A DNA stretch of 32,000 bases from Candidatus Heimdallarchaeota archaeon (GTDB taxonomy: Archaea; Asgardarchaeota; Heimdallarchaeia; Heimdallarchaeales; Kariarchaeaceae). Below are positions 1-32,000 of the stretch, in pieces. Every line of letters begins with the position of its first letter. Positions within the stretch are counted from its first letter, which is position 1. The stretch covers positions 360,001 to 392,000 of the forward strand of contig JASBSB010000006.1 in the NCBI GenBank assembly GCA_030149205.1, written 5' to 3'. The position numbers and the translations under genes were made by a program. The notes under the pieces are model-generated. The model ran no database searches. It was not told where the DNA came from and saw only the letters and a list, made by a program, of their open reading frames with translations.

Positions 1-2
1 TT

Positions 3-164
3 CAGAATATTCCCTATAATAAGCAAAAAAAGAATTAAACTCATGATGTACCTATGACTTTGATTCAAGGATTTGTGTCTCATGAAGTAAATTTGAAGAA
101 TCAGAAACCCAATGATCTCTATTGTTACCTCAAAAAGGGCTATAGAGTACACATTAAAAATCAT
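3..164 (-). CDS. Partial CDS (N-terminus of a hydrophobic membrane protein), runs off the window start
   Basis: Manual translation from ATG at 164: MIFNVYSIALFEVTIEIIGFLILQIYFMRHKSLNQSHRYIMSLILFLLIIGNIL, open to the window edge; two hydrophobic stretches. Not in the ORF track. Confidence 0.4.
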   Translation of the reverse strand, partial: MIFNVYSIALFEVTIEIIGFLILQIYFMRHKSLNQSHRYIMSLILFLLIIGNIL

Positions 165-327
165 CTCCAAATCTATTTAAAGCTATATTTAGATTAGCAA
201 ATTTATTGACTAATAAATGTACAAATTCATATTATTTTTGAAAAACTATGTAATAATTACATAATTATATGTATATTAATAGAAATTTTCTCATGTTTAT
301 TTCTGAATTAAACTGTTAACCTATCCA

Positions 328-1086
328 TTAAATATCTCGATTACGGTAGAGTATTGTCCCTAGAACAATAGGGAAAACAATCCATACTATTTCAACAGAA
401 ATAGATTGAACATAGAGAGAATAGTCATTTTCCATAAACTTTACCCATTCCAGTGTTAATGCTGTTGGTGAGAACCATTTTATCCAATCTATAAACTGTG
501 CAAGAACTGAGACTGAAATATCTAAAACTATGAAGAGTACTCCAATCCCAATTGTTGCTCCTGTGTTTAGTATACTGTTTGTGCTGAGTACCACTGCCAA
601 AAATATTGTGGTTGCTAAAGATACCTCAATTGAACTAAGTAAAAAAGTCCCAAAATCAGGTGGAGCATAAAAGATGCTCCCAAAGAGGTAAGTGTAGATT
701 GATGCCAGGATGAGAACAATAAAGAAAGCTGTGAGTTTAAACACTGATTTGAGATAATAGTGCTCGGTATTTGTAATTGGTCTAGAGAGAATGAAGTAAC
801 CCCTTTTATTGATGTCTGTTTCAGATGAAAAAGCAGTCGAACCATAAATCAATGCAACTATGGCTCCATTTAGAGGGAGATTCCCCCAGAAATCCTTAAT
901 CAATGCTGTAAAATCTGCTTTTGGTAGATTTGTGATGGTCAACCCACTGGCTTTCAGAATATCAGGCAGAAAGAGGAGAGTGACAGCCGAGAGGGAAGCA
1001 CTAAATACGAAGAAAAGAAATATAATCAGAAGTGACTTTCTTTCCAGCTCAAATAGGTTTAATAGATGGGTAATTTGTCTCTTCAT
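328..1086 (-). CDS. ABC-2 type exporter permease
   Basis: About six hydrophobic segments; 'GYFILSRPITNTEHYYLKSVF' resembles the ABC-2 permease L-S-R-P-x-x-R motif; starts 1 nt after the ATPase stop. Confidence 0.85.
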   Translation of the reverse strand: MKRQITHLLNLFELERKSLLIIFLFFVFSASLSAVTLLFLPDILKASGLTITNLPKADFTALIKDFWGNLPLNGAIVALIYGSTAFSSETDINKRGYFILSRPITNTEHYYLKSVFKLTAFFIVLILASIYTYLFGSIFYAPPDFGTFLLSSIEVSLATTIFLAVVLSTNSILNTGATIGIGVLFIVLDISVSVLAQFIDWIKWFSPTALTLEWVKFMENDYSLYVQSISVEIVWIVFPIVLGTILYRNRDI

Positions 1087-1087
1087 T

Positions 1088-1999
1088 CTAATCCTCCTTA
1101 AAAAGTGATGAAAGGTCTACCATTCCCTTCGAAAAGGAATATATAGTGATTGATGGTGCTTCGGTCAGTTTTTTCAAAAATTCTGGTGTCTGATCATCAT
1201 TAGTCACAGTTACAATAAACTGTCCATTTCTGAGAACTTCAACTCTTACTACATCAGGATAAGTTGCCAGTTCTTCCGCGGTGATGCCTTTGGCTGTTAA
1301 TGCATATCTGTTTTTTATGGGTAAAGCTTCAAGTATATCTGTATATGTCCCCTCACGTACTAATTTCCCTCGGGAAATGATAAGTAGACGATCACAGACC
1401 TGTTCTATCTCACTTACAACGTGATTTGAGAAAAAGATTGTCTTCCCCTCCTCACTTACCAAATGATTGAATAACTTAAGGAGCTGGTCACGGCTGATAG
1501 GATCCAGTCCACTTGAGGGTTCATCAGCGATTATGAGTTCCGGATCATTTATCATCGCATTTGCTATCTTAAGTCTTTGTCTTTGTCCTCTGCTCAAGAT
1601 TTGGGTTGATTTTTTGTAAAAGGATTCTGCCCCCACTCTACGAACCATCTGTTCAATCTTTAAGTTCAGTTCTTTGGTACTGGATGTTGAGAATCTTCCT
1701 GTGTGTCGAAGTAAAGTCTCACCTTTCACCTTTGGTAACTCACTGTCTGGAATCAGGCCAATTCGCTTCTTTATGTTAATGATGTTCTCCTTTACATTCT
1801 CTCCAAAAATATCTATCTCCCCTGAGTCTTGTCTGAGAAACTGGAACATTAATCCAATTGATGTGCTCTTACCTGCTCCATTTGGTCCTAAAAATCCAAC
1901 GATACTTCCCCGTGGGATGGTGAAGGTTAAGTCATTAATCGCTTTAGTTTCACCAAAGGATTTGAATACATTTTTGAACTTGATAACTTCATCACTCAT
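1088..1999 (-). CDS. ABC exporter ATP-binding subunit
   Basis: Walker A GPNGAGKS, signature LSRGQRQR, Walker B IIADE, H-loop FSNH. Start moved to MSDEVIKF (ATG at 1999) because the longer ORF overlaps the upstream gene. Confidence 0.93.
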   Translation of the reverse strand: MSDEVIKFKNVFKSFGETKAINDLTFTIPRGSIVGFLGPNGAGKSTSIGLMFQFLRQDSGEIDIFGENVKENIINIKKRIGLIPDSELPKVKGETLLRHTGRFSTSSTKELNLKIEQMVRRVGAESFYKKSTQILSRGQRQRLKIANAMINDPELIIADEPSSGLDPISRDQLLKLFNHLVSEEGKTIFFSNHVVSEIEQVCDRLLIISRGKLVREGTYTDILEALPIKNRYALTAKGITAEELATYPDVVRVEVLRNGQFIVTVTNDDQTPEFLKKLTEAPSITIYSFSKGMVDLSSLFKED

Positions 2000-2012
2000 T
2001 TGTATTTTTCCC

Positions 2013-2264
2013 CTAGAGGTTAAGGTCATTCCACTCAGTGTTTTCATCAGAAATTGCTGATTCTCTTGGTGCGAATGCAAAATAAATAATTGGCCCGATT
2101 GTATTTACAAAAATGATAATAATCAACCATAGGACTAAATTGTCTTTAAAGTTCTTTCTTCTTTTGTATAGATCTATTAAAGCAGCAACCTCAAGAGTCA
2201 ATTGAATAATAATCAAAATTACTATTACTGTAATTAAAAGTGGTGACAGGTTTAAAGTGACCAT
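2013..2264 (-). CDS. PLDc N-terminal-domain small membrane protein (YxlE-like)
   Basis: 'AALIDLYKRRK...LVLWLIIIIFVNTIGPIIYFAF' matches the PLDc_N two-helix pattern (W..II...IGPI.Y); start taken at MVTLN (2264). Confidence 0.75.
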   Translation of the reverse strand: MVTLNLSPLLITVIVILIIIQLTLEVAALIDLYKRRKNFKDNLVLWLIIIIFVNTIGPIIYFAFAPRESAISDENTEWNDLNL

Positions 2265-2433
2265 ACGATAAAATAGACTCTGGATTATTAAATCACTCAT
2301 TTGAGGGCTAAATTTTCTGCAAATTTTTTTTCTTGGCACATTTATTGAATAGAATTATTAAATTGAGGAAAATTACTAATCTAACACCGAAAATTGATTA
2401 TGATTATGAAGACAAACATAGCATATTGGTTCT

Positions 2434-3540
2434 TCAGGTTCTACTGATCCCGTATCTTGTTGAATCATACAGAGGAAATTTGATTACCTCAATTTCTGCG
2501 GGTTTTTTGTGGAGAAGGACTGAGAGGTTTTCAGTTTCAATATCTGTTTTGATGTACCCTATACCAAATCCTTCCTTTGTGAGGGGGGAAATGGTTCCAC
2601 TAGAAACAAAACCCACTTCAACTTCACCCTGATAAATTTTGTAATCATGACGAGGTACTCCCTTCTTTATTAATTTAAAGAAAACCCGTTTCATGGGATG
2701 GTGGTGCTTTAATTTGCTGACAGCAGATTTTCCTATGAAATCAGGTTGTTTATCCATATCAAGAAACGGCTTGAAAGCAAGGTCTGCTGATACCACATCT
2801 ATATCCTCAGTTATGTCGTTTCCATACAATGAGTATCCCGCTTCCATCCTCAGTGTATCTCGTGCTCCTAAACCACAAGGTACAACAGAATTATTTAATA
2901 GGAGCTCAATAAGTGCTTCTGTTTTAGTAATTAGTTCTTTCTCAGATTCAGCAAATACAAACAACTCTCCTCCATCTTCCCCAGTGTATCCTGTTCCAGA
3001 GAACAACATTTGTTCATTGTTTATTCTTACGTGTCCCACACGAAATCGTTTTGGAAGCTCATCTCCTGCTAGATCACTAATAATTTTTCGAGCATTTGGC
3101 CCCTGAATAGCTATCATACTGGTATGATCAGAGATATCAGATAATTTGACATTAGTGCTTTTGATATTTTTCTTGATCCAGTTCCATATTTTCTCCCTAT
3201 TACCAGCGTTACATACGACTAAATATTCGTTTTCATCCATTTTTGTGACAATTACATCATCATGAAATCCAGCATTTTCATTCAACATGAAGGTGTAACC
3301 TGCCTGGTGAAGTTTTAAGGATGCTATGTTTCTGGGGACTAAGATATCAAGAAGAGCCTCCGCATCTGATCCGGTAACCATGTATCTTCCCATATGTGAC
3401 ACATCGAAGAAGCCTGCGTTGTTTCTTACAGCAAGGTGTTCCTCGTTAATAGAGGTGTATCTTACTGGCATTTCCCAACCATTAAAATCAATTAGCTCTC
3501 CATTTTTCTTGTGCCATGCATGAAGTGCAGTTTTTCTCAT
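2434..3540 (-). CDS. gcvT: Glycine cleavage system aminomethyltransferase T
   Basis: MRKTALHAWH, FNGWEMPVRY, EHLAVR, FDVSHMG, TGYTGEDGGE, CGLGARDTLRMEAG motifs. Confidence 0.96.
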   Translation of the reverse strand: MRKTALHAWHKKNGELIDFNGWEMPVRYTSINEEHLAVRNNAGFFDVSHMGRYMVTGSDAEALLDILVPRNIASLKLHQAGYTFMLNENAGFHDDVIVTKMDENEYLVVCNAGNREKIWNWIKKNIKSTNVKLSDISDHTSMIAIQGPNARKIISDLAGDELPKRFRVGHVRINNEQMLFSGTGYTGEDGGELFVFAESEKELITKTEALIELLLNNSVVPCGLGARDTLRMEAGYSLYGNDITEDIDVVSADLAFKPFLDMDKQPDFIGKSAVSKLKHHHPMKRVFFKLIKKGVPRHDYKIYQGEVEVGFVSSGTISPLTKEGFGIGYIKTDIETENLSVLLHKKPAEIEVIKFPLYDSTRYGISRT

Positions 3541-3701
3541 TGTGTTTTAGTCAATCATAGGTTTAAAATTCTAACTTTCTCCCTCTGAACAAAATTATCA
3601 ATTTAGAGAGAAGGGGTGGATTTGTTACTGTGAAGTTAAATTATGTATGATTCCGTTGTTTTTTTTAATTGAACTTATAATTAATCCCCAAATAGCACCA
3701 T

Positions 3702-4793
3702 ATGAAATTTGCTTTTGTAAGTGGTGCAAGACCTCAGTTTATCAAGTTAGCACCCATATTAAAGGCATTTGAAGAGCTTAATCTGAGTTTCTTTCATGTT
3801 CATACTGGACAGCATTATGATGTTAGCATGTCTGATCAGATTTTTAAAGATTTACAAATACCATCCCCTGAATATAACCTGAATGTCGGTTCAGATTCTC
3901 ATGCAAAACAGACAGCGAAAATGTTAGTGGGATTGGAGGAGATTTTTATTAAGGAAGAACCAGATTATGTCATTGTCCCTGGTGATACTAATTCCACCTT
4001 GGCAGGAGCACTAACGGCTGTGAAATTAAAAATACCAGTGATACATCTTGAGGCAGGTTTAAGGTCTAATGATTGGAATATGCCTGAAGAATTAAATCGT
4101 ATAATTGTTGACCGTGTTTCCAGAATACATGTTGCTCACACTCTAACAGGTTTGATACAACTGGTTAAAGAAGGAGCAGATGAAAAGTTTATTATCTTAT
4201 CTGGAGATCCTATGGTGGATTCACTGTATGCAACTGTAAACCGTGAAGAACCTCTGGAGAACAAATTACCTGTTCAAGATGAAGAGTTTTTGTTGATGAC
4301 AATGCATCGAGCAGAGAATGTTGATGTGAAAGAAAAGATGGAGACACTTTATAGGGTAATAAAGGATTCTCCGTTAAAGATATTATTTCCTGCCCATCCA
4401 AGAACACTTAAAAAACTGAAAGAGTTTGAACTCTACGACAAATTTATGGATCTGGATAATCTGATACTGTCAGAACCTATGGGATACCTAAAGTTTAGCA
4501 AATATTTATCAATGTGTAAAGGAGTGATTACAGACAGTGGAGGACTTCAGAAAGAGGCATTTATTCTCTCAAAACCTTGTATCACCATGAGAACAACAAC
4601 TGAATGGGTTGAGAGTCTCGAATTAGGTGCAAACCGACTTCTAGGATTTGATAAGGAGAAGGTTTTAAGTTCGATAAATGAGATAAAACAAGGGAGCTTT
4701 GCGGTTACTGAAACGCATCCATATGGAAATGGAAGGGCAGGAGCAGAAATTACTAATAAGATATTGACACTGATAAAAGATACTTCCTTTTAA
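3702..4793 (+). CDS. wecB: UDP-N-acetylglucosamine 2-epimerase (non-hydrolysing)
   Basis: GARPQFIK, HTGQHYD, GDTNSTLA, HLEAGLRS, PEELNR, TDSGGLQKEA, TEWVE motifs. Confidence 0.95.
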   Translation: MKFAFVSGARPQFIKLAPILKAFEELNLSFFHVHTGQHYDVSMSDQIFKDLQIPSPEYNLNVGSDSHAKQTAKMLVGLEEIFIKEEPDYVIVPGDTNSTLAGALTAVKLKIPVIHLEAGLRSNDWNMPEELNRIIVDRVSRIHVAHTLTGLIQLVKEGADEKFIILSGDPMVDSLYATVNREEPLENKLPVQDEEFLLMTMHRAENVDVKEKMETLYRVIKDSPLKILFPAHPRTLKKLKEFELYDKFMDLDNLILSEPMGYLKFSKYLSMCKGVITDSGGLQKEAFILSKPCITMRTTTEWVESLELGANRLLGFDKEKVLSSINEIKQGSFAVTETHPYGNGRAGAEITNKILTLIKDTSF

Positions 4794-4821
4794 CTTTGTT
4801 AATGGCTTTTTTAAGTCAACC

Positions 4822-6858
4822 TTAAAATCCAATGAATTCTCTAGCAACTTCCCTAAGGTCTGGATGAGCAAGCAGATGCATTGTTCTTAATCTGTGAAAG
4901 CTTCTCTGGTTTAAGCCTTTTAAAGGAAGATAAATCAGGGTAAACCCTTCTGATTCTACCAGATATTTCTGTGAGGAGGTAGGGGGTCTCGGGGAGACGA
5001 GAACCACAAGAGGACTAATACTCATGTTCATACCTGTCAGAAGAAGTGACGAGATAAAATCATCCCTAATGTCAGGGATTGAATAACCAATTCCTGTTGG
5101 GGGATATACAGATACTAATCCTGCAATTTTGATTCGTGTAATGCCTGGTCCTACAAAAGTTTCACCAGGAACTGTGGATACAACACCTAGATCACTTTCG
5201 AGTTCATGCTCAGCATATAGCATAGTTGTATAAGTAGCATCCTCCGGTCTTTTTTGATAAAATGCCACGATAAGAGCTCCTACCTGAATATTAAGGTTTG
5301 GAATCTTTTTAACATAGATCTTGTGCTCATACATTTTTCGGGTTGTTTCTCTCCAGTCAATCCCATCCTCTAAGCTGGTTTTAAATTCTTTAACCGATGA
5401 TTTTTCTTCTCTGATTATGTCTAGAGCCTTCTTTCTTAGTAAATGAAAATAGTTTTCAATGTAAATATCTTCAGGTGGATAGCTCACAGTAGAATACGGT
5501 GAAAATTTATCCCAGATTTCTGCCCATTGTCCGGGATACTTTTCGAGTGGAATTGAAGCAAAGTCAAATGGATCGACTTTCTCCTCAGCCATCTTTTTGA
5601 GAAGTCTCTTCGGGATTCTTCTCCTGAAGGTCATCTTAATAAGATTTTGTTGCTCTGACGATGGAACAAATGAGATCTCTGAATTTAGGGCATTTGTATT
5701 TGGAATTTCACTGAGCGTAAGTAGTTTGTATAACTCAAACGTGTAATCATCGTTTGTACATCCCTTAGTCGCAAGTAATATGGTCATTAGATCTGGAAAA
5801 ACTTGTCCATAGGTTCGTTGCAGATTTCTTAAATATTGAAATAGACGTAGATATGCAGCTACAGAGATTTTTTCAGGATAATTTTCTTTATATCTTGATT
5901 CTGCAATGATGAAACTTTCTCTTAGATTTTCGAGGAAGTTAAATTTTTGATTGCTGAATTGGTAATGTTGATAATACCGTAGGATCATGTACGGAAAGTC
6001 ATAGGTCTTAAGGTAAAGTGTTGTATTTGACACATCTGAAAGTTGCCACACCCTATCACTGAAGGGATGAGGAGAATTATCTGAATTTTCAAGGTCTCTC
6101 TCATTAAAGTTGCTAGGTCTAGGGTTAAAATTCTTTTGAGTTGAGGGAATAAAGCTTCTATCAAATTTGGACTGGAATATTGGTTTTATGATCTTTTCTA
6201 GATTGACATCGGTTTCTATTGTGATATTTTGTTTAAGGTATGATAATATCACTGGTACATGTGCTAGACCTACGACCACCAATATATTTTCTCCAGACCC
6301 CTCAAAAGCTAATTGTATCTTTTTAGCCATTTTCATAGATCGAGAAAAATGTAAAGATTCATTATGTCTCTCAAGATTTAGCTTTTCAAAGATAGTTTCC
6401 CATTCCAAGAATACCAGCGAATAAGGTGAAACTGATATTGGATTGGTTTCATCCTCTTCAACGTATTGATCGATTAAAGAGAAAGGTATCTGATGATTAA
6501 GTGCAAAATCTATAGTTGAATAGTGTGGTTCTCCAAAATAAATTAAAAATGATGAATATTGGTCAGACACAGGAATATGGGTATCAAATCCCTCATGAAT
6601 TACGGTCGGTGTTGGGAACCGATCGATTGCCTCAATAAACAGATTTCTTAGCTCATTAGGGGCTTCAATTAATATGTTATCAAATTTCTCAGAATTCAAT
6701 GTTTGAAGAAGTGAATCTGTTGTTAACAATGAATTATGAATTACTGGAAACACACTAAGCTTTGATGAAGTGGTGATATCCCTAACCCTAATCGGTTTGA
6801 ATCGTGGAAAAACCTCTATTGGGTGACTATCCTCACTGATCGTTGATGATTCTCTCAT
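4822..6858 (-). CDS. Large conserved hypothetical protein, partner of the adjacent MoxR ATPase; N-terminal TraB/TIKI/ChaN-like region
   Basis: 678 aa ORF directly downstream of the AAA gene. Motifs IHNS, DNILIE, RSMKMA, VVVGLAH; C-terminal YPPED and GIDWRETTR. Domain call is by eye. Confidence 0.7.
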   Translation of the reverse strand: MRESSTISEDSHPIEVFPRFKPIRVRDITTSSKLSVFPVIHNSLLTTDSLLQTLNSEKFDNILIEAPNELRNLFIEAIDRFPTPTVIHEGFDTHIPVSDQYSSFLIYFGEPHYSTIDFALNHQIPFSLIDQYVEEDETNPISVSPYSLVFLEWETIFEKLNLERHNESLHFSRSMKMAKKIQLAFEGSGENILVVVGLAHVPVILSYLKQNITIETDVNLEKIIKPIFQSKFDRSFIPSTQKNFNPRPSNFNERDLENSDNSPHPFSDRVWQLSDVSNTTLYLKTYDFPYMILRYYQHYQFSNQKFNFLENLRESFIIAESRYKENYPEKISVAAYLRLFQYLRNLQRTYGQVFPDLMTILLATKGCTNDDYTFELYKLLTLSEIPNTNALNSEISFVPSSEQQNLIKMTFRRRIPKRLLKKMAEEKVDPFDFASIPLEKYPGQWAEIWDKFSPYSTVSYPPEDIYIENYFHLLRKKALDIIREEKSSVKEFKTSLEDGIDWRETTRKMYEHKIYVKKIPNLNIQVGALIVAFYQKRPEDATYTTMLYAEHELESDLGVVSTVPGETFVGPGITRIKIAGLVSVYPPTGIGYSIPDIRDDFISSLLLTGMNMSISPLVVLVSPRPPTSSQKYLVESEGFTLIYLPLKGLNQRSFHRLRTMHLLAHPDLREVAREFIGF

Positions 6859-6871
6859 TCTGAAATCCCAG

Positions 6872-7687
6872 CTAAATTAAGTCTAGTGCATCTTCTCCCA
6901 ATATTTGATCAATTGATTGGTAGAGACAATCCTGTTGAGACTGTCCAGTGACCTTTTTCAGTTTTAATGCGTAACGTAATATCTGAATCCCTGACCTTAC
7001 AGTAAAGGGTTTTTCTTCCAAATGAGCTGCTGAGAGAAAGGCACTAACCATATCGATAATTTCATCATCTGCAAATGGGACTTGAAGCTTAAGAATGCGT
7101 TTCTCCTCCTCTTTGCTTGGAAAATCCAACTCAATCAAGGGTTGAAGTCTGGAGAGAATATACTCAGGTAGCTCGAAGGTGCTTGGGTCAGTATTCATTG
7201 TAGTCACCATTCTAAAATTGGGGTGAGCATGAATTGTGATACCAGCTAGTTGACTCTCCACATATCTCCTCTGATCTAATAAGGGAGCAAGAGATGCCCA
7301 TGATTTTTCTGGCATCCGATTTCCTTCATCTAGAATCAAGACACCACCTTTGATCATTGCAGTAACCAGTGGTGAAGCTACATATCGTATGGTTTGATTT
7401 TCACCAATCACTGGTGATATAATGAGGTCTTCAGGTCTTGTATCCATGGTGGCTTGAATAAAGTAAATTTCTCGCCCAAGTTCCTTTGCTGTTGTGTAGG
7501 CTAAGGTCGTTTTTCCAACACCAGGTAAACCAATTAATCGAGGTGTCAGAGGAACATCTGAGTCGTTCAGCACTAACCAAGCAGCCAGCAGTTGGTTTTT
7601 TACGTGCTCTTGCCCAACCCATTTCACTTCCAAGTCTGAAGGCTGACTCAAGTTAATTTCTACATCATCAATGACTGATGTTTCCAT
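6872..7687 (-). CDS. MoxR/CbbQ/NirQ-family AAA+ ATPase
   Basis: Walker A GLPGVGKTT, Walker B LILDEGNR, 'HAHPNFRMVTTMN', Arg finger in SRLQP. Confidence 0.9.
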   Translation of the reverse strand: METSVIDDVEINLSQPSDLEVKWVGQEHVKNQLLAAWLVLNDSDVPLTPRLIGLPGVGKTTLAYTTAKELGREIYFIQATMDTRPEDLIISPVIGENQTIRYVASPLVTAMIKGGVLILDEGNRMPEKSWASLAPLLDQRRYVESQLAGITIHAHPNFRMVTTMNTDPSTFELPEYILSRLQPLIELDFPSKEEEKRILKLQVPFADDEIIDMVSAFLSAAHLEEKPFTVRSGIQILRYALKLKKVTGQSQQDCLYQSIDQILGEDALDLI

Positions 7688-7763
7688 GAATGTATTAAGG
7701 TTCTGTGATATAAATCTTTGACTGTTTGGTTGGAATGAGCAAAGAGATTTTTGGTGGCTTTAA

Positions 7764-9176
7764 TTAATCTTGTTTCCAATTGTAATGAAATTTTATCTCT
7801 GGATTATCTTTAAGTCTTATCCCATGTTGCCCAAAATAATCTCGTTGGGCCTGGATAAGGTTGGTTGGCAATTCAGGATATAACATTGAGTCAAGATAGC
7901 TTAATGTGTTTAGTAAGGTTGGAGTTGGTAACTTCATGGAGATTGAATATTGCAACACCCTCCTTAGAGCATTGAGTCCATTTGATATGTAACCTTTGAA
8001 ATTAGATGAAAGGAGAATCTCAGTTTCTTCACCCTTCCAAGCCTCTACTATTAGGTTCAAGAGATCAGTTCTGATGATACATCCAGCTCTCCAAACTTCA
8101 GTGGTTTTTACGATGTCCAGAAAGTAATCATCCTTCATTTTATTAAGGACATTGAACCCTTGATTGAAGGCAACCAAAACCGAAATGAAGAACCCTTGAA
8201 ATATATCCTCAATGAGGTAATCGGGAGCTGTTCTATCTGAATTTTTATTTTCAGAACTTACTGATTTAATGTAACGACTTCTAAGTGAAGGTTCTCCAGA
8301 AATAAACCTTTGAAAAACAGCAGAAGCCATTGTAGAAACATCAATTCCCTGGTCTAATGCTGTTATCACTGACCATTTTCCTGTCCCCTTTTGTCCAGTA
8401 ATTGTATCTATTTTAGGCAATACCAAGATGCCATTTTCATCCCTCTGCCGAAGAATTCGTGAGGTTATGTCAAGAAGATACAGGTTAGGGGCTGTATTGT
8501 TTATAATTTTTTTCTTGTTCCAAATATCAATCTGTTCTGCGATTGAATCATTGGACATCCCTAAGCCTCCTTGAAGAATGACAAACAGCTCTGATATAAG
8601 TTGCATTAAAGCGTATTCTATCCCGTTATGAATCATTTTCACAAGATGACCTGCAGAAGAATTTCCCACTCTGGCTACACATGCTGTGTTTTCATATCTT
8701 GCAGCGATGGCCTCAAAAATCCATTTTTTTTTCTCCCAAGGTTCTTTCTCTCCACCAACCATCATCGAAGGTCCATTAAGTGCACCTTCAGCACCACCTG
8801 AAACACCCATCCCAAAAAACTCTACACCCAATCTTTTTAGTTTGACCCACCTTCGTTCGGTATCTTTGAAATAGGAGTTGCCCCCATCAAAAATATAATC
8901 ACCTGTGTCAAAATAGGCTTCAAGCTGTTCGAGAATTTGATCCACAGCTTCACCAGCTGGAACTAGCAAGAGAAAGACATGGGGGGCATTTAGAGTTTTA
9001 ACAAATTCCTCAAGTTTTATTGAAGCAAATCCCTCTGGATTCTGTTTCAGAAAATTTTGAACCTTTTGCTCGTCGATATCATATCCTGAAACAGAAATAC
9101 CCTTATTCAACAAATTTGATGCAAGGTTTGAACCCATGGTTCCAAGCCCAATAATTCCGAGTTCTGCTTTCACCAT
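7764..9176 (-). CDS. gnd: 6-phosphogluconate dehydrogenase, decarboxylating, long (bacterial GndA-type) form
   Basis: GLGTMG, DGGNS, GVSGGAEGA, KMIHNGIEY, GQKGTGKW, WRAGCIIR, QAQRDYFG motifs; 470 aa. Confidence 0.95.
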   Translation of the reverse strand: MVKAELGIIGLGTMGSNLASNLLNKGISVSGYDIDEQKVQNFLKQNPEGFASIKLEEFVKTLNAPHVFLLLVPAGEAVDQILEQLEAYFDTGDYIFDGGNSYFKDTERRWVKLKRLGVEFFGMGVSGGAEGALNGPSMMVGGEKEPWEKKKWIFEAIAARYENTACVARVGNSSAGHLVKMIHNGIEYALMQLISELFVILQGGLGMSNDSIAEQIDIWNKKKIINNTAPNLYLLDITSRILRQRDENGILVLPKIDTITGQKGTGKWSVITALDQGIDVSTMASAVFQRFISGEPSLRSRYIKSVSSENKNSDRTAPDYLIEDIFQGFFISVLVAFNQGFNVLNKMKDDYFLDIVKTTEVWRAGCIIRTDLLNLIVEAWKGEETEILLSSNFKGYISNGLNALRRVLQYSISMKLPTPTLLNTLSYLDSMLYPELPTNLIQAQRDYFGQHGIRLKDNPEIKFHYNWKQD

Positions 9177-9287
9177 TCACAATTCTATGGTGTGTATAAC
9201 TAGATTTTGCTAAATTACTAATCGAAAAGGAAACATAAAATTACCGATAAGAGAAAGTGTTATTTTATTAATTGTTATTTTAATTTA

Positions 9288-9683
9288 ATGAAGATAGAGA
9301 TTAACATTACTACACATAAAAGGGAAGAAATGATGGATATTACGGATTTAATAGAGAAAAAAATACCTCAGGGTATTTCAGGGGTATGTACCATCTATGC
9401 ACCGCATACCACAGCTGCTGTGACAGTTAACGAGGGATACGATGCGGATGTACAGTTTGATATTCTTAGTTTTCTAAATAAAACAGTTCCATGGGAAACA
9501 GATTACTTTAAGCACAGTGAGGGAAATTCTGCTGCCCATATAAAGTCAATGCTGGTTGGGAATTCAGCCCAGGTAATAATTGAGAATGGAAAAATGCTAT
9601 TGGGAACCTGGGAAAGCATCTTTTTTTGTGACTTTGATGGTCCCAGAACAAGAAAGATCATTCTTAAATTCATAAAAGGTTAA
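9288..9683 (+). CDS. yjbQ: YjbQ/UPF0047 family protein (secondary thiamine-phosphate synthase)
   Basis: PHTTAAVTVNE, HSEGNSAAHIKS, LGTWESIFFCDFDGPR motifs. Confidence 0.92.
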   Translation: MKIEINITTHKREEMMDITDLIEKKIPQGISGVCTIYAPHTTAAVTVNEGYDADVQFDILSFLNKTVPWETDYFKHSEGNSAAHIKSMLVGNSAQVIIENGKMLLGTWESIFFCDFDGPRTRKIILKFIKG

Positions 9684-9765
9684 ATGCTGAAAACATGTTA
9701 TTTAGTGTTTCAATTTAAGAGAAAAATTCATAACAAAGCGCATTGATACCTTAATCAAAAATTTG

Positions 9766-11223
9766 TTACTCCCCTTCCCTTAATTTATCTGAAAGAACCT
9801 TCAATAAACCAGTTTGGTAATTTTTTATGGTTTTGTAATCAGAATGGGAAATAAACCTAAATCGAGCTTCTGTGGTTACAAACTCTATGGAATACTGTTC
9901 AAATATGGTTACGAGATCAATGTACTTTAATGATGAAAGTGGAAATGAATATCCCTTCCTTTTTCCTAATAATGTCCTCATTGTTAACTCCACGTTTGTG
10001 GGCCCTATATTCCAAATTTCACGGAAATACAAATTGTAAATTATATAAAAGCATATACCTATGAAGCTTAGTCCTCCTAGAGTGACGGCAGTTGCAAGTA
10101 TAAAGATAATGTCACTTTCCGATAGACTGCCATCTCTTAATGAATAGGCTGTTGCTAAGAATAAAACTCCCCCTATTATTAATAAAAAGTAAAGAAAATA
10201 CTTTTTAGCTCGATTTCTACTTAATGGAAATCTCTGTGTAAAGCTTGGTTTTAATGATAATGAGGTGGAATCCGTTCTTCTTTTAGTCTTAAAACCTTTT
10301 AATAAAATTGGAGTTTCTGTGTTTTCAGAGCTCCTTATGTCTTTAACCTGATCTTTCAAGCTAGCGGTTTTTGGTTCACCAAACTTATCATCAAAATCTA
10401 AATTCATCATCTTGGCTAATTCCCTTGCTGTTTCATAGTAAGAGAGCATGTATGAATATAACTCTGTTAAATCATGATCCCTAACTTTAAAATCAAATTT
10501 AGAAGAAATGTTTGAAAAGTTAGCGAGAACAAAAGTTGATCCATTTGAATGATAAGAAATGTTTAATTTGAGGTATACATAGGTTTTCAAGATCAAATAA
10601 TCCTGTTTATTTATTTTCAATGGTTTATTATCTAATTTAATTGCCTGATTTAGCCTAAGCTTGTTTTCTTCAAAGAGCAATGGGTATTTAACCAGGTCGA
10701 GTGACCAACCTGATGTAACTTTTAATTTCGGGTTAACTTGCTTCATCGGAAATTCTATAAATTCTGCTTCTATCTTGCTCTCTTGATCCAAAAAAATTCG
10801 ATCACCTAATTTACTATTTTTTGGAAAAATTGATTTTTCCCCCTCTTCTTGAAGAAAAACCAAGATAGAGTATTGACGTGATGCAGAAACTGAATCATTA
10901 TGTTTTACAACAATTTCTCCTTGATACTGTGAATCTCTAACTCTTAGCTTTTGTTCAGAAGGCGAATATGAAACCAACATTCTTTTTGTTTGATAAACAA
11001 CTAAGGTCATTAAATATAGATACAAAATAAGTAGGATACTGAAGATTTCTATAATGATTGCAATTAAAGATTGAAGATAAACTAACAAAAAGAAAATTGT
11101 TAAACAGACAAATGTAAAAACTATAAAACTAAGCGTGGCCCTCTGTCTCCACTCCAATAAACTAGTTTGAAATTGGAATACAGTAAATTCTCCAGTTTGC
11201 AGTTTTTCAATTTTTAACCCCAT
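9766..11223 (-). CDS. Hypothetical membrane protein
   Basis: 485 aa ORF with a TM pair near residues 30-75 and a second near 345-400; no recognisable catalytic motif. Confidence 0.7.
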   Translation of the reverse strand: MGLKIEKLQTGEFTVFQFQTSLLEWRQRATLSFIVFTFVCLTIFFLLVYLQSLIAIIIEIFSILLILYLYLMTLVVYQTKRMLVSYSPSEQKLRVRDSQYQGEIVVKHNDSVSASRQYSILVFLQEEGEKSIFPKNSKLGDRIFLDQESKIEAEFIEFPMKQVNPKLKVTSGWSLDLVKYPLLFEENKLRLNQAIKLDNKPLKINKQDYLILKTYVYLKLNISYHSNGSTFVLANFSNISSKFDFKVRDHDLTELYSYMLSYYETARELAKMMNLDFDDKFGEPKTASLKDQVKDIRSSENTETPILLKGFKTKRRTDSTSLSLKPSFTQRFPLSRNRAKKYFLYFLLIIGGVLFLATAYSLRDGSLSESDIIFILATAVTLGGLSFIGICFYIIYNLYFREIWNIGPTNVELTMRTLLGKRKGYSFPLSSLKYIDLVTIFEQYSIEFVTTEARFRFISHSDYKTIKNYQTGLLKVLSDKLREGE

Positions 11224-11411
11224 GGTAAATTAGTTCTTTTTTTATCCAATTTAAGTTATTCTCAGGGAAAAGAGTAAGATGAGCATTTTAAAGGGTAGCA
11301 AGGATTCTGAATCTGGTTACTCGTTTTCATTTCTTTGTAAGGATTAATTCTGTACCTCAAGAAAGAGATAGTATTAGAGATAGTTGTTATAGATTTTACT
11401 TTTTAATGATT

Positions 11412-11954
11412 TTAGTTTCGAATTTTTCTTAACACAGGAATTGCTACCAATAAAGCTGTAAACCCTAGTAACATTGTTGAGAATTCAAATCCGGGTGAAG
11501 AGCTGTTTGTTGGAGTCCCTAAAATGAAATCACCGACCATACCAGCTGCTCTGTGTCCTGGAACCTCACAAAAGAATGGAACCTTCATGTCTAAATTTGG
11601 CATCTGCCAAGTGTGGTTAACTGTCATTGCTGACGGTGTATCCATGTGGATTAGTTCAATGGTTTGTACGGTACCATTTGATAAGGTCGTATTGCATTTT
11701 ACAGTAAAATCATGTTGTACATTGTCAGGATTTTTAAAGAATACCTGTAAACAGGCTCCTTTTGCTACCTCGATCTTTGAAACATTGAATTTCAGTTGAC
11801 CACTGACTACTCCTACATGAAGAGTCTGTGTTGGGTTTGCACATCCATTTGTTGGAAATTCTGCATTATGAACAGCTGTGACATTGGAGTTATTCAGACT
11901 TAAAAAGCTAAATAAAAACAGTGTTACAAGCATGATTGAAAGTTTTCTTCTCAT
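11412..11954 (-). CDS. Exported cupredoxin (type-1 blue copper protein) with PGF-CTERM-like anchor
   Basis: Signal peptide; His in 'VQHDF'; 'FFCEVPGHRAAGMVG' gives the C-x2-P-G-H-x4-M copper ligands; C-terminal SSSPGFE + TM helix + RKIRN. Confidence 0.88.
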   Translation of the reverse strand: MRRKLSIMLVTLFLFSFLSLNNSNVTAVHNAEFPTNGCANPTQTLHVGVVSGQLKFNVSKIEVAKGACLQVFFKNPDNVQHDFTVKCNTTLSNGTVQTIELIHMDTPSAMTVNHTWQMPNLDMKVPFFCEVPGHRAAGMVGDFILGTPTNSSSPGFEFSTMLLGFTALLVAIPVLRKIRN

Positions 11955-11998
11955 ATTTATTCACCTAAAAATTAAGGTTATTGTTGAACTTATTTTTA

Positions 11999-12012
11999 AG
12001 CTTGTCCCAAAA
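11999..12012 (+). repeat. IS terminal inverted repeat (downstream end of transposase)
   Basis: AGCTTGTCCCAAAA, reverse complement of 13065-13078. Confidence 0.88.
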
Positions 12013-12017
12013 TTAGA

Positions 12018-12942
12018 TCACACTGGAATCACCCTCTGAGCTCGGATTCTGTGGTTGTACCAGACCACAGAGCACAACAGGCTCTTCCGCTTGTTCTGAG
12101 GCTTGTGATCTCGCAGGAGGCGTGGTCGCTGCTTCAGCTGACCAAACACATGCTCGACCTCTGCCCGGAGGTAGACCCGACAGTTCTTCGTATAGATCCC
12201 CCGATGCTGGCTTTGCAGCCGAACCAATCGATCCATGGGGCTGGAGGTCCCATGATCCCTGGAGTTTGATTTCTTGGGGATCACCGCCTGAAGTGTCTCC
12301 TGAGCCAACAGCCCGATGATGCTCTCACTCCAGTAGGCCCTGTCAGCATGAACACGCCTCAGAGGAGGGATCAGACGCCGATACAGCCCCTCCCAGAGCC
12401 TGCCAAAGGCAGCAGCATCATGCTCGGGGGCGCTGGAGGTGCAGACACCGACGACAGCCCTGCTTGGCAGCCCGACCGCCAGGTGGAGCTTGACAAAGAT
12501 GGGGGAGCTCTTGCTGAGGGTCTGCCTCCCCCACTTGAGCAGCCTCCAGAAGCTCCCCTCTGTCAGCTCAAAGCCTGAGCTGTCTATCGCCACATCTGTT
12601 GTGTGTTGAGAGCAGGCAAAGCCCAGCTGCTTGATCAGGCTCTCCAGATTCGCCTGCGAGACCTCATCCCACGCCCTGTGAAAGGTGGACTTGCTGGGGA
12701 TGTGTCTCAGGTACCCCGCTTCGATCAAGAAATCACAGAGCCTAAGCTTGGGGGGAAGGTCCCTCCAAACAATCTGATCCTGCAAAGATACAGATGGCGA
12801 CCAGCACCCATCTGAGCCCCACCCGAGGCCTGCCTAGTTTTGAGGCTCTTTTTGCGTCTGGGAACTTGGGACGAAGGAAATCTTGATTTAAGATGAGAAA
12901 TTCGGACAGTACATGGAGGTTAATGACCTGTGTTTGTGGCAC
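12018..12942 (-). pseudogene. DDE transposase split by a frameshift (ORFs 12742-12942 and 12018-12785)
   Basis: Catalytic D (VAIDSSG), D (HADRAY), and R-x3-E-x6-K (RAEVEHVFGQLK); 'VKLHLAV'. The N-terminal ORF (GTG start) is in a different frame and needs a +1 shift near 12770-12790. Confidence 0.8.
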
Positions 12943-13064
12943 TAGTCAGTTCTGACCCTCTACTATATATCTAGTTCGATTCTAGCCTAATCTCAGGCGA
13001 GGTTCTCTCTCATCTGAAAATCTTTAATCCATTGAGCCTGAGGGCTCAATGCTTGTCCCAGGAG

Positions 13065-13078
13065 TTTTGGGACAAGCT
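13065..13078 (-). repeat. IS terminal inverted repeat (upstream end of transposase)
   Basis: TTTTGGGACAAGCT, reverse complement of 11999-12012. Confidence 0.88.
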
Positions 13079-13508
13079 TACCCCATATTATTAATAAGTT
13101 AAGCTTTTAGCAAACCTTAGCTGTACAAATCATAGTTTATCAGAATAAATCGTAAATATTCTAAGATAAATATTGAAAATTCTGTTAGAATAATTAATGG
13201 ATTATATAAAATTGCATTAATTAGCAATAAATTTCATTCATAAAGACTATATAACCACCTAAACCATAAATTATGAATAAGGGCCTCCCTGTTTACTATA
13301 ATCACTCATAAGGTCAACAGAAACATCATAAGATGTTGAGGATGTTTGGTTGAATTTTTTCACCCAATCTGAGACTGTGAAATTTTTAAATGTAGCAGAA
13401 AATGTAAAACTGCCAATTAAATTTATACTGTGTAAAGTATCAATATTTTAAGTGAAATTGAGCATCTGAAGAATGAATAACATTCTATTCTCCGAAATAG
13501 ACTAGAAA

Positions 13509-14402
13509 TTAAAATCCATCAAAAGATGGAAGACTGGGTTTAAGCTCTTTTATATCCTTTACATCCTGTTCAGGTTTTAGAGGACCCTCCTGTACAAATA
13601 GTTCATTGAACAGTCTCTCGCTTGCTGTTTTGTATTGACGCTGACCAATGGTTTTTAGTGACACTTTCGCCAGTTCTTTTAGTACTCGTATATTCATAAG
13701 TATGGAATATTTATCAGCTAGTTTTTGGGTGATCATATCTTCAATCTCTTCGGTCTCAAGCTTCTTCTTTTTATCAGGGATATGGGCCTGGACAACTTCA
13801 GCTTCTTTGATTAGATTTTCTGTTACTATGTCTCCAACACGGGTTCTAAACTCACTTAGGGTCTCACCAATTGATAAAGCATACATAATTGAAGCTCCTT
13901 CTTTGTCTGTAATTGGCCCCATTATCTCTAAATTTTTCACCTTATTTGAGAATTCTTCGAGGAGGGTTGGAAAGTCCAGATCAAGGTCTTCTGCAAAATT
14001 TGATAAACAGTCCACATAGTTTCCTGTCAACCACTCTTCTGAGCCTTCTTTTAAAACTTCAACAACCTCATCTAAAATAGCCTGGGCTCCTAAAATCTTA
14101 AATTCAACCTTACCGATACGATCTGTGATGTAGTTGTCACCACGATAAAATTGTTGATACAAAAGGTCTTTAATGATATCTTCAAGCTCATCTAGAGTTA
14201 GAAACCTTTCACCAAGCTGTCCAGATTTCTGATTTAGATATTTGATATTTTTCTCAGTTTCGCGAGCTTTTTCTGCGATAAGAAAATGTCCTCTAATTCG
14301 AAAATTCATTTTGTCCTTTGGTTGGATATTTAACCGCTTTCTATATTTAGCAGGAACAACGATTTGACCCTTGTTACTTACTTTATGACCTTCTGACACC
14401 AT
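13509..14402 (-). CDS. AbrB/MazE/SpoVT-family DNA-binding domain fused to an unknown ~245-aa acidic domain
   Basis: N-terminal 'KVSNKGQIVVPAKYRKRLNIQPKDKMNF' is a typical swapped-hairpin signature; remainder not recognised. Confidence 0.78.
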   Translation of the reverse strand: MVSEGHKVSNKGQIVVPAKYRKRLNIQPKDKMNFRIRGHFLIAEKARETEKNIKYLNQKSGQLGERFLTLDELEDIIKDLLYQQFYRGDNYITDRIGKVEFKILGAQAILDEVVEVLKEGSEEWLTGNYVDCLSNFAEDLDLDFPTLLEEFSNKVKNLEIMGPITDKEGASIMYALSIGETLSEFRTRVGDIVTENLIKEAEVVQAHIPDKKKKLETEEIEDMITQKLADKYSILMNIRVLKELAKVSLKTIGQRQYKTASERLFNELFVQEGPLKPEQDVKDIKELKPSLPSFDGF

Positions 14403-14845
14403 TTGTTATATTAAATTTGACATCAATGAATATAAGGTAATCGGATTCTCTTTAGGAGATAAAGAAATGTTGAACCTTTTTTGCACAATTGTCTAATTTG
14501 GAGAATTAGCCATCGTAAATACAGAATTTTTGAGGCGTTGAACCGCTTGAAAAGTTGAACCCATCCAATATAGTAGACAAGAATTTACTTAAATTTAGTA
14601 GAACAGTATATAATTCCTAAGAGAGATTTATCTTGTACTAATCTAATATTTTGAATTCCATCTATCAGATGGGAAAAGAAGGTGATAAAAAGTAGATTCA
14701 ACTATCGGTGAAGACAGTCAAAATACAAACTGAGATTCAGAAGGAAATGTAATTAAGGTCTCAGAAATTCCTTACAACTGTTAGAGAAACAATCAAACTT
14801 TTTTTATTCTTACATAAATTACTAAGAATACCTACTAAGGTATTT

Positions 14846-14930
14846 GCTTTCGTAGCTCAGCTGGTAGAGCGGTTGACTTGTAAGTTTCAAAGAAATCAAC
14901 AGGTCGTGGGTTCGAGTCCCGCCGGAAGCT
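14846..14930 (+). tRNA. tRNA-Thr(UGU) with a 12-nt intron at position 37/38 (14883-14894)
   Basis: Acceptor GCTTTCG/CGGAAGC with U73; D arm GCTC/GAGC; anticodon stem GTTGA/TCAAC with CT-TGT-A; T arm GTGGG-TTCGAGT-CCCGC. Intron AGTTTCAAAGAA; CCA not encoded. Confidence 0.95.
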
Positions 14931-15003
14931 TTTCCATTCTTAAAAAAAAATTTGATGATAGCTTTTTCTTTATAGATCTGCAGGAGAATTAGACCCTGTA
15001 AAA

Positions 15004-15912
15004 TCAGATTGTGTTTAATATCATTCTTGGTTTGGTAGATGTTATTTCTTCTATGTCTTCAGCTACGCATTTGAGGAGTTCATAATCATGTGATGCTATG
15101 ATGCTATGCCCCTTCTTAAACTGATTAATCGGCAATTCATCCACATCTGAGCCCGAAAGTACCATAACATATCCTCCCATCTGTTCAATTAAAATTTTAG
15201 CTGCTGCAAAATCGTGAACTTTTACAACATTTCTTAGGTCAACAAAGAGTTGAACTTGTTTTGAAGCAACCATAGCTAACTCCCAAGCCACACTCCCTTT
15301 AGATTCTAATGAAAACTGTCCAGAAAATGATTTAAAGTATTCTTTGACCTTGGGGTTATAACTATAAAGGTGAATCTTGTTTTTTCTGGTCAGTCTGAGT
15401 TTTCTGCCTTTATAGATTTTGAGTGGTTTATCATTCATCTTTACTGGGTTGTAACCATCAGTTGATAGCATTTTCGGTGAATATAGATCAAGAAGAATCG
15501 CACTGTCAAGGTCACCCATTTTTGGATTTCTACGCAAGGGGCCATATGCTAATGATATACACCCAATCTGTATACCCTTGCTAAAGTTATTAGAACCATC
15601 CAAAGGGTCAAGCAACATTGCTACAGAATCTTCAGAGTAAACGTCACCGATTTTCTTTACTCCAGATTCTTCTGAGAATAAAATTCCGTTCACCCCATTA
15701 TCTGAAATATAATCTATGAAAGATTGCTCTGCAACAAGATCAGCACGAATCTGCTGTTGTCCGGCAGCATTAATGGATTCTTCGTGCTCTTTAAGTGAAA
15801 CATCACCATTTACAATAGATTTTTTTGATTCTATAACAGCATCAATCAAAATTTGATGAATTGAGTCAAACCGCTCTTGTAAATTATTTGCAAATTTTGA
15901 AAGTGCGACCAT
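15004..15912 (-). CDS. Inositol monophosphatase / FBPase (FIG superfamily)
   Basis: ADLVAE, SEESG, DPLDGSNNF, 'HDFAAAKILIEQMGG' motifs. Confidence 0.88.
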   Translation of the reverse strand: MVALSKFANNLQERFDSIHQILIDAVIESKKSIVNGDVSLKEHEESINAAGQQQIRADLVAEQSFIDYISDNGVNGILFSEESGVKKIGDVYSEDSVAMLLDPLDGSNNFSKGIQIGCISLAYGPLRRNPKMGDLDSAILLDLYSPKMLSTDGYNPVKMNDKPLKIYKGRKLRLTRKNKIHLYSYNPKVKEYFKSFSGQFSLESKGSVAWELAMVASKQVQLFVDLRNVVKVHDFAAAKILIEQMGGYVMVLSGSDVDELPINQFKKGHSIIASHDYELLKCVAEDIEEITSTKPRMILNTI

Positions 15913-16135
15913 GTCCTGCCCTACCTAACGCTACATATTTTTTTGCTATATAATAGTTTATAATCACTTTGGAAAAAAGCACAAATTTTGTTTAGGTTCT
16001 AAATTTATAATCTACTATTGTTAACACAATAAATAATTCATTTGATCTTAGGCTGTTTTCCACGCCTTGTATTACCATTCTTAAAGATATTCTATTATGG
16101 TGGGAGCTTACAATTGAAAACAGTGGTGTCAAGAA

Positions 16136-17386
16136 TTAAGACACCACATCCAGCTTCCGTTGCATTTCAATGTAAAGACCCCGTATTGTCTTACCTGAAA
16201 CCATGGAAGTGCCATTCTGATTCCATTCAACTTGGTCGACCTCGCTGTTTTCATAAATAAAGCTTAGCAGACTTGGACTAACTTCTTCAAAAGTAAAATT
16301 AATAATGTCTTTTTGCAGTATTTTCGAGAGAGTGGATTTAAAAGCTGAAATTAGGGATTCAGGATCCTTCATTGTTACACTAATCACTTCTCTTGGAGGT
16401 ATCTTTTCGTCATTTTGAATATTTTGTATCCTTGACTCTATGGTTTCAGGGGAAGTAAGGTCGGATTTGCTAAGAACTATAATGAGACGAGGATCAGCCT
16501 GATTTCTGTTAATAAATTCTTGAATAGTTTTTTTAAGGTAATCAAAGTGTATCTTCCAAGCTTGGTCATCTAGACTAACATCAATCATTACTATTAGAAT
16601 TTTCGAGTTATAAATAGGATCAAGAAGTTGATTAAAGGCATTCAAGACAGTTGTAGGTAGGTCTACCAGACCCACTGTATCAACAAAGTCTACTGGAAAT
16701 CCTAATATTTTAGACCGGGATTGTTTGATAAACATTGTAGTGAATGCTTTTATATCTGTTTCCTGAGTCTCATTTCCAACCAAAATATTAAACAAAGTCG
16801 ACTTCCCTGCAGAATAAAAACCGATGATGGGGATTTTAGGAATACTATCGTCACCAGTTGTTGGTTGAGAACGGTTCTGAAGCTTTTTGCTTATTTGGCT
16901 TGATCGTTTCCTTATATCCGCACTCATTATATCCTTAAGTTGCTCTCCAATACCCCCAGACCTTGCCTGTTTCTCTCGAATGACCCCCTGCCTTAACCCC
17001 CGAGTAATTCGTGGCCTTGAGTATTGAATCTGTGCGAGCTCAATCTGAAGCTGTACCTCTTTTGAACTGGCTTTATTCTCAAATATTTCAAGGACTAGCA
17101 TAATTTTATCAAGAATTTCTTTATCAAATGTTTTCTCCAAAAATGCATACTGATAAGGTGTGACACCCTGATTAAGGAGGACATAATTGTAATTCATATC
17201 CTCCGTTTCTTCCAACACATCTTGAATTTTTGAATGTGATAGGAAGGTCTCAGGATAATATTTTTGAGTGATAACTTTCTTGTGGTAAACAATTTCATAG
17301 CCTCCTGCATGAGCTAGATCAATTATTTCATTTGTTTCCAAAGAAGGATGGCTATAATAAGAAAGGAGAATTGCAGTCTTCTGCAT
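16136..17386 (-). CDS. hflX: HflX-family ribosome-associated GTPase
   Basis: 'LDKIMLVLEIFENKA.SKEVQLQIELAQIQY', RSGGIGEQ, G1 GFYSAGKS, G3 DTVG, G4-like SKSD. Confidence 0.87.
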   Translation of the reverse strand: MQKTAILLSYYSHPSLETNEIIDLAHAGGYEIVYHKKVITQKYYPETFLSHSKIQDVLEETEDMNYNYVLLNQGVTPYQYAFLEKTFDKEILDKIMLVLEIFENKASSKEVQLQIELAQIQYSRPRITRGLRQGVIREKQARSGGIGEQLKDIMSADIRKRSSQISKKLQNRSQPTTGDDSIPKIPIIGFYSAGKSTLFNILVGNETQETDIKAFTTMFIKQSRSKILGFPVDFVDTVGLVDLPTTVLNAFNQLLDPIYNSKILIVMIDVSLDDQAWKIHFDYLKKTIQEFINRNQADPRLIIVLSKSDLTSPETIESRIQNIQNDEKIPPREVISVTMKDPESLISAFKSTLSKILQKDIINFTFEEVSPSLLSFIYENSEVDQVEWNQNGTSMVSGKTIRGLYIEMQRKLDVVS

Positions 17387-17443
17387 TCAAATAATAATTT
17401 TGTGGAGGACTAAAAGAATTGTTGTGTATTGCACCTTAATTCT

Positions 17444-17579
17444 TCAAATCCAGGTTCGGGATGTTGCTGGGTGGAGCACCTGCTCTATGACCGTGATCAA
17501 GTCACAGCGTGACGCCTTTCCCATACGCTCGCGCAGAATAGTACAGGGCTTTCCGAGGCAGGGCTTAACTTTCTGGTAA
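17444..17579 (-). other. Bulge-helix-bulge processing motif formed by the two ends of the permuted 5S gene
   Basis: Leader UUA-CCAG-[AAA]-GUU (17579-17567) pairs with trailer AAC-CUGG-[AUU]-UGA (17456-17444): 3 bp / 3-nt bulge / 4 bp / 3-nt bulge / 3 bp. Confidence 0.85.
17448..17570 (-). rRNA. rrf: 5S rRNA gene, circularly permuted (3' half 17570-17502, linker CUUGA 17501-17497, 5' half 17496-17448)
   Basis: Minus strand: AGUUAAG-CCCUGCCUC-G-GAAAGCCCUGUAC-UAUUCUGC-GCGA-GCGUAUG-GGAAAGGCGUCAC-GCUGUGA-[CUUGA]-UCACGGU-CAUA-GAGCAGGU-GCUC-CACCCAG-CAACAUCCCGAAC-CUGG-AU. All five 5S helices, the 13-nt loop C, the loop E GUA/GAA motif, the helix IV bulged U and the GCGA tetraloop can be built. Confidence 0.92.
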
Positions 17580-17635
17580 GTTATTAAGCACCAATGAACT
17601 CGTAAGTTCGTTATAACATCCCAAGAAAGTTTCTC

Positions 17636-17642
17636 TATTTAA
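17636..17642 (-). promoter_or_regulatory. Candidate TATA box for the 5S precursor
   Basis: TTAAATA on the minus strand, about 26 nt upstream of a GAACU-UACG-AGUUC hairpin (17609-17596) at the start of the predicted leader; position only. Confidence 0.4.
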
Positions 17643-17926
17643 GAGTTAAACTAGATAACAGTTAAAACAAAATGACTTTGGGTCGTTCTGTGAGTTGAAT
17701 GATGATTCTTTGTTATCCGTAACAGATTTGAGGTTCAGAACAGTATTAACTGAACATTGGCACCCCCTGTTGGCGCCAATATGAGCCTTCTTTATCCCCT
17801 AACCAATACGTTTATGGTGAACTGGAGATACTTTGCTTAGCTCTGAATGGTTGTCCATGTCGAGAAAACTTGGTAAATTGAATATAATGATAGATAAAGT
17901 AATTAACTCTGTTTATAATCTTCGTT

Positions 17927-18427
17927 ATGGAATGGGACAAGTACCTCTCAAGTGAATATCCTAACAGAGAGAAACCATTCAATAAAGCCGTTTTAGGAGG
18001 AACTTTTGATCGCTTTCATGATGCACATAGACTGCTACTAAAGACTGCTGCCTTGTTAGCAAAATCGTTGTTCGTTGGGGTGGTTGGAGTAGAGTTAGGT
18101 AAGAAAATGTTCCCTAATAAGAAACATGGTGATCGAATTCAGGATTATGAGACCCGAATTAGAAATGTTGAAACATTTCTGTCCAAATTTAATTCTACAT
18201 TTGAGGTGGGTGAATTAAAAGATCCTTGGGGACCAGCACCTTATGATAAGAATGCAGACCTAATTGTCGTTTCAGGGGAAACGTATTCATCTGCTGAGAA
18301 AATCAATCAAATGAGAGAAGAAAGGGGATTAGCACCTCTCACTATTGTAACAATTAACAGGGTTCTTGACGAGAAGGGAATCCCAGTTTCTTCAACTAGA
18401 TTACGAGAGTTAGAGGTCAAAAAATAA
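17927..18427 (+). CDS. coaD: Phosphopantetheine adenylyltransferase, archaeal/eukaryotic type
   Basis: GGTFDRFHDAH, DPWGPA, 'LIVVSGET...INQMREERGLAPL', VSSTRLR. Confidence 0.92.
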   Translation: MEWDKYLSSEYPNREKPFNKAVLGGTFDRFHDAHRLLLKTAALLAKSLFVGVVGVELGKKMFPNKKHGDRIQDYETRIRNVETFLSKFNSTFEVGELKDPWGPAPYDKNADLIVVSGETYSSAEKINQMREERGLAPLTIVTINRVLDEKGIPVSSTRLRELEVKK

Positions 18428-18476
18428 GCTGTATCTTAAGAGTTAGTTTAAATTTTAGATATGATTGACAACCTTA

Positions 18477-18956
18477 ATGGAAATAGGAAATCAATGGCCA
18501 CTGATAGTTTTACATAATGTCAATGCTTCAAGCAAATGTACAGAATTTGTCAGAATTGGGTCAGCATTTGGGTTCAGAACCTTAATAATCACACAGGCGC
18601 AGGGATCAGCTGCTCAGAATGGGATTCCAAGTGCACAAAAATTAGCTCTCAAGAATAAGCTAAATTTTTTGGCCTTATATTCAGTTGAAGATGTAATTGA
18701 GCTTTTTAACCCTGAGCAGGTTGTACTGATTGCGCCCCCTCCCTTTGGGAAAGAAAATCTCTCACAAGGTGTTATTGATGAGATCAAGGCTCAAAAAACA
18801 GTGGTGGTTTTCGGAGGAAATGACCCAGGTTTGTCAAGAAAGGATCTGGATTTAGGAAGAACGGTTCAGTTGTCTGTTGGGGATATTGGTTCGATTGCCA
18901 CTCTATCACTTACCTTAGCCCTTCTAAAACATGGAAATAATCTATTGCCTGAGTAA
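18477..18956 (+). CDS. DUF2122/COG4080 SPOUT (SpoU-like) RNA methyltransferase-family protein
   Basis: 'LHNVNASSK...GSAAQNGIPSAQKLALK...VVFGGNDPGLSRKDL' matches the archaeal family pattern; ATG at 18477 preferred over TTG at 18465. Confidence 0.72.
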   Translation: MEIGNQWPLIVLHNVNASSKCTEFVRIGSAFGFRTLIITQAQGSAAQNGIPSAQKLALKNKLNFLALYSVEDVIELFNPEQVVLIAPPPFGKENLSQGVIDEIKAQKTVVVFGGNDPGLSRKDLDLGRTVQLSVGDIGSIATLSLTLALLKHGNNLLPE

Positions 18957-19127
18957 GAATCAATTTCAGAATCCATTAAATTAGATGAGAATGCAAGAAA
19001 TTTCAGCTAAATTAAATTGATTGGAAATCGGCTCTGAATTCTCAAATTTATTCGGTATAGTGTAACAATAGAATTCTTTAGAAGAATGATGGCTAAAGTT
19101 TATAATACTCTGTTCTCATGAACTCCT

Positions 19128-20117
19128 ATGTCACTTATGGGGAAAGAGGTTCTGGTCACAGGTGCAGGTGGTTTTATAGGTAGCCACCTGACAGAGGCAC
19201 TTGTAAAGGAGGGGGCAAATGTCTCTGTACTGCTAAGGTATACCTCGGAAAAAAACATTGGAAATTTAAGATATCTCGATAAAGACCTTTACGATCAAAT
19301 AGACCTCAATTTTGGAACTGTCGAAGACAGAACATTTGTCAATAGTTTAGCAAGGGACAAAGAGATTATTTTTCATCTCGCTGCACTAATAGGAATTCCT
19401 TATTCATATGTAGCTCCTGAGAGTTATGTGTCAACAAATATTATTGGCACTCTAAATTTCCTCAATGCAGCAAGAGAATTTGAACCTGACGTGGCTCTCT
19501 TCACCTCAACCAGTGAGGTCTATGGGACTGCAAATTATGTCCCAATAGATGAAAAGCATCCTTTAAAGGGACAATCACCCTATTCAGCAACAAAGATAGG
19601 TGCAGATAAACTGATCGAAAGCTATTTCCTCTCATTTGATTGCCCAATAGTTACTGTAAGACCATTTAATACTTATGGCCCAAGGCAATCCGATAGAGCA
19701 GTTATTCCAACCATAATCAGTCAGGCAATGTTTAATGATACAATAAGGTTAGGTGACCTCTCACCAACCAGAGATTATGTTTATGTAAGAGATACTGTGG
19801 ATGGATTCATTCAGTTGGCTAAGAAAAAACCATTTGGGGAGGTTGTGAACCTAGCCACAGGTAAAGAATTCAAAATAGGTGACATCGTTGATTTGGTACA
19901 GGAGAATCTAAACACAGATAAAAAAGTCGTTAGTGAATCTCAAAGAATGAGACCATCAAAAAGTGAGGTTCGACAACTACTGGGTGATGCAGGCAAAGCC
20001 AATTCCCTGGGGTGGTCACCGAAGTACAGTTTCGCGAAAGGTCTGGATGAAACAATCAAGTGGTTTAAACAGCATGAGAAATATTCTAAAAAGGATCAGA
20101 GCAGGTACAGTGTATGA
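19128..20117 (+). CDS. NAD-dependent nucleotide-sugar 4,6-dehydratase (LegB/GMD-like SDR)
   Basis: GAGGFIG, HLAALIGIPYSY, TSTSEVYG, QSPYSATK, RPFNTYGPRQS. Confidence 0.9.
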   Translation: MSLMGKEVLVTGAGGFIGSHLTEALVKEGANVSVLLRYTSEKNIGNLRYLDKDLYDQIDLNFGTVEDRTFVNSLARDKEIIFHLAALIGIPYSYVAPESYVSTNIIGTLNFLNAAREFEPDVALFTSTSEVYGTANYVPIDEKHPLKGQSPYSATKIGADKLIESYFLSFDCPIVTVRPFNTYGPRQSDRAVIPTIISQAMFNDTIRLGDLSPTRDYVYVRDTVDGFIQLAKKKPFGEVVNLATGKEFKIGDIVDLVQENLNTDKKVVSESQRMRPSKSEVRQLLGDAGKANSLGWSPKYSFAKGLDETIKWFKQHEKYSKKDQSRYSV

Positions 20118-20830
20118 ATGAGATTAAACAGGCAGTGATTTTAGCTGGAGGAAAAGGGTCAAGACTAAGACCTTACACCCTCATTCTACCCAAACCCTTG
20201 ATGCCCTTAGGAGATTTTCCCATTTTGGAAATTTTAATAAAAAAATTAAGACATCACAACATAACGGATATAATCATTGCTACTGGGTACCTTTCACATC
20301 TCATAGAAGCATATTTTGGTGACGGGAAAAAATTTGGTGTAAATATTCGTTACTCACATGAGGATAAACCTTTAGGAACAGCAGGGCCACTTAAGCTCAT
20401 TCCAAACTTAGATGAGGATTTCTTGATAATGAATGGTGATCTATTGACTGACTTATCATTCAGCGAGATGATACGATTTCATGAGAGAACCCAGAGCGAT
20501 GTTACTATCTCAGTCTACTCAAAAAAGGTCAAAATAGACCTAGGTGTATTAAAACTCAATGAGAATAATCAGATTCTAGATTATATTGAAAAACCAACCT
20601 ATGATTTTGATGTAAGTATGGGGATGTATGTGCTAAATCGTAGGGTGCTAGAACATATTCCAGAAGATTACTTTGATTTCCCTGATTTGATTAAAATGTT
20701 AATAAAAACAGAATTAAAGGTAAATGCATTCAAGTTTGAGGGTACATGGTTGGATGTGGGGAGACCAGATGATTACACTCTCGCAATGGAATTGTTCCAA
20801 GGTGGAGATTCAGAGAAGTTTTTAACATAA
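20114..20830 (+). CDS. Sugar-1-phosphate nucleotidyltransferase (mannose-1-P guanylyltransferase-like)
   Basis: LAGGKGSRLRPYT..LPKPL, PLGTAG, MNGDLLTD, WLDVGRPDDY; 4-nt overlap with the upstream gene. Confidence 0.9.
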   Translation: MNEIKQAVILAGGKGSRLRPYTLILPKPLMPLGDFPILEILIKKLRHHNITDIIIATGYLSHLIEAYFGDGKKFGVNIRYSHEDKPLGTAGPLKLIPNLDEDFLIMNGDLLTDLSFSEMIRFHERTQSDVTISVYSKKVKIDLGVLKLNENNQILDYIEKPTYDFDVSMGMYVLNRRVLEHIPEDYFDFPDLIKMLIKTELKVNAFKFEGTWLDVGRPDDYTLAMELFQGGDSEKFLT

Positions 20831-20842
20831 GGACTGAAAACA

Positions 20843-21784
20843 ATGATTGTCGATGTGTGTTTTGGTGCAAATGGAGTTGTAGGGACAAAATTTGTTGAAT
20901 ATATATTGAATAATTCATCGCATGAAGTCATTGGTTTTGATATTCAAAAAAATCCAAATACAATCAACCCCCGATACACTTTCATCTCAATTGATCTATT
21001 GAGGTTGAAACCTGGAACAATCATCGAAGTTCTTGAAAACAAAAACATAGGTAGAATACTTTTTGCTGTTGGATACTACGGCATCAATTCGTTTCCCTTT
21101 CATTATAAAATAAATGCAAAAACCGCAAAAATAGTCTTGGAAGAGCTGTTTTGGGGAGAAATCCAATTTTCAAAACTATTTGTTCTTTCCAGCTCTGCTG
21201 TTTATGGAGAGGTGAAGAGTTCTGATTTACCCATTTCTGAGGATTATGAGATTTGTCCAGTCAGTGATTATGGAAAAAGTAAATTTGTTTTAGAAGACAT
21301 TTGTCTTTACTACACTGACAGGCTTAAAGGTGATCTTATCATAATAAGACCATCGAATTTTGTTGCTAAGTTCAATGATGACAGACTTTTAATAGGAAAG
21401 CTTGTCAATCAAATCAATAAAAGACATAACGATCATGAGATAAGATTAACCTTGTTTAACAAAACTGGGGAAAGAGATTGGATTTCACTCTCGTATTTCA
21501 TTCATCTCCTTATTGAACTTGGAAAAATTGATAGAGTTACCCCTATTTTAAATATCGGAAGTGGCTACTCATTATCTGTAGAGGATTTAACCGAAATTAT
21601 ATCTAAGGTAATTAATAAACCAATTGTAATTGAAACCACTGATGTTGAACCTTTAGAAGAGTATAAGTCTAACTATTTGAATGTATCGAGGTTTCTCGAA
21701 CTCCTTAGCCTAGACCCGAGAGACTATCAATCAATTACAAAGAACGAATTGGAGAAAGAATTTGAAGAAATCTTTGATGATTGA
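20843..21784 (+). CDS. NAD-dependent epimerase/reductase (extended SDR)
   Basis: GANGVVG, SSSAVYG, YGKSK (YxxxK), RPSN, NIGSG. Confidence 0.8.
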   Translation: MIVDVCFGANGVVGTKFVEYILNNSSHEVIGFDIQKNPNTINPRYTFISIDLLRLKPGTIIEVLENKNIGRILFAVGYYGINSFPFHYKINAKTAKIVLEELFWGEIQFSKLFVLSSSAVYGEVKSSDLPISEDYEICPVSDYGKSKFVLEDICLYYTDRLKGDLIIIRPSNFVAKFNDDRLLIGKLVNQINKRHNDHEIRLTLFNKTGERDWISLSYFIHLLIELGKIDRVTPILNIGSGYSLSVEDLTEIISKVINKPIVIETTDVEPLEEYKSNYLNVSRFLELLSLDPRDYQSITKNELEKEFEEIFDD

Positions 21785-21858
21785 ATTTAGAGAAACCATA
21801 ATGTTATGTTTTCCGAATCATTGTAAAACTCTAAAATAGAAGACAGAAATAGGTTAGT

Positions 21859-22644
21859 ATGGACAAGTTTTGGGGTATTGTCTACAGTCAAGTGGATAAG
21901 TCTGATGTGGTACTTGAAGTTGTAGATGCAAGATTCCCCTCAATCTGCAGAAGTAACAGGCTAGAGAAGTATGTGTTAGACTCCGATTCCACCAACCTCA
22001 TTATTGCAATAAACAAAACTGACCTCATCCCCAGAGAAAGACTTGATCAATGGATATCTTGGTTCAAGGATCAAGGACTGGCAGCGGTGGGAGTATCTGC
22101 AAAAGAAAGACTTGGTACATCAAGAATAAGACAAACCATTCTTAGAGCATCCAAACGTAAAACTGCGGTTGTAGCTGTGGTGGGCTTCCCAAACACTGGA
22201 AAGAGTAGCTTGATTAACACGCTCCGCGGAAAATCTGCTGCTGGTGTTGCTCCGATCCCCGGAAAAACTCGATCAGAGCAAAAGGTCAGGGTAAGTAACA
22301 GCTTGTTTATGTTTGACACACCAGGTGTTATCCCTGCAAAACTGCCAGAGAAACACAAGATTCTTTTGGGGATTGTTTCAATTACCAAACTACAAGACCC
22401 AGAACATGCAGCTCTGGTATTATATCACCAAGGAAATCAACTGAATCCTGGAGCAATAGCTAAGTATTATGAGATTGAAGATAATGAGGAAGAGCTCCTA
22501 GAAATCCTCGCAGTCAAATTTAACAAATACAGAAAAGGAAAGGTCCCAAACGAGCGTGAAGCGGCGATGATTATATTAAAAGATCATGTAAGGGGAAGAC
22601 TACCAATTTTTGAGGTACCTGATAATCCACTTAGATTGAAATAA
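21859..22644 (+). CDS. Circularly permuted GTPase, RbgA/YlqF/Nog2-like (large-subunit biogenesis)
   Basis: G4 NKTD precedes G1 GFPNTGKSS, G2 GKT and G3 DTPG; 'DVVLEVVDARFP'. Confidence 0.92.
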   Translation: MDKFWGIVYSQVDKSDVVLEVVDARFPSICRSNRLEKYVLDSDSTNLIIAINKTDLIPRERLDQWISWFKDQGLAAVGVSAKERLGTSRIRQTILRASKRKTAVVAVVGFPNTGKSSLINTLRGKSAAGVAPIPGKTRSEQKVRVSNSLFMFDTPGVIPAKLPEKHKILLGIVSITKLQDPEHAALVLYHQGNQLNPGAIAKYYEIEDNEEELLEILAVKFNKYRKGKVPNEREAAMIILKDHVRGRLPIFEVPDNPLRLK

Positions 22645-22733
22645 GAAAATCAAACTTAAAGGTGAAAGCATTTTTATTCAAATTTGAAAAGAGATAAGCC
22701 CAAGGTATTTAACTAAGCAAGAAATTTTTACCT

Positions 22734-25499
22734 ATGGCTTCACGAGGGGAACTTGTAGAATTTAAACCAGGACTGTTTGGATTGGGGGAACCAAATAATT
22801 TCGGAATCTTTGTTAAGAGTTCAAAGAGAAAGAAAGGTGTTTTCGTTCAACTCTATACCTTAAAAGGGATACGGGAGACCAAACAAAACAATTTGTATAA
22901 AGCAAAATTTGGTTATTTTGTACAATTAAAGGGAGGAAGTTTACCTCCTGAAAAGGAATTAAAGGAAAGATTATCTGAATGGATCAAGTTGGTTCAGACA
23001 GAGAGAGGAAATTCAGGAGCTGGTTCAGAACTTGGGGCATTAACGGAGAGGACATTGTGGGATAAACTTATCAGGATAAATCCAAACAGGTTTGAATACA
23101 CAACTGAAGAAATGACGAAAATTTGGTATGAATCTGATGAGGTCTCAAGAACAAAGGTTAGAAAGATTCAGGAAGCGTTAAAACCATGTACTGATGTGGG
23201 ATTTGGGCATTTTACCTTGATTAATTCAAAGGAACAAAAGTGGAGGTTACTATCTCAAGAAGAGAAGAAATCGATTGGAAAAGAAATTGCTTTGCTTGGG
23301 ACAATACGTAATAAGTTGTTTGTATTTGTTGAGGAGGCGGATGAGGAAAATCCCGAGGAGAAAATCACAGTTAGGAAGTCAGTACCTTGGAATGACATAT
23401 CATTTAATGATGACGAATTAAAACTCGTCTCCAAACTTCAAAAAATAATGAGCCATTTTATTGAGTTTGACAACTGGGGTACCTTCGGGTTAGCAGGAAC
23501 AAGGAAGAACACTATCGATGGATTTGATTTGCATAAATTAGTAGCTTATTTAGCCGAAGATTGGGTCAATGAAGGAAGAACAACTATTGCAGATTCTTTT
23601 GTAAAGTTTCTATTGAACACTGCCTTTATTGGACAGGATGAAGCTTTGGTTAAAATTTCGAAAAGGGCCGTAAATCTGGCACCTGATTTCTCTTGGGAGA
23701 CACCAGAAAACATAGAGGAGGCTGCCAGAAGATTCGAAGAACCAAAAGAAACCCCTGAGGTGTTCGAAGGCAGATTAGATCTTAGAAAGATGGAAGCTTA
23801 TACAATTGACCCTCCGACAGCAAAGGATTTTGATGATGCAGTGACAGTGCTTGAAACAGATAAAGGTTTCGAGCTTTGGGTGCACATTGCTGATGTAGCT
23901 CATTATGTGGAAAAATATGGACTTCTTGATAAGCATGCTCAGCAAAGGGCGACAAGTGTATATCTTCCAACAAAAGTACTTCCAATGTTGCCAACCCATC
24001 TTTCAGATAACTTATGCTCACTAAGAGACACCGCCCCCAGGTTAGCCATGTCTGTTAAAATACCATTTGATAAGTCTGGTAAACGGGAGGGAGATGAAGA
24101 GGTGTACAACACCGTAATTCAGGTTACAAAAAACCTATCATACGATTACGTAAATGATGCAATAAGTAAACAGGTTGAACCTTTTATAAGTTATCACAAG
24201 CTAGCTACTCTTATCAATAACAATCGTAGAAGTTTAAACCTTGAAACACCTGAAGTTAAACTCCATCTCGGTGAAAAGATGAGTATTGCAATTAAAACAT
24301 CTTCTGCCTCGACAAAGATGATTGAGACATTTATGGTCTCTGCTAACGAGGCAATTGGGAATATATGCCTAAGAGCAGAGGTACCTGCGATTTATAGGAT
24401 ACATCCTTTACCAGAAAGGGAAAAGATCATAAAGTTCAATGGACAACTCAAGGTTGTTGATTTACAATATGAGATTGATTATCCTGAGAAACTATTTGAA
24501 AACAACGAAGATATTCAAGAGGAGGAGGATCCAGAGGAAATCTTTAGAAAATTAAAAGAACAGGGTGGGTTTAGTGGAGGAGGTATATCTATATCCTTTG
24601 GTGGAGGTTCCTCCTTAGGGGATCAACTCAAACAGAAAGAAAAAACTGAAGAAGTGAAAGAGAGGGATATCGGCACACCACTTGCGAAAGGATTAGCCCA
24701 ACTCTCCCCAGAAAAACAGGAAGAAGTATTACGTCCTTTTATCAAAATTCTTTCAGAGGTCGAAAAAATGACTGATGAAGAGTTGCAGAGACTGGTATAT
24801 CTACTGGTACTCAGAGTATTCCCACAGGCTCTATACAGTGCTGGAAACATTGGACATTTTGGGCTTGGAAGTCTGAAATATATCCATTTCACCTCCCCAA
24901 TTCGTCGATATCCAGATATTATTGCCCATAGGATCTGTAAACAACTAATCTTGGAGAAGAATGGAACTGGAAAATCAAGAGGGGATGAGCTTGTCTATCA
25001 GGCAGATGAGATTGAAGAACTTGCTCTCCATTGTACCGATCAGTCAATTACAGCAACCAATCTTGAGCGGCAGATAGTTGCTGCAGGATATTCATTTTTG
25101 GCAAAGAATGAATCTTTTGAAAACAGAAATGGAATTGTTTCCTCGGTATTTGGTGGATATGTCAGTGTACTCCTCCCCAATGGAATAGAGGCCAGGATAC
25201 CAATTCGAAAGATGACAGATCGCCCAACATTCATAGATGATTTTGAAAGTATGTGTTTTGTTGGGTCCAGAGACAAATTTGACATGACCAAGGAGATTAC
25301 CCCAGAAAACTACAAGGAACTATTACAGGATGATAATGAGATAGTTGAAGTGTTAGCTCAACTGGGTGATAAAATAGCCATTAGCTTTGACACCATTGAT
25401 CATATCGAGGGAAATATTCTGGCATTACCAATCAGAATCACAAGGAAGGATCATGTTGTGCATGATTTTGAAGCTGAGAAAGAGACAGAAATAGTTTGA
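22734..25499 (+). CDS. rnr: RNase II/R (RNB-domain) 3'-5' exoribonuclease
   Basis: Catalytic DPPTAKDFDDA, VHIADV, ATSVY, MIETFM, HFGL, HFTSPIRRYPDIIAHR; S1-like C-terminus. Confidence 0.9.
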   Translation: MASRGELVEFKPGLFGLGEPNNFGIFVKSSKRKKGVFVQLYTLKGIRETKQNNLYKAKFGYFVQLKGGSLPPEKELKERLSEWIKLVQTERGNSGAGSELGALTERTLWDKLIRINPNRFEYTTEEMTKIWYESDEVSRTKVRKIQEALKPCTDVGFGHFTLINSKEQKWRLLSQEEKKSIGKEIALLGTIRNKLFVFVEEADEENPEEKITVRKSVPWNDISFNDDELKLVSKLQKIMSHFIEFDNWGTFGLAGTRKNTIDGFDLHKLVAYLAEDWVNEGRTTIADSFVKFLLNTAFIGQDEALVKISKRAVNLAPDFSWETPENIEEAARRFEEPKETPEVFEGRLDLRKMEAYTIDPPTAKDFDDAVTVLETDKGFELWVHIADVAHYVEKYGLLDKHAQQRATSVYLPTKVLPMLPTHLSDNLCSLRDTAPRLAMSVKIPFDKSGKREGDEEVYNTVIQVTKNLSYDYVNDAISKQVEPFISYHKLATLINNNRRSLNLETPEVKLHLGEKMSIAIKTSSASTKMIETFMVSANEAIGNICLRAEVPAIYRIHPLPEREKIIKFNGQLKVVDLQYEIDYPEKLFENNEDIQEEEDPEEIFRKLKEQGGFSGGGISISFGGGSSLGDQLKQKEKTEEVKERDIGTPLAKGLAQLSPEKQEEVLRPFIKILSEVEKMTDEELQRLVYLLVLRVFPQALYSAGNIGHFGLGSLKYIHFTSPIRRYPDIIAHRICKQLILEKNGTGKSRGDELVYQADEIEELALHCTDQSITATNLERQIVAAGYSFLAKNESFENRNGIVSSVFGGYVSVLLPNGIEARIPIRKMTDRPTFIDDFESMCFVGSRDKFDMTKEITPENYKELLQDDNEIVEVLAQLGDKIAISFDTIDHIEGNILALPIRITRKDHVVHDFEAEKETEIV

Positions 25500-25517
25500 A
25501 CCAATTAAATATCTCCA

Positions 25518-26453
25518 TCAATATTCTAACTTTTCAATTTTAACCTTAGTGTAAATTTCTTCAATATCCTCAAGCTTACCAGGGGCTGTACCAATGGTCA
25601 TTATTGATGCTGTTGCGCAGGCAGTACCCCATCTAATTGCTTCAACAATGTCCTTGTTCAAAGAAACAGCATGCACAAACCCAGCAACCATTGCATCTCC
25701 TGCACCAACTGTACTTTTTGCATCTACTTTAACTGGTTCAACTCTGTAATATCTGTCTTTTGAGAAGAAATATGATCCTTCTCCTCCCAAGGAAACCCAC
25801 ATGTGCTCTGCACCAAAATTAAGGATTTCTCTACATTTATGAGGAAATTCAGGATCATCGAGTGATATACCAAAGCTTGCCTTTAACTCATCAACATTAG
25901 GTTTGATAAGATACGGTCTGGCCTTCATCCCCTCAAGTAGTAATTTCTTAGATGAATCTAAAATTACAGTTGTATTCGGAATTTCATTGACAACCTCTAT
26001 TATCTCTCTGTAGATGGTTTCTCTTGCCTTTTCAGGCACAGAGCCTGAGATGACCACAAAATCCCCCGGTAGAATGAGCCTCTGGAGATGATGAAACAGT
26101 TGGTCAAATTTTTTGGGAGGAACCACATGACCCTCTTGATTAACACCGGTGACCATATCCTTGATTTGGTCAATTACAACAATGTTGGTTCTGGTTTCGT
26201 TGCTAATTGGAATGAAATTTTGTAATACTATCGTGTTACTCAGTTCCTTGGCAATGAACTCCCCATTATGACCACCTAAGAATCCAGTCGCGATATTTGG
26301 CATATTCAAGTTAGCCAGGTTTCGTGAAACATTGATTCCCTTCCCTGTTGGGTCTTTACGAAAGTTGTTTGTCCTGTTTGAGCCACCTTCATTTAACTTC
26401 TTTACAATAAAAGTAATATCAACAGAAGGGTTTAATGTAATGGTAACAATCAA
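25518..26453 (-). CDS. 1-phosphofructokinase-family (PfkB/FruK/LacC) hexose kinase
   Basis: TITLNPSVD, GKGINVSR, IKPNVDEL, STVGAGDAMVAG. Confidence 0.92.
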   Translation of the reverse strand: MIVTITLNPSVDITFIVKKLNEGGSNRTNNFRKDPTGKGINVSRNLANLNMPNIATGFLGGHNGEFIAKELSNTIVLQNFIPISNETRTNIVVIDQIKDMVTGVNQEGHVVPPKKFDQLFHHLQRLILPGDFVVISGSVPEKARETIYREIIEVVNEIPNTTVILDSSKKLLLEGMKARPYLIKPNVDELKASFGISLDDPEFPHKCREILNFGAEHMWVSLGGEGSYFFSKDRYYRVEPVKVDAKSTVGAGDAMVAGFVHAVSLNKDIVEAIRWGTACATASIMTIGTAPGKLEDIEEIYTKVKIEKLEY

Positions 26454-26726
26454 TTCAAATCACTAACTTAATCTCCATATTTATTCGTAAAGATACATCC
26501 TTAATTCAGAAGAAAATTGTTCCTCGAAAATTAAGTGCTTGAAAATAACTTCTTTGGGTTACCAAATGAGTGTATGTTTCATCTAAGTGCATTAAATTTA
26601 TACTTCCATCAGAATTTTAGATATTCTTACAATAAATGAATATGTTGTTGCTCGTTACAATGTTCAAAATTAAATCCATGGTTGACTTGTAACACTCAAA
26701 TATAATCTTACGTATTTTTTTCCAAA

Positions 26727-28016
26727 TTACGTTTCTATTATCTCTCCATAGAGATAAGTTGGAGTTGAATCAATTACTTTAACATGTTGCCATGTTCCAA
26801 TCATAATATCATCCGATTCATCACTTAAGACTATCTGCTTGTATGATAGATTTCTTCCGACTAATCCACCTTTTTTACCATGCTCGGTCACCAGCATTTT
26901 TCCTTTCCATCCTATCCATTTTTGATTATCAATCCTCTGAATCTCCTTTGTTTGGATGTCAAGATCCTTCGATCTCTGCATTCTGACCTGATGCGAGAGT
27001 TGTTTTAGCAGGGCAGCAGGTGTGTTTTCTCTCTCCCAGTATCTACTAATGTTGGTTATTGAGGGTCTTGTTTTTAATATAGTCTGAACAGTCTCCAAAT
27101 AATCATCCTCAGTCTCAGTTGGATATCCAACTATCACATCTGTTGATAGGGTAAGCTCTGGGAATCTTCTCCTGAAACTTGTGACAATCTCCTCATACTC
27201 TTCTACTGTGTATCCCCTCTTCATATGTTTTAATACCTCATTGCTCCCACTTTGAACAGGCAGGTGTAAGAATTTGTAAATTTTGGGAGATTCAAAGGCA
27301 TCAATGACATCATCTAAAATTTTTATAAAATTATTTGGGTTTCCCATTCCAATTCTAACCCAAAATTTTCGCTCAATCTTGTCTATCTCAGAAATCAATT
27401 TGGATAGGTTATCTTTGATGTCAAATCCCCAGCAGCCTGTATCTTGACTGGTAAGCCATACCTCTGGCGTTGGAGTCTTTCGAATGCTTGAGATAATGCT
27501 CTCCCTAGAATATGACTGTAATCTTCCCCTTGCCAGTTTTGTTGCGCAGAAGGTGCAGGAATTTAAACATCCCTCATTTATTTGCACAATATGAAGATGT
27601 GGGTTCCATTGAGTACCTTCCATCATAGGTTTATCGAAAAAGTGTTCCTCGTTTAATGTGTTCACAGTCTTTAATTGTGTGGTCTCACCATTCACCTGTC
27701 TAAGCACCATAGGCAGAAACTTTGCAGCATTTATACCCATTACAGTGTAATCAGGATAACGATTCTCGATGAGCTCAGGATCTGACTGACTGAGACAGCC
27801 CGTGACTATCACATGCCCCTTTGTACGTAAGTCATCAAGTTTTCGGATGATCTTGTTTTCTGTTGGACTCTTGACTGTACATGTGTTGACAACCACCAGT
27901 TCTGCATCATTCTCGTCTACCAATTGATACCCATTCTTGAGAAGCTGTGCCTCTATCAGCTGAGAATCCTTCTGATTGTGGGTACATCCATAGGTTAGAA
28001 TTGATGCTGTCTTCAT
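26727..28016 (-). CDS. mtaB: tRNA t6A37 methylthiotransferase (archaeal e-MtaB/CDKAL1-like radical SAM)
   Basis: YGCTHNQKDS, NTCTVK, radical SAM CLNSCTFC, SQDTGCWG, HLPVQSGS, TDVIVGYPTET, C-terminal TRAM-like domain. Confidence 0.9.
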   Translation of the reverse strand: MKTASILTYGCTHNQKDSQLIEAQLLKNGYQLVDENDAELVVVNTCTVKSPTENKIIRKLDDLRTKGHVIVTGCLSQSDPELIENRYPDYTVMGINAAKFLPMVLRQVNGETTQLKTVNTLNEEHFFDKPMMEGTQWNPHLHIVQINEGCLNSCTFCATKLARGRLQSYSRESIISSIRKTPTPEVWLTSQDTGCWGFDIKDNLSKLISEIDKIERKFWVRIGMGNPNNFIKILDDVIDAFESPKIYKFLHLPVQSGSNEVLKHMKRGYTVEEYEEIVTSFRRRFPELTLSTDVIVGYPTETEDDYLETVQTILKTRPSITNISRYWERENTPAALLKQLSHQVRMQRSKDLDIQTKEIQRIDNQKWIGWKGKMLVTEHGKKGGLVGRNLSYKQIVLSDESDDIMIGTWQHVKVIDSTPTYLYGEIIET

Positions 28017-28134
28017 TCCCTGATTCTCCAGCAGAATTGTTTTATTTATACTATAGTTTAGTGAGCCTTACAAAATTTTTGTGGCTTCTTAGAAACGTCA
28101 GTGCTTTTTAAAGTTAAAAAATGATTTCAGGTAG

Positions 28135-28455
28135 ATGGGACGAACTCTCCGAACCTATCGAACCAGGTTAAATGTCCAGCAAGGAAGGATCAGTAAGCGT
28201 CTGAGGGATTTAGGAGTGAAAAAAAGCATTGTGGACAGAATGTTTGCTCTGGCTCACAGACACTCTGCACCTGCTAGTAACATGCCATCTGCAAACACAG
28301 ATGCCGTGATCCTTCTCTCTGTTCTATTAGGGGCAGATTGTGATTTACAAGCTATTGAAAACAAACTAAGGGGTAATACAGAGAATGGTGAGAGTTTCAA
28401 GAATACCATCAATAATACGGATATCATTAAGAACGAAATCTCGAAGCTGAGTTAA
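28135..28455 (+). CDS. Small helical hypothetical protein (MGRT-start archaeal family)
   Basis: 'MGRTLRTYR...DRMFALAHRHSAPASN...VILLSVLL' resembles conserved archaeal MGRT-type small proteins as I recall them; 3' end overlaps the Lrp gene. Confidence 0.6.
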   Translation: MGRTLRTYRTRLNVQQGRISKRLRDLGVKKSIVDRMFALAHRHSAPASNMPSANTDAVILLSVLLGADCDLQAIENKLRGNTENGESFKNTINNTDIIKNEISKLS

Positions 28456-28599
28456 AGAATCAGCTGAAATCTTTGTAATAACATCAAATGCATTTCTCAG
28501 CTTGTAAGCATATATTATGTTAGGTAGTGACTTGATCTTCTCAAAGGTTGAATCTACACTCTGAGATGTACATTTGATCAAAACATAGGCTTGAGCCAT
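28366..28599 (-). CDS. Stand-alone Lrp/AsnC ligand-binding (RAM) domain protein
   Basis: 'AYVLIKC...IKSLPNIIYAY.L.NAFDVITKI.ADSL..LRDFVLNDIR.IDGI.ET.T' is the typical RAM pattern; no HTH. Confidence 0.85.
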   Translation of the reverse strand: MAQAYVLIKCTSQSVDSTFEKIKSLPNIIYAYKLRNAFDVITKISADSLTQLRDFVLNDIRIIDGILETLTILCITP

Positions 28600-28658
28600 A
28601 AGACGCTAAAGATATGACAGAATATTAACATTTTCGAGAGACACATTTGAATTCTAAC

Positions 28659-29405
28659 TTATTTTAGACCAAAGAGTTGTTTTGTTCGAGGATGAGACGG
28701 AGATTCAAAAATATCAGGTGGAATCCCAGATTCTAACAACTCTCCCTCACTGATGACATGAATCACATCACCTATCTGTCTGGAGATAAGAGCATCATGA
28801 GTTGTTACAATAATGATCAATCCTTCATTTTTCAACTGATTGATATGTTGAACAAACCAGTCTGAAGTCTCTTCATCCAAAGAGCTGAATGGTTCATCCA
28901 AAATGAGAATCCTTGGTTCGTGGATTACTGCTCTCAAAAAACAGGATCTCTGTTTTTCCCCCCCAGAAAGTTTCTTTGGAGAAAGGGAGGCTAATTCAGT
29001 AAGATTGAACTCTTTGAGCTTTGAGTCTATAAGTTTCCTCCGCGTCTCTTTTGGAATCTTTTGAAAAATCAGTGGGAGCTCAATATTCTTATACAGTGAA
29101 CCTGTTGTGAAGATCGGCTTTTGCCACATAAACCCAATTGACCTCCGTAATACTTCTTCTGGATAAGAGTATTTACCATCAATAAAAACAGGGGATGAGT
29201 CCCAGTGTATAGATCCTGAACTTGGTGGTTGCAGGATACCAATGATCTTGTTTAGACTGGATTTTCCTGCCCCATTTTTCCCAAAGAAAATGTGAACCTG
29301 GCCTGCACGTAGATTAAGAGAGACCTTGTCAAGTATAAGCTTATTCGAACTCTCTAAAGAAACTTGGGTAAGTTTGACTTCCTCAGGCATTATAAGGTCA
29401 GACAT
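28659..29405 (-). CDS. ABC transporter ATP-binding protein (TupC/anion-importer-like), no permease adjacent
   Basis: GKNGAGKS, Q-loop FMWQKP, LSGGEKQR, LILDEP, TTHD. Confidence 0.88.
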   Translation of the reverse strand: MSDLIMPEEVKLTQVSLESSNKLILDKVSLNLRAGQVHIFFGKNGAGKSSLNKIIGILQPPSSGSIHWDSSPVFIDGKYSYPEEVLRRSIGFMWQKPIFTTGSLYKNIELPLIFQKIPKETRRKLIDSKLKEFNLTELASLSPKKLSGGEKQRSCFLRAVIHEPRILILDEPFSSLDEETSDWFVQHINQLKNEGLIIIVTTHDALISRQIGDVIHVISEGELLESGIPPDIFESPSHPRTKQLFGLK

Positions 29406-29577
29406 ATCTTATTATAGACATCACGAGTTCCATATTATGTTTTCGGAAGTTAATTGGGAAAATTCGAGGTTCATTCAACCAAAGAATTCATACTTACATT
29501 TAGAGCAATATTCAAATAAATTTAATAAAATTTTTTTGACTTAGGTCTGGTATCATTATCTTTGCGTATAGGTATCC

Positions 29578-30630
29578 CTATACGTAATTATTCTCTGAGG
29601 ATTGCTCAAGATGATCATTGACATGGGGGATAACCTCCTCTCCAATCAACTTGATGGATCTGAGAATCTGTTCCTGTGTTAATCCCGCGTTATCCATCTG
29701 AAAAGTAAATCTGACAGCTCCACCTAACGCTTCACTATGCCTAAGTATTTTCTCTGCAACATTTTCTGGACTGCCAACGAGATATGCACCAGTTGGACCC
29801 GCTTGAAAATCAAATCTGTCTCTGGTGATAGGTGGCCAACCTCTCTCTCTTCCAATCTTGGAAAACATCTCTTCATAGCCTGGGTAGTATTCATCTCTTG
29901 CAATGCTGTCTGATTCTGCAACGTACCCAAGTGAATGAATACCAACAGTATAACCTCCTCTGTTATGTCCTGCTTCATTCCATGACTTTCGATACAAATC
30001 AATCAATGGACGAAATCTTCTTGACTCTCCACCAATTATTGCCACCATAAGAGGAAGACCCATAAGACCTGCTCGTTGAAATGAGGCAGGAGTCCCCCCA
30101 ACTCCCAACCAGATAGGAAGTGAGGTCTGGACAGGCCTAGGATAGATGGACTGATTGTACAAGGCAGCTCGAAACTTTCCTGACCAGTTGATTGTAATGT
30201 TATCTCTAATTCTAAGCAAAAGATCGAGTTTTTCTGCGAACAAGGCATCATAGTCATGCAGGCTGTACCCAAACAAAGGATAAGCCTCAGTGAATGACCC
30301 TCGGCCAGCCACAATCTCAGCCCTCCCGTTTGATAAAAGGTCAAGTGTTGCAAAGTTCTGAAATACCCTTACAGGGTCTGCCGTGCTTAAAACTGTAACT
30401 GCACTTGTCAATCGAATATTTTGGGTGACCTGTGAGGCAGCAGCAAGAATCATATACGAAGCTGAGTCTAGGAAATCCTCCCTGTAATGCTCACCAAGCC
30501 CATACACTGACAGCCCAAATTTGTCTGCCACCTTTATCCGCTCCAAAACCTCCTGCATTGATTGAACATTCAAAGAGACATCCTTTTGACCTCCCCGTGA
30601 TGCTGCAAAACTGTCTACGCCAATCTCCAT
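29578..30630 (-). CDS. LLM-class flavin-dependent oxidoreductase (luciferase-like, Atu2307/SP_0267 type)
   Basis: MEIGVDSF, GLGEHYR, LTSAVTVLS..DPVRVFQNFATLDLLSNGRAEIVAGRGSF, GVGGTP.S. Confidence 0.92.
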   Translation of the reverse strand: MEIGVDSFAASRGGQKDVSLNVQSMQEVLERIKVADKFGLSVYGLGEHYREDFLDSASYMILAAASQVTQNIRLTSAVTVLSTADPVRVFQNFATLDLLSNGRAEIVAGRGSFTEAYPLFGYSLHDYDALFAEKLDLLLRIRDNITINWSGKFRAALYNQSIYPRPVQTSLPIWLGVGGTPASFQRAGLMGLPLMVAIIGGESRRFRPLIDLYRKSWNEAGHNRGGYTVGIHSLGYVAESDSIARDEYYPGYEEMFSKIGRERGWPPITRDRFDFQAGPTGAYLVGSPENVAEKILRHSEALGGAVRFTFQMDNAGLTQEQILRSIKLIGEEVIPHVNDHLEQSSENNYV

Positions 30631-30854
30631 AAATATAGATTCTAAACAGAGATTTAAAGACTGATTTTAACACTATTCCTCTTCAATCTCTCAACGGACA
30701 TCAATGAGTTTTAATTTCCTATAGTCCCTCCTAAAAATTTGATTACTCCTTTTCTTCTGTAAAACAAATAATTTTCAATTAAATTCATCAATCTTCAACA
30801 AGGCTAAATTGATTAAAATATAAATTAACATTAATAATAATCAAATCAAAGGAA

Positions 30855-31498
30855 TTACACAAATACATTTCCGCACTTTGAACAGTAAGATCCTAGAGCT
30901 TCAACACCACAAATTGAGCAAAACCTGTCGTCAAATGAAGAGATATCATCTACTGAACTCTTAAATGAAGAGCCTAAAGCATCATTATCCAAAATTTCTG
31001 GTAAATCATATATGGTGTTTCGCGTATTTTTCTTTTTAATAAAAATTCATTTGCAACATCTGTATTAAGTAGATATAGAATATAAACTCCTGAAGAAAAG
31101 CCTGTAACAAATAAAACTAGGAACAAGAAATCAAGCACTGTATTTGGTACATTACTTAAAGCCTGAGTCCCAAATATAATAAGATTTAACGTTAATATTA
31201 GTAAAACGCCAACTGAAATCCTATAGTGACTTGCTTTATACTCCTGCTTTATAGGGGTAAGAAGAGATTCCAAGATTACTACCACAAAAAAAACAACCCC
31301 CAAAATTATTAGGGAGATGAATATGAAATATATTGCTGCAAAAATTGCTAGAAGGTCAGGTCTTCTCATGAACTGACTAATTGAATAAAATATCGCACCC
31401 ACGATAATAATCCATGGAAGTCCGTTCGAAACATAAAACACCCTGAATGTAAAAATTAATCTCTCTAAATTAGGGAACTCTGTAAAGTTATGTTTCAT
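30855..31498 (-). CDS. Membrane protein with a C-terminal zinc ribbon, interrupted by a frameshift near 31005-31045
   Basis: ORF 30974-31498 has about four TM segments. The -1 frame continues DLPEILD...RFCSICGVEALGSYCSKCGNVFV to a stop at 30855-30857. Confidence 0.7.
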
Positions 31499-31634
31499 TA
31501 AAAATACATTACAGTGATTTTATAAAAACCTCACTTTTCACATTTAACTTAATCAAAAGCAAGTTAATGAATAAATTTTATGTTTAAATTAACAAACCAC
31601 TCAACATTTAAAAAACTGAATTTGAATTAAATTT

Positions 31635-31991
31635 ATGACATCAATGCCTTCCTTCACATTAAAATTAGAAGCGATAATTTTTTTTTTGTTCTCAATCTAT
31701 CTTTTTGGTCTCACAGGGTACCAATTGTGGATATTGATAGCTACTTGGATAACTCCTGATTTAGGCATGATTGGATATTTTTTCAATTCAAAACTGGGTT
31801 CACTGACCTATAATTTATCTCACAGTTATAGTTTTTCCTTTATTTTTTTAATCGTCGGATTTTCCATTACAAATAGTTTGATTATTGCAATCGGAGCGGT
31901 TTGGATTTCACATATTTCTCTTGACAGATTTCTTGGTTACGGGTTAAAGTACCCAGATAATTTTAAACACACTCATTTACAAGAAATTTGA
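31635..31991 (+). CDS. DUF4260-family membrane protein
   Basis: 'LKLEA...PDLGMIGY...G...YN..HSY...HI..DR.LGYGLKY.D.F..THL' pattern. Confidence 0.88.
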   Translation: MTSMPSFTLKLEAIIFFLFSIYLFGLTGYQLWILIATWITPDLGMIGYFFNSKLGSLTYNLSHSYSFSFIFLIVGFSITNSLIIAIGAVWISHISLDRFLGYGLKYPDNFKHTHLQEI

Positions 31992-32000
31992 ACAAAATTT

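Follow-up and report, generated by a model that had tools for sequence, protein, structure and literature searches.

The window analysed here, a 32,000-nt stretch of DNA from Candidatus Heimdallarchaeota archaeon (GCA_030149205.1, JASBSB010000006.1:360001-392000), carries on its minus strand a short RNA gene in which the two halves of a 5S rRNA stand in rotated order between two protein-coding genes (Table 1). The 5S elements that the earlier note had read at this place, from the start of the 3' half to the end of the 5' half, are all found on the minus strand at the positions it gave. Of the flanking genes, which it called hflX and coaD, one encodes an HflX-type GTPase and the other, which is divergent from the 5S gene, a cytidylyltransferase-like protein that belongs to CoaD/PPAT at the superfamily level.

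The A/T-rich region upstream of the leader contains two TATA-like boxes, of which TTATAA is separated from the first paired base of the leader by about 25 nt. As read from the sequence, this region is a putative promoter, by which the 5S gene would form an independent transcription unit; a sigma-70 promoter scan is inapplicable to archaea. The T-run downstream of the trailer is a likely archaeal terminator, and runs of 5-7 T follow the trailer in five of five aligned relatives.

The window contains two further RNA-like features. A tRNA gene at 14846-14930 on the plus strand (RF00005, 59.1 bits) has a 14-nt insertion in the anticodon-loop region, which is presumably a bulge-helix-bulge (BHB) intron. 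A marginal match to the C/D-box family SNORD36 at 18661-18715 on the plus strand (31.4 bits against a cut-off of 30) lies inside an ORF (18465-18956) with DUF2122 and SpoU-methylase-like domains; the match may be fortuitous or may mark a guide RNA nested within the coding sequence.

Table 1 Features of the permuted 5S rRNA gene and its surroundings, in coordinates of the window
Feature	Position	Strand	Sequence, content or basis
HflX-type GTPase gene	16136-17386	minus	Flanks the 5S gene
T-run, likely archaeal terminator	17412..17418	minus	TTCTTTT; sequence reading
Permuted 5S rRNA gene, whole unit	17590->17433	minus	Leader, 3' half, 5-nt loop, 5' half, trailer
Outer helix, leader strand	17577..17588	minus	CUUAAU 17588-17583, unpaired AAC 17582-17580, UUA 17579-17577
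Outer helix, trailer strand	17435..17446	minus	UGA 17446-17444, unpaired AGA 17443-17441, AUUAAG 17440-17435
Distal outer helix	17588-17583 / 17440-17435		CUUAAU / AUUAAG
Proximal outer helix	17579-17577 / 17446-17444		UUA / UGA
Central 4-bp helix	17576-17573 / 17453-17450	minus	CCAG / CUGG
5' bulge	17570..17572	minus	AAA; predicted EndA cut 17571/17570; predicted RNA start A17570
3' bulge	17447..17449	minus	AUU; predicted EndA cut 17448/17447; predicted RNA end U17448
Inner helix	17569-17567 / 17456-17454		GUU / AAC
5S 3' half	17502..17570	minus	RF00001 model match; collinear-Asgard profile positions 50-117; helices II, IV, V and I covary. Content: helix III GU, loop B, helix II 3' strand, helix V, loop E, helix IV, GCGA loop D, GCUGUGA
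First letters of 3' half with the preceding A	17571-17564	minus	A-AGUUAAG; read from sequence
Helix II 3' strand	17563-17555	minus	CCCUGCCUC; read from sequence
Loop E motif	Inside 3' half	minus	UGUAC...GGGAA
Helix IV with loop D	Inside 3' half	minus	GCGA loop
Helix I 3' strand	17508-17502	minus	GCUGUGA
Loop closing helix I, 5 nt	17497..17501	minus	CUUGA; site of the two ends in ordinary 5S
5S 5' half	17448..17496	minus	RF00001 model 6-51; helices I, II and III covary. Content: UCACGGU (helix I 5' strand), loop A CAUAG, helix II 5' strand AGCAGG, loop B
Helix III segment of 5' half			CACCCAG, 13-nt loop C, CUGG ending at 17450, then AU 17449-17448
A/T-rich upstream region, putative archaeal promoter	17611..17642	minus	Inference from sequence reading only
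TATA-like boxes	17642-17635; 17616-17611	minus	TTAAATAG; TTATAA
Cytidylyltransferase-like gene, CoaD/PPAT superfamily	17927-18427	plus	Pfam PF01467; divergent from the 5S gene

Identity of the gene as a 5S rRNA gene

A search of the whole window with Rfam reports no 5S rRNA. The native gene order scores 12.4 bits against RF00001 with relaxed thresholds, whereas the gathering cut-off of this family is 38 bits, so that the locus lacks a collinear 5S order scoring at least 38 bits. Taken separately, however, each half has RF00001 as its best Rfam family, the 3' half (17502-17571) matching model positions 50-120 with 16.3 bits and the 5' half (17448-17493) matching positions 6-51 with 12.3 bits. 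The two model ranges are complementary. The three-way junction, helices I-V, loops A-E, the GUAC/GAA motif of loop E and loop C are all present, and this element content is far beyond chance.

A profile of collinear order was built from 11 collinear 5S genes of other Asgard families, each of which scores 58-85 bits on RF00001. When the halves are re-joined in conventional order, 49 of 49 permuted sequences give a single full-length match to this profile, whereas in native order they give two half matches each. The re-joined window sequence matches positions 5-114 with 36.1 bits (E 1.3e-9) and thus shows full-length homology to accepted 5S rRNAs. On the consensus structure of the collinear genes, the re-joined sequences form 27.4 of 37 pairs, compared with 5.2 of 29 for the native order and 33.7 of 37 for the collinear genes themselves. 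The minimum-energy fold of the predicted 123-nt RNA has the three-armed topology of 5S rRNA, whether the molecule is treated as linear or as circular.

The permuted structure is maintained by selection. The order of parts is the same in five relatives found by BLAST. In an alignment of six sequences, 92.9% of the cells of the permuted 5S structure are paired and double-sided changes occur at 21 of 40 pairs; none of 500 shuffles reaches that level, and slid controls give 31-42%. All helices show compensatory changes, including helix I, which is 7 bp long and covaries. Folding energy alone gives no support, because the z scores of the precursor (0.62) and of the ring (0.70) do not stand out from those of shuffled sequences and because the BHB motif described below is the minimum-energy structure in neither the 191-nt nor the 158-nt precursor.

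In genome G070 (C510:3560-4070, minus strand), two complete permuted 5S genes that differ in their helix II sequences stand in tandem. The strands of helix II are complementary inside each permuted unit and mismatched across units, which argues that the permuted unit is the unit under selection. RF00001 reads a collinear 5S across these two permuted genes with 31.2 bits and a 46-nt insert. Tandem duplication is the simplest route between a permuted and a collinear gene, in either direction.

The circular permutation proposed in the earlier note is thus borne out by the half matches to RF00001, the full-length profile match of the re-joined sequence, the compensatory changes, the lack of any collinear 5S match in the genome (see below) and the conservation of the layout in more than 100 assemblies. 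The half matches, the profile match and the covariation of the helices also support two particulars of that proposal: the gene is opened at the helix III bulge, and helix I is closed by the linker. The locus is almost certainly a working, permuted 5S rRNA gene.

Copy number in the genome

The genome assembly comprises 3.31 Mb in 12 contigs and is 93.5% complete. RF00001 has no match in the whole genome at E<=10. The profile of collinear Asgard genes finds the 3' half of the permuted locus only, and a profile in permuted order finds the permuted locus alone (E 5.7e-24). Neither RF00001 nor the profile searches therefore reveal a collinear 5S gene in this genome, a point that the earlier note had singled out for checking. 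The 16S gene is assembled on the same contig, about 253 kb from the 5S locus, and so rRNA genes are not generally absent from the assembly.

Occurrence of the permuted gene in Asgard archaea

Model R1, built from six sequences, has full-length matches in 44 of 47 genomes of the order and in 78 of 83 genomes of the class. Model R2, rebuilt from 50 matches, scores strongly (41-140 bits) in about 86 genomes of a phylum-wide sample of 151. The search of related Asgard genomes with permuted models, which had been suggested earlier, thus recovers full-length copies at each of these levels. RF00001 scores above its cut-off in 49 of the same 151 genomes, and these belong nearly all to families without a strong R2 match: f11 (26/26), f20 (3/5), f15, f27, f28 and f17, which is a class of its own and is collinear in 17 of 19 genomes. 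Weak cross-matches of R2 and RF00001 are half matches on the other gene type. Genomes of the Heimdall-, Hod-, Odin-, Baldr-, Njord-, Atabey-, Hel- and Loki-types have the permuted state; a collinear gene is kept by whole families and in at least two other classes.

No collinear 5S gene was found in the 83 genomes of the class. The sole RF00001 match above the cut-off among them joins a 5' half to an unrelated flank and is not a collinear gene; the weak RF00001 matches in family f4, Odin and Heimdallarchaeum, which consist of a well-matched 5' half and an unrelated flank, are likewise rejected.

An exact pattern of 3' half, loop and 5' half was scanned over one genome per species in 185,579 species. 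It detected 77 loci, 74 of which are confirmed by R2; the record titles of these 74 name either an Asgard lineage or simply an 'archaeon'. The other three matches, from bacteria, are due to chance, as none of them matches R2. The permuted layout is present in more than 100 independent assemblies, four closed chromosomes among them. Carriers include Ca. Heimdallarchaeum aukensis and H. endolithica (closed chromosomes with two permuted copies each), two closed Atabeyarchaeia chromosomes, Baldrarchaeum yapensis, Odinarchaeia, Njordarchaeota, Helarchaeota Hel_GB_A, Heimdall AB_125 and many 'Hodarchaeota' records. The two Heimdallarchaeum genomes are 100% identical to G015 and G020, which fall in the order of the window; the window is therefore assigned to Heimdallarchaeia, and the earlier note was right in taking its source for an Asgard archaeon. 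According to Wu et al. (2022, PMC8813620), the 5S genes of these closed genomes 'could not be predicted'. The earlier suggestion that linear models overlook the gene is correct, and the permuted layout accounts for the apparent lack of 5S genes across most Asgard lineages, these two genomes included.

The cytidylyltransferase-like gene lies divergently beside the permuted 5S gene in eight family relatives and in Heimdallarchaeum. This conserved neighbour marks the orthologous locus and indicates that the 5S gene is inherited vertically. The position of HflX beside the 5S gene is not shared by relatives.

Several variants of the locus occur in other genomes. In genome G001, two permuted 5S genes stand in tandem 5 nt apart (L021:1501-1658 and L021:1664-1921), the second being broken by 100 N. 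The single gene of genome G003 combines the leader of copy 1 with the trailer of copy 2 of G001 and has no good BHB; it may be a collapsed or recombined tandem. Some low-GC Loki-type genera of family f14 (L173:101-285, L174:101-285, L175, L176) have a 31-nt insertion in loop C after CCGAA, which may be a mini-intron. In family f4 (G014; L009, L018), the permuted 5S is found at four contig ends of one assembly, which suggests a multi-copy repeat that broke the assembly.

A LAGLIDADG homing-endonuclease ORF (L056:1820-2464, minus strand) lies about 200 nt from the collinear 5S gene in family f17. Proteins nearly identical to its product bear the NCBI labels Hod-, Odin- and Prometh-archaeota, and such conflicting labels indicate that the public taxon names of these metagenome-assembled genomes (MAGs) are unreliable. 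'Thorarchaeota QM1B.68' belongs to the same GTDB genus (g11) as Heimdall AB_125.

Bulge-helix-bulge motif at the gene ends

The leader and trailer of the gene form a BHB motif, which is of the strict 3-4-3 type in the window and flanks a gene whose 3' part is upstream of its 5' part and whose native ends are joined by a short linker. This motif, which is key to the working of the gene, was absent from the earlier note. Its central helix is replaced by CAAG/CUUG and CGGG/CCCG in relatives, with 100% of the cells paired. The outer helix shows double changes at eight of eight pairs, and the outer helices of relatives are 7-13 bp long and unrelated in sequence. Over 49 genes, the flank duplex has a mean energy of -16.0 kcal/mol, compared with -8.0 kcal/mol for leaders paired with the trailers of other genes. 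In most relatives the motif is far stronger than in the window. The outer helix of the window itself is weak: it consists of 3 bp, a 3x3 loop and 6 bp, and its duplex energy of -7.8 kcal/mol lies within the range of mismatched partners. The strict 3-4-3 form with an inner helix is found in 11 of 49 relatives, the others having relaxed forms; 52 of 91 cases show a relaxed BHB that lacks the inner helix.

The leader segment GCUUAAU has an alternative partner in UUAAGC, with which the 5S RNA begins (17567-17589, minus strand), and the minimum-energy fold uses this pairing. In the folding model, this leader hairpin competes with the BHB.

The enzymes that would act on such a motif are encoded in the genome, which has two PF01974 ORFs for EndA (77.6 and 50.3 bits) and one PF01139 ORF for RtcB (555 bits). 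The EndA-type genes lie at G000 C4:500599-500844 and C2:623316-623576, and the RtcB gene at C7:189403-190716. In Crenarchaeota, a two-EndA make-up accompanies tolerance of relaxed motifs. The archaeal splicing endonuclease cuts between the second and third bulge nucleotides, as in tRNA introns at 37/38. From this geometry, the excised RNA is deduced to run from 17570 to 17448 and to be 123 nt long. The predicted U17448-A17570 junction reads CUGG-AUA-GUUAAG and thus exceeds the GG-AA-GUUAAG of collinear Asgard 5S rRNA by one nucleotide. In most other lineages, the same cut rule yields ...GG-AA-GUUAAG, which is exactly the collinear 5S sequence. The AUA junction therefore implies either that the family of the window has one extra bulge nucleotide or that the cut is offset by one. 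Conservation does not differ between the bulge nucleotides that would be kept and those that would be discarded, because the bulges are mostly A throughout.

Proposed maturation into a circular 5S rRNA

We propose that the leader and trailer of the transcript pair as the BHB, whose central 4-bp helix would borrow the 3' strand of helix III. An EndA-type splicing endonuclease would then cut both 3-nt bulges, thereby freeing an RNA of about 123 nt (17570->17448), and RtcB would join U17448 to A17570, thereby restoring the helix III bulge. The product would be a covalently closed 5S RNA with the usual three-armed fold, which would enter the ribosome as a ring. The chain as a whole, from transcription and cleavage at these exact bonds to ligation and a mature ring, seems to us somewhat probable. 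Extended to the group, the proposal would make a closed ring produced by EndA and RtcB the mature ribosomal 5S rRNA throughout Heimdallarchaeia, Hodarchaeales-type genomes among them, and in most of the other Asgard classes. In this wider form it is serious but tentative and falls a little short of probable.

Such a ring has precedents. An engineered, circularly permuted E. coli 5S rRNA (cp5S), in which helix I is closed by a tetraloop, supports an active ribosome (Huang et al. 2020, PMC7283268). In Thermoproteus, the permuted SRP RNA functions as a circle after cleavage at a BHB (PMC4731332). Archaeal 16S and 23S rRNAs are circularised, and 23S rRNA can stay circular in ribosomes (PMC12918454). 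By analogy, the Thermoproteus SRP RNA and the archaeal 16S and 23S rRNAs favour ligation. Evidence weighing against a ring comes from the weak outer helix in the window, the BHB not being the minimum-energy structure, the small number of strict motifs and the AUA junction.

Two other fates of the excised RNA can be considered. If the cuts at the BHB only trim the leader and trailer, the permuted 5S RNA would stay unligated, with its ends in the helix III bulge. The cut RNA would still be a single chain with all five helices, and a nick in the bulge need not harm it. Indeed, the mitochondrial 5S rRNA of brown algae is permuted in its final product and unligated (PMC4267664), and 5S rRNA is stated not to be circularised in the archaea studied so far (PMC12918454). 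Because a nick in the helix III bulge leaves one continuous chain, ligation is not logically required for function, and the sequence fits both a ligated and a nicked bulge. However, the ends left by EndA, a 2',3'-cyclic phosphate and a 5'-OH, are substrates of RtcB, which is present, and helix III holds them side by side. To our knowledge, moreover, every well-studied archaeal RNA that is excised from a BHB is circularised, including tRNA and rRNA introns, pre-16S, pre-23S and the Thermoproteus SRP RNA. An unligated mature form is therefore rather unlikely in our assessment. A ring could also be an intermediate that is cut again in the helix I loop, as in permuted tRNAs, to yield a linear, conventional 5S rRNA. 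The permuted tRNAs of Cyanidioschyzon merolae mature in this way, as cited in PMC4267664, and re-linearisation is the usual view for circular pre-16S and pre-23S (PMC12918454). However, the helix I loop has no conserved sequence or length, and no recognition structure of the RNase P or tRNase Z type is present. Other lineages cap helix I with a UUCG, UACG or UGCG tetraloop or carry an additional G-C stem-loop at this place. Such stable caps, which are common, together with the lack of a conserved processing signal, make re-opening to conventional ends very unlikely; the caps point to selection for a permanently closed hairpin.

The remaining alternative is that the locus does not work at all and is an assembly artefact, a rearranged pseudogene or a chance resemblance, the real 5S gene lying in an unassembled part of the genome. 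The incompleteness of the 12-contig assembly leaves room for such a gene, and rRNA genes are often absent from metagenome bins. However, the order of parts recurs in independent assemblies and closed chromosomes, compensatory changes keep every helix, no collinear 5S gene was found in the 83 genomes of the class and synteny is conserved, so that this alternative is close to refuted. We therefore retain a working permuted gene, with the ligated ring as the preferred form of its product.

Implications

5S rRNA is universal, and its archaeal gene has hitherto been regarded as trivially recognisable. For organisms with a permuted 5S gene, standard annotators and the 5S criterion for a 'high-quality MAG' fail systematically. 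The permuted gene predicts a new molecular species in a cellular ribosome, namely a circular (or nicked, permuted) 5S rRNA. If this is true, 5S rRNA biogenesis depends on the tRNA-splicing machinery in these archaea.

The permuted or collinear state of the 5S gene is a rare, discrete and hard-to-reverse character and thus an independent marker for the contested branching of Asgard lineages. It also bears on the archaeal ancestor of eukaryotes. Eukaryotic 5S genes are collinear, which raises the question of whether that ancestor had a permuted gene that later reverted.

A mechanism that combines a permuted gene with a BHB and the splicing machinery has been described for tRNA and for SRP RNA, but in the full-text literature searched it is undescribed for a universal rRNA across most of a phylum. 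Full-text searching, which covered literature other than subscription journals, found no publication on a permuted or circular archaeal 5S rRNA; its relevant results were the mitochondrial case of brown algae, the engineered E. coli cp5S and papers on 16S and 23S rRNA.

Comparison with known systems

Circularly permuted tRNA genes are present in Thermofilum pendens. Those of Cyanidioschyzon merolae were described by Soma et al. (2007), as cited in PMC4267664. Like the Asgard 5S gene, permuted tRNA genes place the 3' half upstream of the 5' half and have a BHB formed by leader and trailer; they pass through a circular intermediate made by the splicing machinery, as is proposed for the 5S RNA. 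In permuted tRNAs, however, RNase P and tRNase Z cut out the linker between the native ends, so that the product is linear, whereas the linker of the Asgard 5S RNA is a tetraloop-like cap with no sign of removal.

The permuted SRP RNA gene of Thermoproteus tenax and T. uzoniensis (Plagens et al. 2015, eLife, PMC4731332) likewise encodes a universal structured RNA in rotated order, whose canonical gene appeared to be 'missing' and whose circle is functional. It concerns a different RNA in a single genus, whereas the Asgard 5S layout spans most of a phylum. Circularisation and protein binding of the SRP RNA have been shown experimentally, whereas circularisation of the Asgard 5S RNA is a prediction from its genes.

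The earlier note knew of no described permuted 5S rRNA. This does not hold in general, because a case of a different kind of permutation exists in the mitochondria of brown algae (Valach 2014, PMC4267664). The permuted 5S rRNA of brown-algal and other stramenopile mitochondria (mtPerm-5S) likewise has its ends away from the helix I tip and escapes standard models. In mtPerm-5S, however, a 5' or 3' hairpin takes the place of helix I and the ends are situated where the alpha and gamma domains meet; the RNA is organellar and involves neither a BHB nor ligation. In contrast, the Asgard gene keeps and caps helix I and is opened in the helix III bulge, within the beta domain.

The engineered E. coli cp5S resembles the Asgard RNA in that the native ends are joined by a tetraloop, new ends are created elsewhere and the ribosomes are active (PMC7283268). 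It differs in being artificial, opened at loops C or D and inserted in 23S rRNA.

The circles of archaeal pre-16S and pre-23S, the circular mature 23S and the permuted 23S of Pyrococcus (PMC12918454, PMC7758197) arise by the same BHB, EndA and RtcB route that is proposed here, and the circular or permuted 23S rRNA is a precedent for such an rRNA inside archaeal ribosomes. In these cases the genes are collinear and the permutation occurs at the RNA level, whereas in the Asgard archaea the 5S gene itself is permuted. Because of this permuted gene order, ligation (or a nicked form) is the sole way to a 5S rRNA in these organisms.

What the first reader, a model, noticed from the sequence alone, without database searches (positions are those of the whole stretch)
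17444..17579. Strict BHB at the permuted 5S ends predicts splicing into a 123-nt covalently closed circular 5S rRNA
Seen: leader UUA-CCAG-AAA-GUU and trailer AAC-CUGG-AUU-UGA form helix(3)-bulge(3)-helix(4)-bulge(3)-helix(3). The outer stem extends further with CUUAAU/AUUAAG and AUUG/CAAU. The leader CCAG copies the native helix III 5' strand, so the precursor fold and the mature fold are mutually exclusive, like a switch. Established: the archaeal splicing endonuclease EndA cuts after the second base of each bulge and RtcB ligates the ends; this restores permuted tRNAs and the Thermoproteus SRP RNA. Inference: cuts at 17571/17570 and 17448/17447 give a 123-nt circle with junction ...GAACCUGGAU^AGUUAAG..., already normal 5S size. 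Helix I is short (7 bp) and capped by a 5-nt loop, so the ribosome may contain a permanently circular 5S. Caveat: the junction gives a 3-nt AUA bulge instead of the usual 2-nt AA.
Basis: partly seen in the sequence, partly recalled or inferred. Interest (0 to 1): 0.9.

Follow-up and report, generated by a model that had tools for sequence, protein, structure and literature searches.

The report
Permuted 5S rRNA with splice-type ends
This Heimdall-group Asgard archaeon encodes its only 5S ribosomal RNA with the two halves in swapped order, flanked by a conserved, co-varying tRNA-intron-type cutting signal. The RNA is therefore probably cut out and joined into a 123-nt ring, which has not been described for the 5S rRNA of any cell.

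Summary
On the minus strand, 17570-17448 is a circularly permuted 5S rRNA: 3' half, 5-nt cap, 5' half. It is the only 5S candidate in a 93.5%-complete genome. Leader and trailer form helix(3)-bulge(3)-helix(4)-bulge(3)-helix(3) with the polarity of an archaeal bulge-helix-bulge (BHB) motif.

In this locus the stem is weak, the weakest of 55 homologues. The case rests on comparison. In 11 sequences of the same family the 10 BHB pairs are 96% paired, against 73% in shuffles, and 6 pairs change on both sides. The leader's 4-nt strand tracks five different helix III sequences.

The permuted gene is present in 79 of 83 genomes of the class. It is also present in many other Asgard families, and it never co-occurs with a canonical 5S. 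The genome encodes a two-subunit splicing endonuclease and RtcB.

No RNA-level evidence could be obtained, so cleavage, ligation and persistence of the ring remain inferred. The predicted 3-nt AUA bulge is specific to this family; in other lineages the same rule restores the canonical AA.

This scan had already noted the phenomenon on other DNA (66 notes, at least 58 genomes). No paper describing it was found.

The parts
17635..17643 (-). TATA-like box CUUAAAUAG, about 25-30 nt upstream of the presumed transcript start near 17613
   Evidence: Read from the sequence. A/T-rich boxes lie at similar distances in homologous loci. Inferred, not tested.
17596..17609 (-). Leader hairpin GAACU-UACG-AGUUC, outside the processing stem
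   Evidence: Present in the MFE fold. Genus relatives keep a YACG-capped hairpin with a different stem: (AU)CAAC/GUUG(AU). Function unknown.
17577..17595 (-). Leader strand of the outer processing stem: AUUG 17595-17592, CUUAAU 17588-17583, UUA 17579-17577
   Evidence: Pairs with the trailer strand 17446-17428. This is the MFE of the leader+trailer mini-substrate.
17573..17576 (-). Leader strand CCAG of the 4-bp central BHB helix, a copy of the native helix III 5' strand
   Evidence: This strand tracks helix III in relatives (CCAG, CAAG, CGGG, CGGA, CGAG).
17570..17572 (-). 5' bulge AAA; predicted EndA cut between 17571 and 17570
   Evidence: The BHB rule is to cut after the second bulge base (established knowledge). 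In the family the third base is invariant A and the second varies A/G.
17448..17570 (-). Predicted 123-nt excised and circularised 5S rRNA
   Evidence: Permuted covariance model R1: 116.9 bits, E 2.6e-26. The consensus fold gives helices I-V with 22 of 30 pairs compensatory.
17502..17570 (-). 5S 3' half: helix III 3' strand remainder GU, loop-C-proximal GUUAAG, helix II 3' strand, helices IV/V, loop E, helix I 3' strand
   Evidence: RF00001 aligns only this half, at 12.4 bits. Alignment A1 and its consensus fold.
17497..17501 (-). Cap CUUGA closing the 7-bp helix I where canonical 5S has its free ends
   Evidence: Relatives carry UUCG/UGCG/UACG/CUCG tetraloops, triloops or 5-6-nt loops here.
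17448..17496 (-). 5S 5' half: helix I 5' strand, loop A CAUAG, helix II 5' strand, helix III 5' strand AC-CCAG (17472-17467), loop C, CUGG, plus the two retained bulge bases AU
17450..17453 (-). CUGG: trailer-side strand of the central BHB helix in the precursor and helix III 3' strand in the mature fold
   Evidence: The two pairings exclude each other.
17447..17449 (-). 3' bulge AUU; predicted EndA cut between 17448 and 17447
   Evidence: In all 11 family members the bulge is A-U-N with the third base variable.
17428..17446 (-). Trailer strand of the outer processing stem: UGA 17446-17444, AUUAAG 17440-17435, CAAU 17431-17428
   Evidence: The three pairs next to the bulge all co-vary in the family.
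17412..17418 (-). U-rich run UUCUUUU, a likely archaeal terminator of the roughly 200-nt precursor
   Evidence: Read from the sequence. U-runs follow the trailer stem in most homologues. Inferred.

Best explanation
The locus is the organism's functional 5S rRNA gene in circularly permuted form. It is transcribed as a precursor of about 200 nt.

In the precursor the leader pairs with the trailer. A leader CCAG occupies the CUGG that belongs to helix III, and this creates a bulge-helix-bulge motif.

The two-subunit splicing endonuclease cuts after the second base of each 3-nt bulge (17571/17570 and 17448/17447). RtcB then joins the 2',3'-cyclic phosphate to the 5'-OH. CUGG is now free to pair with the native CCAG, and a normal 5S fold forms with a 3-nt AUA bulge in helix III.

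The product is a 123-nt covalently closed ring. Helix I is sealed by a minimal hairpin cap with no spare sequence, so the ring most likely stays closed in the ribosome.

Shown here: the permuted gene, the BHB geometry, its covariation, the presence of the enzymes, and mutual exclusion with canonical 5S genes.

Inferred: cleavage, ligation and persistence of the ring.

My odds: cut at the BHB about 0.8; cut and ligated at least transiently about 0.7; ring is the mature ribosomal form about 0.45.
For: - Gene identity. A permuted covariance model scores 116.9 bits at 17444-17581(-) and finds a single hit in the genome. RF00001 finds no canonical 5S in this 93.5%-complete assembly.
- Fold. The consensus fold of 32 homologues gives helices I-V in permuted order, with 22 of 30 pairs compensatory.
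- BHB in the family. In 11 family sequences the cells are 96.4% paired against 73% in shuffles (0/500). Six of 10 pairs change on both sides, and pairing is at most 55% when slid by one column.
- Central helix variants, each matching the native helix III: CCAG/CUGG, CAAG/CUUG, CGGG/CCCG, CGGA/UCCG, CGAG/CUCG.
- Leader-trailer duplexes. Real pairs average -22.9 kcal/mol; leaders paired with trailers of other lineages average -16.0.
- Wider sample. Of 78 distinct loci, 54 have a 4/4 central helix plus an outer helix of at least 4 bp starting right after a 3-nt trailer bulge.
- Bulge conservation fits the cut rule. Retained bases are invariant (A-U in the trailer, third A in the leader); discarded bases vary.
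- Other lineages. The same rule rebuilds exactly the N4-AA-GUUAAG junction of canonical Asgard 5S.
- Enzymes. A catalytic-type and a structural-type endonuclease subunit and RtcB are encoded.
- An intron-bearing tRNA-Thr in the same window shows the pathway is in use.
- Cap. It consists of UNCG-type tetraloops, triloops or 5-6-nt loops; only the structure is conserved.
- Distribution. 79 of 83 genomes of the class carry the permuted gene. In 151 genomes of the phylum, permuted and canonical genes never co-occur in a family.
Against: - There is no RNA-level evidence of any kind.
- Here the stem next to the 3' bulge is only 3 bp including a G-U pair. The leader-trailer duplex is the weakest of 55 (-12 kcal/mol).
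- The full-precursor MFE does not form the BHB.
- The predicted junction gives a 3-nt AUA bulge where canonical Asgard 5S has AA.
- In the sister family the leader carries a roughly 30-nt hairpin between the outer and central helices, so the 3' site there lies in a three-way junction. In Hodarchaeales-type loci the 5' bulge has 2 nt. The motif is therefore often relaxed.
- All 5S rRNAs characterised so far are linear. A 2026 survey states that 16S and 23S, but not 5S, are circularised (PMC12918454).
Confidence: 0.6

Rival explanations
1. Circular intermediate, linear product. The BHB is cut and ligated as above, but the ring is reopened in or near the helix I cap. The ribosome then holds an ordinary linear 5S with a short helix I, as with permuted tRNAs of Cyanidioschyzon and circular pre-16S/23S intermediates.
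For: Known permuted tRNAs and most archaeal circular pre-rRNAs are reopened (PMC4267664; PMC12918454). Every characterised 5S is linear. In this family the cap is a 5-6-nt loop rather than a UNCG tetraloop.
Against: The linker is only 3-6 nt, so nothing is left to trim. Its sequence is not conserved across lineages; only a stable cap is (40 of about 73 are YNCG tetraloops). That argues against a shared nuclease site. No enzyme equivalent to RNase P or RNase Z is known for 5S helix I. Opening would leave a 7-bp helix I.
Confidence: 0.12
2. Linear permuted 5S. The precursor is trimmed at the BHB or by other nucleases, but the ends are never joined. The mature 5S has its termini at the helix III bulge and a hairpin-closed helix I.
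For: Brown-algal mitochondrial 5S rRNAs are permuted in the final product and work with a hairpin in place of open helix I (PMC4267664). A nick at a bulge would leave helices II and III able to form. No junction sequence has been observed.
Against: The flanks specifically conserve a BHB, which is the substrate of an enzyme whose products RtcB ligates. By established knowledge, BHB-excised archaeal RNAs (introns, pre-rRNAs, Thermoproteus SRP RNA; PMC4731332) are found circularised. In most lineages the cut sites rebuild the exact canonical junction length. After a nick, only a 2-bp GU/AC helix would hold the new 5' end.
Confidence: 0.2
3. The leader-trailer pairing is an ordinary processing stem, or a chance match, that is not recognised by the splicing endonuclease. 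The 5S is matured by other nucleases.
For: In this locus the BHB is thermodynamically marginal. 5S maturation in methanogens uses an unidentified endonuclease at A/U-rich motifs (PMC10515664).
Against: A generic stem would not need two bulges 4 bp apart on opposite strands with the correct polarity. It would also not need a leader strand that follows helix III through at least seven sequence variants across the phylum.
Confidence: 0.06

Closest known systems
Permuted, circular SRP RNA of Thermoproteus tenax and T. uzoniensis (Plagens et al. 2015, eLife, PMC4731332)
   Same: A permuted gene for an essential structured RNA. [quoted passage not shown] The ends are ligated, and the ring is the functional, stable form.
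   Different: It is SRP RNA, not rRNA, and occurs in a few species rather than most of a phylum. There the circle was shown by RNA-seq and cleavage assays; here nothing is shown at the RNA level.
Circularly permuted tRNA genes of Cyanidioschyzon merolae (Soma et al. 2007, cited in PMC4267664)
   Same: Halves in swapped order, native ends joined by a short linker, a BHB at the new ends, and maturation through a circular RNA.
   Different: The tRNA circle is reopened by RNase P and tRNase Z. No equivalent enzyme or spare linker exists here. That host is eukaryotic.
Permuted mitochondrial 5S rRNA of brown algae (Valach et al. 2014, PMC4267664)
   Same: A 5S rRNA in which helix I is replaced by a closed hairpin and the ends lie elsewhere.
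   Different: It is organellar. The break is at the three-way junction, not the helix III bulge. It has no BHB, and the product stays linear and permuted.
Circular 23S rRNA in mature archaeal ribosomes and circular pre-16S/23S intermediates (PMC12918454; PMC7758197)
   Same: BHB in a leader-trailer stem, EndA cleavage, RtcB ligation, and in some lineages a ring that persists in the ribosome.
   Different: Those genes are colinear, not permuted, so ligation there is not needed to create the fold. The same paper states that 5S is not processed this way.
Canonical 5S rRNA (Rfam RF00001) of other Asgard families
   Same: All helices and the loop A, loop C and loop E motifs are the same, and the junction sequence is N4-AA-GUUAAG.
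   Different: The gene order is 5' half then 3' half with open helix I, scoring 45-85 bits to RF00001. This locus scores 12.4 bits.

Membership tests
5S rRNA (RF00001) | Match to the family covariance model at or above the gathering score (38 bits) in genomic order | tested here: not met
   12.4 bits, with only the 3' half aligned. No hit in the whole genome. This is expected for a permuted gene.
5S rRNA (RF00001) | Three-way junction with helices I-V and the conserved loop A (CAUAG), loop C (CCGAAC) and loop E (GUACU...GGGAA) motifs, supported by covariation | tested here: met
   The consensus fold of 32 permuted homologues recovers helices I, II, III and IV/V, with 22 of 30 pairs compensatory. 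The motifs are invariant in A1.
5S rRNA (RF00001) | Is the cell's 5S: no other copy, and universal in the clade | tested here: met
   Single hit in the genome. Present in 79 of 83 genomes of the class and 14 of 14 high-quality ones. Mutually exclusive with canonical 5S by family.
hBHBh' substrate of the archaeal splicing endonuclease | Two 3-nt bulges on opposite strands separated by exactly 4 bp, each bulge 3' of its central-helix strand | tested here: met
   Leader UUA-CCAG-AAA-GUU and trailer AAC-CUGG-AUU-UGA. The polarity is the same as at the tRNA-Thr intron in this window.
hBHBh' substrate of the archaeal splicing endonuclease | Flanking helices h and h' of at least 2-3 bp | tested here: met
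   Outer 3 bp (U-A, U-G, A-U), extended after a 3x3 loop by 6 bp and 4 bp. Inner GUU/AAC is 3 bp. This is the weakest stem of 55 homologues.
hBHBh' substrate of the archaeal splicing endonuclease | Conservation with compensatory changes in relatives | tested here: met
   96.4% paired, 6 of 10 pairs changed on both sides, 0 of 500 shuffles as good. 54 of 78 loci across the phylum keep a 4/4 central helix, a 3-nt bulge and an outer helix of at least 4 bp; 32 of them have strict geometry.
hBHBh' substrate of the archaeal splicing endonuclease | Actually cleaved by the endonuclease at the second/third bulge base | not testable with these tools
   Needs an enzyme assay or end mapping.
Permuted RNA genes matured through circularisation (C. 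merolae tRNAs, Thermoproteus SRP RNA) | 3' part upstream of 5' part, with the native termini joined by a short linker | tested here: met
   3' half 17570-17502, cap 17501-17497, 5' half 17496-17448.
Permuted RNA genes matured through circularisation (C. merolae tRNAs, Thermoproteus SRP RNA) | Splicing endonuclease and RtcB ligase encoded by the host | tested here: met
   Two tRNA_int_endo proteins (216 and 206 aa) match the C-terminal and N-terminal units of the two-unit enzyme. RtcB scores 555 bits.
Permuted RNA genes matured through circularisation (C. merolae tRNAs, Thermoproteus SRP RNA) | Junction-spanning RNA reads, or RNase R-resistant RNA | not testable with these tools
   The junction is absent from the genome.
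Circular rRNA retained in mature ribosomes (archaeal 23S) | The ring, not a reopened form, is the species in ribosomes | not testable with these tools
   Only indirect evidence: minimal, structurally conserved and sequence-variable caps.

The most novel reading that the evidence does not exclude
Heimdallarchaeia and most other Asgard lineages, including the closest known archaeal relatives of eukaryotes, build their ribosomes with a covalently closed circular 5S rRNA. It is made from a permuted gene by the tRNA-splicing machinery. The arrangement is ancient in the phylum, plausibly arising from a tandem duplication of a 5S gene with a BHB intron at the helix III bulge. It is also the reason 5S genes are reported missing from these genomes.
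Probability: 0.42. Interest if true: 0.95.

Novelty: new variant of a known kind. Interest (0 to 1): 0.86.

Why it matters
5S rRNA is a universal ribosome component and is regarded as a linear RNA with a colinear gene. A 2026 survey of archaeal rRNA circularisation explicitly excludes it (PMC12918454).

A permuted gene that needs cut-and-join maturation would add 5S to the substrates of the tRNA-splicing machinery. It would also give the first circular 5S in any cell.

It would explain why 5S genes 'could not be predicted' in the closed Heimdallarchaeum genomes (PMC8813620). I find two permuted copies in each of them.

It affects genome annotation and MAG quality standards, which ask for a 5S gene. 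It gives a clean synapomorphy-type character for Asgard phylogeny, because permuted and canonical families exclude each other.

It also raises the question of how the eukaryotic linear 5S relates to that of its archaeal relatives. The prediction is directly testable with one junction k-mer.

Tried and rejected
1. Rfam at gathering and at E-value thresholds finds only a 12-bit half match. This is uninformative for a permuted gene.

2. The MFE fold of the whole 206-nt precursor does not show the BHB and has z = -0.14. Thermodynamics alone cannot support or reject the motif here.

3. I scanned metagenome contigs for the ligated junction with CCGAACCTGR-N2-3-GTTAAG. All hits inspected are canonical bacterial 5S genes or chance matches in long DNA contigs, and none carries an Asgard junction. 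The pattern was too permissive and the collection is DNA, so this says nothing about the RNA.

4. Three pattern hits in contigs labelled as bacterial MAGs (L031, L045, L081) do not match the permuted model and are chance.

5. An apparent 100-nt insertion in a second tandem copy in a genus relative is a run of N from scaffolding.

6. I tested alternative registers that would give this family a canonical AA junction. The leader pairs 4 of 4 only in the register that yields AUA.

7. Eight literature searches for a permuted or circular 5S in archaea or Asgard found nothing. The library lacks most subscription journals.

Identifying them as Odin-like and so on would rest on genome size only, so I do not claim it.

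Full report
**What is in the window.**
Read on the minus strand, 17570-17448 contains the conserved elements of a 5S rRNA in swapped order. The order is:
- the GUUAAG segment that follows loop C;
- the helix II 3' strand;
- helices IV/V with GUACU...GGGAA;
- the helix I 3' strand GCUGUGA;
- a 5-nt cap CUUGA;
- the helix I 5' strand UCACGGU;
- loop A CAUAG;
- the helix II 5' strand;
- AC-CCAG of helix III;
- loop C ending in CCGAAC;
- CUGG.

Rfam's 5S model aligns only the 3' half, at 12.4 bits against a 38-bit threshold. It finds no 5S anywhere in the 3.3-Mb, 12-contig, 93.5%-complete genome.

I aligned 32 homologues (A1). RNAalifold returns helices I, II, III and IV/V in permuted order, and 22 of 30 pairs show compensatory changes. 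A covariance model built from that alignment (R1) scores 116.9 bits (E 2.6e-26) at 17444-17581(-). That is the only hit in the window and in the genome. So this is a real, single-copy, structurally constrained 5S gene in permuted form.

**The observation.**
- Leader: UUA (17579-77), CCAG (17576-73), AAA (17572-70), GUU (17569-67).
- Trailer: AAC (17456-54), CUGG (17453-50), AUU (17449-47), UGA (17446-44).

Each strand reads helix, then central helix, then bulge, then helix. That is the polarity of a genuine BHB. The intron of the tRNA-Thr(UGU) gene at 14846-14930 in this window shows the same polarity, with a 3' site of central helix-AA|A-anticodon stem.

The extensions CUUAAU/AUUAAG and AUUG/CAAU exist. 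The whole precursor does not fold into it and is no more stable than shuffles.

Among 55 distinct homologous loci this one has the weakest leader-trailer duplex: -12.0 kcal/mol against a mean of -22.9. The motif here is strict in geometry and marginal in stability. Taken alone it would be only suggestive.

**Comparative evidence.**
The same permuted order is colinear in the three other genomes of the genus, in other genera of the family, and in the sister families.

In an alignment of the 11 distinct sequences of the own family (A2) I tested 10 BHB pairs: three outer, four central, three inner. The results are:
- 96.4% of cells paired, against 73.0% in shuffles (0 of 500 as high);
- six pairs with changes on both sides;
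- pairing of 55% or less when the partner is slid by one column.

The central helix occurs as CCAG/CUGG, CAAG/CUUG, CGGG/CCCG, CGGA/UCCG and CGAG/CUCG. In every case the leader strand equals the native helix III 5' strand. That is a three-way covariation. It is hard to explain unless the leader really pairs with the helix III 3' strand in the precursor.

The three outer pairs that abut the 3' bulge each appear as four different standard pair types. Across lineages, real leader-trailer duplexes are about 7 kcal/mol more stable than leaders combined with trailers of other lineages.

Of 78 distinct loci from the phylum, 54 have a perfect 4-bp central helix followed by a 3-nt trailer bulge and an outer helix of at least 4 bp. 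Of those 54, 32 have no insertion on the leader strand.

**Where the cuts fall, and the AUA caveat.**
The established rule is to cut after the second bulge base. I compared its outcome in three groups of lineages.

1. Own family. The trailer bulge is always A-U-N with the third base variable. The leader bulge is A-R/U-A with the third base invariant. Retained bases are conserved and discarded ones vary, as the rule predicts. The ligated junction is N4-AU-A-GUU, a 3-nt bulge, in all members.

2. Sister family and several non-Heimdall families. The central helix is shifted by one base: C(A/G)GG/CCUG or CGUG/CACG.

3. Hodarchaeales-type loci. The leader bulge has two bases.

In groups 2 and 3 the same rule rebuilds exactly the N4-AA-GUUAAG found in canonical Asgard 5S genes. 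It is not a sign that the model is wrong. No alternative register gives 4 of 4 pairs here.

**The enzymes.**
The genome encodes two divergent tRNA-intron-endonuclease proteins of 216 and 206 aa. One aligns to the C-terminal unit of the two-unit enzyme and the other to its N-terminal unit. That is a two-subunit arrangement.

By established knowledge (Tocchini-Valentini and colleagues, 2005; my recollection, not checked here), heteromeric enzymes of this kind accept relaxed BHB motifs. That would fit the relaxed forms seen in relatives: a roughly 30-nt hairpin inserted in the leader of the sister family, and 2-nt bulges elsewhere. RtcB is present at 555 bits.

**Ring, reopened ring, or nicked RNA.**
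The linker that joins the native ends is 3-6 nt everywhere. Among about 73 distinct sequences the caps are UUCG in 20, UGCG in 12, UACG in 5 and CUCG in 3. Hodarchaeales-type genes have triloops, and the own family has 5-6-nt loops.

Only a stable cap is conserved, not a sequence, and there is no spacer to remove. This favours a helix I that stays closed.

If the BHB is cut, the products are the standard RtcB substrates. BHB-excised RNAs in archaea are known as circles (PMC4731332; PMC12918454). A persistent ring is therefore the most economical reading.

A reopened ring and an unligated, linear permuted 5S cannot be excluded. The second has a precedent in brown-algal mitochondria (PMC4267664).

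My odds:

| Outcome | Odds |
|---|---|
| Cut at the BHB | 0.8 |
| Ligated at least transiently | 0.7 |
| Ring is the ribosomal form | 0.45 |

**Distribution.**
I ran a permutation-specific DNA pattern over one genome per prokaryotic species. It returned 62 loci. Fifty-nine are real permuted genes, in MAGs mostly labelled Heimdallarchaeota, Hodarchaeota or Kariarchaeota. Two copies each lie in the closed genomes of Ca. Heimdallarchaeum aukensis and Ca. H. endolithica.

R1 finds a full-length hit in 79 of 83 genomes of the class, and in 14 of 14 high-quality ones.

I then sampled 151 genomes of the phylum:
- 21 families carry the permuted gene with a strong, full-length match and no canonical 5S over threshold. 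One of them shows a spurious RF00001 hit to the 5' half of its permuted gene.
- Six families carry a canonical 5S. Their only matches to the permuted model are weak, at about 29-37 bits.
- One small family had no match to either model.

The permutation is therefore old and widespread in Asgard archaea.

**Origin.**
This part is inference. The break lies exactly at the helix III bulge, and the flanks form a BHB. Both are what a tandem duplication of a 5S gene with a BHB intron at that site would leave after loss of the outer halves. The same model has been proposed for permuted tRNA genes. A tandem pair of permuted copies exists in one genus relative.

**Prior knowledge.**
Eight full-text searches found no description of a permuted or circular 5S in archaea. 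The library does not cover most subscription journals.

Within this scan the phenomenon has been noted before on other DNA: 66 notes in at least 58 genomes, with follow-ups reaching the same reading. A later check priced the persistent-ring claim at 35/100. Those notes are not independent evidence. Everything cited above was recomputed here.

**What failed.**
There is thus still no RNA-level evidence.

**Verdict.**
- The BHB is functional by comparative criteria.
- The cut-and-join mechanism is well supported but unproven.
- The permanent ring is plausible but open.
- In kind, this is a new variant of known BHB-dependent maturation of permuted RNA genes, applied to a universal ribosomal RNA in the archaeal group closest to eukaryotes.

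Noticed in passing
window 14846-14930 (+): tRNA-Thr(UGU) gene with a 12-nt intron after position 37. The 3' splice site is central helix-AA|A-anticodon stem. The 5' side closes only into a tiny loop, so the motif is relaxed (bulge-helix-loop-like). ARAGORN misreads the anticodon because of the intron.
   Followed up: partly
window 17596-17609 (-): Leader hairpin GAACU-UACG-AGUUC upstream of the processing stem. Genus relatives keep a YACG-capped hairpin with a different stem. The sister family has a similar YGYG-capped hairpin, but placed between the outer and central helices. Function unknown.
   Followed up: partly
window 18661-18715 (+): Match to a C/D-box snoRNA family (SNORD36) at 31.4 bits against a 30-bit threshold, E 0.25. 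It lies inside the ORF 18465-18956 (DUF2122/SpoU-like). It may be a C/D sRNA or a chance hit.
   Followed up: no
window 22734-25499 (+): 921-aa protein with an RNB domain (RNase II/R family, E 3e-87), about 5 kb from the 5S gene. An exoribonuclease of this family would spare circular RNAs. No link was tested.
   Followed up: no
It is not linked to 16S or 23S.
   Followed up: partly
L002 1660-1897 (genus relative G001): A second permuted 5S copy lies about 165 nt downstream of the first. It is interrupted by a 100-N scaffold gap. In such a tandem pair the trailer of copy 1 and the leader of copy 2 would look like an intron inside a colinear 5S.
   Followed up: partly
L122 (G109) and L127 (G061): Two permuted 5S genes carry an extra insertion of about 30-40 nt inside loop C, after CCGAA. 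In L127 it is flanked by a repeated CAUUCCG. This may be a second intron.
   Followed up: no
L007, L008, L012 and other hits in G014 and G016: One family has 4-5 permuted 5S copies per MAG. Several begin a few bases from contig ends, which suggests a repeated unit that breaks assemblies. RF00001 gives a spurious 38-bit 'full-length' hit to the 5' half there.
   Followed up: partly
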